Assembly: GCA_964645825.1 (NCBI GenBank)
Contig: CAZXZY010000001.1
Location: forward strand, 17,362 to 81,361
Length of the DNA stretch: 64,000 nt
From: an uncultured Gammaproteobacteria bacterium
GTDB lineage: Bacteria > Patescibacteriota > Patescibacteriia > UBA1558 > GWA2-36-10
Direction: 5' to 3'
The notes below the pieces were generated by a model. The model saw only the letters and a list, made by a program, of their open reading frames with translations. It ran no database searches and had not been told where the DNA came from. The position numbers and the translations under genes are program-made. Positions 1 through 64,000 of this stretch are shown one piece after another; positions within the stretch are counted from its first letter, which is position 1, and each line of letters begins with the position of its first letter.

Positions 1-18683: not shown

Positions 18684-18741
18684 ATATTAGTATTTATCTA
18701 GTATTTTGTCAAGTTAACCCCTCCTAACCTCCCCTTGACAA
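18684..18741 (-). promoter_or_regulatory. near-consensus sigma70-type promoter (TTGACA-17-TAATAT) overlapped by inverted repeat TTGTCAAG-N20-CTTGACAA
   Basis: On the minus strand, -35 is at 18712-18707 and -10 at 18689-18684. The IR arms are 18706-18713 and 18734-18741. Confidence 0.45.
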
Positions 18742-18749
18742 GGGAGGAA

Positions 18750-18782
18750 TTTAATAATAAAAAGTCCCCCTGTTAAGGGGGA
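18750..18782 (-). terminator. intrinsic terminator of the Nudix gene
   Basis: Hairpin tccccc-tgttaa-ggggga, then U-run on the minus strand. Confidence 0.55.
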
Positions 18783-18797
18783 TTTAGGGGGTTAAAT

Positions 18798-19169
18798 TTA
18801 TTTCATTAAATTAAAATGCCTGAGAGTTGGAATTATGTTTGGAGCTAGGTTTTCTGGTAAATTATCTATATCTAGCCATTGCCACTCTCTAATATCTTCA
18901 CCGGGTTTTATCTCACCTACTCTTTCGGCCAACCAATGCACTAAAATTATATCTTGAGTATCTTTTTTAGTGTAGCTAATAAAAGGCTCTGGATTGATAA
19001 TTTTGATATCAATGCCCACTTCTTCTTTAGCTTCTCGCTTCGCACAATCTATTAATGACTCATTATTCTCTATTCTACCACCGCAAAATTTCCAAAAATC
19101 AGTATCACCATGTTGATCAAGTAATACTTTATTTTTTTCTACTATAACTGGTCCGGAAGCAATAATCAT
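18798..19169 (-). CDS. Nudix hydrolase
   Basis: Nudix box GGRIENNESLIDCAKREAKEEVGI. Confidence 0.8.
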   Translation of the reverse strand: MIIASGPVIVEKNKVLLDQHGDTDFWKFCGGRIENNESLIDCAKREAKEEVGIDIKIINPEPFISYTKKDTQDIILVHWLAERVGEIKPGEDIREWQWLDIDNLPENLAPNIIPTLRHFNLMK

Positions 19170-19172
19170 ATT

Positions 19173-20669
19173 TTATTTACCAATTTTAAATATAGATTTT
19201 TTTTCCAAAGCCTTAGAAGCTAGTTTGATTCTTTCTTTATTACGAGCATATAGCGTAAATAAGCGCTCGCCTTTTTTAACTCTGTCACCGTATTCTTTAT
19301 TAAGGTAAACACCGCCTAGTTGATCAGCTGGTGCACCTAAAATACGAGCGACAGTATTAATCATCTTATTGTCTGTAAAGCTAATAAGACCTGATTTTGG
19401 CGCATTAAAGTACTTCTTACAGGCACCAATAGTAATATCTTCAGGTCGAATTTCAGAATTTCCACCTTGAGCTTTAATGATTTCTTTCATTTTTTCCCAA
19501 GCCTGGCCATCCTCCAAAACTTTCCAAGCCATCTGCGCACCTTTACCTTTTTTAGCTTTACCTGAAAGCTCTAATAACTCACCAGCCAAGTGAATAGATT
19601 TATTAGCTAAATCAGCTGGATAGTTATCTTTTTGTTGTAATACCCTTAAGACATCTCTAGCTTCTAAGGCCGGCCCTACACCACGACCAACTGGATCTTC
19701 AGTTTGGATCATGATTACCTTTATTTTAATGCCAAATTTTTTAGCAATATATTTAAATTTTGTTTCCAAGTCTTTAGCTATTTTCATGTTAGGAATCTTG
19801 GTAGTTTTACCAACTGGCATGTCAATAACTAAATGAGTAACTCCAGTGGCTACTTTTTTAGCCATAATACTAACTAACATCTTACTATACGGCTCTAAAG
19901 ATAATGGGTAAGAAACTTTAAGAATCTTATCATCAGCTGGAGCCAAATTTAATCCTCCACCCCAAACTAGACAACCACCATGTTTTTTGACGATGCTTTT
20001 TATTTGCGCAGCCGTAAAAGACACCGGTGCTAAAACTTCCATTGTATCTGATGTGCCGGCTGGCGAAGTAATGGCTCTAGATGAAGTTTTAGGGATGGTC
20101 AGCCCTAAAGCAGCAATAATAGGAATAACAACCATAGTTGTTCTATTGCCAGCCAGTCCTCCAACAGAATGTTTATCGACTGTCATACCGGGAAATTTAA
20201 GCACTTCTCCAGTTTCGGCCATGGCCTTGGTCATGAAGTACAGTTCTTCATTACTATATTCACGCATAAAACCAGAGGCTACAAAGTATGTAATCTCTGT
20301 TCTGGTCAATATGCCTGAAGAAATATCAGCAAAAATTTGATGAAATTCATTGTAGGTCAGTTTTTTACCTAACAATCTCTTTTTTATAGCCTGTACTGAC
20401 GGTGCTCTTTCTAAAAAATCCACTTCAACGATAGTGCTAACAGGAATATTTCTATTTTGCCAAATATCTTTATATAAACCGATTTGTCCTGGTTTTATTC
20501 TTTTGGTAGAAGTATTAGCTTCAGCAATAATATTTTTGTTTTGCCAAGATATTCTAATTTTATCACCAGCTCTTATTCCATAACGACGAGCTTCGTCAAC
20601 GTTTAATAAGGCAATGCTAGCTTGACCAGTTTTAATGTCTAACTTTTTTATTTTTAAGTAATACGGCAT
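19173..20669 (-). CDS. AMP phosphorylase-type (archaeal DeoA-like) member of the thymidine phosphorylase family
   Basis: About 498 aa with an N-terminal extension of about 85 aa preceding the TP alpha-domain. Phosphate-binding DKHSVGG and glycosyltransferase-family-3 core. Confidence 0.7.
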   Translation of the reverse strand: MPYYLKIKKLDIKTGQASIALLNVDEARRYGIRAGDKIRISWQNKNIIAEANTSTKRIKPGQIGLYKDIWQNRNIPVSTIVEVDFLERAPSVQAIKKRLLGKKLTYNEFHQIFADISSGILTRTEITYFVASGFMREYSNEELYFMTKAMAETGEVLKFPGMTVDKHSVGGLAGNRTTMVVIPIIAALGLTIPKTSSRAITSPAGTSDTMEVLAPVSFTAAQIKSIVKKHGGCLVWGGGLNLAPADDKILKVSYPLSLEPYSKMLVSIMAKKVATGVTHLVIDMPVGKTTKIPNMKIAKDLETKFKYIAKKFGIKIKVIMIQTEDPVGRGVGPALEARDVLRVLQQKDNYPADLANKSIHLAGELLELSGKAKKGKGAQMAWKVLEDGQAWEKMKEIIKAQGGNSEIRPEDITIGACKKYFNAPKSGLISFTDNKMINTVARILGAPADQLGGVYLNKEYGDRVKKGERLFTLYARNKERIKLASKALEKKSIFKIGK

Positions 20670-20682
20670 TTATTTTTTTGGA

Positions 20683-22380
20683 TTAAAATTTAACAACTTC
20701 TCCTGGCCCCAAAATATTTTTATCATCTTTTTTTTCTTCTTGTTTTGGGACATCTTTTTTAAACTCTGGCTTTACTTTAAGCGCTTCGGCTAAGGAAATA
20801 AACTCCTCTTTGTTATCTTCTTTTTTCTCTTCTGATTGACTAACTTTTTTGATACTAGAAGGAGAAGGAATTTTACCTTGCTTAGATAATTCTAAACACT
20901 TTTTACAATACACTGGTTTATTAGGATCTGGAATAAAGTTTATCTCTGTATGTGTGCCACAAAATGAGCAATCAACTTCTGCTAAAGGTTTCTTGATTCT
21001 AGTTTTTTTGTTAACTGGTTTTTTTTCAGAATTGCTACTTTGAGCTGTGACTGGGTATATTTTTTTAGCCGGTTTCTCTTCTGTTGCCGCTTCTTCGTGT
21101 TTATTTTCACTCCAACGAGTAATTCTCTCTTCAATTTCATGTCTAGGACTAGCATATCTTTCGCGAGAAACAGCGATCACTTTATCTTTAATTTCTGGAT
21201 TAACATAGCCTATATCTATTGGTGGTAAAGTAATAGCTGAAAATCCTTGTGAAGCTACACCATCGATCATTAATTTGAGATAAGTTTCATATTTAGTTAA
21301 ATTAACTAAATCGTATTGAGTAAAAGTAGGAAAAAATTCTTTTTCCAAAAATTCAGCATCAGTAGCACCAACTCTAAAAGTAACTATAGTGCCAACATTG
21401 CCAAAAACGGCAGCCGTAACCATTTCATCAACTTGTTCAATATATTGGTGAGCCAAAATTAAATTAAGACGATACTTACGCGCCTCGGATAAAATACCAG
21501 CAAATGATTCAGTGGCAAAATTTTGAAACTCATCAACATATAAATAAAAATCTTTACGTTCATTTTCTGGAATATTTACTCGACTCATAGCGGCTAATTG
21601 AATCTTGGTGATCATCATAGCACCTAATAAGGCCGAGTTATCTTCACCTACCCTACCTTTAGCCAAATTCATCAATAAGATTTTTTGATTATCCATGATT
21701 TCACGCATAGTAAAAGAAGATTTAGGTTGGCCCAAAATATTTCTAATCAAAGCAGAAGATAAGAATCGACCAACCTTATTTTGAATCGGTGCGATGGCTT
21801 CTGATTGAAATTTGTCCGGATACTTTGAGTATTCATCAACCCAAAAAGATTTGACTACTGGATCAGTAACTTGGTCAATTACTTTTTTTCTAAAAGGCTT
21901 ATCAACTAACATTCGCATGATGCCTAATAATGTAGAACCTGGATACTCTAATAAGGCAGAAATAGTATGATGTAAAACATATTCTAAACGAGGCCCCCAA
22001 GAGTCAGCCCAGATTTTTTTAAACACTCCAATCAAACCAGAAACTACCAAATGTCTTTCTGCTTCATTGACGTTTTCCAAAACATTAAAGGCTATGGGAA
22101 AATCCAAATCAGCTGGGTTAACATAAACCACATCATTAATACGATCAGCTGGAATATACTCAATAACTTTTTCTACTAAATCTCCATGTGGATCAATCAC
22201 GCAAACACCCTTGCCAGCCTGAATGTCCTGAATAATCATATTTTCCAAAACTGTCGATTTGCCCATGCCAGTTTTTCCAATAAAATACATATGGCGACGG
22301 CGGTCGTCAGTCTTGATACCAAACTTTGTTTGGGAATTACGAAAGTTTGTCTTAGCAAAAAAAGTTATATTTTGACTCAT
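20683..22380 (-). CDS. FtsK/HerA-superfamily P-loop ATPase (HerA/TraG-like) with Lys/Glu-rich tail and C-terminal zinc ribbon; split form
   Basis: Walker A GKTGMGKST, VIDPHGDL box, Walker B YLYVDEFQNF, ARKYRLNLILAHQ. CSFCG...CKKC near the C-terminus. Confidence 0.6.
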   Translation of the reverse strand: MSQNITFFAKTNFRNSQTKFGIKTDDRRRHMYFIGKTGMGKSTVLENMIIQDIQAGKGVCVIDPHGDLVEKVIEYIPADRINDVVYVNPADLDFPIAFNVLENVNEAERHLVVSGLIGVFKKIWADSWGPRLEYVLHHTISALLEYPGSTLLGIMRMLVDKPFRKKVIDQVTDPVVKSFWVDEYSKYPDKFQSEAIAPIQNKVGRFLSSALIRNILGQPKSSFTMREIMDNQKILLMNLAKGRVGEDNSALLGAMMITKIQLAAMSRVNIPENERKDFYLYVDEFQNFATESFAGILSEARKYRLNLILAHQYIEQVDEMVTAAVFGNVGTIVTFRVGATDAEFLEKEFFPTFTQYDLVNLTKYETYLKLMIDGVASQGFSAITLPPIDIGYVNPEIKDKVIAVSRERYASPRHEIEERITRWSENKHEEAATEEKPAKKIYPVTAQSSNSEKKPVNKKTRIKKPLAEVDCSFCGTHTEINFIPDPNKPVYCKKCLELSKQGKIPSPSSIKKVSQSEEKKEDNKEEFISLAEALKVKPEFKKDVPKQEEKKDDKNILGPGEVVKF

Positions 22381-22386
22381 ATATTA

Positions 22387-23916
22387 TTATATTGGTAGAT
22401 TAGTTGGCGGCCCTCCTTTTGTGCCCGAGGCATTGATAACATCGCTCTTTGGTAGTTTTACTGTTTCTACGTCTTCTTTTCTTTCAGTTTTGTCTTTAGC
22501 AAATCTATCTTCAAAGTAATCATTATCTAGATCTACTGTAAATTCAGGTTGTTTGTTTAGTTGTACTTTAAGATTCTCTGACTCAGATTCATCCAAATCA
22601 CTGATACCAAGAGAAGCTGGTAAACTTGAAGGTGCTTGAGATTTTTTGGTTTCTGTTCTTTTTAATAGTGGTGTTCGTATTTCCATACCAGGAAAATGCC
22701 ATAAAGTAGCTAGTTCTTCAGTGTTTAAAATAAAACTACTATGCCCAGCTGCACCACTACGGCCTTTGTATGCTTTAACTAATGCAGATTTACGTTTTTT
22801 TGCTCGATATTTAGTAAACCAATAATTAACTGAGGTTTTGGTTCTTGGATCAGGATAAAAACCATTTAAATTCAAGTCAGCAAACTGCTTAACGGCACCA
22901 AAGACTGACGAGACCGCTCTATTTGGTGAATAGTCTTCTAGGGGCGCAAGGTATATTAATCTAATTTTACACTCAAAACCCATCTTGGAAGCCTTATTCT
23001 GGATTGCTTCAATGCTATCTTTTTCACCTGGAGTCAAATGAAGCATCATGCTAGGCAGCTCATCTTTTTCATTGCTCTCTTTCCATAAAGGAAAAATAAA
23101 CTCGCCTATTTTATCCATGCTATTGGTAATCCAGTCAACTACTTCATTGGGTTTACTGGTTTTTTCTTTAATTTTTTTTCCAGCCAATTTTAAGGCCATG
23201 TTTTGAGATTCCTGAACCCATTCAAAACCAGTTGGCTTTACTAGAATTTGAAACCAAATTTGCTCACCAACATGAATTTTACTCATCGTTTCCAGTATCG
23301 CAGCCAAAGGATCTTTGTATTCACCACTAACCTTATCTTCAAAAGCAGGATAAGTTTTGATTGGAAAAGCTTGATGGGACACCGGAATTATTTCACTGCC
23401 CCATATATTGTATGTATCGTCTGGATAATCTTCTGGCGCCCAATCAACATAATCATCGACTTCAGTTATTTCTGCATCTGGATATTGTGAGTAAATAGAG
23501 CTTTCTACCACATCTCGATATTGAGATGGTGTACGGATCAAAAATTGAACATATCCATCAATACTGACAATTTCAAAAGAAAAAGACAACTGAAAAATAC
23601 CAGCCCAATAGTCATCTACTTTACTCAAAGGTGCATGAGCACCAGAAATAGTAGAAAATAATTGTTCTACTGCTTTTGGAGTTTGTTCATGCTCTTTGGG
23701 TATGTCAACAGCTAATAAAATAAACTTGTTGCTGGCAAACCATTTATTTTGTTTATTAAATAGCCACAACCAATATCCCTGAACAATAAAAAGAATAACA
23801 AATAAAACCCAGCCGCCATGACTAAAAAGATACCAGATAGCATAGGCTGGTCCTTGATCGGCTGCGGCAAAAAGTGGCGCGAAGTCGATAACGAAATTTA
23901 TTATTTCTATCTGCAT
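22387..23916 (-). CDS. membrane-anchored partner of the split ATPase (homologous to the N-terminal half of the fused 820-aa paralog)
   Basis: N-terminal TM (WVLFVILFIVQGYWLWLF). Conserved IKTYPAFEDK segment shared with the fused paralog. Ends GGPPTNLPI, matching the fused protein's SPPANIPT junction. Confidence 0.5.
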   Translation of the reverse strand: MQIEIINFVIDFAPLFAAADQGPAYAIWYLFSHGGWVLFVILFIVQGYWLWLFNKQNKWFASNKFILLAVDIPKEHEQTPKAVEQLFSTISGAHAPLSKVDDYWAGIFQLSFSFEIVSIDGYVQFLIRTPSQYRDVVESSIYSQYPDAEITEVDDYVDWAPEDYPDDTYNIWGSEIIPVSHQAFPIKTYPAFEDKVSGEYKDPLAAILETMSKIHVGEQIWFQILVKPTGFEWVQESQNMALKLAGKKIKEKTSKPNEVVDWITNSMDKIGEFIFPLWKESNEKDELPSMMLHLTPGEKDSIEAIQNKASKMGFECKIRLIYLAPLEDYSPNRAVSSVFGAVKQFADLNLNGFYPDPRTKTSVNYWFTKYRAKKRKSALVKAYKGRSGAAGHSSFILNTEELATLWHFPGMEIRTPLLKRTETKKSQAPSSLPASLGISDLDESESENLKVQLNKQPEFTVDLDNDYFEDRFAKDKTERKEDVETVKLPKSDVINASGTKGGPPTNLPI

Positions 23917-23979
23917 TCAAAAATAATTATTTTTATTTTTAGCTATAGATATTATAGCTTATTATACCATTTTTTTAAA

Positions 23980-24021
23980 GCTAGAAACAAAATAACTCGC
24001 TATTAAAAAATGTTTAGCGAG
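23980..24021 (-). terminator. putative terminator of the sigma-r4 protein gene
   Basis: Hairpin ctcgcta-N13-tagcgag plus U-rich tail. Confidence 0.4.
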
Positions 24022-24056
24022 CCATTCTGTCATTATAAGTATGAGAGTGAAGCATT

Positions 24057-25160
24057 TTAAGCTTCTTTTAGTAAATATCTACCTTTTTCATCTCTAGCAA
24101 AACGATCTTTATTCATTAAGGCTAGGGCAATAGTGGTTTCTTTAATCAACCTCTTGTCTAGAACGGCAGCAATAATTTCTTTTTTGCTCATTGGGCGGCC
24201 AATTTCATTTAAAATTTCAGCAATTACATCAGCAACTACACCAGGTTTATAACCCCATTCTTTTAGGGCATAAATACCACGGCCCACTAAAACATATTTT
24301 TTATCTAAGATTAATTCATTGTGAATGGTAGCTGGATAAGCTTTACGTTGATCAAATTCCATCTTATTGATAGTTTCTGCGATCTCAGTAAAATGCAATG
24401 GCTTACTTTCTTTACGCAAGACAATATAGATTTTGTCATTCATGCGTTTTGGAGTGATACTTGGCCATTCGGCTAAACCCCACTCTTCGTAAGGATTATT
24501 TTCAATCTTTTTGGTAATGTCCAAAAAGTTAACTACCATTTTATCATTTAAATCATCATTGCTAGAAAAAAAGTTGGCTTGAGTGATTTTTTTGATCAAG
24601 TCTTCTAAAATAACTGTATCTTTATGCTCATGAATCAATTGACGAATGTCATCAATAACCTTATCAAAAAAGTCGATAGAAGCTTCTGGTGTTTTCCAAA
24701 AACTATAAACTTTTTTACTTTCTTTTACAAAATGAAAACGATGATTTAAGAGTTGGTTCAAGACAAAGTTAATAGCAGCTTTATTTTCAGCTGTTGCTCC
24801 AGGCACAACTAACAATTCTTTAATCAAGTTTTCTTCCGACATCATGCCACCATGCTCATTTAAGATAGCATTGGCAATATCTTCAATCTGTTTCAAGAAG
24901 TTTTGATCAAAGTTTTTGATAATTTTCTTTAGTGCACTGTTTTCAATTTGACGTACTCTTTCACGAGTAATACTGTATTGACGGCCAATTTCTTCTAGTG
25001 TTTTTTTCTTAAAGCCGGCCAATCCATGTCGCATCTTCAAAATCTCTTGCTCACGTTCAGATAATACCTCCAAAATACGCTCAACAGTTTGAGCGGGATT
25101 GAACTCTGACAAATGAGAGAGTTGTTGTGCAGTCATAACTTGGTCTAAAATAGAACCCAT
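24057..25160 (-). CDS. sigma-70 region-4 domain protein with winged-helix-like C-terminus (not a complete sigma factor)
   Basis: Residues 25-85, LSEREQEILKMRHGL...TLEEIGRQYSITRERVRQIENSALKKI, match region 4.1/4.2. There is no region 2 or 3. The C-terminal GRGIYALKEWGY...KKEIIAAVL resembles HARE-HTH. The gene is monocistronic, with its own promoter and terminator. Confidence 0.6.
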   Translation of the reverse strand: MGSILDQVMTAQQLSHLSEFNPAQTVERILEVLSEREQEILKMRHGLAGFKKKTLEEIGRQYSITRERVRQIENSALKKIIKNFDQNFLKQIEDIANAILNEHGGMMSEENLIKELLVVPGATAENKAAINFVLNQLLNHRFHFVKESKKVYSFWKTPEASIDFFDKVIDDIRQLIHEHKDTVILEDLIKKITQANFFSSNDDLNDKMVVNFLDITKKIENNPYEEWGLAEWPSITPKRMNDKIYIVLRKESKPLHFTEIAETINKMEFDQRKAYPATIHNELILDKKYVLVGRGIYALKEWGYKPGVVADVIAEILNEIGRPMSKKEIIAAVLDKRLIKETTIALALMNKDRFARDEKGRYLLKEA

Positions 25161-25209
25161 AAGTTTGTTTCATTTATTTAAATCTCTTCCATAATAACAT
25201 ATTTATCAG

Positions 25210-25248
25210 AAAAAGTCAACCCTATTAACGGTCTGTCAATAGGGTTGA
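25210..25248 (-). terminator. intrinsic terminator after secF
   Basis: 10-bp stem caaccctatt / aatagggttg plus U-run. Confidence 0.55.
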
Positions 25249-25273
25249 GATATTTGGCTAATTTTAGCTAAAA

Positions 25274-26173
25274 TTAAGCTTTTTTGTTCCAAAGAGATAA
25301 TAGTGGCGAAGCAACGAAGATTGAGGAATAAGTACCAATAATGACACCTAAAATCAAGGCTAAAACGAAGTATTTAATACTCTCTCCGCCAAATATATAG
25401 ATAGCTAGCAATACAAATAGGGTTGTTACCGAGGTATTTATAGATCGGACAATAGTTTGGTTCACGCTAAGGTTGACAATTTCATCAAAAGCTTGGTTTT
25501 GTACTTTAAATAGGTTTTCACGAGTTCTATCAAAAGTAACTATGGTATCATGAATGGAAAAACCTAAAATAGTAAGCAAAGCAGTTACGAATAAGGTATC
25601 AATCTCAACATTGGCCACTTGACCCAAAATTGCAAATATACCAGTAACAATTAAAATATCGTGTGCCAAAGCAATGATTGCTGAAATACCGTATTTCCAA
25701 GAAGCAACTGGCTTAGAAACCTGTCTAAAAGCATAAGCAATATAAAAGACAATAAATAATAACACTATAACAATGGCTTCAATGGCCTTGCTTTTTAATT
25801 CTTGACCAATAGTTGGCCCAATAGATTCAAATCTTAATTCAGTAAGAGCCGCAGCTTGTTCATCAATTTGAATATTTTTTAGATTACTTAAAATCTTTTG
25901 ATGCACATCTTCACTGACGTCTTCAAAACGTAAAAAGAAATTTTGTTCTCCAGTAGGCTGAATACGGATACTTTGTAATTCTAAGGGCGTTAGCGACTCC
26001 TCTACTTGAGCGATACTTGGTCGGGTTGTTTCATAGGATACTTCTAATAAACTACCACCAGTAAAATCAATGCCTAGTTTTAAACCAAAAATGGCTAGCG
26101 CGGCAATGCTCAGTGCTACTAAAATACCAGAAAAAGTAAACCAGTATTTTTTATTTTTAATAATGTTATACAT
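25274..26173 (-). CDS. secF: protein translocase subunit SecF
   Basis: SecD/SecF family with 6 TM segments; follows secD. Confidence 0.9.
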   Translation of the reverse strand: MYNIIKNKKYWFTFSGILVALSIAALAIFGLKLGIDFTGGSLLEVSYETTRPSIAQVEESLTPLELQSIRIQPTGEQNFFLRFEDVSEDVHQKILSNLKNIQIDEQAAALTELRFESIGPTIGQELKSKAIEAIVIVLLFIVFYIAYAFRQVSKPVASWKYGISAIIALAHDILIVTGIFAILGQVANVEIDTLFVTALLTILGFSIHDTIVTFDRTRENLFKVQNQAFDEIVNLSVNQTIVRSINTSVTTLFVLLAIYIFGGESIKYFVLALILGVIIGTYSSIFVASPLLSLWNKKA

Positions 26174-26174
26174 A

Positions 26175-27842
26175 TTATTGATTATTCTTTTCTTTATTTA
26201 TACCAAATAGCCATAACTTATCCTCTATTTTACGTTTTACAATCATGCGTAAAAAAGTACGTGTCACAGTAATAGCAGAGAACATAGAGATGATAATACC
26301 AATCGCTAAAGTGATGGCAAACCCTTTGACAACAGATGTTCCAAACCAAGCTAAGATCAAACAAGTAATAATGGATGAAATATTTGAATCACGAATAGAT
26401 GTCCAAGCTCTTTGAAAACCATTTTCAACAGATGATGTTAAACTACGGCCTTCGTATAATTCTTCTTTTGTTCTTTCGAAGATAAGAATATTAGCATCTA
26501 CTGCCATACCAACCGACAAAATAAATCCAGCTACACCAGCTAAAGTCATGGTCACTGGGATCATTTCAAATAAAGCTAGTGTGACCAAAGAATACACAGC
26601 TAAAGCCAAAACCGCAATCAATCCTGGTAATCTATAATAAATTAGCATAAACAATGCTGCTGCAAGTAAGCCAATAATACCAGCTATTAAACTTTTTTCT
26701 ACTGAAATATCACCCAAAGAAGCACCAACTGTTTGCTGGCTGATTAATTCGATTGGTACTGGCAAAGCACCTGAATTTAAATCTCTAACCATATCTTTGG
26801 CTTCTTTTATACCAAAACTACCAGAAATAACAGCTCGCCCATCTTTGATTGCTTCTTGAACAACTGGCTCAGAAATTTTGAATCCATCCAAAAAAATAGC
26901 CACTGGTTTTCCAACATTAGCCTCAGTAATAGAAGCAAAGAGATCTTTTCCTTCGCTATCAAATTCTAATCCAATCAATGGAGCGTTGGTATTTTGATCA
27001 AATTCTAAGTTTGCTCGTTTAAGATGACGACCACCTAAATCAGTATTTTCCCAATTGATATTAGCATAATCAGCGTTTGGTTTTTGAATTAAGATGTGAG
27101 CGGCTCGTATTTCTGTCTCACCAGAATCATTTAAACGTTCTTCAAGTTTTTTTATAATATGATAACCAAATTGTGACTCAACTAGTTCTGGAGAAATTTC
27201 TCCAATTTTTAAATCTTCAAAAATAGCTTGTTCAAATTCTGGTACAAATTGTCCACGTGTTACCCATGGTAATTCACCACCATCAACGGACGAACCCAAA
27301 TCTTCACTAAATTCTTGAGCAAGCGCTGCAAAATCCTCTCCTGCTAAAACCTGTTCTAACAAACCTTGCGCTGTATCTTTTTCAGGATTTAATATTTCTT
27401 CTTCTGTTTCTTCAACAATTGGAGCGCCGACAGTTTTGAATTCTAATAAAGGTGTAGCGCCAATCATTTCAATAGCTTCACTTACATCTTGGACGCCAGC
27501 TAGCTCAACAATGATACGATAGTGATTTCCACTATAATTTGTTTGAATAGTTGGTTCAGATACACCATAAGCGTTTACACGACGCTCAATAACGTCTCTG
27601 ACGCCCTCCACGGACTCTTTTTTGTCTGCATCGGCAAAGTTATCAACGTTAGCTTCATAGACCAGATGAGTGCCGCCTTGTAAATCTAAACCTAAATGTA
27701 TTCTAAATTTAGAAAACCAGCCAGAATTACTTGGCCAGACCACAAGAGCGCTAAAAATTGCCAAAATCATGATACCAGCAAAAGCTAGACGTACTTGGTT
27801 TTTAGTAATAGCTACTTTTCGAGGTAATTTAGTTTTTGTCAT
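26175..27842 (-). CDS. secD: protein translocase subunit SecD with inserted parvulin-like PPIase domain
   Basis: SecD TM1 and periplasmic head. Residues about 160-255 read GEDFAALAQEFSEDLGSSVDGGELPWVTRGQFVPEFEQAIFEDLKIGEISPELVESQFGYHIIKK, a PpiC/parvulin signature. C-terminal 6-TM SecD core follows. Confidence 0.85.
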   Translation of the reverse strand: MTKTKLPRKVAITKNQVRLAFAGIMILAIFSALVVWPSNSGWFSKFRIHLGLDLQGGTHLVYEANVDNFADADKKESVEGVRDVIERRVNAYGVSEPTIQTNYSGNHYRIIVELAGVQDVSEAIEMIGATPLLEFKTVGAPIVEETEEEILNPEKDTAQGLLEQVLAGEDFAALAQEFSEDLGSSVDGGELPWVTRGQFVPEFEQAIFEDLKIGEISPELVESQFGYHIIKKLEERLNDSGETEIRAAHILIQKPNADYANINWENTDLGGRHLKRANLEFDQNTNAPLIGLEFDSEGKDLFASITEANVGKPVAIFLDGFKISEPVVQEAIKDGRAVISGSFGIKEAKDMVRDLNSGALPVPIELISQQTVGASLGDISVEKSLIAGIIGLLAAALFMLIYYRLPGLIAVLALAVYSLVTLALFEMIPVTMTLAGVAGFILSVGMAVDANILIFERTKEELYEGRSLTSSVENGFQRAWTSIRDSNISSIITCLILAWFGTSVVKGFAITLAIGIIISMFSAITVTRTFLRMIVKRKIEDKLWLFGINKEKNNQ

Positions 27843-27910
27843 ATAAATTATCTTTTTTAAATATGCGGATATTTTAGCATAAATCTCAATTTTTTCAAGT
27901 CCAAATATGC

Positions 27911-28702
27911 TTATTTTTTAGCTAAAAATTGAATGGCGCTACCAAGACCTGGAAATATCTTAGCTAAAGTACGATGCTCTAATTTCAAATATGCTTTATA
28001 TATCTTTAAAAATCCCCTAGCCTCTGTCCGCGGCAAGTAATCGTAAGTATAAAATTGTTCTATTTTGAATCCTGTTTTTATTAAAGCTTGCTTCATTTGA
28101 CTTGGCAGAAAAACTTCGGCATCAGGCTCAATCATTTCTGGTGGCACAGTTTTTTGTGCTTTAAAAATATTTAAAACTCTAGTAATTAGTCTGACTAAAA
28201 TCCATAAATAAAAAAATGGATTAAACCATCTATGATAATTTGCATTAGGCTCACCCAAAATTATAAACTTGCCTTCCGGTTTTAAAACTCTGTATATTTC
28301 TTGAAAAGTTTTGTTCATAGCAAAAAAGTGATGCAACGAACCATTAATAACTACTAAATCAAAAAAATTATCTTGATAAGGCAAATTCACAACTTCACCT
28401 AAAGTAAAATTGACTTGCGGATATTTTTGCTTAGCAATATTTAAAACTTCTTCAGATAAATCAATACCATAAACTTCTTCAGATACTTGCAATAAACTAT
28501 TTGTCAGTCTTCCTGTGCCACAGGCTACATCTAAAGATTTGTTTACTTTATTATTTTTTAGAAATTTTTTAAGATTAACAAAATTCCAAGCATCAACTAT
28601 TTTAGCAGACTCGGTTTCTGTATGCCAAGCATCGTATTTAGCAGCTGTAGCATTATAATAATCTCGCTGAACTTGCTTTTTTTGTTGATAATTATCTTGC
28701 AT
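27911..28702 (-). CDS. class I SAM-dependent methyltransferase
   Basis: Motif I LDVACGTGRLT, motif II DLVVINGSLHH, post-I acidic residue. Confidence 0.75.
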   Translation of the reverse strand: MQDNYQQKKQVQRDYYNATAAKYDAWHTETESAKIVDAWNFVNLKKFLKNNKVNKSLDVACGTGRLTNSLLQVSEEVYGIDLSEEVLNIAKQKYPQVNFTLGEVVNLPYQDNFFDLVVINGSLHHFFAMNKTFQEIYRVLKPEGKFIILGEPNANYHRWFNPFFYLWILVRLITRVLNIFKAQKTVPPEMIEPDAEVFLPSQMKQALIKTGFKIEQFYTYDYLPRTEARGFLKIYKAYLKLEHRTLAKIFPGLGSAIQFLAKK

Positions 28703-28736
28703 AACAGCGAAATTATCTCATTTCTTAGGCTTTGTG

Positions 28737-28772
28737 TCAAAAAGAAAAGCCGCGATCGTGCATACGATCGCG
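28737..28772 (-). terminator. GC-rich intrinsic terminator of the small acidic ORF
   Basis: ccgcgatcg-tgcata-cgatcgcgg, then U-run on the minus strand. Confidence 0.5.
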
Positions 28773-28788
28773 GACTTCAAGTCTTTGA

Positions 28789-29043
28789 TTAGACATGTGC
28801 CTGTTGACAGAGCTCATCTATCTCAGCATCCAAAACTGTCCATTCAGCTGCTGTTAGATGAACGGTGTCATCGATGTCTTCTACGGCTTCTGGCCCCTGC
28901 TCTTTCATGTTAGATGCGCCAAGTTTGCATAATCTCTCCCAGAATGCAATTCTGGCCGCATCATCTGGACTGACATTGATCAGTCTCTGCATTGCGTGCT
29001 CCATGAATTTGCTTACAGTACCTCCTACCATGTTTCTGTCCAT
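28789..29043 (-). CDS. hypothetical acidic 84-aa protein, compositionally atypical (about 47% GC)
   Basis: Intact ORF with its own terminator. GC content is far above the roughly 31% background. No recognised motif. Confidence 0.4.
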   Translation of the reverse strand: MDRNMVGGTVSKFMEHAMQRLINVSPDDAARIAFWERLCKLGASNMKEQGPEAVEDIDDTVHLTAAEWTVLDAEIDELCQQAHV

Positions 29044-29096
29044 TTTCTCGCCCTTTCGTTTTAGTGTGTCAAGAACTAAGATTTTTAATATTTACC

Positions 29097-29162
29097 ATCT
29101 TCTCTATGTTTTGTCAATCATAACTAAATTTAATTGATTGACTAAGTAAAGTAAATATTTTA
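29097..29162. promoter_or_regulatory. divergent promoter pair: TTGACT-17-TATAAT for tRNA-Gln on the plus strand, and TTGACA-17-TAAATA on the minus strand for the small ORF
   Basis: The two -35 boxes form the inverted repeat tgtcaatca-N16-tgattgaca. The plus-strand -10 TATAAT lies 8 nt before the tRNA 5' end. Confidence 0.45.
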
Positions 29163-29176
29163 TAATATTTTCACGT

Positions 29177-29250
29177 TCGGGGATCGTCTAATGGTAGGAC
29201 GACTGGTTCTGGTCCAGTTAATCGGGGTTCGACTCCCTGTCCCCGAGCCA
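29177..29250 (+). tRNA. tRNA-Gln (anticodon CUG), CCA encoded
   Basis: Manual cloverleaf: acceptor TCGGGGA/TCCCCGA, D-arm GTCT-AATGGTA-GGAC, anticodon arm ACTGG-TTCTGGT-CCAGT, T-arm CGGGG-TTCGACT-CCCTG, discriminator G, CCA. Confidence 0.8.
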
Positions 29251-29332
29251 AACGAACGAAGTGAGTGCAGGCTCGGGATTATAGATCCGAGTCGAAAACG
29301 AGGCTCCTAAGATGCTGTGCAATAGCGCAGCG

Positions 29333-29345
29333 CCCCGAGCCAAAC
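29333..29345 (+). repeat. 13-nt direct repeat of the tRNA-Gln 3' end (ccccgagccaaac), 92 bp downstream of the first copy at 29241-29253
   Basis: Exact 13-mer duplication. The intervening 79 bp contains two short hairpins. Confidence 0.6.
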
Positions 29346-29383
29346 AAAAAATCGCCTAACTGGCGACTTTTTTATTTTATATT

Positions 29384-29824
29384 TTAGTTAAACTTTTTAT
29401 CAATGCTGGCAACTTGTGTGTGCTCGCGCCTAACTTCTGAAATTTTTAATGAAGCAATAAGTAGCATTAATAATGTATGAAAAAAACCTAAAAACATAGC
29501 TGCAAAAGCAACTGAATCCATTGATATGTCAATAAGTAATGCAAATAAGATTGAACTGATTGTACTTAAAATTAATAAAACCACACCCAATGTGACAGAC
29601 ATGATTTTAAAATTGGTTGGCTTTTTTATTTTACGCTTTAAAAAGTTTAAAAGGAGATAATAAAAAAATAAGAATACTAAACCAAAAGTACCTACAATAA
29701 GTGATTCACCCTCAACACCGCGATCTGATAATACACCAAAAATAATAAAAGCTATCAAAATCCATATAACAAAGATCGTTATCTTTTCAGATCGTGATTT
29801 TTTTGTTTTGTTTAATTTGCTCAT
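29384..29824 (-). CDS. 4-TM membrane protein, unknown function
   Basis: Hydrophobic profile only. Confidence 0.4.
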   Translation of the reverse strand: MSKLNKTKKSRSEKITIFVIWILIAFIIFGVLSDRGVEGESLIVGTFGLVFLFFYYLLLNFLKRKIKKPTNFKIMSVTLGVVLLILSTISSILFALLIDISMDSVAFAAMFLGFFHTLLMLLIASLKISEVRREHTQVASIDKKFN

Positions 29825-29853
29825 AGTATAAAAATTAAAATTTGATTACACTT

Positions 29854-31347
29854 TTACAAAACTTCTCCACCAAAAGTATCAACTGCATCCCCCACCTCTT
29901 CTTCTTGACTACCTTTGAATTTTTGTTGATTAGTTTTAAAATCTTCGTCTATTTTTAGCACTGTTTTGATTGAACGGCCTAAAATATTAGTTAAATTTTT
30001 ATTTATTTCTTCAGCTACACCTGGCTTATCTAATTGCTCAATATGAAATGGATATTCAAGGCCTACGGTAATAACTTCTGTTTGAATATCTAATGGATGA
30101 GCACTTTGAATGATGCCGGCCAGAGAAGAGTTCAATGGCTTCAAGGCGCTTACTAATTCAGTCCATTGTTTTTGTAAACTAACATAGTCTTTATTATCTA
30201 TAGCTAGAGTTTGAGCTGTTGTAGTGACAGTTGGCTCTGGACTAGCAATGTCAGCTGTAGCTAATAAAAATTCAATGCAAGCTAATTCTAATGGCAATTG
30301 ATCGATTACAACAGCTTGTTGGCTTTGAACTTTAGCTAATAGTATATTTAATAAACGGGAAATATCAGCTAAAGGAAAATTAGAGGCATGTTTTTTGATC
30401 ATTTCTACGAAATGTTCATCAAATTCTAGCTGAAAATCAGCTCCAATAACCTGATAAAGCATAATTTGACGAGTATATTCGATCAAATCCGAAGTCAAAC
30501 TATCTATATCTACACCTTCAGCTACTAATTTATTGATTTGATTTAATACAGCTGGCAGATTGTGCATCCGTAAGCCCTCAACTAAAGCGTCTATTTCTTG
30601 CCAATTATTACGTGGCAAAACTAGAGAAATCAAATCATCAGTCACTTGACCATGAGACAAAGCAATGATCTGTCCCAAAAGTGATTCAGCATCACGCAAA
30701 CATCCTTCTGAGCGACGAGCGATTTGAGTCAAAACTTTATCATCGATAGTTATTTTTTCCCATTCTATAATCTCACTTAACCTCTTTACTACATCAGCTA
30801 AAGGGATTTTTTTGAAATCAAAACGCTGACAACGAGAAATGATTGTTTCTGGTACTTTATGAATTTCAGTTGTAGCTAAAATAAATATCACTCGCTTTGG
30901 TGGCTCTTCAAGAGTTTTGAGTAGAGCATTAAAAGCGGATTTGGAAAGCATGTGGACTTCATCGATCACAAAAACTTTATAGCCGTTTTTGTTGAAAGGT
31001 GGAACTTGAGCATTGGCAATAATATTTTCTCTAACATTGTCCACTCCAGTATGCGAAGCGGCGTCAATTTCGATCACATCCAAAGTTTGATTATGCAAAA
31101 AGTTTTCACAAGCCTGGCAAACATTACATGGCTCACTAGAATCATCCTTACGATCAAGACAATTTAATGAGCGTGCAAAAAGACGGGCCAAGGTAGTCTT
31201 GCCCGTTCCTCTGGGACCTACAAATAAGTAAGCGTGAGCGATTTGCCCAGAAGTGATCTCACTCTGCAAAGTAACTTTAATTGGCCGTTGGCCAACTACT
31301 TCTTTGAAGAGCTTCGGTCGATATTTTCGGTAAATGACTTCAGACAT
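29854..31347 (-). CDS. dnaX: DNA polymerase III subunit gamma/tau
   Basis: YRPKLFKEVVGQ, Walker A GPRGTGKTT, zinc module CNVCQAC, SRC motif. Confidence 0.9.
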   Translation of the reverse strand: MSEVIYRKYRPKLFKEVVGQRPIKVTLQSEITSGQIAHAYLFVGPRGTGKTTLARLFARSLNCLDRKDDSSEPCNVCQACENFLHNQTLDVIEIDAASHTGVDNVRENIIANAQVPPFNKNGYKVFVIDEVHMLSKSAFNALLKTLEEPPKRVIFILATTEIHKVPETIISRCQRFDFKKIPLADVVKRLSEIIEWEKITIDDKVLTQIARRSEGCLRDAESLLGQIIALSHGQVTDDLISLVLPRNNWQEIDALVEGLRMHNLPAVLNQINKLVAEGVDIDSLTSDLIEYTRQIMLYQVIGADFQLEFDEHFVEMIKKHASNFPLADISRLLNILLAKVQSQQAVVIDQLPLELACIEFLLATADIASPEPTVTTTAQTLAIDNKDYVSLQKQWTELVSALKPLNSSLAGIIQSAHPLDIQTEVITVGLEYPFHIEQLDKPGVAEEINKNLTNILGRSIKTVLKIDEDFKTNQQKFKGSQEEEVGDAVDTFGGEVL

Positions 31348-31353
31348 GTGTAT

Positions 31354-31959
31354 TTACAAATCAATTTCCAATTCGTCTACGTTTTCACTTTTTTTATTTG
31401 TATTTTGATTTTGTTGTTTTTGTTTTATGATATTTTCAACGGCAGCCCATTCACTATCTGCTGCCTTAGGCACTAAGATGACAATTTCATCACCTTCATC
31501 GCCCTTGAAATAAGTAACACTGGCTAATAATACTTTAAAAACTTTATCCCCAGCCAAGACTACAAAATCTCCGCTAGATTGTTCTTTGACTAGATGACCA
31601 ACCAATCTTTGTCTATCCACAGGAGAAATTTGTTTAAAAACAAAGGCGCCGTTATTATCTATGTTCAGTTTTAAAATGTCTCCTTCAACTAGTTTTGATT
31701 TGGAGGCATAATTTGCTGGTACGGAATATTGTTTACCATCTGGACCAATCATCACTTGACCGTTAAAAACACCTTCTATGACCATGCCAGCATCGCCTTG
31801 AGATTCTTGACCAAATTCCGCTGCCTTCAAACTATAATCCACAGCTGATTTAGTTGACTTACCGCCCAATTCACCCAAAATCATTTTGGTTTTTTCGAGC
31901 TCTAGTTCTAAATTGTAAACCAAAGATTCTAGTTCTTTGACCTTTTTCGCGTTCGACAT
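31354..31959 (-). CDS. hypothetical protein (N-terminal coiled coil, C-terminal beta-rich domain)
   Basis: No recognised motif; immediately upstream of dnaX. Confidence 0.4.
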   Translation of the reverse strand: MSNAKKVKELESLVYNLELELEKTKMILGELGGKSTKSAVDYSLKAAEFGQESQGDAGMVIEGVFNGQVMIGPDGKQYSVPANYASKSKLVEGDILKLNIDNNGAFVFKQISPVDRQRLVGHLVKEQSSGDFVVLAGDKVFKVLLASVTYFKGDEGDEIVILVPKAADSEWAAVENIIKQKQQNQNTNKKSENVDELEIDL

Positions 31960-31994
31960 TTTTATTTTTGTGTTTATATTTTTCTATTCTAACA

Positions 31995-32030
31995 ATAACA
32001 TAAAAACGTCCATATTTCAATAGACGTTTT
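31995..32030 (-). terminator. intrinsic terminator after the fused ATPase gene
   Basis: aaaacgtc-N12-gacgtttt plus U-run. Confidence 0.5.
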
Positions 32031-32049
32031 GTAGTGAATTGTTGATAAT

Positions 32050-34512
32050 TTAGACAATAATTCGCTTATTAATTTCGGCTTCTATTTGTTCTTTGGCGCG
32101 TCCATATTTCAACGCTGAAAGCTCTTTAATGGCTGCCGCTAACTCAAAATGACCTTTTTCTGCCATGATGGGGTTAAAATTAAAAGCTGGCGGAGCAGCG
32201 TTGTCTATCAATAATCTGGTATAACAAGTATATTTTGGCATATTAATAAGATCATATTCCGATACTATCGGTGCCATTTGTTTAGCAATAGTTTCTGCAT
32301 CTTCAACACCAATCCGGAAAGAAACAATTGTGCCGACATTGCCAAAGATAGCATCACGTACCCTGGTATCACCATTCTTGACTAGCTGTGCAATAAATTG
32401 ATGAGCCAAAATTAAATCAAGTCGATACTTACGTGCTTCAGATAAAATGACTGAGATACTCTCTGTAATAAAATTTTGGAACTCATCTATATAAAGATAG
32501 AAATCGCTTCTTTTATCTTCTTCTAAATTGACTCGGCTCATAGCGGCAAATAATAATTTACCGATAATAATCATGCCAAGTAAATTACTGTTCATTTCGC
32601 CTATCTTGCCTTTAGATAAATTTACTAAAATAATTTTATTACTGTCCATTGCTTCTCTAAAATTAAAAGCAGATTTAGCCTGAGCAATAATTGGTCTAAT
32701 CAAATCGTTAGATATAAATGGAGTTAGCTTACTAGTGATATAAGGAACCATATTAGCTAAAGAAGCTTCACCTCCTGCTTTTTGAGCCTCCTTTTCCCAA
32801 AATTCTTTGACAAATCTATTTTTAACAGTAGCTAATTTTGTTTTTCTAAATTCGGCATCGGCTAACACCCGAGGAATCTCTACTAAAGTGGCACCACTAA
32901 GCTTATCATCCATCACCAACAACATCGCATTACGCATATACTGCTCAAACATTGGGCCACCAGTAGCTTTTAGATCATAAAGTTTATCAAAAATGGCAAT
33001 CATTTCATTGATCACAAAAGTTTTTTGCTCTTCTGTATCATATTCGAGCATATTCATACCCAAAGGTCGCTCAGAATTAGCTGGGTCAAATAAAATCACG
33101 TCTTCTGCTCTCTCTTTTGGCACATGAGTTAAGGCAGTTTCAATCAAGTCACCATGTGGATCAACCACACAAACGCCCTTACCCGCTTTAATATCTTGGA
33201 TAATCAAACTTTCTTGAAAAACAGACTTACCAGTACCAGTTTGCCCAATAATATACATGTGTCTTCTTCTGTCCGCTGCCTTCATACGAATCAGGCTTTC
33301 TTTACCACGATAAGTATTTTTACCTAAAATTAAACCATCAGTCGGAATATTAGCTGGTGGAGAAGCTTTAACAGCGTCTAACCAATCAATATTTGGTGTA
33401 GAGGTAGTGGTTAATGGCAAATGAATAACACTAACCATCTCTTCGGCGTTCAAAATTAGACGGTCTACAGCCGAAAATTGTCGATAAATAAAATTTTGAA
33501 TTATTTGATCATTTTTCTTATAAGTTACAGCTTTGAAGCTATTGCCAAATTCATAAATATTATACTGGGTATAACTATTCAAAATATCTTGCAAAGCAGC
33601 TTCGGCTTTTGCCTCCTCTTTACTAGCTACTACTATACGAATATTTACATCAAGCCCTGGTTTAGAAGTTTTTTCTTCTATCATTTTACTAGCCTGCTGT
33701 TCCATAGCTGACATTTGATGTTGCTCTCCTCTATTTTGCATTACATTTTCCGCTGGACCTTTTTTATCGGTACTGATAATCTTCAATATAAATTCTATTA
33801 GCTTCCCTAAAATTTTTATCAAACCTGTGCCATGAACTTTATCGATGGCTGATTGAAAAGTCATACCATCATTAACATTTTTAATAATCTTCCTGGCTCG
33901 AGCATGCCACTTTTTAGGAGCAGAACGAAAAATATACTGCACTGCAGCTGCTTCATCTTCAGCTAATTTACTTAAAATATTAGTAATACTTTCTAGTGGA
34001 TCATTAGAAAAACTAGGGTATGTTTTTATAGGTAATGCAACATCGTTAGCAAAAATCAAATTACCAGCTTTAATAAAACTATTTGATTTGAAAATGTTAT
34101 AATCCTCTACATCTTCAAAATAAACCTTTGGATAAACAGCCTGTATTTGTTGAATAAAAAATTCTCTAAATTTATGAGGTACAGCTGCATAAAATTGGAT
34201 CATGCCTTTTTGGACAACTATTTCCAAAGAAAATGTATCCTCTCGTATTTTCATGCCCTTATCTGCCTTGAGTGCTGCTAAAGAAGTGAATAAGTGTTCA
34301 ATTTGTCCTAAGGTTTGAGTAATATAGTCTTGGCTTAATTCCTCTTTTTCGCCTTTAGTATACTTAGGAATTTTTATCAATAATATATCTAATTTAAGAT
34401 TTTTATTTACTTTTTTATTAAATTTTTTCAATACAAAAATAATAGACGTCGCAGCTATAGCTAGCGCTAACACAATGGCAATTAAAGTTGTCCAAGTGAT
34501 TTGAATTTCCAT
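32050..34512 (-). CDS. fused membrane-anchor + FtsK/HerA-superfamily ATPase (820 aa); paralog of the split pair at 20683-23916
   Basis: N-terminal TM, LPIKTYPSFSNDP segment, Walker A GQTGTGKS, VVDPHGDL, Walker B YLYIDEFQNF, ARKYRLDLILAHQ. About 60% identity to the split ATPase around the P-loop. Confidence 0.6.
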   Translation of the reverse strand: MEIQITWTTLIAIVLALAIAATSIIFVLKKFNKKVNKNLKLDILLIKIPKYTKGEKEELSQDYITQTLGQIEHLFTSLAALKADKGMKIREDTFSLEIVVQKGMIQFYAAVPHKFREFFIQQIQAVYPKVYFEDVEDYNIFKSNSFIKAGNLIFANDVALPIKTYPSFSNDPLESITNILSKLAEDEAAAVQYIFRSAPKKWHARARKIIKNVNDGMTFQSAIDKVHGTGLIKILGKLIEFILKIISTDKKGPAENVMQNRGEQHQMSAMEQQASKMIEEKTSKPGLDVNIRIVVASKEEAKAEAALQDILNSYTQYNIYEFGNSFKAVTYKKNDQIIQNFIYRQFSAVDRLILNAEEMVSVIHLPLTTTSTPNIDWLDAVKASPPANIPTDGLILGKNTYRGKESLIRMKAADRRRHMYIIGQTGTGKSVFQESLIIQDIKAGKGVCVVDPHGDLIETALTHVPKERAEDVILFDPANSERPLGMNMLEYDTEEQKTFVINEMIAIFDKLYDLKATGGPMFEQYMRNAMLLVMDDKLSGATLVEIPRVLADAEFRKTKLATVKNRFVKEFWEKEAQKAGGEASLANMVPYITSKLTPFISNDLIRPIIAQAKSAFNFREAMDSNKIILVNLSKGKIGEMNSNLLGMIIIGKLLFAAMSRVNLEEDKRSDFYLYIDEFQNFITESISVILSEARKYRLDLILAHQFIAQLVKNGDTRVRDAIFGNVGTIVSFRIGVEDAETIAKQMAPIVSEYDLINMPKYTCYTRLLIDNAAPPAFNFNPIMAEKGHFELAAAIKELSALKYGRAKEQIEAEINKRIIV

Positions 34513-34515
34513 GAA

Positions 34516-34986
34516 TTATTTATTGTATAAACGTAAAATTTCGTCAGCTTTTATTTTGGCTTCTTGTTCTAAAAAATGTTGATTGACTTGTGGGATTATC
34601 TTTAACCAACTAACAATCAAATCTATAATTTTTTGTAATTTTGCTTTACCAGAACTTAATAAATTGTTAACTTCTTTGGCTGTTTGCTCTCCTTTTTGCT
34701 TAAAGGTGACCTGAGTGGCTGCGTCCATAGACAAAAACATACTTTCTAGACCCTGAGAAAGAATACTTTCTACTTTTTTAAGCTCTATTTCAGAACTAGG
34801 CTGAGTAAGTGGAGCTTGAGGAGTTGACGGTAAAACAAAATCACTAGGTAATTGAGTTTTTTGTTCAGTCACAGCTGTTTCTGATTTTTTCTCTGTGACT
34901 TGTTCGGGATTAACTTCAGCTTGCTCTAGAATACTAGAAGCTTCCTGATTTACAATAGGTTGTTCAACATTTTTTATTTCAGACAT
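34516..34986 (-). CDS. hypothetical acidic protein, co-operonic with the fused ATPase
   Basis: 4-nt gap to the downstream gene; Glu/Gln-rich N-terminus; no motif. Confidence 0.4.
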   Translation of the reverse strand: MSEIKNVEQPIVNQEASSILEQAEVNPEQVTEKKSETAVTEQKTQLPSDFVLPSTPQAPLTQPSSEIELKKVESILSQGLESMFLSMDAATQVTFKQKGEQTAKEVNNLLSSGKAKLQKIIDLIVSWLKIIPQVNQHFLEQEAKIKADEILRLYNK

Positions 34987-34993
34987 GGATATA

Positions 34994-35470
34994 TTATACC
35001 AAATTTTGCTTCCTGATGCGAATTAATTTTTTATAAATTAGATCTCGATCTTTTATGTTAGTAAGATAAAATTTTCTTTTTTTGCTTTGCAAGCAAATAC
35101 TGTACAGGCCTTTTCTAGTAATTTTATTTATTTTAGATAATTTTATTTCCCCAACATGCTGATAATCTGCTTTATTTTTTAATTTGAGATGAATTAAACG
35201 TTGATTAGTTAATAAATAACAATCAGCTTGTTTCAAAAGATTTTGAACAACTACAACAATCAAAATTATAATCAAGGTCAGCCACAGGCCGAAGCCTTGT
35301 CGACCTCTAATGCTCATGGGATAAAGCATAAAAAAAGCCATCGGAAAACCGATGAACATTAAAACATAAAAAAACAAATTTTTGCTACGTAATTTAATCA
35401 CTAAACGTAGCTCTTCATTAAATTGTAAAAATTTGTTAAAATTACTCATAGTATGAAAAGAAAGACTCAA
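34994..35470 (-). CDS. membrane protein with bacterial PH-like (YdbS/YdbT-type) domain
   Basis: Two TM helices followed by the pattern LLTNQRLIHLK...GLYSICLQSKKRKFYLTNIKD. Confidence 0.4.
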   Translation of the reverse strand: MSLSFHTMSNFNKFLQFNEELRLVIKLRSKNLFFYVLMFIGFPMAFFMLYPMSIRGRQGFGLWLTLIIILIVVVVQNLLKQADCYLLTNQRLIHLKLKNKADYQHVGEIKLSKINKITRKGLYSICLQSKKRKFYLTNIKDRDLIYKKLIRIRKQNLV

Positions 35471-35544
35471 AAAAGAATTTGGTTTGTATTGTCTATTTTT
35501 ATAATCCTGTCCATGATTCTATGGACTATTGGATTAGGACTAGT

Positions 35545-37320
35545 TTAATCCTTTTTCAAAATAGCTAAATAGGCTTCCTGCGGAATGGCAATCTTACCAC
35601 CTTGGGCCATTCTTTTTTTACCTTTTTTCTGTTTTTCTAGAAGTTTTCTTTTACGAGTAACATCACCTCCATAGAGTTTTGCGGTCACATCTTTACGTAA
35701 AGCAGATAATTTATCACCAGCTACTACTTTTCCGCCGACAGCGGCTTGCAATTTAATAACAAACTGCGCTTTCGGTAAAACATCTTTTAGTTTACCGATT
35801 ATTTTTTTACCTACCTTATGAGCCTGATCTTTGTATACTAAAGTAGTTAAAGCTTCAGCTGCAACCTCTGCTACTAGAATGTCCATCTTTACTATCTCAC
35901 ATTTTTCATAACCAACCAAATCATAATTCATAGAAGCGTAGCCTGAGGAAATACTTTTGATGTTATCATAAAAATCTACCAAGACTCGGCTCAGCGGAAT
36001 ATGATATTTCAAAATTACTAATTCTTCGTCTAAATATTCAGTATTTTTAGCAATCCCTCTTTGCTCAATAATATAAGACATTAAATCACCGATATATTCC
36101 TTAGGTGATAAGACTTCAATATCAACATAAGGCTCTTCGATAAAATCGATCTGACTTGGATCTGGCATTTCTGAGGGAGTGGTCAAGATAATTTCTTCAC
36201 CTTTGGTCAAATATATTTTATAAGCTACGGTTGGCGTGGTTACTATTAAATCAAGATTAAATTCTCTTTTTAATCTTTCTTGAAAAATTTCTAAATGCAA
36301 CAAACCTAAAAATCCACAACGGAAACCAAATCCTAAAGCTTGTGAACTAGCCGGTTCATAATCTAAACTAGCATCGCTAAGTTTTAATTTCATGATTGCA
36401 TCACGCAATTTTTGGTATTCACTTCCTTCTTGTGGAAAAATTCCAGCATAAACCATTGGCCGAACGGCTTTGTAGCCAGCCAGAGCTGTGGTTTCTGTAC
36501 CTTGTTTGATAATAGTGTCACCAACTTGAGCTTGATCCAAATTTTTGACACCAGTAACTAAATATCCAATTTCGCCGTTATGTAATTGCTCGGTGCTGAC
36601 CCAGTTTGGCTGAAAATAACCAACATCCAAAACTTCAGTCGGCTCGCCAGTGGCGGCGAACTTTACTTTGTCTCCTTTTTTTAGATCACCACCAAACACA
36701 CGAACATAAATAACAACGCCTCGATATTCATCATAAGTAGAATCAAAAACTAAAGCTCGTAATTCTTCGTTATCTACTTTTGGTGGTGGCACATTATCTA
36801 CCACTGTTTGTAAAACAGCTTCTATCCCCTCGCCGGTTTTAGCTGAAACTAAAATAATATCTTCTTGTTTACAGCCTAAGATGCTAATAATTTCATGACT
36901 GACTTTTTCTACGTTAGCAGCTGGTAAATCAATTTTATTTATAACTGGAATAATCTTTAAATCTTGCTCGACAGCTAAATATAAATTCGCTAAAGTTTGT
37001 GCTTCTACACCTTGAGCTGCATCAACTAACAAAATAGCTCCTTCTACGGCAGCCAAAGAGCGTGATACTTCATAACTAAAATCAACATGCCCCGGAGTAT
37101 CGATTAAATTCAACATAAAATCTTTCCAAAGCATGCGAGCTGGTTGTAGCTTTATGGTAATTCCCCTTTCTCTTTCCAACTCCATCTGATCCAAAAGTTG
37201 TGCTTTCATTTTACGCTCATCAACAGTATGAGTTACTTCCAACATTCGATCAGCCAAGGTAGATTTACCATGGTCTATATGGGCAATTATACAAAAATTT
37301 CTAATTTTACTTTTGTCCAT
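35545..37320 (-). CDS. lepA: elongation factor 4
   Basis: IIAHIDHGKSTL, DTPGHVDF, LepA C-terminal domain. Confidence 0.95.
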   Translation of the reverse strand: MDKSKIRNFCIIAHIDHGKSTLADRMLEVTHTVDERKMKAQLLDQMELERERGITIKLQPARMLWKDFMLNLIDTPGHVDFSYEVSRSLAAVEGAILLVDAAQGVEAQTLANLYLAVEQDLKIIPVINKIDLPAANVEKVSHEIISILGCKQEDIILVSAKTGEGIEAVLQTVVDNVPPPKVDNEELRALVFDSTYDEYRGVVIYVRVFGGDLKKGDKVKFAATGEPTEVLDVGYFQPNWVSTEQLHNGEIGYLVTGVKNLDQAQVGDTIIKQGTETTALAGYKAVRPMVYAGIFPQEGSEYQKLRDAIMKLKLSDASLDYEPASSQALGFGFRCGFLGLLHLEIFQERLKREFNLDLIVTTPTVAYKIYLTKGEEIILTTPSEMPDPSQIDFIEEPYVDIEVLSPKEYIGDLMSYIIEQRGIAKNTEYLDEELVILKYHIPLSRVLVDFYDNIKSISSGYASMNYDLVGYEKCEIVKMDILVAEVAAEALTTLVYKDQAHKVGKKIIGKLKDVLPKAQFVIKLQAAVGGKVVAGDKLSALRKDVTAKLYGGDVTRKRKLLEKQKKGKKRMAQGGKIAIPQEAYLAILKKD

Positions 37321-38893
37321 TTTTAAATACGGCTAAGGCTTTGTTTAAAACTTTTTTCAGTAATTCCACTTCTTCTAATTTCAGTATTATTCCTAAGATA
37401 AAATAACATATTCCGCCAAAAATAGCGGCACCAAGACCTTGAATAAAGATACCTAAGAAGGTCTGCATATTAACCCAATTAGCTAGAATTTGCAAACTTA
37501 GATAAACCACTGCTCCAGCTAAAATAGAGTTGATGGCGATCTTAATGATCGAGACAAAAATTTTATGATCATCAAGGCCAGGAACTTTGCAATGTAAAAA
37601 AATATACAGTAAAAACATATTGATAATACTAGCAATAGAAAAAGCTAAGGCTAAGCCGACTACACCCAAATGTCCAGCTAAAATAAAAGATAATATTATA
37701 TTAATAATAATACTAACAATACTAATAATCATCGGCGTTTTAGTATCTTCAAAGGCATAAAAAGAACGAGCTAACAATGGAATCAAACCTTGAGCAAAGA
37801 TAGACAAGGCAAAAAATCCCAAAGTTTGAGCAACGTAGTAAGTGTTTGACCAATCAAAAGCACCTGTTCCTAAAATAATACGGACAATCTGGGCTCTTAA
37901 AAGCAAAATAAAAATTGACAATGGTACCAATAAAAATAAAATTCTTCTAAAGCTAGCTGAAAAATGTCGGGCAAAAGTTTCATTATCTTCATTGCCAACC
38001 GCTTGTGTAAAAGTAGGAAAAACAGCTATCGCTAAAGAGACAGCAAATAAGCTTATTGGTAAACTTTGTAAATTATTTGCTAAATTAAAAATAGCAATAC
38101 TGCCAGCAGATAAAGTAGAGGCAACTATAGTAATAACTATCAAATTTATTTGTCCAGCAGCAAGCCCAAAAGTCCGTGGCAACATCAAAAGTAAGATTCT
38201 TTTTAGTGGCTTGGTGAATTCTAAACTAAATTGATAATGCCAACCATGTTTAATCACTTCTGGTAATTGAGTCAACAAATGTAAAGCCGCTCCTAAAAAT
38301 ACACCCCAGGCTAAGCCAACCAAACCAAAGATAGGATAAAGCCAAACAATACCAACTATGATACCAACATTGTATAAAGACGCTGCTAATGAAAAACTGA
38401 AAAACTTTTTCCAAGAATTTAATATACCACCAATAACATTGGAGGCAACAAAAAATAAAATAGCTAACAACATTACTCTAGTCAGTTGACTAACTTTGAT
38501 GATTTGCCATTCTGAAAAGCCAGGAGTCAATATTTGCATGATTTGCGGCGTAAAAATCCAAGCGATTATTACCAATCCACCAATAACTAACAAGAAAAAA
38601 TTTAAAGTGGAGTTAGCTAATTTTAAGCCCTCCTCTTTATTTTTGTGCCAGACTTTTTGAAAAACAGGAATAAAGGCAGAAGTTAAGGCACCTAAAACTA
38701 AAGTATTGAAAATCAAATCCGGTAAACGAAAAGCAGCGTAGTAAATATCAGAGATTTCAGAAGCACCAAAATTGTAAGCGATCAAACGCTCACGTAGTAA
38801 GCCTAAAATTTTTGATAAAAAAGAAAAGCCGGCAATCAGGATTGCGCCGCCGGCAACTGTATTATTAATTTTCTGCCAAAGCTTAGACCACAT
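37307..38893 (-). CDS. murJ: lipid II flippase MurJ
   Basis: MviN/MurJ N-terminal LSKILGLLRERLIAYNFGAS and 14-TM profile. Confidence 0.85.
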   Translation of the reverse strand: MWSKLWQKINNTVAGGAILIAGFSFLSKILGLLRERLIAYNFGASEISDIYYAAFRLPDLIFNTLVLGALTSAFIPVFQKVWHKNKEEGLKLANSTLNFFLLVIGGLVIIAWIFTPQIMQILTPGFSEWQIIKVSQLTRVMLLAILFFVASNVIGGILNSWKKFFSFSLAASLYNVGIIVGIVWLYPIFGLVGLAWGVFLGAALHLLTQLPEVIKHGWHYQFSLEFTKPLKRILLLMLPRTFGLAAGQINLIVITIVASTLSAGSIAIFNLANNLQSLPISLFAVSLAIAVFPTFTQAVGNEDNETFARHFSASFRRILFLLVPLSIFILLLRAQIVRIILGTGAFDWSNTYYVAQTLGFFALSIFAQGLIPLLARSFYAFEDTKTPMIISIVSIIINIILSFILAGHLGVVGLALAFSIASIINMFLLYIFLHCKVPGLDDHKIFVSIIKIAINSILAGAVVYLSLQILANWVNMQTFLGIFIQGLGAAIFGGICYFILGIILKLEEVELLKKVLNKALAVFKNGQK

Positions 38894-38903
38894 GCGTAAT
38901 TAT

Positions 38904-41309
38904 TTATTTTGTTGTCACAATAAAACCGAAGTACTGATCACCAATGAGCTCGTTGGTATATGTAACTACTTTATTATTTACACTCATCTGTGTTTCATTC
39001 ATCGCTTTATTCCAAACAACTTTTAAATTTTCTGGTAATAAAATAGATGAGTTAAAAACTGTATTTTTTGTTCCGGATTGTGATTGGACCAATAAGCTAT
39101 AATTATCTAGCTGCATGTCACCTTTAAATATTTTTTGCCACCAATTATTAACCAATGGTTGATCAACGTCAACAGTAAAGGGCAATTTATATTTTAAAGC
39201 GATAGTTTTTGTTTCGCCTGGTTTCAAAGCTAGCCAATTAGCAAAAACTGTTTTGTCTAGACTTTGATAGATTTCTGTTTGCGAACTAGCGTCTAACATT
39301 TTGTCTTCTTCTACTTGAATATCCTCATCTTCTACTGTAGCCGCTGATACTGAATGAAAATAACCTTCTGGTAATTGATCAAAGCCAACCGCTTCGATAA
39401 ATTCACTACCCTGTGGCACATAAAAACGTAAATAACTAACATTACCACCTTCAAAGCCAGCTAAAGGATTATCAGCTGCTCCTCTGTTTGTTCTAGTGAT
39501 GCGAACTGTATTTATAATCTCTCCGTTTGATGAAATCTCTGCTTGATGATCGATATTTTGTTGGATATCATTATCAGTTTTACCACCGGCAATATTAGTA
39601 TTTACCACTTGTAAATAATCTTTTTGATTATGCAACATTGCTCCCGACCAACCAAATTGATGTACTTTTTCTTGCGCTGCAGTGTCGTTAAGGTACATCT
39701 GAATATCTTTAGTGGCTAGTTGATTAACTAAAACTTCTACAATTTCTTTTTGCTTTTCTTGGCTAGACAATAGTCTGTCCAAAACTAAGGGGGTCAAATC
39801 AGCAATAATAGCTTTGGGAGAATTTTCTTCTTTGCTATAATTAAATTCCACCTCTTCTTGAATAACGGCAAATAAATTTTCAGCAGTAATGGTTAAATTA
39901 TATCCTGGTAAATCTATTGGACCAACTACAGCTAATAATTCTTGCAGAACACTAGCATTGATAGCCATCACGCCATCAATAGCAGAGCCACCAAAATTTT
40001 GATAAAACCAACTAATTTTTTGAGCTGAGGTGGGAAAATCTGGCCACCAATTAGCATCCCAAATATTAAAATATGGATTTATTAAAGACAAAGCTTTTGG
40101 CGCTTTAATTTTGATATTTTGACCAGCTTCCAAGTCATACATGCCACCATCTGGTATCTCTAAATGTTTTATTTTTCCTTGATAAATATCTAACAAAGCA
40201 AAGCTGCCGATAAATCCTCCGGTAGCACGAATTTCGTTATCATTTTGAAATAAAACTAAATATCTTTTTTCTTGGTCATGTCCCAAAACTTCTAATAAAA
40301 CATCAAAAACTTCTTGCAAATTTTCTAAACTAACAGTTAATTGCGGTAAGTTATCTTGTAAAACAACAAAATATTCTTGTAACTCAATTGGCAGTTTAGT
40401 AATATTAATATTTTCTAAATCCTTGGAAGCTTTTTGTAAATATGGTAAAGTCTCATCTATTTGTCCGTCGATAAAGACAATGTGCTCTGTTACACTTTCG
40501 TTGTCTTGCAATTTTTGATTTAAAGTGACGGCAGCTTGTGAAATATTATTAGCCACAGCTAATAAATTTGTACTCAAAGAAATTGGTTTACCAACTAAAG
40601 GCAATTTTGAACCTGTGGCTAGCATCCATGATTCATATTCATTAAGAATTTCTTGAATAGTGTTAAAATTTTGCAGGGCTTGTTCGAAATCTGCATCAGC
40701 CTGATTATAAGAATTTTCAGATGCTGAAATAACACCGGATTGTAAATTGGCTATGCCACTTTTTCCTAGATCAAAAATGATATTTTTATCGAGCTGAAAT
40801 TGTCCAAAAACCATTAAGCCCCTAATTGGTAATAAAGTTATCCCGACCAATAAGGCAAATAGAGTGAGTCGTAAACCTAAACGCTTAATACCAAAACTCA
40901 AATCCGGTACATCGAATCTTGGGTTTGGTATTTTAATTTTACGAAATTTTATTTTAGCTAGTTTAAATTTTTTATGCCAACCTGAGGCTAAAAATTTTCT
41001 TTGTTGTTTCGGAATGTTCGATTGTCTTAAATCTAAAACATTACCAGATTGAGAAGCTGTATCTGCATCAAGTTGTTTAACCGTAGAACGCTTTTGTTTT
41101 TTATTTACTGTTTTGTGTTGAGCTTTGTATTGGTCAATCAAAAAAGTAGCCTCTGACAAATCTTGTTTAATCAGGTGATCAAGTTTAGACAAAGCCTCTT
41201 TTCTTTCATGTATAGAAGCATCATTATCAACTAAAAAATCATCTAGCTCTGCAACTAAACTTGTTTTTACTTTTTGAAAATCTGTTTTGATTTTTTTCTT
41301 TTTTGGCAT
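38904..41309 (-). CDS. large membrane-anchored extracytoplasmic protein (801 aa), unknown function
   Basis: Lys-rich cytoplasmic N-terminus, single TM around residue 150, about 640-aa exodomain. Lies between murJ and the glycosyltransferases. Confidence 0.45.
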   Translation of the reverse strand: MPKKKKIKTDFQKVKTSLVAELDDFLVDNDASIHERKEALSKLDHLIKQDLSEATFLIDQYKAQHKTVNKKQKRSTVKQLDADTASQSGNVLDLRQSNIPKQQRKFLASGWHKKFKLAKIKFRKIKIPNPRFDVPDLSFGIKRLGLRLTLFALLVGITLLPIRGLMVFGQFQLDKNIIFDLGKSGIANLQSGVISASENSYNQADADFEQALQNFNTIQEILNEYESWMLATGSKLPLVGKPISLSTNLLAVANNISQAAVTLNQKLQDNESVTEHIVFIDGQIDETLPYLQKASKDLENINITKLPIELQEYFVVLQDNLPQLTVSLENLQEVFDVLLEVLGHDQEKRYLVLFQNDNEIRATGGFIGSFALLDIYQGKIKHLEIPDGGMYDLEAGQNIKIKAPKALSLINPYFNIWDANWWPDFPTSAQKISWFYQNFGGSAIDGVMAINASVLQELLAVVGPIDLPGYNLTITAENLFAVIQEEVEFNYSKEENSPKAIIADLTPLVLDRLLSSQEKQKEIVEVLVNQLATKDIQMYLNDTAAQEKVHQFGWSGAMLHNQKDYLQVVNTNIAGGKTDNDIQQNIDHQAEISSNGEIINTVRITRTNRGAADNPLAGFEGGNVSYLRFYVPQGSEFIEAVGFDQLPEGYFHSVSAATVEDEDIQVEEDKMLDASSQTEIYQSLDKTVFANWLALKPGETKTIALKYKLPFTVDVDQPLVNNWWQKIFKGDMQLDNYSLLVQSQSGTKNTVFNSSILLPENLKVVWNKAMNETQMSVNNKVVTYTNELIGDQYFGFIVTTK

Positions 41310-41387
41310 AACAAATCTTAGCTATATTATAACAGATTTTTAGCTAATCACAAAGAGATTATTTAACTTGGCAAACAAGTTTTGAGA

Positions 41388-42506
41388 TTATAGAGATGAC
41401 TCAAACAACTTAATTAATTTTTTTACTTGCTCAGACCAAATTGGTATAAACAATTTTTTTTGACTCTTTTTGATATTTTTTAATAATTCATCGTCCTCTC
41501 TTAAAGTTTTGAGTAGTTGATAAATCTCAGCTAAATTATATGGATCGACATACATGGCCTGTGCTTTCATAATTTCCGGTAAAGAAGTCTTATAGCTGGT
41601 AATAACTGGGCAGCCATGAAAAGTAGCTTCTAAAGGTGGGAAGCCAAAACCTTCATAAAAAGATGGCCAAATTAAACCCTCTGCCGAAACATACAAGGCA
41701 TCTTTGAGTGGACTCGTTATGAAGCCTAAATATTTTATATATTTTCTTTTTTTGATACTGTGTAATAATTTTTGATAAATCCAGCCCTTGTTACCAATCA
41801 AGACTAAATTAGTATCTGGGTATTCAGCGTGATATTTATCAAAAGCTTTGATAATACCTTCTATGTTTTTACGTGGTTCTAGTGTACCTAAAAAAAGATA
41901 AAATTTCTCAGGTAAATCATAAGCTGTTAATAATTCATTTGCTCTTTCCTGATCCATGGCTATGACAGAAGCGCCAGGATAAATAACTTTTATTTTTTCT
42001 TCTGGCACAGTGAAAAATCTCATTATGTCTCTCTTGGTGCTGTGAGAAACAGAAATTATTTTACTTGCTCGATTAACTAGGCGTTTAACATTTACTAAAG
42101 TGTGCCACCATTTTCCTCTCATCGAATAGAAGTGCTTGCTATGTAAAAAAGATAAATCATGAATAGTTAAAATCATCGGTAAGTCGGGACTCAATCTAAT
42201 GAAGTTAATATTGGGTAACCAAAATATGTCTAATTTTACTGGAAATAATTTATCTATTTTGGGAGATAAATTTAATAATAATTTTAAATTAAAAAACTTA
42301 GAAGAGCTACGATGATGAACATGATGAACGTTATCGGCTTTTAACTCCTTAGGAAAATAGTCTGAAGCATTCCAGCCAGAGCTGAATAAATAATACTGAT
42401 TAGTTTTATCAGTAGAAATCATATGTTCAATAGCGTGAAAAATATAGTTACCAACACCGCTACGTTTGACTGGAGACAAGGCTCTAATATCAATACCTAT
42501 ATTCAT
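41388..42506 (-). CDS. glycosyltransferase family 4 (GT-B)
   Basis: EPRKN...YEGFGFPPLEA signature. Confidence 0.8.
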   Translation of the reverse strand: MNIGIDIRALSPVKRSGVGNYIFHAIEHMISTDKTNQYYLFSSGWNASDYFPKELKADNVHHVHHRSSSKFFNLKLLLNLSPKIDKLFPVKLDIFWLPNINFIRLSPDLPMILTIHDLSFLHSKHFYSMRGKWWHTLVNVKRLVNRASKIISVSHSTKRDIMRFFTVPEEKIKVIYPGASVIAMDQERANELLTAYDLPEKFYLFLGTLEPRKNIEGIIKAFDKYHAEYPDTNLVLIGNKGWIYQKLLHSIKKRKYIKYLGFITSPLKDALYVSAEGLIWPSFYEGFGFPPLEATFHGCPVITSYKTSLPEIMKAQAMYVDPYNLAEIYQLLKTLREDDELLKNIKKSQKKLFIPIWSEQVKKLIKLFESSL

Positions 42507-42507
42507 T

Positions 42508-43599
42508 TTATAGTTGGTTAAGTAATTCTTTCATCTTAGCAATGAAAATGGTTTCGTCAAATTGTTTAGCGTGTTGACGAATCAATTGCGAGTCAAAATC
42601 CATATTTTGAAAATGTAATACAGCATGAGTCAAGGCGGCCCAATTCTGATGTTTAAAAAATACTCCTGTCACACCATCTACTATTGTCTCTAATGCGCCA
42701 CCCTTAGCGTAAGCTATAACTGGTCGTCCAGAAGCCATGGCTTCTAAGGCAGTAATTCCAAAGTCCTCTACTTGTGGGTACAAAAATGCTTTGCAATGAG
42801 ATAAATAATGATTACGTTCTTGATCAGATAATTCACCTAAAAATTCTACATTGTCGCCAGCCATTTTTTTTAATCTATTTATTTCGCTGCCAGATCCGAT
42901 AATCTTAAGCGGCAATTTCATATTATTAAAAGCTTGAATAGCAATCTCTACTTTTTTATAAGGACGTAAGCGGCTGACTATCAAATAATAATCCCCTACT
43001 TGATCAGCAATTTTAAAATCATCGACACGAATAGAGGGATGAATAACTTGAGCGTCACGATTATAATGTTTTTTGATCTTATTTGCAATAAAAGCAGAAT
43101 TAGCTACAAAAGTGTCTACTTCTTGAGCCTTAATATAATCCCAAGTCTGCATTTTTTTAAAAAAATAAGGCAAAATCATCTTTATTAATTTGCCGGTTGG
43201 TAAATTGCCCAAATATTCATCTTTATCTCCCCACAAATATCTAGTCGGGGCATGACAATAACAAATATGTTTAGTTTTATTTGATTTTTTTAAACCCTTC
43301 ACAAAAGCTGAAGCTGAACTAAGCACTACGTCATATTCTGATAAATCAGTGTTTTCCCAAGTCTTTGGCATGCGCCACAAAAAATAACGAAAGATTTTAT
43401 TAATATTAGGAATATTTTGTAGAGATGAAGTATATATTCTATTTTGATCAAATAAATCAGCTGTTACTTTTTGATCATTAATCAAAGTATAAATAGGCGC
43501 TTGATTATCTAAAGCCGCAAAAGTAGCCAGCACTCTTTCAGCGCCACCTTTTTGAAACAAATGATCATGAGCTAAGGCTAACTTGGCCATATTAGTCAA
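42508..43599 (-). CDS. glycosyltransferase family 4 (GT-B)
   Basis: GGAERV N-terminus and EDFGITALEAMASGRPVIA. Confidence 0.8.
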   Translation of the reverse strand: MTNMAKLALAHDHLFQKGGAERVLATFAALDNQAPIYTLINDQKVTADLFDQNRIYTSSLQNIPNINKIFRYFLWRMPKTWENTDLSEYDVVLSSASAFVKGLKKSNKTKHICYCHAPTRYLWGDKDEYLGNLPTGKLIKMILPYFFKKMQTWDYIKAQEVDTFVANSAFIANKIKKHYNRDAQVIHPSIRVDDFKIADQVGDYYLIVSRLRPYKKVEIAIQAFNNMKLPLKIIGSGSEINRLKKMAGDNVEFLGELSDQERNHYLSHCKAFLYPQVEDFGITALEAMASGRPVIAYAKGGALETIVDGVTGVFFKHQNWAALTHAVLHFQNMDFDSQLIRQHAKQFDETIFIAKMKELLNQL

Positions 43600-44980
43600 C
43601 TTCTCTATTGATAATGATAAAAGGAGTTTTGAATAAAATAACTAAATCTAGTAACAAGGACCAGTTTTCAATATAAAAAATATCTAATTTTGCTTCTTCT
43701 GTAAACAATAAATTTGAACGACCAGAAACTTGAGCCATGCCAGTCACACCGGGCTTGATACTTAATAATTTTTTGTATCCACGTTGATATTTAGAAACTT
43801 CTTCTGGCTCATGTGGACGTGGACCAACCAAAGACATGTTCCCTATAAACGCATTAAATAATTGCGGTAATTCATCAAGGCTAGTTTTTCTTAAAAATCT
43901 ACCAATTTTCGTAATACGCGGATCATTTTTCATCTTAAATAAAGGTCCGTCTGCTCGCTGATTAAATTTCATCATATCTGCTTTCAAAATATGAGCATCT
44001 TTAATCATTGAACGAAATTTGTACAACTTGAACATCTTTCCTTTGACGCCAACTCTATCTAAACTGACAAACACCGGACCAGGCGATGTAAATTTTATCA
44101 ACAAAGCAATGATAATAAACAATGGAGATAATACTATCAAAGCTAAATTGGCTAAAATAAAATCAAAAATACGCTTTGCAACTTTACCCCAACCTTCTAG
44201 CGGTGTGCTTTGTATTTCTACTAATGGCAAGCCAGCTACACTACCTAAATTCAAATGTAAACTTTGAGCTTGAAATAAATTTGCTACATATTTCAGGCTA
44301 ACGTGATTTTCCTGGCAATATGTAAGTAAGTCCAAGGCTTGATCTTTGGAGATTGTAGAATCAGTTTGAATAATATAATCTACTTTTTTATTATTAATTA
44401 ATGCTTGTAATTTTTCTGAAGATTCTAAGGTAGCCAAATCATGACAGGTCTCTAGAACTTTAAAACCTAAACGCGGATTATTTTTATATTCATCCACGAT
44501 AATCTGTCGAGCAGCGCTAGGTCCTAAAATAATTACTTTTGACAGTCCATGACCTTTTTGAAAAAAATAATTACGAACAAAGACTATTAAAACTCTACTG
44601 ATAAATAAATACAAAATTGCTAAGGCCCAACCTAAAATAATAATGAAACGAGAAGAAAATAATTCTCTTTGTAAAAAGATAGATAAAATTAAAACAACTA
44701 CCAAGAATGATACGCCCATAAATATCTTTGGTAGTTCTTTGACTAGTTTTTTATTGTGCATGCTATAAAAACCTAAAATAGCAAAAATAAACATGCCTAA
44801 AATAGAAACTTGTAATGTTAAATACAAATAATCTAAAATTGGTAATTCAAAAAATACCGGGCGCCAAGAAACCACGGTATCAGAAAAACGTAAATAATAA
44901 GCAGACAATGAAGCTGCCCACAACAAAATAAAATCAACTGGAACCAAAATTAGATTTATTATAATGTCTGCCTTTTTCAT
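43592..44980 (-). CDS. polyprenyl-phosphate glycosyl-1-phosphate transferase (WbaP/bacterial sugar transferase family)
   Basis: KRIFDFILA...SPGPVFVSLDRVG...LDELPQLFNAFIGNMSLVGPRP. Confidence 0.8.
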   Translation of the reverse strand: MKKADIIINLILVPVDFILLWAASLSAYYLRFSDTVVSWRPVFFELPILDYLYLTLQVSILGMFIFAILGFYSMHNKKLVKELPKIFMGVSFLVVVLILSIFLQRELFSSRFIIILGWALAILYLFISRVLIVFVRNYFFQKGHGLSKVIILGPSAARQIIVDEYKNNPRLGFKVLETCHDLATLESSEKLQALINNKKVDYIIQTDSTISKDQALDLLTYCQENHVSLKYVANLFQAQSLHLNLGSVAGLPLVEIQSTPLEGWGKVAKRIFDFILANLALIVLSPLFIIIALLIKFTSPGPVFVSLDRVGVKGKMFKLYKFRSMIKDAHILKADMMKFNQRADGPLFKMKNDPRITKIGRFLRKTSLDELPQLFNAFIGNMSLVGPRPHEPEEVSKYQRGYKKLLSIKPGVTGMAQVSGRSNLLFTEEAKLDIFYIENWSLLLDLVILFKTPFIIINREVD

Positions 44981-45045
44981 AATGCCTTTTTCCTTATAAT
45001 AACACCTCTATTTACTTTAGTAAACTGGTATTTTGGCAACAAAAA

Positions 45046-45403
45046 AAGCCCAAATTAACCTCATAAGCCGAATTCTGTCCTCAAAAGAGGGATGATCATC
45101 TATCTAGGACTACTATTGCTAATAGCCTCAAGCAATCTACCCGCCCCCTAAGGGGCCTATTTGATTTTGCACCAGATAAAGTTTGCCTCTTCTAGCCTGT
45201 CACCAAGCTAACGGGTTAGCTAATTATCTAACCATTTCACCCTTATTCTGCAAGCAGAAAGGAATATTTTCTGTTGTACTTGTTCTGACCGATAAATCAC
45301 TTTATCAGCCGGTTGGCGTTACCAACTATCTTTTTATTGGTGTTCGGACTTTATCCTCTCCAAACATGCTTTGGAGCGATCATCTCGGTTAATTTAAGCT
45401 TTC
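45046..45403 (-). ncRNA. rnpB: RNase P RNA, bacterial type A, compact P12
   Basis: On the minus strand: P1 aagcuuaaauuaacc/gguuaauuugggcuu, P3 cuccaaa-gcaug-uuuggag, P4 AGGAUAAAGUCCGAAC pairing with GACAGAAUUCGGCUUAUG (GG/CC to AA/UU covariation), AAGGGUGAAAUGGU, CAAAUAGG, GGGUAGAUUGCUUGAGGC...CCUAGAUAGAUGA. Confidence 0.8.
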
Positions 45404-45409
45404 TGCTAG

Positions 45410-45438
45410 TTTATACCATATTTATTATATATTGTCAA
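45410..45438 (-). promoter_or_regulatory. rnpB promoter TTGACA-17-TATAAA
   Basis: -35 at 45438-45433 and -10 at 45415-45410 on the minus strand. The predicted TSS at about 45403 coincides with the P1 5' end. Confidence 0.4.
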
Positions 45439-45469
45439 GAAAAAACCCCGTTATTGCAAAATAACAGGG
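45439..45469 (-). terminator. intrinsic terminator after the small 49-aa ORF
   Basis: ccccgttatt-gcaa-aataacaggg with flanking U-run on the minus strand. Confidence 0.45.
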
Positions 45470-45472
45470 CTC

Positions 45473-45622
45473 TTAATGTTTATCCTTCTTTGTTAATTTT
45501 TTATCTTTTCTTCTCATCCAAGAAGGCTTTATAAATTGACCATATTGCCCCTCTATTTTGCCAAATAACCCATAGGCTAAACCGATTATCACGATGAGTA
45601 TGGTTTTCCATGGCCAGTCCAT
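45473..45622 (-). CDS. small single-TM membrane protein (49 aa), not in the ORF track
   Basis: GGAGGA lies 4 nt before ATG. MDWPWKTILIVIIGLAYGLFGK plus basic tail. Has its own terminator. Confidence 0.35.
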   Translation of the reverse strand: MDWPWKTILIVIIGLAYGLFGKIEGQYGQFIKPSWMRRKDKKLTKKDKH

Positions 45623-45679
45623 GATATCCTCCATTTATTTGAAAAAACGTTATTCTGAAATATAAGTTAGTGTTTCTTA

Positions 45680-46693
45680 TTATTTTGCAGACAAGATACT
45701 GCGCTTATAAGATTCTAAATTTTCTAAAGCAATACCTGTGCCCCGAGCTACGCACAATAATGAATCATCGGCTGTATAGGCCGGCACACCAGTGGCTTGA
45801 GCCAAAAGCTTATCCATATTACGTAACAATGAGGTGCCACCAGACAAAACCATACCTTTATCCATAATATCGGCTGATAACTCCGGTGGAGTTTGATACA
45901 AAACTGATTTAACAGCTGAAATCAAACCTTGTAGTTCATTTTGCAGAGCCTCTGTCACATCATCAGAGCTGACATTGATTGTGCGAGGTAAGCCAGTAAT
46001 CATGTCACGGCCTTTGACATCCATAAACAATTTTTCATCTTTGTCTAAAAATTGAGCTGAACCAATTTTAATCTTCACTTCTTCAGCGGTTCTCTCACCA
46101 ATCGCTAAATTATATTTCTTTTTTATAAACTCACCAATCGCAGCATCATATTTATTTCCACCAATTTTGACAGAAGTATTAGCTACAATGCCACCCAAAG
46201 AAATAACAGCAATTTCAGATGTACCACCGCCCATATCAACGATCATATGACCAGAAGCTGAACCAATGGGGATATCTGCCCCAATAGCTGCCGCAATCGG
46301 CTCACGGATGATATAGGCTGCCTTGGCGCCAGCATTCAGTGTAGCATCAATGACTGCTCTTCTTTCGGTAGAGGTAATGCCAGCCGGTACAGCAATCATC
46401 ACTTCGGGACGAAATATTTTCATCCCACCAACAGCTTTATTAATAAAATAACGTAACATACTCTCGGTAGTTCTATAATCAGCGATCACGCCATCTTTTA
46501 ATGGCCGAGATGCCACAATAGAATCGGGCGTACGCCCAATCATATCTTTAGCCTCATCTCCAACTGCCATAACTTTTTTATCAAAAACAGAAATTGCCAC
46601 TACACTAGGCTCATTGATAACAATCCCTCGTTTAGGAATATAAACGAGAGTGTATGCGGTGCCTAGATCAATGCCAATTTTCTTTATAAACAT
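45680..46693 (-). CDS. mreB: rod-shape protein MreB (paralog 2)
   Basis: Actin-fold phosphate motifs GIDLGTAYT and DMGGGTSE. Confidence 0.9.
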   Translation of the reverse strand: MFIKKIGIDLGTAYTLVYIPKRGIVINEPSVVAISVFDKKVMAVGDEAKDMIGRTPDSIVASRPLKDGVIADYRTTESMLRYFINKAVGGMKIFRPEVMIAVPAGITSTERRAVIDATLNAGAKAAYIIREPIAAAIGADIPIGSASGHMIVDMGGGTSEIAVISLGGIVANTSVKIGGNKYDAAIGEFIKKKYNLAIGERTAEEVKIKIGSAQFLDKDEKLFMDVKGRDMITGLPRTINVSSDDVTEALQNELQGLISAVKSVLYQTPPELSADIMDKGMVLSGGTSLLRNMDKLLAQATGVPAYTADDSLLCVARGTGIALENLESYKRSILSAK

Positions 46694-47149
46694 TTAGGAA
46701 ATTTCTAATATTTTATACTTGACTTTGCCCATCGGTAAATCAATTTCTAATTCATCATTTTTAGCTTTTCCAAAAAAAGCTTCACCCAAAGGAGACTCAA
46801 CGGATATTTTACCATTTGCCGGATCAGCTTCTGTGCTACCAACAATAGTAAATTCAAATACACCATCTTCTTTCTCTACCTTAATATGTGAGCCAACTTG
46901 AACAACATCAATGTCTTGCTTGTCAGCTACTACAGAAGTTTTAATAATATTATCTAATTCTATGATCCTACCCTCAACAAAAGCTTGCTCATCTTTAGCT
47001 TCTTGATATTCAGCATTTTCAGACAAGTCACCATAAGCTTTGGCTGTCTTAATTCTGTCAGCCACCTCTAGACGTTTAACGGTCTTTAAATGCTCTAATT
47101 CCTCTTGTAATTTTTGTAACCCTTCTGGGGTTAATATTTTTCTATCCAT
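46694..47149 (-). CDS. greA: transcription elongation factor GreA
   Basis: N-terminal coiled coil with acidic tip AKAYGDLSENAEY and FKBP-like C-terminus. Confidence 0.9.
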   Translation of the reverse strand: MDRKILTPEGLQKLQEELEHLKTVKRLEVADRIKTAKAYGDLSENAEYQEAKDEQAFVEGRIIELDNIIKTSVVADKQDIDVVQVGSHIKVEKEDGVFEFTIVGSTEADPANGKISVESPLGEAFFGKAKNDELEIDLPMGKVKYKILEIS

Positions 47150-47219
47150 GTTTAGTGCTTTTTATTTTATTACTGATTATCTATTATTATTCTGACGGAT
47201 TTTTCCAATTTTGGCAAAC

Positions 47220-49118
47220 TTAACGCTCAAAATACCACTCCATAAATTGGCGAGCCACTGTAACTGCCAAGCCCCGATCTCCACCTTCTTCCACTAAAAT
47301 AGTAACCACTATCTGCGGATCATCATATGGAGCAAAGCCAGCAAACCAAGAATGCGGCGTTTTATTACGATTAAATTGAGCTGTGCCAGTCTTACCAGCT
47401 ACTGGAACCGCCACTGATTGTAAGCTAGTAGCTGTACCATCTTCGACTGTTTGTTTCAAGCCTCTACGGATAATATTTAGATTAACACTATCTATCAAAT
47501 TTTCCAAGGCCAACTCAGATTGATAAACATCTTCTCCATCTACTGATTTAATAGACTTAATGAAGTGTGGTTGCCAAGCACGGCCTGTAGCAAAATAAGC
47601 CATTGATACAGCCGCTTGAATAGGTGTACCTAATAAATATCCCTGACCAATAGATAGATTATAAGTGTCTCCCAAATACCATCTCTCATCTAAAGTTTTT
47701 TCTTTCCAATTTTTACTCGGTAAAAATCCATCCGCTTCAGAAGCTAGGTCTATGCCAGTAGATTCTCCTAAACCAAAATTCTTGGCGTACTTCATGATTC
47801 TATTTATGCCCAAACCTTCTTCAAGCCACTGATTATTACCTCCGCCAATCGTATAGAAAAATGTATTTACACTATCAGCCAAGGCCCATTCTATATCTGT
47901 TCGTCCATGACCACTAGGTCGCCAATCTGGGAAAAAACTATTTCCAATCTGTACACCACCAGTACTGTTCACTGTAAATGAAGAATTAATAAGCTCCTCT
48001 TCCAAGGCAGCAGCAGCGACTATTGGCTTAAAAACAGAACCAAAGGGATAAGCACCATCAACGGCACGATTTAAAAGTGGCGTCGCTGGATCAGTGGTAA
48101 TTTTATTATAGTCTTCAATATTTAAAGTTGCAGTAAAAATATTATTGTCATAAGTGGGCAAGCTCATCATAGCCAATACTCCGCCATCATGAGCATCTAA
48201 AACTACAGCGGCCATTTTTGGCTTATCATATTGCTGAGCATTATTAGACATAATTTCATATAATTTCTGCTGAGCTTTAGCATCCAATGTCAAAACAAGA
48301 TCTTGCCCATCTTGTGGCTCTTGCCAAGCGACAATATTTTTTTCCTTATTCAAAGCGTCCACCTCAATCTGCCGCAAACCATCTTGACCACGTAAAATAT
48401 CTTCGTAAATAAATTCTAAACCAGTTTTACCAATACGATCATTGTAACGATAATTTCCTTTATCAAAATCATCTTCATCTATTGACCCTAGGTAGCCCAT
48501 TACATGAGCTAATCCTAGATAATCAAAATAAGAACGACGAGGCTCATAAGTAACAGATAATTCCGGATGATCTTCTGACCAGAGCATTAACTGAATTGCC
48601 TGCTCATAAGGAATATTTTCATAAATCAAAACTTTATTTTGGTTTTTATTTTTAGCTAGCCTATCATCTATCTCTGGCTGATCTATATCTAATAAAGCTG
48701 TTAATCTATCGAAAATTTCTTGTTTTTCTAGATCTTCCTCTGGTAAATCACCAGGTGCTAAATAAAGAAAAAAGTGGGAAACATTTTTAACTAATAAATT
48801 ACCAAAACGATCATAGATTAAACCACGATTTGAAAGAATCACCTCTTCTCGCAAACGATTACCTTCAGCTATACCACGAAATGATTCTCCTTGAGCTACT
48901 TGTAGATAAAATCCTCTACCCCACAAGATCATTAAAAAAACTACCAAAATAAAAAATAAGCGGGTAATTTTGTCATCAGCAAAAAATTTACCCAAAGTTT
49001 GTGCATTTTTGGCCCAAGCAAAATCTATATGGTCACCTGAATGTCTGCTTTTAGAAAAATTTTTCAGTTTACCGTCTTTGATCGAGCCTTCTTGAATTTT
49101 AAATGGATCGTCTCTCAT
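47220..49118 (-). CDS. mrdA: penicillin-binding protein 2 (elongasome transpeptidase)
   Basis: SVFKP (SxxK), SVN, KTGTA motifs. Follows mreCD. Confidence 0.85.
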   Translation of the reverse strand: MRDDPFKIQEGSIKDGKLKNFSKSRHSGDHIDFAWAKNAQTLGKFFADDKITRLFFILVVFLMILWGRGFYLQVAQGESFRGIAEGNRLREEVILSNRGLIYDRFGNLLVKNVSHFFLYLAPGDLPEEDLEKQEIFDRLTALLDIDQPEIDDRLAKNKNQNKVLIYENIPYEQAIQLMLWSEDHPELSVTYEPRRSYFDYLGLAHVMGYLGSIDEDDFDKGNYRYNDRIGKTGLEFIYEDILRGQDGLRQIEVDALNKEKNIVAWQEPQDGQDLVLTLDAKAQQKLYEIMSNNAQQYDKPKMAAVVLDAHDGGVLAMMSLPTYDNNIFTATLNIEDYNKITTDPATPLLNRAVDGAYPFGSVFKPIVAAAALEEELINSSFTVNSTGGVQIGNSFFPDWRPSGHGRTDIEWALADSVNTFFYTIGGGNNQWLEEGLGINRIMKYAKNFGLGESTGIDLASEADGFLPSKNWKEKTLDERWYLGDTYNLSIGQGYLLGTPIQAAVSMAYFATGRAWQPHFIKSIKSVDGEDVYQSELALENLIDSVNLNIIRRGLKQTVEDGTATSLQSVAVPVAGKTGTAQFNRNKTPHSWFAGFAPYDDPQIVVTILVEEGGDRGLAVTVARQFMEWYFER

Positions 49119-49593
49119 TTCGTTTTAACCACAAATTAAAATATAGAAGATAAAGAAAAATAATAATAATTGCATTAATGACCGAAAAAAAGATCATCGA
49201 TAATAGCATGCTCCAAGTAAAATTCAAATAACTAAAAGGTAGTATAAAATATAATAAGTTTAAAATTACCCAAAAGCTAAAGCAATTAATAAAAGATAGA
49301 GCGATGATGGTACCTGTATTTTTGGAAGTAAAAATAGTTGACTGTAAAAACTTAAGTAAAAAAACTACACACAACAAACTGATACTATACAAACCAAAAT
49401 GAGCACTGAAGGAATCCATCAACAGGCCAGCCAAAAAAGCAAAGCTATAATGCAACCAAATATTATCAATGGCTAAATACAAAAAAATTAAACCAATTAA
49501 AAATGGTTGTAATAAATGCCATTCATGCATGTTGAATAAAGAATACAATGAATGAGCTAGAATAAAAATAAATAAAGCCGCTAAGTATTTCAT
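49099..49593 (-). CDS. mreD: rod-shape protein MreD (by position and hydrophobic profile)
   Basis: 164-aa multi-TM protein between mreC and PBP2. Confidence 0.55.
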   Translation of the reverse strand: MKYLAALFIFILAHSLYSLFNMHEWHLLQPFLIGLIFLYLAIDNIWLHYSFAFLAGLLMDSFSAHFGLYSISLLCVVFLLKFLQSTIFTSKNTGTIIALSFINCFSFWVILNLLYFILPFSYLNFTWSMLLSMIFFSVINAIIIIFLYLLYFNLWLKRNERRSI

Positions 49594-50330
49594 AAGGAAA
49601 TAATTACGCCCACTGTAGATAATGTATTATAATCAACAAAAGGAGAAACTGAAGCTTTCTTAAATAATTCTTCTTCCGAAAATTCCACCTCTTCTATTTT
49701 TCCTATCACTAAACCACCAGGTATGTGTTCATTGAAATCCGAGGTGACTAACAAATCACCTTTTTTCACCTCAGTCTCTTGAGGAATATATTCCAAAGAC
49801 ATGCCCAATCCTAAAGAGCCAGATAATAAACCAGATACTAGTTGTCGATCACTCAGACTGACTGCTAATTTACTTTGATTATCTGTTAACAGTCTTACTA
49901 CGGCCGCATGATCCATGACGTCAATAATTTTACCAATAATGATACCATTGTTGACTACCACTGCTTGACCACTTTTTATATTCTGAGCGCTACCAGTATC
50001 AATGATTAATAAATTTTGATTAATAAAGTCTCGACTTATAATATTAGCAACGGACAATTTATGATTCGTGGTTTGTGTAAAGCCTAATAAATCTCTGAGC
50101 CTTTGATTATCTTCTTGTAAAGATTGCAGTTGATTATTTTCTACTAACAAGTTTTTATAAGCCTCCGTTAGATCATCTGGCGGATTTAATAATTGATTAA
50201 CAACCTTCTGCGGCTCCGACAAATTACGCATAATAAAGCCAAAATCAAAAATTTTGCCTTCCTTAAAAAAAATTAGCAACAAAATAGCTGCCAAAAATAA
50301 TAAAAAAATTTGCACATTACGTCTTAACAT
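49590..50330 (-). CDS. mreC: rod-shape protein MreC
   Basis: N-terminal TM, coiled coil, beta-rich C-terminal domains; downstream of mreB. Confidence 0.8.
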   Translation of the reverse strand: MLRRNVQIFLLFLAAILLLIFFKEGKIFDFGFIMRNLSEPQKVVNQLLNPPDDLTEAYKNLLVENNQLQSLQEDNQRLRDLLGFTQTTNHKLSVANIISRDFINQNLLIIDTGSAQNIKSGQAVVVNNGIIIGKIIDVMDHAAVVRLLTDNQSKLAVSLSDRQLVSGLLSGSLGLGMSLEYIPQETEVKKGDLLVTSDFNEHIPGGLVIGKIEEVEFSEEELFKKASVSPFVDYNTLSTVGVIISL

Positions 50331-50334
50331 AATT

Positions 50335-51387
50335 TTATGTTAAACCTAAATCTTTAGTTGATGGTAAAAGTATTTCTTTTAAATTGTCTAAATCATCCAA
50401 AACTTTTCCAGTGCCTCTAACCACGGCTGTTAGTGGATCGTCAGCAATGTGAACTGGCATTTTTGTTTCTTGATGAATCAAAGTATCTATACCTTTTAAC
50501 AAGGCTCCGCCACCGGTCAAAACCATTCCCTTTTCATAAAGGTCAGCTACTAATTCTGGCGGTGTGCTTTCAATAGTGGTTTTAATATTTTCGACGATAA
50601 GTTTGATCGGTTTTGCAATAGCTTCTCTAATATTTGCATCAGTAATTGTTATTTCTTTTGGTAAGCCAGTTAATAAATCTCGACCACGCATAGTAGCCTC
50701 TTCTGGTTTTTCTAATGGTAAAACTGAAGCAATTTGAAATTTAATCTTTTCAGCTGTACGTTCACCCAATAAAATATTAAATTTATCACGAGCATATTGA
50801 ACAATAGCTTCGTTTAGTTTATCACCAGCTAGCTTCAAGGACTTCCAAGAAACTACACCACCTAAAGATATGACAGCAATTTCAGTTGTACCGCCGCCAA
50901 TATCTACTACCATGCTAGCCATAGCTTCCTGGATAGGTAATCCAGCTCCAATAGCTGCTGCCACCGGTTCTTCAATCAAATATATTTCAGAAGCGCCAGC
51001 GCCCATCACAGAATCTTCAACCGCTTTTCTTTCTACTTCTGTGACATCTAGTGGAATAGCGACCATCACTCGAGGGCGAGGGACAAAAGTCATCGATTCA
51101 CGATGAACTTTATTGATAAAATGTTTGATCATTTTTTCACTAACTTCAAAGTCAGAAATAACTCCATCAATCAGTGGACGAATAACACTAATATGTTGGG
51201 GAGTTTTTCCTAACATAATTTTAGCATCATCACCAACAGCTACAATTTTATCAGTACGCGTATTAATAGCAACCACACTAGGCTCATTGATCACAATGCC
51301 TTGGTCTTTTACATAAACCAAAGTATTAGCCGTACCTAAGTCGATTCCCATATCTTTAGAAAATTGTCTGAATATGTTTTTAAACAT
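50335..51387 (-). CDS. mreB: rod-shape protein MreB (paralog 1)
   Basis: GIDLGTANT, DIGGGTTE. Confidence 0.9.
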   Translation of the reverse strand: MFKNIFRQFSKDMGIDLGTANTLVYVKDQGIVINEPSVVAINTRTDKIVAVGDDAKIMLGKTPQHISVIRPLIDGVISDFEVSEKMIKHFINKVHRESMTFVPRPRVMVAIPLDVTEVERKAVEDSVMGAGASEIYLIEEPVAAAIGAGLPIQEAMASMVVDIGGGTTEIAVISLGGVVSWKSLKLAGDKLNEAIVQYARDKFNILLGERTAEKIKFQIASVLPLEKPEEATMRGRDLLTGLPKEITITDANIREAIAKPIKLIVENIKTTIESTPPELVADLYEKGMVLTGGGALLKGIDTLIHQETKMPVHIADDPLTAVVRGTGKVLDDLDNLKEILLPSTKDLGLT

Positions 51388-52631
51388 TAGTTGTAGTATT
51401 TTTTAATTTCACTAATTACTGCTTTTTTAGATAATAGTTTATTTTCTTTTTCTGCGCGAATCTTAAACTCTATCTTTTTTTGTTTATCACTAACGATAAC
51501 CTGCAAACAAATGCCCATTAAATCTGAGTCTTTTAGTTTTTTGCCAAAAGAAATGTCTCGGTCATCATATAAAACATCAAAACCAGCTTGTTTTAAATCT
51601 GCGTAAAGTGCCTCTGTCTCTGCCTTTCTTTTATCATCTTTTGCTAAATTTAACAAATGAAGATGATAAGGTGTGCTAGCCTTAGTCCAAATAATGCCAT
51701 CTTGATCGTGACTAGCCTCGACAATGGTGCCCATCACCCTACCTAGACCAATGCCATATGAACCCATCAAAACTTCTTGCTGTTTACCGTTCTGATCGGT
51801 AAATTTTAGGCCCATGTCTTTGGAATATTTATTGCCTAAACGGAAAATATTTCCAGCCTCGACAGTTTTTGCTTCTTCTAATTTTTTGCCGCACTTTGGA
51901 CATTTGTCACCGGCTTTTTCTTTGGCAATTTCTTTATTTTGTGCCCAGCCGCATGCACTACATAAAATAGTTGTATCCTCACCGGCTGTTGTTTTGACCA
52001 TGAATTCATGAGAATTGTGTTTGCTCATTGCACCGCCAGAAGCTTCAACAGAAAATGCTTTTAAACCTAAACGCTTGAATATTTTTAAATAAGCTTCGTG
52101 TGCTTTCATATAGTAATCATCTAGATCTGCCTCGTTTGTATGAAAACTATATAAATCTTTCATAGAAAATTCACGACCACGTAATAAACCAGACTTGGCT
52201 CTTTTTTCATTTCTGAATTTGTCTTGAATTTGATAAATATAAATTGGCAAATCTTTGTAAGATTTGATTTGCTGTTTAGCTAAAGTAGTAACCACCTCTT
52301 CATGGGTAGTGGCTAATCCAACTTCACTGCCGTGTCCATCTTCAAATTGATACATGATATCAGCTAATTCTGACCAACGACCAGTTTTTTCCCACAGGTC
52401 TTTTGGCTGCAAGGCAGTCATTAACATTTCCTGACCATCTATAGCATCCATTTCTTCGCGAATGATATTTTCAATTTTACGGAAAACTCGCAGACCCAAA
52501 GGTAAATAATTATAAACACCAGCGATATGCTTTTCGATAAATCCACCACGAGTAAGCAACTCTGCGTTGATAGACTTCTCGTCTTTGCTGATATCTCGTC
52601 TAGTCTTTCCAAATAATTTTGATTGTCGCAT
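51387..52631 (-). CDS. proS: prolyl-tRNA synthetase, minimal form (414 aa) with zinc-ribbon insertion
   Basis: Class II motifs YLPLGLRVFRKIENIIREEM, FRNEKRAKSGLLRGREFSMKD. CSACG...CPKCG is inserted between motifs 2 and 3. C-terminal anticodon-binding domain. Confidence 0.85.
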   Translation of the reverse strand: MRQSKLFGKTRRDISKDEKSINAELLTRGGFIEKHIAGVYNYLPLGLRVFRKIENIIREEMDAIDGQEMLMTALQPKDLWEKTGRWSELADIMYQFEDGHGSEVGLATTHEEVVTTLAKQQIKSYKDLPIYIYQIQDKFRNEKRAKSGLLRGREFSMKDLYSFHTNEADLDDYYMKAHEAYLKIFKRLGLKAFSVEASGGAMSKHNSHEFMVKTTAGEDTTILCSACGWAQNKEIAKEKAGDKCPKCGKKLEEAKTVEAGNIFRLGNKYSKDMGLKFTDQNGKQQEVLMGSYGIGLGRVMGTIVEASHDQDGIIWTKASTPYHLHLLNLAKDDKRKAETEALYADLKQAGFDVLYDDRDISFGKKLKDSDLMGICLQVIVSDKQKKIEFKIRAEKENKLLSKKAVISEIKKYYN

Positions 52632-52636
52632 ATATC

Positions 52637-52918
52637 TTATCTTAACAAATTTGTAATACGCTCTTTTTCTATCTGCAAAACATCTCCGTCATAGTCGCCG
52701 CTATGTGCAGTATGATTAGTATAACAAGCTCCTTTTTGATCTAAGTGTATTTTGCATTGCCACTTATCTCCATGATCATCAATATAGATATGAAATCGCG
52801 GAAACTCACCGCTGCCTGCTCGACGAATAAAACTATCTCCTTTGCGACTTGGGCTATATCCCAAACGACGCATAGCTGTAAGTAAATTTAAATTTTTTTG
52901 GGCTATATCAAATCTCAT
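52637..52918 (-). CDS. hypothetical 93-aa protein
   Basis: ORF only; His/Asp-rich centre. Confidence 0.3.
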   Translation of the reverse strand: MRFDIAQKNLNLLTAMRRLGYSPSRKGDSFIRRAGSGEFPRFHIYIDDHGDKWQCKIHLDQKGACYTNHTAHSGDYDGDVLQIEKERITNLLR

Positions 52919-52920
52919 GC

Positions 52921-54024
52921 TTAAAAAATATTTTTAATGCCTTCCCAAATCTGGCTACTATGTTTAGCAAAATCTCTCCAAGTAATAAATAAAATTAGCA
53001 CCATCAAAAATACAAAACCACTATTATGAATCATTGCTTCTGCTTTTTGACTAATTTTTTTACCACGTAATTTTTCTATCCAAACAAATAATAGTCGTCC
53101 TCCGTCTAAGGCTGGAAATGGTAAAATATTTAGAACCGCTAAATTCAAAGATAATATAGCAGCAAAATTCAAAATATAAACAAAACCTAATTGAACCACT
53201 TGGCCAGTAATAATAGCCACCCCAACTGGTCCAGCTAAACCTGGAGATAATTTACCAGTAGTAAATAAATCAACAAACAGGTTATAGAAAGCTGAAAAAA
53301 TACGTCCTGTCATTAACCAAGTGCCTTTAGCTCCTTGCCAGATGCTCTCAAAAAAACCATAAGAAACTATGCCGGTATCCAACATACCGACTCCCAGGAC
53401 TGGCCCTCCACCTTCTTCTATGGGTCTAGCTTGAGTTGTGAATTCTAAAATTTCCTTATTTCTTTCAATAACCAAGGATAATTCCCCGTCATTATTTTCT
53501 TGTAATAATTCATAAACAATTTCTGAATCTACAATTTCATTATTATTTATGGAAACTAGATTATCACCTATTTGCAAACCTATGTCTTCAGCAGCTGAAT
53601 TTGGTGCTACTTCCATAATCATTACATGACGATCATGAACGTTATCCAAGGGCATGTCTGTATCCAGAGCTTGCGGTAAACCAATAAAAAATCCAACTGA
53701 CAAAAAAATAAATGCCACTAATAAATTCATTAAAACGCCAGCTGATAGGATAATTGATTTTTTCCAGGTCTTTTGATTAGCAAAACTTTTTGGATCATCA
53801 GCTTCCTCGCCACTTTCACCTTTAATTTTCACAAAACCACCAATAGGAATCCAATTAATAGAATAAATAATACCTTTTCTTCTAAAGGCAATGATGCGTG
53901 GCGGAAAACCAATGCCAAATTCCTCTACTTCAACGCCCAGTTTTATTGCTGTGATAAAATGGCCTAGCTCATGAGCTAGTACCAAAATACCTAAAATTAA
54001 TATAAATGATATAAGAGTTAACAT
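52921..54024 (-). CDS. rseP: site-2 protease RseP-family zinc metalloprotease
   Basis: HELGHF, PDZ segment, LDGG motif. Confidence 0.85.
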   Translation of the reverse strand: MLTLISFILILGILVLAHELGHFITAIKLGVEVEEFGIGFPPRIIAFRRKGIIYSINWIPIGGFVKIKGESGEEADDPKSFANQKTWKKSIILSAGVLMNLLVAFIFLSVGFFIGLPQALDTDMPLDNVHDRHVMIMEVAPNSAAEDIGLQIGDNLVSINNNEIVDSEIVYELLQENNDGELSLVIERNKEILEFTTQARPIEEGGGPVLGVGMLDTGIVSYGFFESIWQGAKGTWLMTGRIFSAFYNLFVDLFTTGKLSPGLAGPVGVAIITGQVVQLGFVYILNFAAILSLNLAVLNILPFPALDGGRLLFVWIEKLRGKKISQKAEAMIHNSGFVFLMVLILFITWRDFAKHSSQIWEGIKNIF

Positions 54025-54035
54025 TTTTTATTTTT

Positions 54036-54590
54036 TTATACTTTCATTATCTCTGCCTCTTTTTCTTTGCCGACAGCTTTTATTTGTTCGTTGTAATTTT
54101 TAGTCATTTCATCTAATTCTTTCAAAGCTTGAAATTTTTCATCTTCAGAAATTTCTTTATCTCTTTCGGCTGCCACTATACTTTCTTTTATTTTTTCTCT
54201 TTGTGATTTTAAAACAACATGAGCTTCTTCTAATTTTTTATTCAAAATCTTAACTAAATCTTTGCGAGTTTCCTCTGTCAAAGAAGGAAAATTAAGACGA
54301 ATTAATTCAGAATCGACAACCGGACTGACATTTAAATCTGAAGCCATTAACGCACGCTCAATATCCTTTAAAATGCCCTTGTCCCATGGCTTAATAGCAA
54401 TGGTTTGTGGCTCTGGTGCAGAGATAGAAGCTAATTGCACTAAATCTGACATAGTGCCGTAAGATTCCACTTTAATAGTTTCAACTACACTAGGAGATAT
54501 TCGACCAGTACGTAGTGACCCAATGTCGGTTTTTAAAAACTCTATAGTCTTGTCATAATGAGCACGATTGCTCTCTACAATACTATTCAT
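54036..54590 (-). CDS. frr: ribosome recycling factor
   Basis: RRF family pattern with MSDLVQLASISAPEPQTIAIKPWD. Confidence 0.9.
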   Translation of the reverse strand: MNSIVESNRAHYDKTIEFLKTDIGSLRTGRISPSVVETIKVESYGTMSDLVQLASISAPEPQTIAIKPWDKGILKDIERALMASDLNVSPVVDSELIRLNFPSLTEETRKDLVKILNKKLEEAHVVLKSQREKIKESIVAAERDKEISEDEKFQALKELDEMTKNYNEQIKAVGKEKEAEIMKV

Positions 54591-54604
54591 AAAATCGTTG
54601 TTAA

Positions 54605-55744
54605 TTATTTACTTATTTTATAAGCTCCTAGATATAAAAATTCATTGTTAGGAGAAAAGGCGATCTTACCGGCCACTCTGTTAGTTGGTAGCTCTTTGAT
54701 GACCCAATTTGCCCCACCATCGATCGTGTGATACAGCGCTTTGGAAGTGCCATAATAGAAATCATTACCATCCAAGGGGTTTACCGCTGTTGAATAAATA
54801 GTCTCCTTTTTATCGGGTGTTAATAAACTATATTGCTCCCAATGATCTCCTAGAAATCTAAACATACCAATTCTATTGCCATAAATCAAGCTGTCTGGCA
54901 GACTACGATCTGAGTCTGCAGCCACTGATATTTTTACTCCGCTGATCTTAAAAAATGGCTTATCTTCGTCATCTTGTTTGATGGCAGTAAAGGTGCGATC
55001 CCCTTCTTTGATAACCTCCAATTTATAAACTGGTAGTGCCATTAAGTTTTCCCAAGAAACACCGCCATCACCACTACGAAAAACTCCTGTACTTTTGGTG
55101 ATAGCATAGATAATGTTACTATCACTATGATTTTGAACAACAATTTGTTTAACACTATTGTCAAAACGCCTCAAGACATCCCAAGATTTTCCTCTATCTA
55201 AACTGCGTAAAAATGAACCGCCAGAAGTGCCAGCATAAATAATATCTGGATTAGCGTAATTTATATTTAAAGATGTTACATATTGCTCATTTCTAGACTC
55301 AAAATAAATATCTGTCCAAGTACGTGAACAATCTTCTGTTTTCCAAATTTTATTGTGAGCAGCCGCATAAACGGTACACTTATCTTGTGGATGAACTACA
55401 ATATCGTTGACCGTGCCCTTGTAAGCCAAGGTACTGTGCCAACCCTTGCCGTAATTATAGCTATAAAAAATACCATTATTCTGCGTACCTAAATAAATAG
55501 CTTCTTCATCTTGAGGATCAAAGGCTATTTTTGTAATGTTTGTACCAGAAAAAGTTTTTGGTTCACCATCAGAAACATACATACTAGTACGATGCCCCCA
55601 ATTTTCACCTTGATCATTGGTCAAGAAAAAACCACCTAAACTACTTGTATTTTTACTACTAACAGAAATACAACCTGATAAAAATATTGGCAAGATCAAA
55701 ACCAAAGTTGTTATTTTTACAAATCTATTTTTTATGACTACCAT
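54605..55744 (-). CDS. lipoprotein with BNR/Asp-box beta-propeller (Ycf48/sialidase-like fold)
   Basis: Lipobox LSGC. Asp-box repeats SxDxGxSW/NW occur at DRGKSWDVL, DGGVSWENL, DGGANWVIK, and there is also DCSRTW. Confidence 0.6.
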   Translation of the reverse strand: MVVIKNRFVKITTLVLILPIFLSGCISVSSKNTSSLGGFFLTNDQGENWGHRTSMYVSDGEPKTFSGTNITKIAFDPQDEEAIYLGTQNNGIFYSYNYGKGWHSTLAYKGTVNDIVVHPQDKCTVYAAAHNKIWKTEDCSRTWTDIYFESRNEQYVTSLNINYANPDIIYAGTSGGSFLRSLDRGKSWDVLRRFDNSVKQIVVQNHSDSNIIYAITKSTGVFRSGDGGVSWENLMALPVYKLEVIKEGDRTFTAIKQDDEDKPFFKISGVKISVAADSDRSLPDSLIYGNRIGMFRFLGDHWEQYSLLTPDKKETIYSTAVNPLDGNDFYYGTSKALYHTIDGGANWVIKELPTNRVAGKIAFSPNNEFLYLGAYKISK

Positions 55745-55747
55745 AAT

Positions 55748-56797
55748 TTATGACTTAAAATTTAAAACTAAATTTTCCCATGAAAGCAATGGTGAAACAT
55801 TATTTTTTAATTGTTTTTTTATGTTATTTAATTTTAATAAATTTTTTAATAAAATACCAGGTTGATATTGCTTGGCTAAATCTTGCAATTGTTCTTGATA
55901 AATGGTGTTAATAGGCTGACGACCTAATTTAATCCATAAAATATCTCGTAAAACCAATTCTAATAAATTTAACTGCAAAGTTGTGTGTTCGCCTAATTCA
56001 TAAATCTTATAATTTGGATGCGCTTTTTTTAAGGCTGTAAACCAATGGTCTAATGTTTGTAAAGCAGCTAAAGTATCATTGCTTAATAACTTGATCAAAA
56101 AATCACAATTTTCTTTGAAGCTTACTAATTTATCATCCATGTATTCTAGGGCCAAACCTGGTTTACCAAAAGATAAATTAAGCACAGTATTTTTCTCTTC
56201 TGCTAAAAAATCAAAAGAACCAAGCCACTCTTGCATAGCAACTTTATCCAAAGAACAAAATTTTAATAACTGACAACGAGAAATAACTGTTGCTGGTAAA
56301 TTATTTATCTGATCAGCAACCAAAATAATAGTGGTATTTTTTGGTGGTTCTTCTAAGGTTTTTAATAATGCATTAGCAGAAAACAAATTTATCTTATCTA
56401 CTTTTTGAATAATTGCCAGTTTGTGCCCACCAGAAGAAGATGTTAAAGAAAGTCTGGCTAAAAATTCTTTGATATGATCGGCCGACAATTCATCTTGATC
56501 TTTTCCTAAAATATGCAAATCAGCAAAAACACCTTTATTAATTTGCTGGCAAGCATCACATTTTTGACAAGGCTTATTGTCTTCAGCTTGACAAAATAAA
56601 CTCTTAGCAAAATTATAAGCTACCAATTTTTTTCCTAAACCACGTGGACCATAAAACAAATAAGTATTAGCCAATTTGTGTTGACGGATACTTTCTTGTA
56701 AGAAGCTTATCTGTTGTTGGTGACCATAAATTGGCCAGGAAAAATTGACTGACATTGAGTAAAATATAACATTTTTGCCATCAAAAATCAATGGCAT
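55748..56797 (-). CDS. holB: DNA polymerase III delta-prime subunit
   Basis: YLFYGPRGLGKK and zinc module CQKCDACQ. Confidence 0.75.
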   Translation of the reverse strand: MPLIFDGKNVIFYSMSVNFSWPIYGHQQQISFLQESIRQHKLANTYLFYGPRGLGKKLVAYNFAKSLFCQAEDNKPCQKCDACQQINKGVFADLHILGKDQDELSADHIKEFLARLSLTSSSGGHKLAIIQKVDKINLFSANALLKTLEEPPKNTTIILVADQINNLPATVISRCQLLKFCSLDKVAMQEWLGSFDFLAEEKNTVLNLSFGKPGLALEYMDDKLVSFKENCDFLIKLLSNDTLAALQTLDHWFTALKKAHPNYKIYELGEHTTLQLNLLELVLRDILWIKLGRQPINTIYQEQLQDLAKQYQPGILLKNLLKLNNIKKQLKNNVSPLLSWENLVLNFKS

Positions 56798-56862
56798 TTT
56801 TTAATTAAAAAAACGGCACCACATAGATGATGCCGCATTAAAATCGCTATTTCTGACAATCC

Positions 56863-57051
56863 TTAGCCGGCCTCTTTCCTAGCTAGCTTTCTCGCCTTAC
56901 AAGCTGGAATCTTCTTGAAGTGCCAATTGGGGTGTTGAGAGCATTCATAAACACCACGATCTACGTTAATGCGAATAACTCCACTACAACCTTGATTGGG
57001 ACAAATTTGTTTCGCTTTTTTAATTCTGGCATTACTGTTCGAGTCGACCAT
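56863..57051 (-). CDS. small zinc-ribbon-like protein (62 aa)
   Basis: CPNQGC...C...H...H...C spacing; no further support. Confidence 0.3.
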   Translation of the reverse strand: MVDSNSNARIKKAKQICPNQGCSGVIRINVDRGVYECSQHPNWHFKKIPACKARKLARKEAG

Positions 57052-57151
57052 GAGTAAACCTCCATTGCTATTGAATTGTCTTCTGCTGAATGAACTGATT
57101 TGGTCATTAAGGCTACTAAAATATTCAAATTATGTCAAAAAATAAAAAACT

Positions 57152-57553
57152 TTATAATTCAGCGTCTAAAGCCTTGTTTACTTGCGCATCAGCTTCTTTA
57201 TTTAATTCTCTACGTACATGAGAATAAGTAATTTTCTTGAAAGTCTGGCTCAAATTCCATATTTTGACAAATATTTTGGCAAGTTCCGCATCTTTGACTT
57301 TATATTCTTTATTTAATTGCTTCACTACCAGCTCACTATCCAAAAAACAATCTATTTCTTCTATCTTATGCACTTGGGCTAACTCTAGCCCAGCTAATAA
57401 AGCCTTATATTCAGCTTGATTGTTTGTGCCTTCACCGATATATTCAGAAAAAAAATCTAATTGCTCATCAGCCATATTATACAAAACTCCGCCGATACCA
57501 GCTGGACCAGGATTACCACGCGCTCCTCCATCAGTAAATAATTTAGCTTTCAT
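57152..57553 (-). CDS. rnhA: ribonuclease HI-like
   Basis: FTDGGARGNPGPAGIG and NNQAEYKAL. Confidence 0.8.
   Translation of the reverse strand: MKAKLFTDGGARGNPGPAGIGGVLYNMADEQLDFFSEYIGEGTNNQAEYKALLAGLELAQVHKIEEIDCFLDSELVVKQLNKEYKVKDAELAKIFVKIWNLSQTFKKITYSHVRRELNKEADAQVNKALDAEL

Positions 57554-64000: not shown

Follow-up and report, generated by a model that had tools for sequence, protein, structure and literature searches.

What is the role of a protein that carries the domain with which sigma factors read the −35 element but lacks the remainder of the sigma factor? The question is raised by a gene at positions 24,057 to 25,160 (minus strand) of the 64-kb stretch of DNA that was analyzed here (the window). 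The gene appears in the list of open reading frames with an ATG start, and its 367-amino-acid product has a sigma-70 region 4 followed by four winged helices. Related proteins occur throughout the ultra-small Patescibacteria, which account for a large share of bacterial diversity and have tiny genomes. Our answer is a tentative one, with a chance that we put a little short of even: the protein may be a Patescibacteria-specific transcription factor that binds promoter DNA, in effect a 'sigma-4 in trans', which is scored essential in the one member tested (Tn-seq). If this is true, the family, universal and enriched in the Patescibacteria, would be a core part of their transcription control, built from a domain that reads the −35 and a winged helix of the delta type, and it would provide a rare case of a sigma domain acting outside a sigma factor. 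Since Saccharibacteria are genetically tractable, the question is directly testable.

The gene, its reading frame and its domain matches

The original prediction for this locus was a sigma-like protein with region 4 only. A mis-called start is ruled out as the explanation: when an upstream extension encoding regions 2 and 3 was looked for, in-frame translation gave only stops, the nearest of them four codons 5' of the ATG and several more inside the 113-nt gap to secF, and so the reading frame at 24,057–25,160 cannot be extended into sigma regions 2–3. The Pfam HMM search agreed with the predicted architecture. Sigma70_r4 (PF04545) matched at amino acids 30–80 with clear significance (E=4.7e-16; 58.5 bits, cutoff 24.1), and the scan of the 367-aa protein gave no match to sigma region 2 (PF04542) or region 3. 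The NCBIfam models for RpoD and RpoS likewise matched the protein only at the C-terminal ends of the models. The end of the protein had been likened to a HARE-HTH or delta-like winged helix, and that likeness held as well: HARE-HTH (PF05066) matched at amino acids 244–299 in two stretches (E=2.1e-11; 44.5 bits, cutoff 25.9), and TIGR04567, the NCBIfam model for the RNA polymerase delta subunit (low-GC), matched at amino acids 239–302 above its cutoff (47.9 bits versus 42). The family is a member of the HARE-HTH superfamily that carries a bona fide sigma region 4. The identical 367-aa sequence is found on 24 or more public contigs, and no other open reading frame of the 64-kb window, whether as a paralogue or as rpoD, matches it.

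Region 4 and its conserved residues

The sigma-70 region 4.1/4.2 domain, recognized by Pfam, a PDB profile search and Foldseek, comprises amino acids 22–83 in the AlphaFold2 model (24,912–25,097, minus strand). A profile of the family matched exclusively primary-sigma region 4 chains among PDB sequences, with E-values down to 5e-19, and in Foldseek the domain superposed on 1ku7, 1rio and 3n97 at 1.4–1.8 Å. Its identity to solved SigA region 4 is 34–58% over the full length of the domain, and it is closest to the group-1 sigma factors. What the family has in common with the primary sigma-70 factors (RpoD/SigA) is this full-length domain match and the recognition helix TRERxRQIE. Unlike RpoD/SigA, the family has region 4 at the N-terminus rather than the C-terminus and lacks regions 1.2, 2 and 3, and a function in core binding or −10 recognition is not expected of it because those regions are missing.

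Conservation was assessed in a set of 48 distant members that are 33–51% identical overall. In this set the recognition-helix residues T65, R66, E67, R68, R70, Q71, I72 and E73 are 94–100% conserved, and T54, L55, E56 and R44 are conserved to the same extent. We take the first group to be the counterparts of T583, R584, E585, R586, R588, Q589, I590 and E591 of E. coli sigma-70, and the second group those of T572, L573, E574 and R562, such that the conserved positions would be those of the helix that recognizes the −35 and of its contacts to the backbone. That TRERxRQIE has been held so closely by members so diverged argues for a protein that binds promoter DNA. Other positions have been released. 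In the alignment, the equivalents of E555, E575, K593 and K597 are near-fixed in sigma factors but free to vary in the family; the sigma comparison set was drawn with the pattern TRER[VI]RQIE, which fixes its recognition-helix columns by construction but leaves the family columns unaffected. K593 and K597 are contacts for activators in sigma factors. This combination is what one would predict for a domain that continues to read a TTGACA-like hexamer outside the context of the holoenzyme.

Four tandem winged helices

The approximately 280 residues that follow region 4 had been described as unknown sequence. They do lie where they were placed but are not unknown, since structure prediction resolved them into four winged-helix modules. 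The AlphaFold2 model, which was built from 36 homologues, was confident (pLDDT 87.9, pTM 0.74) and placed the four winged helices in tandem C-terminal to region 4, the last two being basic and of the HARE type. WH1 (amino acids 86–156; 24,693–24,905, minus strand) is weakly conserved and neutral to acidic, and WH2 (amino acids 162–229; 24,474–24,677, minus strand) is weakly conserved and acidic, with a net charge of −7 in the present protein. WH3 (amino acids 240–303; 24,252–24,443, minus strand) is the HARE-HTH winged helix found by both Pfam and AlphaFold2, and WH4 (amino acids 305–364; 24,069–24,248, minus strand) was found by AlphaFold2; both are basic, and each has a topology of three helices and a beta hairpin. 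The Pfam coordinates cover amino acids 244–299 alone, and WH4 is probably the second of the two HARE-HTH stretches reported by Pfam. The assignment of the modules depended on fold searches, since PDB sequence searches with the middle and C-terminal parts alone returned designed repeat proteins or noise and nothing else; a profile of the HARE pair also had no significant match in the PDB. No alpha-CTD-like domain was found in the AlphaFold2 model or the fold searches.

Among the 48 members, HARE is the most conserved module (0.70), followed by WH4 (0.55), region 4 (0.54) and WH1 and WH2 (0.33–0.35). The mean net charges in the same set are +4.3 for region 4, −2.6 for WH1, −1.6 for WH2, +3.5 for HARE and +4.7 for WH4, and in the 367-aa protein itself the two C-terminal modules carry +4 and +3. 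Three residues follow the last winged helix, and there is no polyanionic C-terminal region. The charges of region 4, HARE and WH4 fit nucleic-acid binding, and the rank of HARE as the most conserved module also speaks for binding to promoter DNA. Of the functions proposed at the outset, a DNA-reading factor is the one favored by the invariance of the −35 recognition helix together with the positive charge of the HARE domains; an anti-sigma decoy and nothing more agrees less well with these features, and so does an acidic subunit like delta. The family protein meets the PF05066 profile and has the winged-helix fold of the HARE-HTH superfamily, with which it also shares the joining of a HARE-HTH to a sigma-derived helix-turn-helix. 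HARE-HTH domains are predicted to bind DNA, possibly modified DNA.

A CPR-wide family and a fusion to a complete sigma factor

The gene is no isolated oddity, as a survey across CPR genomes revealed a CPR-wide family. Among representatives clustered at 50% identity, a search gave 604 clusters with matches at E<=1e-30, and nearly all of the 150 clusters listed out of the 604 have lengths of 335–410 aa. Homologues that span the full length and carry both Pfam domains are counted in the hundreds to thousands, and where their sources are named, these are Komeilibacteria, Parcubacteria, Nomurabacteria, Saccharibacteria, Microgenomates or 'Patescibacteria group'. A scan of GTDB species genomes with TRER[VI]RQIE, a pattern that is common to sigma factors too and whose results were crowded by matches to sigma region 4, yielded at least 15 full-length family loci; among the matches listed, all were from CPR or unclassified MAGs, and the lineages named were Doudna-, Peregrini-, Parcu-, Sacchari-, Kaiser- and Falkowbacteria and Paceibacterota. 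The CPR origin of the 367-aa protein agrees with its membership in a family of the Patescibacteria.

The combination of region 4 and HARE is already catalogued in databases, where members are named 'sigma factor-like helix-turn-helix DNA-binding protein' (NCBI), 'HARE-type protein' or 'RNA polymerase delta subunit' (JGI). In the literature on HARE-HTH with sigma, the delta subunit, CPR and Saccharibacteria, no papers that discuss the family were found. Aravind and Iyer reportedly noted, in 2012, bacterial proteins that combine features of the RNA polymerase alpha subunit and sigma factors, and the present family may overlap the proteins they mentioned.

One homologue may bear on function. P0197, a protein of 800 aa, consists of a complete RpoD-like sigma factor (regions 2, 3 and 4) followed by a whole family protein with its own region 4 and HARE. 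The sequence is identical on five contigs, the three listed being from different samples, and the fusion gene adjoins parB. The fusion to a complete sigma factor suggests that the family protein works beside sigma, which places it functionally next to the transcription machinery's specificity factor. Since the sigma factor's own region 4 would fill the single beta-flap, the second region 4 of P0197 most likely contacts DNA, and a flap-bound state for the family's region 4 is unlikely in this fusion. Both points are in keeping with a protein that binds promoter DNA.

A putative member scored essential in Southlakia epibionticum

SEML1_0294 of S. epibionticum is a protein of 349 aa with PF04545 at 27–72 and PF05066 at 225–283 (Wang et al. 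2023, Cell 186:4803, PMC10633639, Tables S1/S2). It is a putative, architecture-matched member of the family, equated with it by its length, its Pfam domains and the abundance of Saccharibacteria members. In the published data it was mislabelled 'RpoS' by PROKKA and flagged as 'core family' and 'Patescibacteria enriched', and its DPAM domains were given as one tri-helical (sigma-70) and three winged, one of the latter being assigned to delta (7F75 chain L); the protein is absent from the main text of that paper (PMC10633639). The Tn-seq data scored the gene as ES/ES/ES over three passages, with insertions falling from 24 in the input DNA to 1, 1 and 2 (PMC10633639). Sigma region 2 (PF04542) occurs once in the S. 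epibionticum Pfam table, in RpoD (SEML1_0063), which has its own region 4, and the RNA polymerase alpha subunit keeps its C-terminal domain in the same table (PMC10633639). A putative family member that is scored essential, in a genome whose table holds one region-2-bearing sigma factor, adds to the case for promoter-DNA binding.

A near-consensus promoter predicted at the family gene

The gene was predicted to have its own promoter and terminator, and the sequence fits this prediction as judged by pattern matches and RNA folds. The predicted promoter (25,191–25,219, minus strand) comprises TTGACT, a 17-nt spacer and TATTAT with a TG extension, and scored 10/12 matches plus TG in the scan. A second TTGACA hexamer (25,234–25,239, minus strand) lies 20 nt 5' of the −35, within a 14-bp terminator-like hairpin 3' of secF (25,216–25,248, minus strand; dG −20.1 kcal/mol, z −6.05) that overlaps the −35 itself. 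A 16-bp terminator-like hairpin follows the stop codon of the gene (23,987–24,030, minus strand; dG −19.1 kcal/mol, z −6.67) and has a U-rich 3' arm and tail and a 12-nt loop; the terminator scan, which had a loop limit of 8 nt, did not report it, probably for that reason. With hairpins flanking it on both sides, the gene looks monocistronic within the window, as had been proposed.

The promoter is conserved. The sequence TTGAC(A/T)-N17-TGnTAnnnT was present 5' of the family gene in 11 of the 13 CPR loci with an upstream gap of at least 60 nt, compared with 8 of 93 other genes, crudely called, in the same loci (Fisher p=1.8e-8), and it ends 28–95 nt before the ATG. Any TTGAC within 150 nt upstream was present for all 13 family genes versus 12 of the 93 others. 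The 64-kb window has three intergenic TTGAC(A/T)-N17-TGnTAnnnT sites on the coding strand, one of which belongs to this gene. The spacing between paired TTGACA hexamers upstream of the family gene is not fixed, with values of 11, 20, 30 and 87 nt. A consensus −35 at the family gene could mean very high expression, autoregulation through −35 occlusion, or both. The excess over other genes supports a factor that binds promoter DNA, but a conserved consensus promoter may also mean high expression alone.

How the family protein may act

One possibility, and the one that we favor, is that the N-terminal region 4, being a complete primary-sigma domain, would read −35-type TTGACA hexamers on its own. 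The two poorly conserved acidic winged helices may serve as a spacer or as a module for protein contacts, and the two basic, conserved HARE-type winged helices would hold adjacent DNA or possibly RNA polymerase. Anchored in this manner, the protein might compete or cooperate with the housekeeping sigma factor at the minority of CPR promoters that have a good −35. Its own promoter would be among those bound, which would result in negative autoregulation together with a global effect on initiation, and the protein would be expected to be abundant or tightly controlled. Binding to DNA, specificity for TTGACA and an interplay with sigma or RNA polymerase are what we infer from the architecture, conservation, charge, distribution, promoter and neighborhood described here.

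A broader version, to which we give a rather low probability, makes the family protein a general initiation factor peculiar to the lineage: a copy of sigma's −35 recognition, placed in a separate protein, would decide which CPR promoters fire, most of these having no −35. Anchoring would then be by DNA-reading, possibly methylation-sensing, HARE winged helices, and autoregulation would proceed through the gene's own consensus −35. It is possible that such a factor also couples transcription or the handling of DNA to the VirB4/T4CP-like membrane motor encoded nearby.

Comparison with the delta subunit

The Firmicutes delta subunit (RpoE, TIGR04567) also has the HARE-type winged helix, and it suggests an alternative in which the family protein is an accessory subunit of RNA polymerase, a CPR counterpart of delta, with HARE on beta' and region 4 on the beta-flap tip or upstream DNA. 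As part of this alternative, the subunit would influence the binding of sigma, the selectivity for promoters or recycling. That the family's HARE-HTH passes the cutoff of the delta model counts against promoter-DNA binding, since delta docks this domain on beta' and not on DNA. Even so, we regard the alternative as unlikely. Delta is found in Firmicutes and is dispensable in B. subtilis, whereas the family is found in Patescibacteria and a member scored essential in S. epibionticum. The family has two copies of HARE, with region 4 and two further winged helices N-terminal to them. Delta's N-terminal domain docks between the beta' shelf and jaw, and the acidic tail does the work (PMC11156646), but the family lacks this acidic C-terminal region, the trait that marks delta functionally. 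The charges are also opposed: the N-terminal domain of B. subtilis delta has a computed net charge of −10 (residues 1–90, an exact match to 6ZFB_D and 7F75_L), whereas HARE is basic in the 367-aa protein (+4) and the HARE domains average +3.5 and +4.7 across the family. Moreover, the site at the beta' shelf and jaw faces downstream, a long way from both the flap and the −35 (PMC11156646), binding to the flap does not need the invariant DNA-reading residues of region 4, and in the P0197 fusion the flap would already be filled by the region 4 of the sigma factor. The family protein is neither a sigma factor, as it is without region 2, nor a delta subunit, as the acidic tail is missing and HARE is of the opposite charge.

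The neighboring membrane motor

A factor with a general role in transcription leaves one observation unexplained, which is the strict adjacency of the family gene to genes for a VirB4/T4CP-like motor. In the window, secD (26,175–27,842) and secF (25,274–26,173) lie upstream on the minus strand (25,274–27,842 together) and are frequently conserved in that position. Downstream on the minus strand are genes for a DUF8128 membrane protein that resembles the N-terminal domain of VirB4 (22,387–23,916) and for a TrwB/VirD4-like ATPase with a C-terminal treble-clef zinc finger (20,683–22,380; Pfam TrwB_AAD_bind, TraG-D_C, DUF87 and zf_Tbcl_2). The order secD-secF-family gene-DUF8128-ATPase was seen again at 46% identity. 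Besides the window, 17 CPR loci have sequence downstream of the family gene, and in 15 of these a DUF8128 homologue comes directly next in the same orientation; the loci range from Parcubacteria to Saccharibacteria at 32–41% identity, and six consecutive NCBI locus-tag pairs bear out the adjacency. The TrwB/VirD4-like ATPase follows DUF8128 in most of the loci compared. The comparison of contexts covered contigs long enough to show neighbors, which those of the distant representatives P0243 and P0218 were not.

An alternative explanation for the family, which we think quite unlikely, is that it serves as a DNA-binding adaptor or regulator of the adjacent VirB4-N-like protein and TrwB/VirD4-like ATPase, or as a repressor without which a toxic motor would be de-repressed, with lethal effect. 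The adjacency itself supports this explanation, and so does the Tn-seq outcome in S. epibionticum, where an essential regulator (SEML1_0294, ES) beside a non-essential target (the ATPase gene SEML1_0293, NE; PMC10633639) is what a repressor of a toxic gene would give. It is also consistent with the report that in Patescibacteria most T4CP-like genes have no linkage to virB4 and are possibly exapted (PMC12102498). A non-essential motor, however, cannot account for the essentiality of a simple adaptor, and the adjacency is missing at the Peregrinibacteria locus (L016) and in the sigma-fusion lineage (L001).

The DNA between the genes also weighs against such a role. The gap from the family gene to the first DUF8128 ATG is 36–400 nt in the 13 loci read and often holds a hairpin of the terminator type and a separate promoter of the extended −10 type, as it does in most lineages, and so the two genes appear to be mostly separate transcription units; the stop-to-stop reading frames of some pairs abut or overlap. 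The idea that the DUF8128 promoter holds a local operator finds no support in its motif content: in the window it is of the extended −10 type without a TTGAC −35, and among the 13 intergenic regions read TTGAC occurs in L014 alone. The hexamer instead sits upstream of the family gene itself.

The arrangement recalls TrwA and TraM, whose genes lie upstream of that for a TrwB/VirD4-like ATPase, as does that of the family protein, in which DNA binding is predicted. TrwA and TraM bind DNA and work with coupling proteins, with which they are co-transcribed in transfer operons that also hold a relaxase, and have ribbon-helix-helix or helical-bundle folds. The fold of the family, a sigma region 4 with winged helices, is unrelated to these, its gene is usually a separate transcription unit, and in the S. 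epibionticum Tn-seq data the partner ATPase is dispensable whereas the family gene is scored essential. No relaxase domain appears in the Pfam tables of the neighboring genes, and no conserved small ORF was found beside the family gene across the compared loci. The conserved link of the family to this possibly exapted motor provides a second lead.

Other interpretations

With up to five HTH-type modules, three of them basic, the protein could conceivably be a nucleoid-associated or chromosome-organizing protein that coats or bridges DNA and employs region 4 as a generic HTH. This seems to us very unlikely, since a generic binder would not need the −35 base-contacting residues to be invariant across the radiation, and the sigma fusion points to transcription.

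Split sigma factors occur in Bacillus and in some phages, and, as in SigO-RsoA of B. subtilis, the family has a −35-recognition polypeptide without region 2. That the family protein is half of a two-subunit sigma factor of this type, with region 2 in a separate small protein, would account for a region 4 without regions 2–3, but is scarcely credible given that no region-2 partner was found beside the gene, where the compared loci share no small ORF, or in the S. epibionticum Pfam table, where region 2 occurs once in an RpoD with its own region 4, that the remaining proteins of the 64-kb window show no match to any part of this one and so offer no second region 4, that the family has four extra winged helices, and that P0197 joins the family protein to a complete sigma factor and not to a region-2-only fragment.

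An origin in a defense system or a phage was also considered and rejected, as the PADLOC and PHROGs matches, to MzaA and to phage sigma factors, are confined to the region 4 segment. MzaA of the MZA anti-phage system (NF041931, PDLC02203) has a region-4 match in common with the family through that segment alone; it is itself a complete member of the sigma family, long and encoded in a defense operon, whereas no defense genes flank the family gene. The C-terminal module of the family was found on 1 of 2.9 million viral contigs.

Promoter elements around the r4/HARE gene

Promoter -35 hexamers of the consensus type are rare both in the window and in the related loci L006-L032. Across all intergenic regions of the 64 kb, only three TTGAC-N17-19-TAnnnT sites are found on the coding strand, and a TTGAC-type promoter site is present at 8 of 93 other genes in the related loci. 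Many of the intergenic regions read in the window and in L006-L032 carry an extended -10 element (TGnTAnnnT) without a TTGAC -35.

Between secF and the gene for the r4/HARE family protein (sigma region 4 followed by four winged helices), the minus strand carries a pair of TTGAC hexamers at a distance of 20 nt. The upstream hexamer (25234-25239) sits within the secF terminator hairpin, while the downstream hexamer (25214-25219) forms the end of the 3' arm of the hairpin and is also the -35 element of the next promoter. The secF terminator and the promoter that follows it are physically interleaved.

Directly downstream of the extended -10 of the DUF8128 gene (23961-23969, minus strand) is a perfect inverted repeat, AGCTATA-N5-TATAGCT (23941-23959), which might serve as an operator or form a hairpin in the 5' leader.

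The N-terminus and a natural sigma fusion

The first 21 residues of the r4/HARE protein (window 25098-25160), over which the predicted model has low confidence, contain an S-I-L-D motif (I4, L5 and D6). These residues, which possibly act as a short motif for interactions, are invariant across the Parcubacteria/Komeilibacteria-type members of the family, whereas the motif is absent from the Saccharibacteria members read.

In a separate lineage, a complete RpoD-like sigma factor is joined to a whole r4/HARE family protein in a natural fusion of 800 aa (L001 6001-8403; also in L002 and L003). The fusion sequence is identical in five contigs, and its gene directly adjoins and follows parB.

Neighboring genes and strand bias

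A rotamase (PPIase) domain of the PpiC type (PF00639/PF13616) is inserted in SecD (26175-27842, minus strand), and also in SecD of the relatives in L004, L006 and L008. The TrwB-like ATPase (20683-22380, minus strand) ends in a C-terminal treble-clef zinc finger (zf_Tbcl_2, PF23477; aa 467-497), which is atypical among coupling proteins and recurs in the relatives in L004, L005, L008 and L009. Both the ATPase and the DUF8128 protein (together 20683-23916, minus strand) match phrog_5156, an 824-aa protein of unknown function, and therefore a fused form exists among phage or prophage proteins.

The window (positions 1-64000) has a GC content of 34% and an extreme coding-strand bias over its 64 kb: among the 55 ORFs that reach 120 aa or more, 54 are on the minus strand. 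Plus-strand ORFs number two, one of which overlaps a minus-strand gene.

Follow-up and report, generated by a model that had tools for sequence, protein, structure and literature searches.

A SecD protein of Parcubacteria with a parvulin-type domain of probable circularly permuted order between its P1 base and P1 head

The 64,000-nucleotide stretch of DNA analysed here (the window) contains a secD gene with a parvulin-like segment in the extracytoplasmic part of the encoded protein, and the question raised by this locus is whether a foldase-type domain has been inserted in SecD and, if so, in which chain order it is built and what it could do at the translocon. The host protein was recognised as SecD by the TIGR01129 model (NCBIfam; 389.4 bits with a cut-off of 244.4, model positions 1–397) and by its similarity to the PDB sequence of SecDF 3aqp (E = 6e-74). 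Foldseek comparison of the full-length SecD model returned SecDF structures (5yhf/5xan/3aqp, E = 3e-23) and RND pumps alone, and this search did not inform on the insert. The P1 base and P1 head were located between TM1 and TM2 by PF21760, PF22599 and Foldseek; the head was aligned from residue 161 of Thermus thermophilus SecDF and residue 327 of Escherichia coli SecD, with W264 invariant among the homologues, including SecD proteins free of the insert. The multi-transmembrane domain has its membrane aspartate in an AVDAN motif, which was aligned opposite AVDGN of T. thermophilus SecDF, and this D449 is invariant in 44 fusions. Moreover, the secF gene starts 1 nt past the secD stop, and its product has the D...DR motif of the partner subunit; D449 and the SecF DR motif presumably correspond to D340/R671 of T. 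thermophilus. The coordinates of all features are collected in Table 1.

Table 1 Features of the secD–secF locus, in the order of the minus strand (nucleotide positions in the window)
Feature	Position (nt)	Strand	Evidence
Putative promoter-like site 5' of secD, TTGAAA-16-TAAAAT with TG	27871..27898	minus	Consensus scan only (weak)
secD, 555 aa (stop included)	26175..27842	minus	ORF; TIGR01129; Pfam; PDB and Foldseek matches
P1 base, N-terminal part, aa 79–138, final strand TPLLEFKTV	27429..27608	minus	PF21760 SecD_1st, E = 1e-18; alignment with T. thermophilus SecDF up to residue 120; translation
Whole insert, aa 144–254 (111 aa), N-linker and permuted parvulin module	27081..27413	minus	Block absent from insert-less relatives; AlphaFold linkers
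Parvulin core α1-α2-α3-β2-α4-β3-β4, aa 151–237	27132..27392	minus	Rotamase_3; AlphaFold; residue conservation
Turn NDSGE, aa 238–242, from β4 to the permuted β1 strand	27117..27131	minus	Sequence
Permuted β1 strand TEIRAAHILIQ, aa 243–253, with H249	27084..27116	minus	HMM relocation test; AlphaFold; conservation; absence in insert-less SecD
C-terminal linker KPNADYANIN back into SecD, aa 254–263	27054..27083	minus	pLDDT <50 at aa 258–261; sequence and length variable in homologues
P1 head, aa 264–362, opening with the conserved strand W264-ENTDL	26757..27053	minus	PF22599 SecDF_P1_head, E = 4.8e-26 at aa 267–362
SecD transmembrane domain, aa 364–536, AVDAN motif with D449 (nt 26496–26498)	26235..26753	minus	PF02355 SecD_SecF_C; alignment
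secF, 299 aa, DTIVTFDR motif	25274..26173	minus	ORF; translation; SecF-type matches of the homologous TM region
Putative terminator-like hairpin right after secF, 14-bp stem and T run	25216..25248	minus	Consensus scan only (weak)

Along the SecD chain, two Pfam models of parvulins, both significant and above the gathering score, match between SecD_1st (aa 79–138) and SecDF_P1_head (aa 267–362), namely, Rotamase_3 (PF13616, E = 3.7e-23, 82.7 bits with a cut-off of 22.5, aa 154–234) and Rotamase (PF00639, E = 2.9e-19, 70.3 bits with a cut-off of 21.7). The insert was also matched by the PrsA and SurA models of NCBIfam and by PDB sequences of these proteins, and the observation is far above chance. 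The parvulin signature that an earlier note on this DNA had placed at nt 27080–27365 is real and lies on the minus strand at aa 160–255 (GLLEQVLAGEDF...SQFGYHIIKKLEERLNDSGETEIRAAHILIQKP), but this box clips the N-terminal helix from the whole insert. Alignment with the non-CPR SecD proteins of T. thermophilus and E. coli on either side, by which the insertion was to be delimited, left a region of 126–129 residues against 32–40 residues in those proteins, and the segment is not ordinary P1 sequence. Its assignment to the periplasmic head was correct insofar as the extracytoplasmic P1 region is concerned, but the insert is located in the connector from the P1-base strand to the first P1-head strand, on the outer side of the membrane and outside the head proper. 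The boundaries correspond to a block cleanly missing from the relatives P0278, P0315 and P0367 and coincide with the low-pLDDT linkers 143–150 and 258–261 of the full-length AlphaFold model (pTM 0.46); the flexible linkers flanking the insert extend over about aa 139–150 and 254–263.

Structure prediction, another check proposed for the parvulin fold, gave a domain-only AlphaFold model with a mean pLDDT of 86.9 (94–97 in the core) and a pTM of 0.76. The core is predicted to contain helices at aa 153–166, 171–178, 182–185 and 201–210 and a strand at aa 226–237, and the insert is predicted to adopt the parvulin fold, that is, a four-stranded antiparallel sheet with four helices. None of the SurA_N-type domains PF13624, PF13623 and PF09312 was matched in SecD by Pfam, whereas the stand-alone proteins of CPR bacteria do match these models; the insert is not a member of the PrsA, SurA or PpiD type and would resemble those foldases at most in its manner of working.

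The chain order of this domain is not the canonical one, in which the His-bearing β1 strand is N-terminal. The insert begins with helix α1, and its His strand (IRAAHILIQ, aa 245–253) follows β4 as a hairpin; the AAHILI stretch (aa 247–252), noticed previously as coming after rather than before the fold, indeed stands 19–24 residues past the GYHII strand. The Rotamase_3 profile was covered at positions 36–114 of 116 only, which means that the β1 part of the model is missing at its usual N-terminal place. When the strand was moved ahead of α1, the Rotamase_3 score increased from 87.9 to 95.1 bits and the coverage extended from 36–115 to 14–115; the gain of the de-permuted construct was 7–10 bits, and the control with the reversed strand provided none. 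An HMM of 51 canonical parvulins scored 58/58 fusions higher, by 8.4 ± 1.5 bits, after transfer of the strand to the front, with the start of the match shifted from HMM position 24 to 3. Additionally, AlphaFold predicts a strand at aa 243–253, and in P0278 the His strand is gone along with the rest of the insert. The spacing between the two His residues is 20–21 residues in most fusions and 34–38 residues in those with a longer hairpin loop (L011, L014 and P0098), which retain the strand. The profile match from position 36 on, the location of the strand after β4 and the gain on reordering together point to a circular permutant, a non-canonical parvulin of the kind that the earlier note had suspected; judging from the HMM scores, the secondary structure and the aligned lengths, strand 243–253 would occupy the canonical β1 slot. 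No description of a circular permutation in parvulins, the stand-alone CPR foldases included, was found in the searchable literature.

The active-site tetrad of parvulins (Cys/Asp-His-His-Thr/Ser) and the hydrophobic proline pocket were both found in the insert, the core contributing D181, L191, F199, F203, S223 and H228. Among 58 fusions, D181, H228 and S/T223 are each present in 58/58 and H249 in 57/58; the pocket residues L191 and F203 are kept in 55/58 and 56/58, respectively, and F199 is also conserved. We take these tetrad and pocket residues to match the positions of Pin1 and Par14. At the same time, catalysis is absent from the parvulin domain of PpiD and from the P1 domain of SurA, and Pin1 does not strictly need its two His residues for it, so the conservation of residues is no proof of enzyme activity.

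The insert was present in all of the best 120 homologues listed for the window SecD; of the best 120 matches listed for the divergent fusion P0254, four did not have it. Both searches pooled thus gave the insert in all but four of 240 listed matches, from several Parcubacteria lineages, the named ones being Komeili-, Nomura-, Buchanan-, Kuenen- and Falkowbacteria. A pattern scan of genome contigs contained at least 14 SecD fusions among the 600 matches listed. The identical SecD protein was found on 16 independent contigs, and assemblies from NCBI, JGI, ENA and Logan contributed hundreds of clusters with the fusion architecture. Some fusion loci carry the labels Gammaproteobacteria, Lysobacteraceae, Bathyarchaeia or Bdellovibrionales given by their submitters; since their SecD cores are 55–61% identical to that of the window, like those of Patescibacteria-labelled loci, these labels are read as binning or taxonomy errors. 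When the representative library was searched with the insert, multi-parvulin proteins dominated, their summed scores outranking single domains; ten long library matches (738–1042 aa) were checked as possible SecDF fusions, and none of them proved to be one.

Identities of the insert and of the SecD core are correlated (r = 0.72, 1653 pairs), which shows that insert and host protein diverged in step through several Parcubacteria lineages. Single, lost, degenerate and doubled states of the insert were found among the relatives. P0278 is 81% identical to the fusion P0254 and precisely lacks the insert block; the insert of P0318 is degenerate, with no Rotamase match, and in L012 His249 is replaced by Glu, GGDLG is lost and the identity is 0.39 in the insert versus 0.65 in the core. 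The insert thus appears to be dispensable in some lineages.

Membrane-anchored parvulins of the PrsA-like kind are encoded by CPR bacteria, among them Buchananbacteria and Parcubacteria, in both of which the SecD fusion occurs too, and the permuted order was found in 63 of the 67 single-domain CPR homologues of this type. These membrane-anchored foldases are probably the source from which the SecD module was recruited. No second parvulin was present within the 64-kb window. The idea that the fusion compensates for an absent stand-alone PrsA or SurA found no support at the lineage level, where PrsA-like parvulins are encoded in fusion-bearing groups too; as these foldases share the permuted order, the fusion is no simple substitute for a missing PrsA, and next to such stand-alone proteins it may be redundant. 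In some CPR PrsA-like proteins, the Pfam alignment reaches profile positions 12–17 over a probable helix; this extension is probably not an upstream β1, with some doubt for these particular proteins. A motif-based assignment of the permuted order to SurA-like proteins of Bacteroidota, Gemmatimonadota and Fusobacteria was withdrawn, these sequences being tandem parvulins with a first β1 devoid of His.

We consider it probable that the window SecD carries a complete, circularly permuted parvulin-type PPIase on two flexible linkers, which would act as a tethered foldase/holdase for chains leaving SecYEG. Such a tethered role appears to be the most likely function of the insert; it is plausible and would fit the intact active-site residues. 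According to the proposed mechanism, the P1 head of SecDF would grip unfolded chains exiting SecYEG and pull them at the expense of the proton gradient, so a parvulin on its hinge would meet every emerging chain and might act on it as a prolyl isomerase and/or a holdase. The insert would then do within SecD what PpiD, PrsA and the Mycoplasma Mdp proteins do as separate parvulin proteins associated with the translocon. Parvulin lipoproteins of M. pneumoniae crosslink to and sit on SecDF, with Mdp444 crosslinking to SecD (10.1101/2024.09.05.611430, 10.1101/2025.04.25.650208), PpiD-YfgM associates with SecYEG (PMC9643414), and SurA contacts the Sec machinery (PMC9987972).

A more far-reaching version of this reading can be offered only tentatively: the permuted parvulin might be an unrecognised sub-family that CPR bacteria use as their standard module for extracytoplasmic folding, in PrsA-like, SecD and other membrane proteins alike, and in SecD it might be more than a passively tethered chaperone, forming a "pull-and-fold" device within a single polypeptide. 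Because the insert is located on the base–head connector, such a device would link the capture of chains and the isomerisation of their prolines mechanically to the proton-driven swing that the P1 head makes.

The insert could instead be a catalytically silent binding module, a holdase or anti-backsliding clamp by which the P1 head would gain grip surface with no isomerisation of proline; we regard this as rather unlikely. In PpiD and in SurA P1, the parvulin domain behaves in this manner, but the full tetrad has been kept in 57–58 of 58 single-insert fusions over approximately 50% sequence divergence, whereas the known silent parvulins have, to our knowledge, lost tetrad residues; moreover, after de-permutation, the domain obtains scores like those of catalytic PrsA and PpiC sequences. 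It is highly improbable that the target of the parvulin is a proline of the machine itself, whether in the SecD hinge or in SecF, SecY or a further partner, and that its isomerisation gates or times the P1-head swing. The domain is placed exactly on one of the two base–head connectors, and conserved prolines occur in the flanking linkers (e.g., P255 in KPNAD), but no pointer to such a target was found in the present data, the P1 region of insert-less SecD remains very similar (81% identity), which means that the hinge works without the insert, and the presence of the same permuted α1...β4-hairpin-His-strand module in PrsA-like chaperones and in P0127, a membrane protein unrelated to SecD, favours a general, substrate-directed role. 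Finally, hardly any weight is given to the suggestion that there is no permutation, with a truncated parvulin devoid of β1 and AAHILI belonging to a normal P1 head (the Pfam P1_head match does begin at profile position 19, which leaves room for an unassigned N-terminal element), or that the architecture is an assembly or gene-calling artefact, since insert-less SecD has no AAHILI-type strand and canonical SecD aligns from W264 on only, the strand scores as a parvulin β1 in 58/58 sequences and its reversed form does not, H249 is near-invariant, P0127 and the CPR PrsA-like proteins share the module, and the independent contigs and clusters mentioned above speak against an artefact.

The tethered foldase/holdase remains the preferred reading, and no paper describing a SecD–parvulin fusion was found in the searchable literature. 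The hand-over of chains from the Sec channel to outer folding factors is an active question, as exemplified by PpiD-YfgM, SurA at the holotranslocon and the Mycoplasma SecDF–foldase dome of 2025. The covalent fusion, conserved in several Parcubacteria lineages, is independent evolutionary evidence of the "Rosetta stone" type for a cooperation of SecDF with parvulin foldases at one spot, and it could be used as a simple single-gene system for testing the coupling of export and folding. In CPR bacteria, the fusion suggests how tiny genomes could economically secure the folding of the surface proteins needed for epibiotic life. The permutation is also relevant to the rewiring of protein folds for insertion and to domain annotation, as the parvulin Pfam models span only part of the permuted domain.

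Compared with the solved SecDF structures (T. thermophilus 3AQP/5YHF, Deinococcus radiodurans 5XAM/5XAN and E. coli SecD 5MG3), the window SecD has in common the GG motif, the P1 base and head, the six-TM RND-type domain with the AVD(A/G)N aspartate and the adjacent secF; at the base-to-head connector, where those proteins have a loop of 32–40 residues, it has approximately 90–95 residues more, which are the parvulin domain. In PrsA, the lipoprotein foldase of monoderms (Bacillus subtilis 4WO7, 1ZK6; B. anthracis 6VJ6), the order is canonical, with the His strand first, and the parvulin lies within a SurA_N-type chaperone domain, whereas the window insert is permuted and hosted by SecD with no SurA_N domain. 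The essential periplasmic PPIase of Bacteroides fragilis (8HM3/8HM4), SurA-like and the target of BfUbb, is a soluble two-parvulin chaperone, unlike the SecD insert; its RHILL strand would be β1 of the second domain by homology to SurA, and its pairing with the preceding β4 is suggested by the aligned length. The CPR PrsA-like foldases (e.g., P0411 of Buchananbacteria; P0430; P0431; P0474 of Saccharibacteria; L026, L038 and L046) contain the same permuted module, 45–49% identical to the SecD insert, but each of them is a protein of its own, with a TM anchor at the N-terminus and a domain resembling SurA_N, whereas the insert is part of SecD. In E. coli PpiD-YfgM (8ZHT) and in the Mdp444/436/489 dome on SecDF of M. 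pneumoniae, a parvulin-type domain at the outer face of Sec receives the emerging chains, as proposed here for the window protein; PpiD-YfgM and the Mdp proteins are separate and bound non-covalently, whereas in the window SecD the parvulin is inserted covalently.

The parvulin signature reported in the earlier note for window positions 27080-27365, which encode aa 160-255 of the window's SecD, was confirmed by Pfam searches: Rotamase_3 (E=3.7e-23) and Rotamase (E=2.9e-19) matched aa 152-234, between two P1 domains, and the same stretch was also matched by the PrsA and SurA models and by PDB chains. The host protein scored 389 bits on NCBIfam TIGR01129 (cut-off 244), carried the Pfam domains Sec_GG, SecD_1st (aa 79-138), SecDF_P1_head (aa 267-362) and SecD_SecF_C (aa 364-536), and had T. 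thermophilus SecDF as its best solved relative (E=6e-74). The adjacent SecF contains the conserved motif DTIVTFDR. A protein identical to this SecD was recorded on 16 contigs (NCBI, JGI, ENA, Logan), and its nearest named relatives come from Nomurabacteria, Parcubacteria and Komeilibacteria; the source genome is therefore a member of the CPR/Patescibacteria. A stretch of 45-50% G+C within the 34% G+C window gave no Rfam match and had an RNA fold z-score of -3.3.

Features of the secD-secF region and of related loci (window nucleotides unless a locus from the species-representative contigs is named)
Feature	Position	Strand	Remark
secD	26175..27842	-	555-aa ORF
secF	25274..26173	-	299-aa ORF, starts one base past the secD ORF
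Parvulin insert in secD	27081-27413		aa 144-254
Promoter-like site	upstream of secD		consensus match only
Terminator-like hairpin	after secF		consensus match only
45-50% G+C stretch	28750-29050
ORF in this stretch	28789..29043	-	84 aa, ends at the following hairpin
Strong terminator-like hairpin	28773-28750
tRNA-Gln (anticodon CTG)	29177-29250	+	flanked by an ORF for a small membrane protein and by the methyltransferase-like gene that lies upstream of secD
Locus L012	3376-5211		Buchananbacteria, SecD with decayed insert
Locus L015	3188-4663 and 4735-6174		Pyrinomonadaceae, PrsA-like
Locus L026	3293-4393		CPR stand-alone foldase, permuted
Locus L038	3083-4360		CPR stand-alone foldase, permuted
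Locus L046	3242-4342		CPR stand-alone foldase, permuted

Comparison with other SecD proteins delimited the insert and showed that the segment is distinct from ordinary SecD sequence. In T. thermophilus SecDF, the parts that align (to aa 14-140 and 270-546) are separated by 40 residues, and in E. coli SecD, which aligns up to aa 141 and again from aa 268, by 32; the window protein has 126-129 residues at this place. A search with P0254, a divergent fusion SecD, yielded relatives that lack a Rotamase domain altogether; the nearest of them, P0278, is 81% identical to P0254. In the alignment of these proteins (A4), ...LEFKEQNPLPE joins ETDSIDFENWQPWKYTGL... directly, and the missing block corresponds to aa 144-254. 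This block takes in the AAHILI-type strand, which is therefore part of the insert and not of the P1 head; the head begins with the invariant W264 strand. In the full-length AlphaFold model (mean pLDDT 78.8), the only internal low-confidence segments, aa 143-150 and 258-261, coincide exactly with the insert borders. Together with the deletion in the insert-less relatives, this places the insert on the connector from the last N-terminal P1-base strand to the first P1-head strand, between two flexible linkers. Thus, the proposed insertion into SecD P1 stands, but its location inside the head does not.

The suspected circular permutation was borne out as well, and four lines of evidence support it. 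IRAAHILIQ comes after the GYHII strand, so that the His-containing strand follows the parvulin core, as had been noticed earlier, and the Rotamase_3 match begins at profile position 36 of 116, so that nothing ahead of the core matches the model's beta1 region. The native insert scored 87.9 bits on this profile (positions 36-115); with SGETEIRAAHILIQKPNADYAN placed ahead of alpha1, the score became 95.1 bits with coverage of 14-115, and PF00639 then covered 1-94. The reversed strand gave 85.6 bits with coverage as before, and omission of the strand gave 84.9 bits. The test was extended to 58 fusion proteins with an HMM of 51 canonical parvulins from other phyla: de-permuting added 8.4±1.5 bits in 58/58 cases, the match began at HMM position 3 instead of 24, and the reversed control brought no gain. 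Full-length and domain-only AlphaFold runs both predicted a long hairpin of strands 226-237 and 243-253, with the elements in the order H153-166, H171-178, H182-185, H201-210, beta4 and the extra strand; the domain-only model had a pLDDT of 86.9 (core 94-97) and a pTM of 0.76. In a fold search with this model, the alignments to the canonical parvulins PrsA, SurA P1/P2, PEB4, PpiC and Par10 spanned only 79-90 residues; a final strand that is out of sequence order, and hence unmatched, would have this effect. Moreover, H249 was invariant in the first fusion alignment, and the His strand is kept where the loop between beta4 and this strand grows (His-His spacing of 34-38 residues vs 20-21 in most fusions). 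The same alpha1...beta4-hairpin-His-strand module occurs in P0127, which is not a SecD, directly after a TM helix and with no room for an upstream beta1. In the parvulin fold, beta1 is a central strand of the sheet; this, taken with the HMM tests, the predicted structure, the fold search and the conservation, suggests that strand 243-253 occupies the canonical beta1 slot. P0127 itself is a membrane-anchored protein of 456 aa from a Logan contig, its module is 54% identical to the SecD insert, and the region of about 240 aa past the module had no Pfam match.

The CPR PrsA-like proteins combine a TM anchor with a SurA_N-like domain and a parvulin, which is 45-49% identical to the SecD insert. 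Of 67 homologues with a single parvulin domain, 63 have the His strand 16-29 residues past beta4, with no upstream His strand and fewer than 85 residues left to the C-terminus. This shared order suggests that the permuted parvulin is a pre-existing module, which was probably copied into SecD. Stand-alone CPR foldases of this order (L026, L038, L046 and P0392-P0474) have named sources including Buchananbacteria, Parcubacteria and Saccharibacteria. The idea that a stand-alone PrsA might be missing fails at the lineage level, where Buchananbacteria and Parcubacteria have both forms; within the 64-kb window, there is no second parvulin. PrsA-like proteins of Acidobacteriota (Pyrinomonadaceae) have the same helix-first, His-strand-last order, so this form of the parvulin may extend beyond CPR; at their loci (L015, L016, L020 and L037), the strand is followed only by a short helical tail and one of low complexity.

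The domain was present in 120/120 best homologues of the window's SecD and, with four exceptions, in the 120 best of P0254. Named sources of fusions are Komeili-, Nomura-, Buchanan-, Kuenen- and Falkowbacteria and the "Parcubacteria/Patescibacteria group"; at least 14 SecD fusion loci were found in species-representative genomes, with G+C contents of 0.30 to 0.61 among the matches listed. Among the best 150 insert-matching cluster representatives, SecD fusions were recognised only in CPR-like sequences. Six fusion loci (L002, L004, L005, L006, L007 and L010) lie in bins named Gammaproteobacteria, Lysobacteraceae, Bathyarchaeia or Bdellovibrionales; the SecD cores of the last five, which were the ones compared, are 56-61% identical to that of the window, as at Patescibacteria-labelled loci, and these bin names are probably taxonomy or binning errors.

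Some SecDs of 673-726 aa (P0381, P0308, P0293 and P0380 in A4; e.g., from Falkowbacteria) carry a doubled insert at the same site. It runs from alpha1A...beta4A, which has no His, through a His strand and alpha1B...beta4B, which has His, to a last strand that mostly lacks it. Judging by which His residues are kept, one domain may be active and the other silent, and the two are possibly nested instead of in plain tandem. In P0172 (348 aa, 8 contigs), a signal peptide of lipoprotein type precedes a region that resembles SecD P1, complete with parvulin insert and P1 head, but the 348 aa include no TM domain; this could be a P1 paralogue with a lipid anchor, or else a gene call that was cut short. 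P0254, P0274, P0278 and their relatives have an extra P1-head loop, DTNEDGKIDGNDVYAP (A4 columns about 495-510), which resembles a DxDxDG calcium-binding motif and is absent from the window's SecD.

By-eye alignment to Par10, PrsA, Par14 and Pin1 indicated what we take to be the hydrogen-bonded tetrad, D181 (in SED), H249, H228 and S223, and the proline pocket, L191, F199 and F203. Across the 58 fusions, whose core identity goes as low as 47%, D181, H228 and S/T223 were conserved in all, H249 in 57, F203 in 56 and L191 in 55. The identity of the insert rises and falls with that of the core (r=0.72), as fits a single old insertion that was passed on vertically under purifying selection. In L012, His249 is replaced by Glu, GGDLG is lost and insert identity is 0.39 vs 0.65 for the core; in P0318, the insert keeps its length and the Rotamase match is gone; in P0278, P0315 and P0367, the insert is cleanly absent. 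These exceptions are best read as secondary loss or decay and point to a domain that is useful yet not indispensable.

Both Pfam domains had already been tagged on the fusion proteins by automated pipelines, and the source records simply name them SecD. Our literature search, with most subscription journals outside its coverage, found no paper on a SecD-parvulin fusion or a permuted parvulin, which is absence of evidence only. The fusion joins two known kinds of protein, SecD and the translocon-associated parvulin foldases; such a clean natural example bears on a current question, and the permutation of the parvulin fold is worth recording.

The SecDF P1 head binds unfolded chains leaving SecYEG. 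Driven by the proton gradient, it swings between conformations, which draws the chain out and keeps it from sliding back. A parvulin at the P1 hinge, on tethers of about 10 residues, would meet each emerging chain and could provide prolyl isomerisation and/or chain holding. The data show the identity of the domain, its permuted topology, its insertion site and its conservation; its activity, its clients and any coupling to the head movement are what we infer. The main alternative, that the insert is a silent holdase, is unlikely though far from negligible, and regulation of the machine itself by the insert, which nothing in the data supports, seems very improbable. Least probable of all is that the insert is not permuted or is an artefact, as this is contradicted by the HMM tests, the predicted structure, the conservation and the insert-less relatives.

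A foldase acting on chains at the translocon exit would have counterparts elsewhere. Parvulin-type foldases gather at the Sec exit site in trans, with PpiD-YfgM bound to SecYEG (PMC9643414) and SurA in contact with the Sec machinery (PMC9987972). In M. pneumoniae, which lacks a cell wall, a dome of parvulin-bearing PrsA-like lipoproteins covers the translocon, and crosslinks tie these lipoproteins to SecD (10.1101/2024.09.05.611430; 10.1101/2025.04.25.650208). Whereas the partnership in these systems is in trans, the parvulin of the CPR SecD is covalently linked, and the simplest reading by analogy is that the fusion represents the translocon-parvulin partnership made into a single chain.

Follow-up and report, generated by a model that had tools for sequence, protein, structure and literature searches.

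An 84-codon gene, here called ORF84, lies beside tRNA-Gln in the 64,000-nucleotide stretch of DNA analyzed here (the window) and was probably gained laterally in this species' lineage after the split from its sister species. The reading rests on synteny and base composition: the sister and five further relatives carry a different gene in the same slot, and ORF84 is the GC maximum of an AT-rich window. The relatives of DnaX, encoded nearby, put the source organism within Patescibacteria/Parcubacteria. ORF84 belongs to a family of small proteins, all of whose named hosts are CPR bacteria.

The gene and its signals

Features of the locus are listed below, with positions counted from the first letter of the window.

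28712-28740, minus strand: putative promoter of the class-I methyltransferase gene downstream of ORF84, TTGACA-17-GATAAT with TG; left cassette edge
28740-28773, minus strand: ORF84 intrinsic terminator, a 10-bp perfect GC-rich stem with a 4-nt loop and a T-run
28743-29175, no strand: lineage-specific segment of 433 nt (promoter region, ORF84 and terminator), delimited by blastn against the sister contig
28789-29043, minus strand: ORF84 coding sequence, 84 aa plus stop, ATG start, from the ORF list
29047-29056, minus strand: Shine-Dalgarno-like AAAGGGCGAG, read from the sequence, with 3 nt between its end and the ORF84 ATG
29065-29075, minus strand: direct repeat TTCTTGACACA, a 10/11 match to TTTTTGACACA at 28733-28743 (repeat family D4)
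29089-29117, minus strand: candidate ORF84 promoter, inferred from a perfect -35 TTGACA (29117-29112), a 17-nt spacer and a weak -10 TAAATA
29138-29166, plus strand: putative tRNA-Gln promoter, TTGACT-17-TATAAT, 11/12, within the lineage-specific segment
29177-29250, plus strand: tRNA-Gln(CTG) with encoded CCA; right cassette edge
29251-29345, plus strand: tRNA-Gln trailer, conserved, ending in the second CCCCGAGCCA, with a terminator after it at 29352-29366; does not belong to the acquired gene

These signals are best explained by a real, intact, independently transcribed protein-coding gene, for which the promoter is a candidate only. The terminator stem, CCGCGATCGT/ACGATCGCGG at 28750-28773, has a predicted energy of -18 kcal/mol, lies 15 nt from the stop codon and is followed on the minus strand by CTTTTCTTTT. 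The product is acidic (pI 4.48, with 16 Asp and Glu against 7 Lys and Arg). Both the acidic 84-residue ORF and the hairpin described in the initial annotation are thus confirmed, as is the position adjoining a tRNA: tRNA-Gln(CTG) lies 133 nt from the ORF84 start, in divergent orientation.

A scan for consensus promoters returned a 9/12 site at 29144-29117 and missed the candidate ORF84 promoter because the -10 element of the latter is weak. The -35 elements of the candidate ORF84 promoter and the tRNA-Gln promoter together form a palindrome, GTCAATCA-N14-TGATTGAC (inverted repeats I1 and I6). The methyltransferase promoter is kept in the sister species. Its -35 region is TTTTTGACACA, read on the minus strand from 28743 to 28733, and the TTCTTGACACA/TTTTTGACACA copies bracket exactly the GC-rich part of the locus, made up of the 5' UTR, ORF84 and terminator.

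Gene content of the locus in relatives

The sister species is represented by L097, a metagenome contig from the same genome or organism as L007; the L007 contig stops at the locus, while L097 spans it. Identity between L097 and the window is 89% for the methyltransferase and 84% for DnaX. The order in L097 is tRNA-Gln (minus strand), a Gmad2-domain gene (182 aa, PF10648, E 1.4e-11), a 119-aa ORF read from the other strand, and the methyltransferase gene. In blastn comparison, homology stops at 28742 of the window (2961 of L097) and resumes at 29176 (1886 of L097), so that 433 nt in the window stand for 1074 nt in the sister, comprising the Gmad2-domain gene and the 119-aa ORF. One breakpoint falls exactly at the 5' end of tRNA-Gln and the other inside the methyltransferase promoter.

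All six relatives compared at the slot (L097, L008, L009, L010, L016 and L022) have a Gmad2-domain gene between tRNA-Gln and the methyltransferase gene and lack ORF84 there; with the sister among the six, the Gmad2 state is ancestral by parsimony. Five of them (L008, L009, L016, L022 and L097) share the order DnaX, tRNA-Gln, Gmad2-domain gene, methyltransferase, SecD, and the slot gene encodes 190-232 aa with the Gmad2 domain in L008, L009, L016 and L022. In L010 a 184-aa Gmad2-domain gene follows the tRNA, and ORFs of 189 and 706 aa come next before the methyltransferase. Orthologs at the same locus with similar GC, which had been named beforehand as the sign of an old, constrained gene, were found in none of the six, and no member of the ORF84 family was found at any of 80 loci of DnaX relatives. 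No residue of the Gmad2-domain gene or of the 119-aa ORF was detected in the 64-kb window, the sole part of this genome visible.

The 119-aa ORF of L097 (2526-2885, minus strand) has 38.6% GC and no Pfam match, and is convergent with the Gmad2-domain gene. It is absent from L016 and L022, and is therefore a second lineage-specific gene in the same slot.

Linkage of DnaX to tRNA-Gln is kept through the clade, while the orientation of the tRNA varies. DnaX followed by tRNA-Gln was seen in essentially all fetched Patescibacteria relatives (L008-L028, L097 and L173), with the tRNA inverted relative to DnaX in the window and in L097, L016, L022, L024 and L025. Between DnaX/tRNA-Gln and methyltransferase/SecDF, gene content differs in every relative, and further ORFs of raised GC occur inside. 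The interval looks like a local hotspot of gene turnover. Its variable part spans 7500-9542 in L009, 7518-11031 in L010, 7488-9502 in L016, 5795-6679 in L020, 5639-5881 in L008 and 7543-7779 in L022. The 189-aa ORF of L010 has 45% GC in a contig of 32.5% GC, and the L008 and L022 intervals have in common an ORF of 78-80 aa with 42-43% GC.

On either side of the locus, at roughly 20-26 kb and 32-36 kb, the window carries two pairs of genes, each for a DUF8128 protein and a TrwB/VirD4-type coupling ATPase domain (PF10412, PF02534). A HARE-HTH/sigma-70 region 4 protein is encoded next to SecF.

Base composition and codon usage

GC content is 46.7% in ORF84, 42.6% across 28737-29130, the span flagged in the initial annotation, and 34.2% on average in the window. 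The annotation had set about 47% against a background of about 31%; the first figure stands, and the second is too low for the window as a whole, though the genes immediately flanking ORF84 have 27-32% GC. Over the 64 kb, 255-nt windows have a mean GC of 0.342 (sd 0.040). The maximum, 0.486, falls on ORF84, and only 0.3% of these windows reach the GC value of the gene. The remaining peaks mark MreB-like genes, whose GC3 is normal, and tRNA-Gln with its trailer. Within the lineage-specific block, GC is 47.2% at 28743-29043 against 25.0% in the 132 nt upstream of ORF84 (29044-29175).

Third codon positions deviate as well. GC3 is 0.45 in ORF84, compared to 0.254 +/- 0.030 in 49 genes of the window (maximum 0.33) and to 0.30 expected from the residues of ORF84 under host usage. 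The synonymous-codon log-likelihood of ORF84 under host usage, -1.257, is lower than that of 381 of 381 84-codon chunks of host genes. Windowed GC and codon scoring, the checks proposed along with the claim of foreign composition, thus both place ORF84 at the extreme of its surroundings. The composition is not ameliorated. At host codon usage the residues of ORF84 alone would give 42% GC, so that about three fifths of the GC excess comes from amino-acid composition and about two fifths from codon choice.

Escherichia coli avoids AGA and strongly prefers CTG. All four Arg codons of ORF84 are AGA, and its six Leu codons are all different, with CTG used once, so the codon usage is not enterobacterial-like, as had been suggested.

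A family of small proteins in CPR bacteria

A word-indexed protein search with ORF84 returned only ORF84 itself, and an exhaustive phmmer search found nine small proteins of the same layout. Two rounds of profile searching extended the family to 53 and then 97 clusters of proteins of roughly 80 aa. Two giant repeat proteins in the representative search, P0002 and P0003, were rejected as repeat-inflated artefacts. The family consensus is MxTVRDFK...FWxKLNRLGARN-x4-PPExVPDIDATVxL-x3-EW-x2-L-x2-E, and residues G42, D58, T60, V61 and L71 are invariant in both family alignments. Conservation is thus evident at the protein level, down to 30-45% identity across the 97 clusters.

The family hidden Markov model matches the ORF84 frame at E 4.7e-24, and ORF84 aligns over its full length with F-W-x-K-L-N-x-L-G-A-R-N ... 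P-P-E-x-V-P-D-I-D-A-T-V-x-L-x3-E-W-x2-L-x2-E (alignments A3 and A6). It keeps 15 of 20 highly conserved positions, the substitutions being K>R, N>C, R>S, P>G and A>D. With five positions changed against a family median of one, it is among the two most divergent members.

Wherever a taxon name was given for a member it was a CPR name: Parcubacteria Gr01-1014_2, Candidatus Sungbacteria, Candidatus Peregrinibacteria or "Patescibacteria group". Nothing here points to the enterobacterial or other non-CPR donor implied by the initial annotation. ORF84 as a single sequence had no match in Pfam or PHROGs, and 52 family members had none in Pfam, NCBIfam or PADLOC and none of note in PHROGs. No member was found in a scan of IMG/VR, and a sequence profile search of PDB gave nothing better than a Rop variant (E 0.21). 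The N-terminal extensions of four longer homologs (P0010, P0037, P0041 and P0042) are unrelated and lack Pfam matches.

Ten genomic contexts of family members were examined. All differ, and the gene is solitary in each, with a Shine-Dalgarno sequence and a terminator visible at family loci where DNA was available. No neighboring gene or upstream motif is conserved across these contexts, and nucleotide similarity between the cassettes is confined to the ORF. Three members have methyltransferase genes nearby, but these are of different families and their proximity was put down to coincidence. The GC of the gene minus that of its locus, in percentage points, was as follows.

Window: +12.5
L171: +19 (GC3 0.73, z 3.5)
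L173: +12.6 (z 2.1)
L087: +7
L088: +5
L090, L094 and L095: about 0
L091: -4

The family member is thus a sharp GC-rich islet in 3 of the 10 host genomes examined, and since the excess is near zero or negative in four hosts, GC richness is not intrinsic to the family. The GC-rich state is recurrent in AT-rich hosts, as expected of a gene moving between genomes of different GC.

Two of these loci deserve description. The L173 member is again close to DnaX and tRNA-Gln, at a distance of 3 kb, amid small ORFs without assigned identity. The same AT-rich CPR contig has a GC-rich islet at 9817-10176, where a 119-aa ORF of GDVSGISGN-type repeats has 53% GC, and an intergenic one at 6900-7040, whose translation resembles a tRNA fragment. 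In L091 (5504-5898), related to Peregrinibacteria, the family gene is directly downstream of the tmRNA gene, so that a stable-RNA gene adjoins the family member both there and in the window.

The host-like GC and GC3 of the members in L090, L091, L094 and L095 show that there is no family-wide constraint of the kind expected if ORF84 were native and old, its GC richness intrinsic (from residues rich in D, E, A and G, or from selection on mRNA structure or codons), and its absence from relatives due to loss. GC1 is indeed 0.49-0.62 in all family members, the residues of ORF84 by themselves account for the 42% GC given above, and the member is GC-rich in 3 of 10 hosts and mildly so in two more. 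The mRNA also folds better than shuffled controls (z -2.25 for ORF84, -2.95 with its terminator). Against a native origin stand the GC3 of ORF84 (0.45 where 0.30 is expected) and its codon score, both outside the entire host distribution, and the ancestral Gmad2 state found in six relatives including the sister. We consider it unlikely, and lateral gain the better reading.

Predicted structure and possible function

The AlphaFold2 (AF2) model of ORF84 has a pLDDT of 75. That of a typical member, P0068, is a compact bundle with pLDDT 95.5 and pTM 0.84, in which helices are predicted at residues 4-14, 20-24, 28-44, 56-59 and 64-77. Foldseek against PDB gave no match at E < 1.

The loop D-I-D-A-T-V-x-L-x-x-x-E-W resembles the EF-hand of S100 proteins and calmodulin (PS00018) in that it agrees with the pattern at 12 of its 13 positions and leads into a helix, and S100 proteins headed the weak Foldseek list for the first model. 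It differs in that PS00018 matches none of 52 members; 34 of the 52 match once position 6 is freed, and Val61 is invariant. No profile or fold similarity of the family to EF-hand domains was found. An EF-hand identity was rejected because the canonical 12-residue loop, with its Gly-type position 6 and Asp at position 1, is not present. HAD motif I (DxDxT) was rejected as well, the first Asp not being invariant and the protein being helical and 80 aa in length. The searches of PADLOC and PHROGs described above likewise revealed no known anti-phage defense or phage family.

Our guess, made with low confidence, is that the ORF84 product may be a compact, acidic, cytoplasmic helical mini-protein. 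It might work through its near-invariant PPExVPDIDATVxL loop, by binding a metal ion or some conserved partner in the cell and not by catalysis; this too is a low-confidence guess. A small partner- or metal-binding regulator would be the best, if tentative, description.

The tRNA-Gln trailer

The sequence CCCCGAGCCA, from the 3' end of the tRNA, is found twice, at 29241 and 29333, 92 nt apart, where 0.02 occurrences are expected by chance. Both copies sit 3' of tRNA-Gln, away from ORF84, and enclose only an 82-nt trailer. These 82 nt are conserved in L008, L010, L012, L017 and L022 and partly in L097, all without ORF84 (L008 6048-6144, L010 7605-7700, L012 7609-7695, L017 7601-7695, L022 7837-7932 on the minus strand and L097 1702-1811 on the minus strand; about 82-92 nt in length). 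The copies share a predicted fold, a long-range stem in which GGCUCGGG pairs with the second CCCGAGCC around a variable hairpin and a conserved 7-bp hairpin, GCUGNGC-AAUA-GCNCAGC, in which two pairs covary. The trailer had no match in Rfam.

Since the trailer is conserved, with the same fold, in relatives without ORF84, it is not a scar of the arrival of ORF84. The proposed link of the tRNA 3'-end repeat to the acquisition must accordingly be given up: the repeat is on the other (3') side of the tRNA, in a trailer that relatives without ORF84 share.

In L014 a degenerate second tRNA-Gln(CTG)-like copy (7958-8137) directly follows the genuine one. This copy has a mutated 5' acceptor strand and, in the D-loop and T-loop regions, two GC-rich palindromic insertions (CCTCGGCCGTAGCC...GGGCGAGG); between its T arm and 3' acceptor strand it contains the trailer hairpin. 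This arrangement suggests that the trailer descends from a duplicated tRNA gene. From sequence comparison the trailer seems to be an old element derived from tRNA-Gln, and it may be a functional structured RNA. In the sister species the tRNA 3' end and trailer start (CCCCGAGCCAAACGAACG) recur as a third, partial copy downstream of the trailer, at L097 1650-1672 and L007 8375-8397. Directly after its tRNA comes a GC-rich module of another kind (TTCGACTCACTGCGTTCGCTCATGGTCTGCGACCAAG), with similar ones in L016 and L017.

The conservation of the trailer, with compensatory changes, in these relatives without ORF84 also bears on a model in line with the initial annotation, in which ORF84 is the last cargo of a decayed integrase island targeting tRNA-Gln and the repeated tRNA 3' end is the att scar. 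ORF84 does adjoin the tRNA, and the repeat is real. The gene, however, lies 5' of the tRNA and the repeats 3', with only 82 nt between them; no integrase, recombinase or other mobility gene is encoded from DnaX to SecD, where the full set of ORFs consists of those for a DUF4044 membrane protein, ORF84 and the methyltransferase; and ORF84 is intact, not decayed. Such an island would be in keeping with the third partial repeat copy in L097, with the family gene of L173 on the 3' side of tRNA-Gln amid small ORFs, and with the several contigs of this species that end inside the tRNA or trailer, but we judge it improbable.

In AT-rich genomes a GC peak is frequently a structured RNA gene. Window GC peaks also mark the tRNA and its trailer, and with the folding z-scores of -2.25 to -2.95 they might recommend a structured non-coding RNA gene in which ORF84 is fortuitous. 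Rfam gave no match over ORF84 even at E <= 1, and only the tRNA was credible within 28000-30000. The start codon, Shine-Dalgarno-like sequence and stop followed by terminator, the protein conservation over 97 clusters with invariant residues and an HMM match at E 4.7e-24, and the confident predicted fold of one family member make this very improbable.

Independent assemblies

The exact ORF84 protein is indexed in 28 collection blocks, and the gene recurs unchanged in 24 or more contigs assembled from independent metagenomes. The junctions of tRNA, ORF84, methyltransferase and SecD are the same in all six contigs retrieved from JGI, ENA and Logan samples, one of which has a G50R variant. ORF84 is real and fixed in the population. 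It had been called a remnant, a description that does not suit an intact gene with a Shine-Dalgarno-like sequence, a promoter-like site and a strong terminator, carried unchanged by so many contigs. A chimera of assembly or binning that joined foreign DNA to the contig, of which the frequent contig breaks near the tRNA in this population might be a sign, is in effect excluded by the recurrence of identical junctions in independently assembled JGI, ENA and Logan contigs and by the indexing of the gene in 28 collection blocks.

Contigs L001, L003 and L006 (alignment A1), which are independent assemblies, end inside the tRNA-Gln gene or its trailer. Breaks there may reflect repeats or strain variation at that point.

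Origin and route of entry

Horizontal acquisition, as claimed in the initial annotation, is supported by the Gmad2-domain gene that six relatives hold in the slot and by a GC3 of 0.45 against 0.25. No donor was found: the nearest homologs are only 45-61% identical, so that the case for transfer is built on composition and synteny rather than on a foreign copy of nearly the same sequence. Most likely the gene came from another CPR bacterium, and the donor would have been a Patescibacteria genome richer in GC, at roughly 45-55%.

Searches around ORF84 revealed no mobility gene and no att-type repeats. Entry may have occurred by DNA uptake and recombination in the variable DnaX/tRNA-Gln/SecDF interval, not via an integrase. 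The junction may be the TTGACACA -35 box of the methyltransferase promoter, now present in two copies; ORF84 would then have inserted into this promoter by microhomology or target duplication, after or along with loss of the Gmad2-domain gene. The TTCTTGACACA/TTTTTGACACA repeat may mark that insertion junction; by a rough estimate, the probability of such a repeat by chance is roughly 0.05-0.1. The 132 nt upstream of ORF84 are lineage-specific yet AT-rich and host-like, so two steps are possible, a deletion followed by an insertion.

Discussion

Like tRNA-associated genomic islands, the ORF84 segment is foreign in composition, adjoins a tRNA, is missing from close relatives and has a duplicate of the tRNA 3' end in its vicinity. 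Presence and absence among relatives together with deviating GC3 (0.45 vs 0.25), by which genomic islands are recognized, are both found here. The segment differs from such islands in being 433 nt long, with one gene and no integrase, and in lying 5' of the tRNA; the tRNA 3'-end repeat predates it and does not flank it.

The "morons" of temperate phages, described by Hendrix and colleagues, are lone genes of deviating GC that sit between conserved genes and bring a promoter and a terminator of their own. ORF84 would likewise be a self-contained unit, with a candidate promoter, a Shine-Dalgarno-like sequence and a strong terminator; it deviates in GC and is set between conserved neighbors. Unlike a moron it is chromosomal (among DnaX, tRNA-Gln, methyltransferase and SecDF) and has no phage genes around it, and its family is without a match in IMG/VR or PHROGs.

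In a published survey, the single-gene transfers detected for Patescibacteria were mostly among Patescibacteria, with competence and pilus genes proposed as the route (PMC12455944). ORF84 resembles these transferred genes in being a single gene whose relatives are in other Patescibacteria, for which competence is again a candidate route; it differs in that there is no high-identity pair of donor and recipient and in that its family is unannotated. With a family known only from CPR, the event is ordinary gene transfer. As such it is routine, for single hypothetical genes move between Patescibacteria constantly.

The locus provides a clean gene replacement, resolved to the base pair, in a reduced CPR genome without a mobility gene, and flags the DnaX/tRNA-Gln/SecDF interval as a variable spot in this clade. 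Interest lies mainly in the unannotated family and in the neighboring tRNA trailer, which may be a new tRNA-derived structured RNA. The family, conserved and apparently restricted to CPR bacteria, is defined here by about 100 clusters; it has a confident predicted fold with no relative in PDB, and might merit a Pfam entry and experimental work. More speculatively, and we think it doubtful on present evidence, the family might be a CPR-specific single-gene cassette in horizontal circulation, encoding a compact helical mini-protein whose fold is absent from PDB, landing repeatedly as a GC-rich islet in AT-rich genomes and seemingly favoring the DnaX/tRNA-Gln interval (2 of 10 contexts). If that were true, its persistence would suggest a function of benefit to the recipient from the outset, for example in the interaction of host and episymbiont, or in regulating or inhibiting some conserved machine.

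Follow-up and report, generated by a model that had tools for sequence, protein, structure and literature searches.

The window, as we call the whole 64-kb stretch of DNA analysed here, is a segment of a bacterial chromosome. The DnaX protein encoded at 29854-31347 on the minus strand assigns it to Patescibacteria, close to MAGs of Komeilibacteria and Parcubacteria. The 30 open reading frames that we screened comprise housekeeping genes and five genes with no Pfam match, and Rfam identifies a class A RNase P RNA gene at positions 45048-45395. The housekeeping genes lie nearly all on the minus strand, and a tRNA-Gln(CUG) gene is the lone plus-strand feature. This tRNA gene adjoins dnaX in 27 of the 29 Patescibacteria loci that we examined.

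ARAGORN reported the tRNA-Gln, with anticodon CTG, as its sole tRNA call in the window, and the Rfam tRNA model RF00005 assigned 57.4 bits to the same interval, 29177-29250. Every pair of the cloverleaf is canonical. Both programs thus confirmed the gene that the initial annotation had placed at the start of 29177-29345. That annotation had anticipated one Gln tRNA and possibly a second, pseudo hit; only the former was recovered. A second tRNA was found neither by ARAGORN in the 64-kb window nor by the Rfam tRNA model on 29000-29500, even at E<=10, and downstream of tRNA-Gln neither tool found a functional second gene with a cloverleaf of D, anticodon and T arms, in agreement with the claim that the DNA between the repeats described below holds no canonical cloverleaf. 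The features of the locus are as follows.

29138-29166, plus strand: predicted sigma-70-type promoter, TTGACT-17 nt-TATAAT, matching 11 of 12 consensus positions and ending 10 nt before the tRNA.
29177-29250, plus strand: tRNA-Gln(CUG), 74 nt, with a U1-A72 pair, discriminator G and encoded CCA (ARAGORN, anticodon CTG).
29241-29253, plus strand: first copy of CCCCGAGCCAAAC, spanning the acceptor 3' strand of the tRNA, G73, CCA and 3 nt.
29251-29269, plus strand: trailer module 'T' (AACGAACGAAGTGAGTGCA), conserved in alignments and in the sequences of lineages L007, L016, L089 and L106.
29270-29277, plus strand: 5' strand of helix 1, GGCTCGGG, a vestigial 5' acceptor strand (UCGGG) lengthened by GGC.
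29289-29306, plus strand: hairpin 1 (GAGTC-GAAAACGA-GGCTC), the variable position of the family, found in the fold and in the alignment fold.
29307-29313, plus strand: conserved single-stranded linker CTAAGAT, of which AAGAT is invariant in seven lineages.
29314-29331, plus strand: hairpin 2 (GCTGTGC-AATA-GCGCAGC), 7 bp, the conserved core of the family.
29333-29345, plus strand: second copy of CCCCGAGCCAAAC; helix 1 takes its 3' strand from 29334-29341, and ...GCCA at 29339-29342 is the end of the unit.
29352-29376, plus strand: intrinsic-terminator-like hairpin TCGCC-TAACT-GGCGA followed by a T run, directly 3' of the second 13-mer.

The 13-mer CCCCGAGCCAAAC comprises the final 10 nt of the tRNA, covering its acceptor 3' strand, the discriminator G and the CCA, together with the 3 nt that follow. 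It occurs exactly twice in the window, at 29241-29253 and 29333-29345, with a start-to-start distance of 92 nt and a spacer of 79 bp. Shuffled sequences gave a chance expectation of 0.02 occurrences, two matches were reached in none of 100 shuffles, and no further copy with at most one mismatch is present in the 64-kb window. The direct repeat and its 79-bp spacer are therefore as the initial annotation had described them, and the 13-mer is not a sequence dispersed through the window.

The 95 nt 3' of the tRNA fold with a minimum free energy of -35.3 kcal/mol (z = -3.9 against shuffles, none of which was equally stable). An 8-bp long-range stem, GGCUCGGG/CCCGAGCC, pairs 29270-29277 with 29334-29341 and encloses two hairpins, bearing out the arrangement that had been proposed from inspection of the letters. 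The 5' strand of this stem, GGCTCGGG, is complementary to each of the two CCCGAGCC copies, the one in the tRNA and the one in the second 13-mer. Because the tRNA has its own near-consensus promoter and a terminator-like hairpin stands right after the second 13-mer, the tRNA-Gln, the 95-nt element and the terminator are predicted to form one transcription unit. The promoter at 29138-29166, identified by its consensus match alone, is the single plus-strand promoter-like site upstream of the unit.

We then compared the locus with relatives taken from species-representative genomes and from contigs encoding DnaX homologues. Of about 24 related lineages, 11 have homologous units 3' of tRNA-Gln, and these units are on the strand of the tRNA in every case. 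Besides the window, the 11 are L001/L089, L002, L004/L100, L006, L008, L011, L016, L103, L106 and L109. In eight of the 11 arrays (window, L002, L006, L008, L011, L016, L089 and L109), a clear intrinsic terminator stands 3' of the last unit. The family shares the core ...AAGAT-GCUGnnC-AAUR-GnnCAGC-G-CCCCGAGCCA, and its units fall into three types:

Type A, the type of the window: consists of the trailer, the 5' strand of the closing helix, hairpin 1 (variable), hairpin 2 (conserved) and the tail.
Type B: built on a different hairpin; the tail may be present or absent.
Type C, 46-51 nt: the hairpin is shortened, and the tail comes after it.

The three types stand in differing orders among the arrays, with turnover between close relatives. 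In relatives, trailer module 'T' comes 3' of the tRNA in some arrays and of the last unit in others, and in L103 and L106 a short unit is placed exactly between CCA and the usual trailer. The number of units per genome ranges from zero to two: the window has one, L089, L011, L006 and L109 have two, and L093, L107 and others have none. The array of the closest relative, L089 (DnaX 84%), reads tRNA, a B-type start with hairpin 2 and tail, a C unit, and trailer with terminator; it contains three CCCCGAGCCA copies and is missing the 5' strand of helix 1. No unit is present in L093, which comes next in relatedness (DnaX 76%, global alignment against the window). Since about half of the relatives, L093 included, lack the unit and L089 has it in rearranged form, any function that it has is dispensable, and helix 1 is not kept universally.

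A covariance model built from six type A sequences recovered one copy per genome, at this locus alone; the rest of the 64-kb window and about 500 kb of related DNA gave no other match. Scanning metagenomes with the hairpin pattern, the acceptor bases left free, returned eight hits, namely six chance matches in coding DNA and two copies of the L008 locus, and added no lineage to those already known. Type A units are found in five host sub-clades and in L011, and every one of these sub-clades has a close relative without type A. Their presence in five sub-clades plus L011 points to an old origin, and the distribution fits an old element that was lost repeatedly. Such losses would probably occur by recombination between the flanking direct repeats, a clean deletion.

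The array of L008 reveals where the unit comes from. A second tRNA-Gln sequence starts 16 nt 3' of the L008 tRNA and is broken by three insertions:

Insertion 1, 41 nt: in the D loop.
Insertion 2, 26 nt: in the T loop, sharing sequence with the 41-nt insertion.
Insertion 3, 23 nt: homologous to hairpin 2 and lying at the 65/66 junction, where the 3' strand of the T stem meets that of the acceptor stem.

With the three insertions taken out, the L008 copy corresponds to the tRNA-Gln of the window from position 6 to CCA with few mismatches; the only part that departs is its first five bases. ARAGORN reported a tRNA within a partly spliced L008 copy once its threshold was lowered, which is a weak result. 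Seen through this intermediate, in which positions 6-76 are restored, the homology of the unit to its parent tRNA exceeds the short tail repeat. The window unit retains UCGGG of the 5' acceptor strand (29273-77), CTCCTA of the T-stem 3' strand (29304-09, overlapping the start of the linker), and CCCCGAGCCA, which comprises the acceptor 3' strand, the discriminator and CCA. One hairpin occupies the place of the D, anticodon and T arms, and hairpin 2 with its flanking bases is the counterpart of the 23-nt insertion at the T-stem/acceptor-stem junction of the L008 copy. Judged by this homology, the element is a remodelled second copy of tRNA-Gln. A plausible route to the window unit would be the deletion of the stretch between two related, L008-type insertions.

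To gauge conservation, we compared seven type A lineages, using four-fold degenerate dnaX sites as the yardstick. DnaX identity among these lineages is 63-79%, and the four-fold sites are 34-58% identical (mean 43%, with a random expectation of 33%), which is close to saturation. The unit, excluding the tail copy, has a mean identity of 74%; the hairpin-2 module reaches 78-96%, and the tRNA 86-99%. Hairpin 2 is paired in 100% of cells in the seven lineages, and two of its seven pairs are altered on both sides (GC/AU/UA/UG and GC/AU/GU). It scores 0.179 for covariation; shuffles gave 0.078 +/- 0.020, with none of 500 reaching the observed score, and slid controls gave at most 0.052. The U.G and G.U wobbles of this hairpin pair solely on the tRNA-sense strand, which argues for an RNA (or sense single-strand) structure, as judged from these substitutions, against a palindrome in double-stranded DNA. 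The other two helices are less constant. Hairpin 1 is 89% paired, with one pair altered on both sides; L006 lacks it, and L004 has an 8-bp hairpin of unrelated sequence in its place. Helix 1, which is 86% paired, is partly broken in L002 and L004; it shows no covariation, and its changes are one-sided, since the tail copy that serves as its 3' strand does not vary.

These observations bear on whether the element is simply a non-functional pseudogene, that is, a tandem tRNA-Gln duplicate in neutral decay whose similarity among lineages was produced by gene conversion from the tRNA and recent duplication. Its derivation from a tRNA is what such a history would leave, and so are the patchy spread and fast turnover, with the window, L089 and L093 all unlike one another, the decay of helix 1 in L002 and L004, and the loss or replacement of hairpin 1 in some lineages. 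Gene conversion, however, accounts for the tail copy alone and not for hairpin 2 or the AAGAT linker, neither of which has a counterpart in the tRNA. These parts are nevertheless 78-96% identical where four-fold sites are 34-58% identical, compensatory, strand-specific substitutions uphold hairpin 2, and the occurrence of type A in five sub-clades and L011 implies an old origin. We therefore regard neutral decay as unlikely. The element is conserved and hence not neutral debris. Of the initial suggestion of a decayed tandem tRNA, the origin stands, by virtue of the L008 homology, and the word 'decayed' says too little, for the remnant is conserved with compensatory changes.

The initial annotation had also offered an integration scar as an explanation. 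According to this reading, a tyrosine-recombinase element entered the 3' end of tRNA-Gln, duplicated its att core and was later lost, leaving the tRNA as attL, a short residue of the element, and the second 13-mer as attR. The layout is suggestive, as the tRNA 3' end is directly repeated downstream of an intact tRNA, and in relatives the interval from dnaX to the methyltransferase/SecD genes is a gene-flux hot spot, holding abhydrolase, Gmad2, NUDIX, VanY, patatin, cupredoxin or pilin genes. The short unit located exactly after CCA in L103 and L106 would also suit it. Furthermore, in L027, which belongs to a different Patescibacteria lineage, a repeat of roughly 32 nt of the tRNA-Gln 3' end and trailer surrounds a 1.5-kb cassette of two genes, an unknown ORF and an NYN-domain protein, with no integrase. 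Because this repeat flanks a two-gene cassette, att-style events at tRNA-Gln do occur in the phylum.

At the locus of the window, the evidence runs the other way. No tyrosine or serine recombinase was found among the 30 screened ORFs of the window, and the nearby integrase that the annotation had proposed to search for was thus not seen among them. A scar would predict AAGATGCTG..CAATAG..CAGCGCCCCGAGCCA as an attP or attR beside an integrase gene; the unit motif had no match in 2.9 million viral contigs and no blastn match in phage and plasmid collections, and hence no attP core is seen in viral, phage or plasmid DNA. Within 6-kb flanks, no member of the clade has an island between the copies or a distant copy of the tail, and units never exceed 100 nt. 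In addition, the DNA between the repeats is homologous to tRNA-Gln rather than foreign; it is 74% identical, compared with 43% at four-fold dnaX sites, and contains a covarying hairpin. In L008 the downstream copy ends CCCCGAGCCA, while the tRNA of that genome ends CCCGAAGCCA, and it is therefore not an att core duplication of that tRNA. The att-scar reading is thus not supported at this locus, and we consider it very unlikely.

Mobility could take another form. The units would then be miniature, non-autonomous cassettes, mobilised in trans, with the CCA end of tRNA-Gln as their insertion site, and their horizontal spread would account for high unit similarity between distant hosts. The modular arrays, with A, B and C units in varied order and zero to two copies per genome, are compatible with this, and the unit of L103 and L106 lies between CCA and the usual trailer as an insertion would. 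Among seven type A sequences, the similarity of the units is not correlated with that of DnaX (rho 0.17, n.s.), for which reason horizontal exchange or gene conversion of units may have taken place. Against a mobile cassette, the covariance model places units nowhere but 3' of tRNA-Gln, and the metagenome scan gave the L008-type locus alone. Terminal inverted repeats with a target-site duplication are absent, as is any candidate for a mobilising enzyme in the neighbourhood, and the sequence continuity with tRNA-Gln points to duplication in place. We hold such a cassette to be as improbable as the scar.

Several other identities were considered and set aside. A small ORF from the ATG at 29312 (MLCNSAAPRAKQKIA) has no ribosome-binding site, and its variable positions are non-synonymous and change in compensating pairs. 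A MITE with terminal inverted repeats GGCTCGGG/CCCGAGCC has no target-site duplication, and its 3' 'repeat' is the tRNA tail. An integron attC, IS200/IS605 ends and a retroviral-style primer-binding site were dropped, since their defining sequence features are absent. When all Rfam families were applied to 29000-29500, both at gathering score and at E<=10, the tRNA alone was significant. Sub-threshold matches (AaHKsRNA82, rli60, STnc230 and others) align the terminator and are attributable to chance, and the mascRNA model RF01684 gave a chance-level match inside the tRNA.

The closest known parallel to the architecture of the unit is the RtT repeat of Escherichia coli. In NC_000913.3:1286000-1288500, the 19-nt 3' end of tRNA-Tyr occurs six times, twice in tyrT and tyrV and four times as the 3' end of RtT elements (RF00391, 133-137 bits) spaced by 178 bp. 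The RtT consensus has a closing helix, GGGGAAGGAU with the tRNA-derived AUCCUUCCCC, which encloses internal hairpins and leaves CACCACCA single-stranded. RtT is a copy of tRNA-Tyr from the T arm to CCA with a large insertion, a design that is the same as in the Patescibacteria units and much resembles the 82-nt tandem units of L024. The RtT repeats are attributed to Bosl and Kersten 1991, as cited in PMC3318445, and one repeat unit of the tyrT operon is reported to encode rttR (PMC3318445). A 2024 preprint describes rtT RNA as taking part in tyrT transcript processing and perhaps in the stringent response (bioRxiv 10.1101/2024.07.17.603846).

Both elements lie in the 3' trailer of a tRNA, on the tRNA strand, and both are partial tRNA copies carrying inserted sequence. 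The end of each is an exact copy of the 3' end of its own tRNA including CCA (19 nt in E. coli). In both, the 3' strand of the closing helix is the tRNA-derived copy, hairpins are enclosed and the CCA tail is single-stranded. Tandem units of variable copy number occur in E. coli and in the Patescibacteria family, and function is poorly defined in both. The two differ in that they share no similarity in sequence or covariance model: RF00391 has no match in the window at its gathering score (45 bits), nor on 29000-29500 at E<=10, whereas the E. coli control scored 133-137 bits. The tRNA is tRNA-Tyr in one and tRNA-Gln in the other, in a different phylum; the units measure 178 nt as opposed to 46-100 nt; and RtT keeps the T arm, whereas the copy in the window keeps both acceptor strands. 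The Patescibacteria family has several module types, of which the window holds a single unit, and its unit has no embedded small ORF like tpr. The window unit is thus an element of the RtT kind that forms a separate family, absent from Rfam.

Other systems share part of this arrangement. Williams is said to have defined, in 2002, sublocation classes of the tRNA-targeting integrases that create attL/attR duplications. Such duplications likewise repeat the 3' part of a tRNA directly downstream of the intact gene, and the tRNA-Gln of L027 has been used in this way. The window differs in having no integrase or island and in that its intervening DNA is tRNA-derived, conserved and structured; moreover, the copy may differ from the resident tRNA, as in L008. 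tRNA-like processing signals are a second parallel, among them plant mitochondrial t-elements, the mascRNA of MALAT1, and the separation of polycistronic bacterial tRNAs by RNase P. Like t-elements and mascRNA, the unit is a non-decoding, tRNA-like acceptor helix 3' of another RNA, where RNase P and 3' enzymes could set the RNA ends. Those elements, however, keep the T arm/elbow that RNase P recognises, whereas in the window a tetraloop hairpin replaces the T loop. The window-type element is also dispensable in many relatives, and its cleavage is a prediction. A third case is 3'ETS-leuZ, a sponge that acts by base pairing and is not tRNA-derived. It resembles the predicted product of our locus as a functional RNA released from a tRNA 3' external transcribed spacer; no targets are predicted for the window unit.

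Taken together, we consider it probable that the 95 nt are a vestigial, remodelled copy of tRNA-Gln within the transcription unit of that tRNA, a member of a modular family which, judging from its conservation and covariation, is maintained by selection at the RNA level, though dispensable and easily lost. By analogy with RtT, it is most likely a co-transcribed tRNA-like trailer RNA. Its history may be pictured as one in which the two acceptor strands were kept and now form the 8-bp closing helix, with the ...CCCCGAGCCA tail of the tRNA as its end, while one variable hairpin replaced the D, anticodon and T arms and the conserved 7-bp hairpin was inserted at the T-stem/acceptor-stem junction. 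By the same analogy with RtT, the unit would be co-transcribed with the tRNA. With its tRNA-like acceptor helix and GCCA tail, it could then serve as a substrate of the enzymes that process tRNA ends, which would excise it. RNase P would cut 5' of U29273, at the vestigial acceptor strand, detaching the 19-nt trailer of the tRNA from the terminator hairpin, and 3' exonucleases would trim the remainder back to the helix, giving a stable RNA of about 70 nt.

A repeat of a tRNA 3' end is usually read as the footprint of an integration event; here it marks a conserved, structured, tRNA-derived element in the trailer, predicted to be an RNA. This is a second independent case of the RtT architecture. 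It comes from a phylum whose genomes are minimal and in which few non-coding RNAs have been described, and it lends weight to the view that processed small RNAs arise recurrently from partial tRNA copies in trailers. The family is a candidate for Rfam-style curation as a new RNA family. In CPR genomes, units of this kind should not be used to annotate att sites or to infer excised islands.

A bolder reading, which we think decidedly unlikely, is that the hairpin and CCCCGAGCCA modules constitute an undescribed class of tRNA-Gln acceptor-end mimics in Patescibacteria, small RNAs that the tRNA-processing machinery would release and that would act in trans. Such mimics might be decoys or titrators of a factor recognising the acceptor end of tRNA-Gln, such as a component of the non-discriminating GluRS/GatCAB system, the CCA-adding enzyme or an acceptor-targeting toxin. 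Still more speculative is the notion that the three short hairpin insertions of the L008 copy are removable intervening sequences, as in archaeal tRNAs with multiple introns.

In a variant of this unlikely reading, an exchange of partners with the acceptor strands of the tRNA itself could tune tRNA-Gln maturation. In a nearest-neighbour model of the whole precursor, the 5' strand of helix 1 favours the tRNA's own 3' strand (P about 0.93), and for this reason the four acceptor strands can, in the model, swap partners, a flag at most. Taken at face value, the strand-swapped fold would mean that the unit hinders, rather than aids, folding of the tRNA. The computed energies are -77.6 kcal/mol for the strand-swapped precursor and -71.1 kcal/mol for the fold with cloverleaf plus element, the tertiary contacts of the tRNA lying outside the model.

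The 3' end of dnaX adjoins tRNA-Gln(CUG) in 27 of the 29 Patescibacteria loci compared (the window, 29177-31347, and relatives within L002-L028), and DnaX identity among loci with this adjacency falls to about 40%. The orientation of the tRNA relative to dnaX switches between lineages: the two lie on opposite strands in the window, in its closest relatives L089 and L093, and in L016, L097 and L098. Gene content around the pair is strongly variable between lineages. Upstream of dnaX, an 820-aa protein gene keeps its synteny in every relative for which upstream genes were listed, and several relatives carry type IV secretion system pilin genes downstream of the tRNA.

Window 32050-34512, minus strand: 820-aa protein that resembles the coupling proteins of type IV secretion (TrwB/VirD4/TraG)

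Together, the coupling-type protein and the pilins appear to belong to a core chromosomal system and not to a conjugative element.

The same tRNA is the site of an att-style insertion in L027, a locus from another Patescibacteria lineage, and second, partial or tandem copies of the tRNA occur in further lineages.

L027, 7092-8736: direct repeat of about 32 nt with a 1.5-kb cassette between its copies
L008, 7958-8136: second tRNA-Gln copy with three short hairpin insertions, also found in L085 and L087
L024, 9316-9432 (more distant lineage): tandem units of 82 nt
L022, 7944-8140 (more distant lineage): partial tRNA copy carrying about 150 nt of inserted sequence

The L027 repeat is composed of the last 15 nt of tRNA-Gln(CUG) and 17 nt of trailer. 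Its 1.5-kb cassette encodes a 195-aa ORF without assignment and a 181-aa NYN-domain protein, and contains no integrase. The L008 copy, which has no 5' acceptor strand, is interrupted in the D loop (41 nt), the T loop (26 nt) and the T-stem/acceptor junction (23 nt), the D-loop and T-loop insertions having sequence in common. This pattern resembles that of archaeal multi-intron tRNAs; the copy is probably a pseudogene entered by small palindromic insertions. Each L024 unit runs from the trailer through a T arm, whose T loop holds an inserted hairpin of 28 nt, to the acceptor 3' strand and CCA. In L022, CCA is encoded in the downstream copy and absent from the first tRNA. These two arrangements show that independent analogues exist in more distant lineages.

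At three loci, inverted copies of the conserved tRNA trailer motif (GAACGnAGTGAGCGCAG) are also present, before or after the trailer units (structured remnants of a tRNA-Gln copy).

L002, 6142-6170, minus strand: inverted trailer motif
L011, 7695-7730, minus strand: inverted trailer motif
L089, 6500-6530, minus strand: inverted trailer motif

In the L002 example, TGAGCGCAG is complementary to CTGCGCTCA. Judging from such complementarity, inverted motifs could possibly engage in long-range pairing around a unit, or serve as substrates for the inversions seen at the tRNA-Gln locus.

Over the whole window (1-64000), the minus strand carries 48 of the 49 ORFs of at least 150 aa, and several further features were identified.

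45048-45395, minus strand: RNase P RNA of bacterial class A, full length, scoring 219.5 bits
26175-27842, minus strand: SecD with an inserted parvulin-type PPIase (Rotamase) domain
24057-25160, minus strand: 367-aa protein with sigma-70 region 4 and a HARE-HTH domain
45680-46693 and 50335-51387: two MreB paralogues, with MreC also present

The RNase P would be the enzyme that processes tRNA-Gln, and possibly the trailer unit as well. The Rotamase domain of SecD separates the P1 head from the N-terminal P1 segment, and the same set of domains is found again in the relatives L089, L095 and the P0002 contig. The 367-aa protein has an unusual arrangement: it begins with sigma-70 region 4, and the HARE-HTH domain lies near the C terminus.

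Follow-up and report, generated by a model that had tools for sequence, protein, structure and literature searches.

The locus considered here raises the question of what kind of machine is served by a large P-loop ATPase that is encoded twice in the same stretch of DNA of an ultra-small bacterium (Patescibacteria), once as a single protein and once as two. Within the window, i.e. the whole stretch of 64,000 nt that was analysed, ORF calls place three closely packed genes for proteins of 158, 156 and 820 aa on the minus strand at positions 32050-35470. These genes and the elements that follow them are:

34994..35470, minus strand: 158-aa basic membrane protein with a possible bacterial PH-like domain (ORF, two TM helices, weak bPH_3)
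34516..34986, minus strand: 156-aa partner protein (acid156), 3 nt upstream of the ATPase start, with orthologues adjacent to the ATPase in 68 of 79 species loci
32050..34512, minus strand: 820-aa fused ATPase, consisting of a TM helix, DUF8128 and a VirD4/TrwB-like P-loop motor with an all-alpha insertion
31993..32030, minus strand: terminator-like hairpin between the ATPase and the 201-aa gene (folding, z = -4.07)
31354..31959, minus strand: 201-aa conserved hypothetical protein (p201), directly downstream of the ATPase in 70 of 79 loci
29854..31347, minus strand: dnaX (DNA polymerase III tau/gamma), a conserved downstream neighbour (Pfam families in orthologous loci), at most 2 kb downstream of the ATPase in 66 of 71

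In the initial annotation, the first three genes were read as an operon of a YdbS-like PH-domain membrane protein, an acidic protein and the ATPase, closed by a strong terminator at 31995-32030. The spacing is indeed tight, with 7 nt between the 158-aa and 156-aa genes and 3 nt between the 156-aa gene and the ATPase start. The hairpin is also real: positions 32003-32030 form a perfect 11-bp stem, in which only three pairs are G-C, with a 6-nt loop and a U-rich tail (-16.9 kcal/mol, z = -4.07). The start codon of the 158-aa ORF is TTG, with an alternative ATG at 35449, and acid156 and the ATPase could be transcribed independently from a promoter-like -10 element within the 3' end of this gene. 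The GC content across the region is flat (0.31-0.375).

The 820-aa protein, to which the NCBI entry MBT7553152.1 is identical, is composed of the following elements:

34414..34494, minus strand: single N-terminal TM helix (residues 7-33) with a Lys-rich stretch behind it (hydropathy; AF2 helix 7-33)
33418..34392, minus strand: DUF8128 domain (PF26449; residues about 41-365) with homology to the stand-alone 509-aa protein and a fold like that of the VirB4 N-terminal domain
33343..33360, minus strand: junction motif PPANIP, residues 385-390, marking the cut point in the split paralogue
32158..33333, minus strand: P-loop motor domain, residues 394-785

Hydropathy detects only one TM-like window in the protein, so the remainder is predicted to lie in the cytoplasm. 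The motor contains a Walker A motif (GQTGTGKS, 423-430), a Walker B motif (FYLYIDEF, 671-678), SEARKY (691-696) and AHQ (703-705); the catalytic residues and motifs are invariant in 56 orthologues and are also present in the split copy. An all-alpha insertion, a feature of the type IV coupling proteins (T4CPs), spans approximately residues 494-600. Three T4CP families of Pfam match above their gathering thresholds (GA), namely PF10412 (42.6 bits, GA 20.5), PF02534 (35.8, GA 20.1) and PF12696 (30.1, GA 22). An hhalign comparison of the motor with TrwB gives a probability of 95% (E 3.8e-8) and spans Walker A, the all-alpha domain and Walker B; the corresponding values are 95% for VirD4/TrwB versus 8% for VirB4. 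In addition, a PDB profile search with the ATPase returned TrwB (E 4e-5) and DotL, and weak matches to the archaeal DNA-import ATPase CedD were obtained. Among the NCBIfam T4CP models (TraD, CD1115, TrbC, MobC), the best score was 52.5 bits for TIGR03743 against a cut-off of 366. The Pfam scan gave no match of the 820-aa protein to the VirB4 sequence models CagE_TrbE_VirB, AAA_10 and P-loop_TraG. Of the features of FtsK/SpoIIIE, neither a multi-pass membrane domain nor the gamma (KOPS-binding) domain was found, and the FtsK Pfam match to the motor stayed below threshold. AF2 modelling gave confident structures (pLDDT 82 and 85, pTM 0.74), and the fold of the DUF8128 domain matches that of the N-terminal domain of TrwK/VirB4; the previously unannotated front half of the protein thus looks like the front half of a VirB4 secretion ATPase. 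The DUF8128 assignment itself is by proxy, PF26449 being precomputed on all 240 listed homologues, one of them 98% identical; in the local Pfam scans it was unmatched even at E 10, and the local copy probably lacks the model.

The second copy of the system is located elsewhere in the window and is preceded by a gene for a DNA-binding protein:

24057..25160, minus strand: 367-aa Sigma70_r4 + HARE-HTH DNA-binding protein, directly upstream of the split pair (Pfam; order in 8 of 8 loci)
22387..23916, minus strand: split part 1, a membrane-anchored stand-alone 509-aa DUF8128 protein with a disordered acidic tail ending in PPTNLP
20683..22380, minus strand: split part 2, a soluble 565-aa VirD4-like ATPase that carries a treble-clef zinc finger (CxxC-x17-CxxC) at its C-terminus, plus a charged tail

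The proposal that the 820-aa protein is the one-piece equivalent of this pair is borne out by BLASTP on both halves: residues 13-390 align with the 509-aa protein (23% identity, E 2e-20) and residues 396-816 with the 565-aa protein (44% identity, E 9e-118). The relatedness of the N-terminal halves, on which the proposal depended, is further established by aligning the profiles of the two N-domain families with each other (probability 100%, E 8e-41, 356 columns). The initial annotation had also mapped the junction exactly onto the split point. In agreement with this, 116-118 of 120 fused homologues have a motif (P/A)PxN(L/M/I)P that precedes Walker A by a fixed 38 residues, and in 119 of 120 stand-alone homologues this motif falls among the final 20 residues. 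The correspondence needs one refinement: the part of the 509-aa protein that aligns with the fused junction is an internal motif copy (KKSQAPSSLP, residues 424-433), not the C-terminal one, and a disordered acidic linker of about 70 aa separates the two. The zinc ribbon (PF23477; CSFC 471-474, CKKC 492-495) is confined to the 565-aa protein, as had been noted, and the fused protein contains only two scattered Cys residues. No TM helix is present in the 565-aa ATPase. The ATPase domains share 63-88% identity within each group and 40-46% between the fused and split groups, the N-domains 37-69% and 20-26%, respectively. The two copies are therefore diverged paralogues, each conserved separately, and their separation into two orthologous groups indicates an old duplication. 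A fission just after the linker motif, together with the acquisition of a disordered tether and a zinc-finger tail, is the best explanation for the split copy.

The coexistence of both states had been presented as a natural experiment within one genome. This does not hold, since fused and split copies co-occur on the same contigs in many Patescibacteria, and VirD4-like genes were reported in 2,918 of 3,035 Patescibacteria genomes with about two per genome (Quinonero-Coronel et al., 2025; PMC12102498). For the fused form, with its TM helix, DUF8128 and VirD4/TrwB-like motor, the homologues number more than 6,800, and at least 581 species genomes carry it. Two ancient and widely conserved paralogues are kept together in Patescibacteria. 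All outgroups, i.e. Bacillus and Clostridium plasmids, phage G and SPO1-like phages, carry the fused form, which is therefore probably the ancestral one-piece state, the split pair being derived by fission; the direction implied by the term "fused paralog" is probably the reverse of what occurred. These relatives on Firmicutes plasmids and in large Bacillus phages contain both domains in the same order (N-domain HMM E 5e-29 to 8e-13, C-domain HMM E 7e-46 to 1e-26, tblastn coverage 80-93%) and include phrog_5156, phage G gp156, SPO1-like gp68, a 913-aa protein of the B. subtilis plasmid NZ_OX419568 and an 800-aa protein of C. botulinum pCLJ. They differ from the patescibacterial proteins in that identity is only 20-30% and the N-terminal TM helix is missing, and their surroundings are those of mobile elements, with either replication-relaxation proteins and Tcp-type T4SS genes or a second VirB4-like ATPase as neighbours. 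One plasmid relative occupies the position of a T4CP, beside a replication-relaxation gene and a TcpC/TcpE/AAA_10-VirB4 conjugation module. The searchable literature contains no functional characterisation of the plasmid and phage DUF8128-ATPases.

With regard to partner genes, the conserved module consists of acid156, the ATPase, p201 and then dnaX. The operon reading stands for acid156, whose orthologues most commonly overlap the ATPase gene (gap of -4 nt); it fails for the PH-like gene, since only 11 of 74 species loci have a homologue upstream of the ATPase and these are also the loci with lepA upstream, and it omits p201 and dnaX, which follow the terminator. Split-type copies are accompanied by neither acid156 nor the PH-like gene. 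The label "acidic" applies to acid156 in a mild sense only, as the pI of 5.04 averages an acidic, low-complexity N-half (pI 4.3) and a conserved, basic and probably helical C-half (pI 9.0; W..IP.VN..FLEQEAKIK). This family comprises 1,655 clusters at 50% identity, with lengths of 142-207 aa in all 150 listed; searches of Pfam, NCBIfam and the PDB gave no match, and the window contains no paralogue. For p201, at least 8,000 homologues were found, none annotated, and its orthologues are 51-76% identical to it. The 158-aa protein (pI 10.4) has two TM windows (residues 31-54 and 56-86 by hydropathy), as the YdbS-like assignment had assumed, but its bPH_3 match is below threshold (E 0.003, 18.4 bits versus GA 23). 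Similar weak matches occur in 6 of 13 family members (best E 6e-4), and the PDB contains no sequence match to it. The PH-like membrane gene is a lineage-specific neighbour that the model presented here does not need. The other neighbours are housekeeping genes, dnaX and lepA for the fused copy and secDF for the split copy, where the order secD, secF, Sigma70_r4/HARE-HTH gene, DUF8128 gene and zinc-finger ATPase gene was found in all eight loci. A Pfam scan of 21 window genes, comprising the two ATPase loci with the genes directly beside them and ten of the largest ORFs, revealed no T4SS, pilin or relaxase gene. Genes of the virB2, virB3, virB6 or virB8 type were likewise not identified around either paralogue in the window and in related loci, with the exception of one (L002) that has two T4SS_pilin genes 2.5 kb downstream.

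Based on these features, the 820-aa protein is most likely a membrane-docked coupling or translocation ATPase. Tentatively, and at somewhat less than an even chance, we favour the view that this P-loop translocation ATPase, anchored in the membrane, belongs to the VirB4/VirD4 branch within the FtsK-HerA superfamily and acts as a coupling protein with acid156 as its adaptor. The protein would assemble into a hexameric ring under the membrane, with the VirB4-like domains and TM helices forming a membrane-proximal docking layer, and the motor would spend ATP to recruit and push DNA or a nucleoprotein or protein substrate. Most probably, this coupling would serve a patescibacterial T4SS or pilus apparatus encoded elsewhere. 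Acid156, which the gene spacing predicts to be translationally coupled to the fused ATPase, may bind the motor as an adaptor or regulator, analogous to CagZ for Cagbeta, TraM for TraD and the adaptors of DotL. It is further proposed that the zinc-finger tail of the split copy acts as an adaptor in cis, which would provide two substrate specificities. Counted against the coupling model are the lack of T4SS genes among the 21 window genes scanned, the housekeeping neighbours and, from PMC12102498, the rare virB4 linkage and the non-essential homologue in S. epibionticum. Further such points are the non-canonical T4CP architecture, the NCBIfam scores and the TM-less plasmid and phage relatives.

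Several of these points would suit a housekeeping DNA translocase independent of any T4SS, whose ring pumps or holds chromosomal or incoming DNA (FtsK/SpoIIIE-like, Ced-like or uptake-related) in connection with replication and whose VirD4-like ancestry is historical, a possible but on balance doubtful reading. It draws on the ATPase-p201-dnaX order, kept in about 90% of the 79 species loci, on the Sigma70_r4/HARE-HTH gene that always precedes the zinc-finger-bearing split copy, on the absence of T4SS genes from the 21 window genes scanned and on the weak CedD matches. According to Quinonero-Coronel et al. (2025; PMC12102498), VirD4-like genes are present in more genomes than VirB4 (2,918 versus 2,417), only 148 of 5,713 are near virB4 in Patescibacteria, one is non-essential in S. 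epibionticum although the T4SS is essential, and the authors themselves raise exaptation. However, a conserved gene order by itself says little in small genomes that seldom rearrange, MAG incompleteness can explain the prevalence gap with two T4CP-like copies against one VirB4, and non-essentiality may reflect redundancy between paralogues. The missing gamma domain, the sub-threshold FtsK match and the conjugation modules that harbour the closest non-CPR relatives also argue against it. A rather unlikely scenario is that DUF8128-ATPases constitute a third lineage of T4SS-type motors, combining VirB4-type docking with a VirD4-type motor, which was borne on Firmicutes mobile elements and domesticated early in Patescibacteria as two universal chromosomal paralogues, one later split, that serve as T4SS-independent housekeeping membrane DNA translocases linked to replication. 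The p201-dnaX neighbourhood of the fused copy, the sigma4/HARE-HTH gene and zinc finger of the split copy and the pairing of Firmicutes plasmid and large-phage forms with replication-relaxation proteins fit this scenario. If true, the phylum would possess a DNA-handling machine without counterpart in model bacteria.

It is improbable that the protein is a VirB4-type assembly ATPase, i.e. a divergent VirB3/VirB4-like fusion (TM, VirB4 N-terminal domain, VirB4-like C-terminal domain) that powers pilus or channel biogenesis. The fold of the N-domain and the two pilin genes near one related copy are consistent with this role, as is a small VirB2-pilin-like gene that overlaps the start of the pCLJ homologue as in virB2-virB3-virB4 operons, although the match of the latter is below the Pfam threshold. 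The motor profiles favour VirD4/TrwB, the VirB4 sequence models do not match, a distinct AAA_10 VirB4 is encoded alongside the B. subtilis plasmid relative, and a bona fide VirB4 clade already exists in Patescibacteria (PMC12102498). The model of the initial annotation, a self-contained, terminator-closed system in which the PH-domain protein, acid156 and the ATPase are obligate partners, is very unlikely. Its tight spacing, the hairpin after the ATPase and the retention of all three genes in the closest relatives are outweighed by the rarity of the PH-like gene in comparison with the conserved acid156 and p201, by a related locus (L003) that lacks the PH gene while acid156, the ATPase, p201 and dnaX are retained, and by the -10-like element as a possible separate promoter. 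That the ATPase is left over from an integrated conjugative element or a prophage is scarcely tenable: phrog_5156 matches the ATPase over its full length (E 2.7e-88) and both Bacillus phages and Firmicutes plasmids carry homologues, but identity to these proteins is low, GC is flat, neither integrase, relaxase nor repeats were seen, and the sole tRNA nearby is not adjacent. The same housekeeping synteny across at least 79 species effectively refutes this origin.

Compared with known systems, the coupling-type ATPase favoured here almost certainly belongs to the gene set published as "T4CP homologues to VirD4" of Patescibacteria, for which about two copies per genome, far from virB4, were reported; in the retrieved passages these genes are one class, fused and split forms are not separated, and DUF8128, its VirB4-like fold and the conserved partner genes are not described (Quinonero-Coronel et al., 2025; PMC12102498). 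The NCBI names of the window proteins, 'type IV secretory system conjugative DNA transfer family protein' and 'type IV secretion system DNA-binding domain-containing protein', point to the same family. In favour of the coupling reading, the T4SS cluster of S. epibionticum has no recognisable coupling protein of its own (PMC10633639). Apart from these genes, Patescibacteria possess a genuine VirB4 clade, whose own TrsD-like partner is mostly encoded beside virB4, and TrsD is described as a remote homologue of the VirB4 N-terminus (PMC12102498). VirB4 (TrwK of R388) and VirB3-VirB4 fusions share with the fused ATPase the two-domain plan, in which a docking domain at the N-terminus precedes a P-loop motor, and VirB4 is also known fused with a TM segment and split, with the N-part separate (TrsD and TrsE of the pGO1-type Gram-positive T4SS). 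In contrast to VirB4, the ATPase matches no VirB4 family at the sequence level and is encoded outside a virB operon. It is the N-terminal domain of VirB4 that docks onto membrane partners. The T4CPs (VirD4, TrwB of R388, TraD, DotL, Cagbeta) share with the fused ATPase the N-terminal membrane anchor, the P-loop motor with its inserted all-alpha domain, Walker A and B and the (A/G)RK motif. T4CPs usually have two TM helices that lead directly into the NBD, whereas the fused ATPase has one, followed by an extra VirB4-NTD-like domain of 320 aa between membrane anchor and motor; moreover, it is chromosomal, with no relaxase or T4SS gene among the 21 window genes scanned, and almost every genome of the phylum carries it as two paralogues. 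Distant relatives on a B. subtilis plasmid do show the genetic link to relaxase or mating-pair-formation genes that is expected of T4CPs. Small partners that serve as adaptors or regulators, such as CagZ, TraM and the DotL adaptors, recur among T4CPs, and acid156 may represent the patescibacterial counterpart.

The window has a GC content of 34%, almost every ORF of 100 aa or longer in it lies on the minus strand, and the genes scanned are chromosomal housekeeping genes (secA, alaS, pilB, a PBP, recJ, lepA, dnaX and secDF). The gene for the fused ATPase and its immediate surroundings are arranged as follows:

34994-35470, minus strand: ORF for a PH-like membrane protein of 158 aa
34516-34986, minus strand: ORF for an acidic protein of 156 aa (acid156)
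32050-34512, minus strand: ORF for the fused ATPase of 820 aa
32003-32030, 3' of the fused ATPase gene: hairpin whose 11-bp stem is free of mismatches, with a U-rich tail

The spacers measure 7 nt between the PH-like and acid156 genes and 3 nt between the acid156 and ATPase genes, and the hairpin, only three of whose pairs are G-C, scores -16.9 kcal/mol (z = -4.07 against shuffles). NCBI holds the exact ATPase (MBT7553152.1, 'type IV secretory system conjugative DNA transfer family protein') and the exact 156-aa protein (MBT7553153.1, hypothetical protein). A promoter-like site at 34993-35022 (minus strand), within the 3' end of the PH-like gene, consists of TTCGCA, an 18-nt spacer and a TG-extended TATAAT, and its -10 element ends 6 nt ahead of the acid156 ATG, the geometry of a leaderless transcript; with one consensus match in AT-rich surroundings as its whole basis (22 sites counted versus 17.9 expected), it may have arisen by chance. 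Elsewhere in the window, a tRNA-Gln(CTG) lies at 29177-29250 (plus strand) amid protein genes that are essentially all on the minus strand, and the segment beside it (28700-29380) holds no convincing ORF.

The 820-aa protein had been described as a fusion of homologs of two neighboring products, and BLASTP aligns both halves: residues 13-390 match the 509-aa stand-alone DUF8128 protein (22387-23916; 23% identity, E 2e-20) and residues 396-816 match the 565-aa ATPase (20683-22380; 44% identity, E 9e-118). Unrelated N-terminal halves would have made the fusion coincidental; profile-profile comparison instead relates the two N-domain families with a probability of 100% (E 8e-41, 356 columns). The junction carries a motif, (P/A)PxN(L/M/I)P, that is located exactly 38 residues ahead of Walker A in 116-118 of 120 fused homologs and within the last 20 residues of 119 of 120 stand-alone DUF8128 homologs. 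This conserved motif does mark the boundary, as the initial annotation proposed in placing the junction at the exact split point, but it is the internal copy of the stand-alone protein that aligns with the fused junction. The 509-aa protein contains the motif twice within residues 424-508 (window 22393-22645, minus strand), as an internal KKSQAPSSLP (424-433) and a terminal PPTNLP (503-508), the two copies being separated by a disordered, low-confidence acidic linker of about 70 aa. Both are kept across 83 orthologs, and the terminal copy forms the end of the protein, with 7 nt left before the start of the ATPase gene. The absence of the zinc-ribbon tail from the fused copy also holds, a CxxC-x17-CxxC treble-clef zinc finger (PF23477) being present only in the split ATPase. 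The observation of a fused and a split copy is confirmed, and the interpretation originally placed on the locus is partly supported.

The coexistence of both states had been viewed as a natural experiment within one genome; the paralog pair is, in fact, phylum-wide. Homologs of the fused protein number more than 6,800, with matches in at least 581 species-representative genomes, and the best 120 measure about 806-875 aa, save a few shorter, apparently partial entries. All of these 120 carry PF26449 (DUF8128) and nearly all carry type IV coupling protein (T4CP) domains, and they stem from Komeili-, Nomura-, Falkow-, Uhr-, Magasanik- and Kerfeldbacteria and other Parcubacteria. The stand-alone DUF8128 protein has 1,713 homologs of about 500 aa, many on contigs that also bear a fused ortholog. 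Identities in the ATPase domain reach 63-83% among fused orthologs and 64-88% among split orthologs, versus 40-46% between the groups; the corresponding values for the N-domain are 37-56%, 38-69% and 20-26%. They define two orthologous groups, so that the duplication is older than the divergence of these lineages. Such an old duplicated pair fits the count of 5,713 VirD4-like genes in 2,918 of 3,035 Patescibacteria genomes given in the accessible passages of PMC12102498, where only 148 of the 5,713 lie near virB4 and the role is described as 'possibly exapted'. Within a protein family that is catalogued but functionally uncharacterized, the locus is nothing out of the ordinary; the fused and fission paralogs, the VirB4-like DUF8128 and the fixed partner genes go beyond those passages.

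The C-terminal half is a T4CP-type motor. It matches TrwB_AAD_bind, T4SS-DNA_transf, DUF87 and TraG-D_C above the Pfam gathering thresholds, and a PDB search with the family profile retrieves TrwB (E 4e-5) and DotL. With the R388 sequence NC_028464 as reference, hhalign aligns the motor with TrwB (VirD4 type) at a probability of 95%, over a stretch that begins at Walker A, takes in the all-alpha domain and reaches Walker B, versus 8% for TrwK/VirB4. The motifs GQTGTGKS (Walker A), YIDEF (Walker B), SEARKY and AHQ are invariant in 56 orthologs and present in the split copy. The AF2 model of the fused protein (pLDDT 85, pTM 0.74) contains a helical insertion at about 494-600. Since the only transmembrane (TM) helix spans residues 7-33, the DUF8128-motor body is predicted to be cytoplasmic.

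The N-terminal half, DUF8128, has no functional annotation, and no paper on it was found in the searchable literature. The AF2 model of the stand-alone paralog is confident (pLDDT 82, pTM 0.74). No P-loop protein occurs among the top 60 fold matches, so the match is to the N-terminal domain of VirB4 and not to its ATPase. Foldseek, as an independent comparison, gives the same picture: TrwK chains fill the first 12 places (E 1e-4 to 3e-3), with TM-scores of only about 0.3. Sequence searches of DUF8128 against the PDB gave nothing significant and hhalign against TrwK gave nothing (probability 0.8%); the link to VirB4 is therefore one of fold comparison, by which DUF8128 resembles a VirB4-type docking domain. 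Ribosomal protein bS6, with an E value of 0.05, was treated as a chance hit.

Relatives outside the phylum bear on the origin of both states. The PHROG family phrog_5156 matches the fused protein over its full length (E 2.7e-88), and separate HMMs of the N- and C-terminal halves both match, in the same order, four mobile-element proteins: phage G gp156, a SPO1-like phage protein, a 913-aa Bacillus subtilis plasmid protein and an 800-aa protein of Clostridium botulinum pCLJ. All four are fused and lack a TM helix. As the outgroups are all fused, parsimony makes the fusion ancestral and the patescibacterial split pair a product of fission with the addition of the tether and the zinc finger; the TM helix was either gained in Patescibacteria or lost elsewhere. 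Plasmid homologs are widespread, with 550 records, among them 327 from Bacillus, 67 from Streptomyces, 32 from Clostridium and 12 from Sulfolobus. In the B. subtilis plasmid NZ_OX419568 (6111-15743 of the compared locus), a replication-relaxation gene comes next after the homolog, then TcpC, TcpE and an AAA_10 VirB4, and the homolog stands where a Tcp/ICEBs1-type conjugation module has its coupling protein; MOB-suite calls this plasmid non-mobilizable. On pCLJ (locus positions 8480-11280), a 133-aa TrbC/VirB2-pilin-like protein, detected below threshold, overlaps the start of the homolog. In Bacillus phage SPO1L1 (3779-9304), the next gene is Replic_Relax (PF13814), with an Alp7A-like actin 1 kb upstream; in phage G (3249-7391), the gene directly ahead of gp156, gp155, encodes another VirB4-like ATPase (TraG P-loop/AAA_10). 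The idea that the pLS20 relaxase family is the replication-relaxation family was dropped, as the paper does not state it.

Gene neighborhoods were compared in 80 species loci from GTDB genomes and three from assemblies. Of 79 evaluable loci, 68 encode an acid156 homolog directly upstream of the fused ATPase, most commonly with a 4-nt overlap. The PH-like gene is upstream in only 11 of 74, all close relatives that also have lepA there, so that of the proposed three-gene operon the acid156-ATPase pairing stands, but the third member is rare. The acid156 family comprises 1,655 clusters at 50% identity, with the best 150 matches all 142-207 aa long; searches of Pfam, NCBIfam and PDB sequences gave no known match, and neither a paralog elsewhere in the window nor a likeness to the tails of the split proteins was found. 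The JGI name 'predicted RNA-binding protein Jag' appears spurious, as Pfam gave no Jag_N, KH or R3H match up to an E value of 10. In six of eight loci without acid156 (Falkowbacteria-like and related; L046, L060, L065, L066, L067 and L074), an unrelated protein of about 90 aa, made up of a single TM helix, an amphipathic helix and a tail rich in Lys, is encoded directly upstream, about 300 nt from the fused ATPase, and may be an alternative partner.

Directly downstream of the fused ATPase, a homolog of the 201-aa protein p201 is found in 70 of 79 loci, and dnaX lies within 2 kb in 66 of 71. In the window, p201 (31354-31959, minus strand) sits between both genes. It has at least 8,000 homologs, equals or exceeds the ATPase in conservation (ortholog identity 51-76% versus 53-71%), combines an N-terminal coiled coil with two beta-rich segments, and has no match in Pfam, NCBIfam or PHROG. 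Its C-terminal tip (ELEIDL, DLEINL, DFELSL) is reminiscent of the hexapeptide beta-clamp-binding motif QLxLxL and may be a putative variant of it. One related genome (L002, 10987-11750) carries two T4SS_pilin (PF18895) genes just past dnaX, some 2.5 kb from the fused ATPase on its downstream side. A search of the window revealed no counterpart; the corresponding position there is taken by a tRNA and a 146-aa multi-TM protein.

The split pair has its own surroundings, and neither acidic nor PH-like genes, whose presence there had been raised as a question, have a homolog beside it. In eight of eight loci the order is secD, secF, a Sigma70_r4/HARE-HTH protein of about 370 aa, DUF8128, and the ATPase with zinc finger. 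In the window, a 367-aa protein with Sigma70_r4 and a double HARE-HTH is encoded directly upstream (24057-25160, minus strand); this protein could serve the split paralog as a DNA-binding partner or regulator. No similarity was found between the Sigma70_r4/HARE-HTH protein, p201, acid156 or the PH-like protein and the replication-relaxation proteins that accompany plasmid and phage homologs.

A mechanism can be proposed from the domain architecture, intact catalytic motifs, membrane anchor, paralogy and conserved partners observed. The motors would form a hexameric ring beneath the membrane with the VirB4-like domains as a docking layer, and would recruit and push substrate. Small partner proteins serve as adaptors or regulators for Cagbeta, TraD and DotL, and by analogy the translationally coupled 156-aa protein could be such an adaptor or regulator. 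In the split copy, the zinc-finger tail may do this job in cis, and the PPxNLP-tipped tether would keep the soluble motor bound to its membrane-anchored DUF8128 partner.

Coupling for a patescibacterial type IV secretion system (T4SS) is tentatively favored as the role, based on the ancestry, the docking-domain fold and the report that the S. epibionticum T4SS cluster has no recognizable coupling protein (PMC10633639). The main rival, a T4SS-independent DNA translocase tied to replication, is somewhat less likely; the p201-dnaX and HARE-HTH neighborhoods speak for it, as do the rare linkage to virB4 and the non-essentiality reported for a homolog in the accessible passages of PMC12102498; MAG incompleteness weakens the argument from prevalence, and possible redundancy of the two paralogs that from essentiality. 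The literature on FtsK in Patescibacteria yielded nothing decisive. An assembly role of the VirB4 type, suggested by the N-terminal fold and not by the motor sequence, is improbable. Lower still stands the closed three-gene system of the initial annotation, in which acid156 is a regular neighbor and the PH-like gene a rare one. A mobile island or mobile-element remnant, for all the plasmid and phage homologs, is contradicted by conserved synteny and flat GC and is scarcely credible.

Patescibacteria, which account for a sizeable fraction of bacterial diversity, spend their lives attached to other cells, a lifestyle to which the T4SS is essential. Their roughly 5,700 VirD4-like genes, which carry no assigned role in the accessible passages of PMC12102498, resolve into two ancient, separately conserved paralogs, one fused and one split, each with its own fixed partner genes. 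A likely role can now be given to an uncharacterized protein family of Firmicutes plasmids and SPO1-like and jumbo phages. The architectures of VirB4 and VirD4 are linked in these proteins, which bears on the divergence of both T4SS ATPases: the fused protein shares its domain plan with a VirB3/VirB4-like fusion, whereas its motor is VirD4-like by sequence instead.
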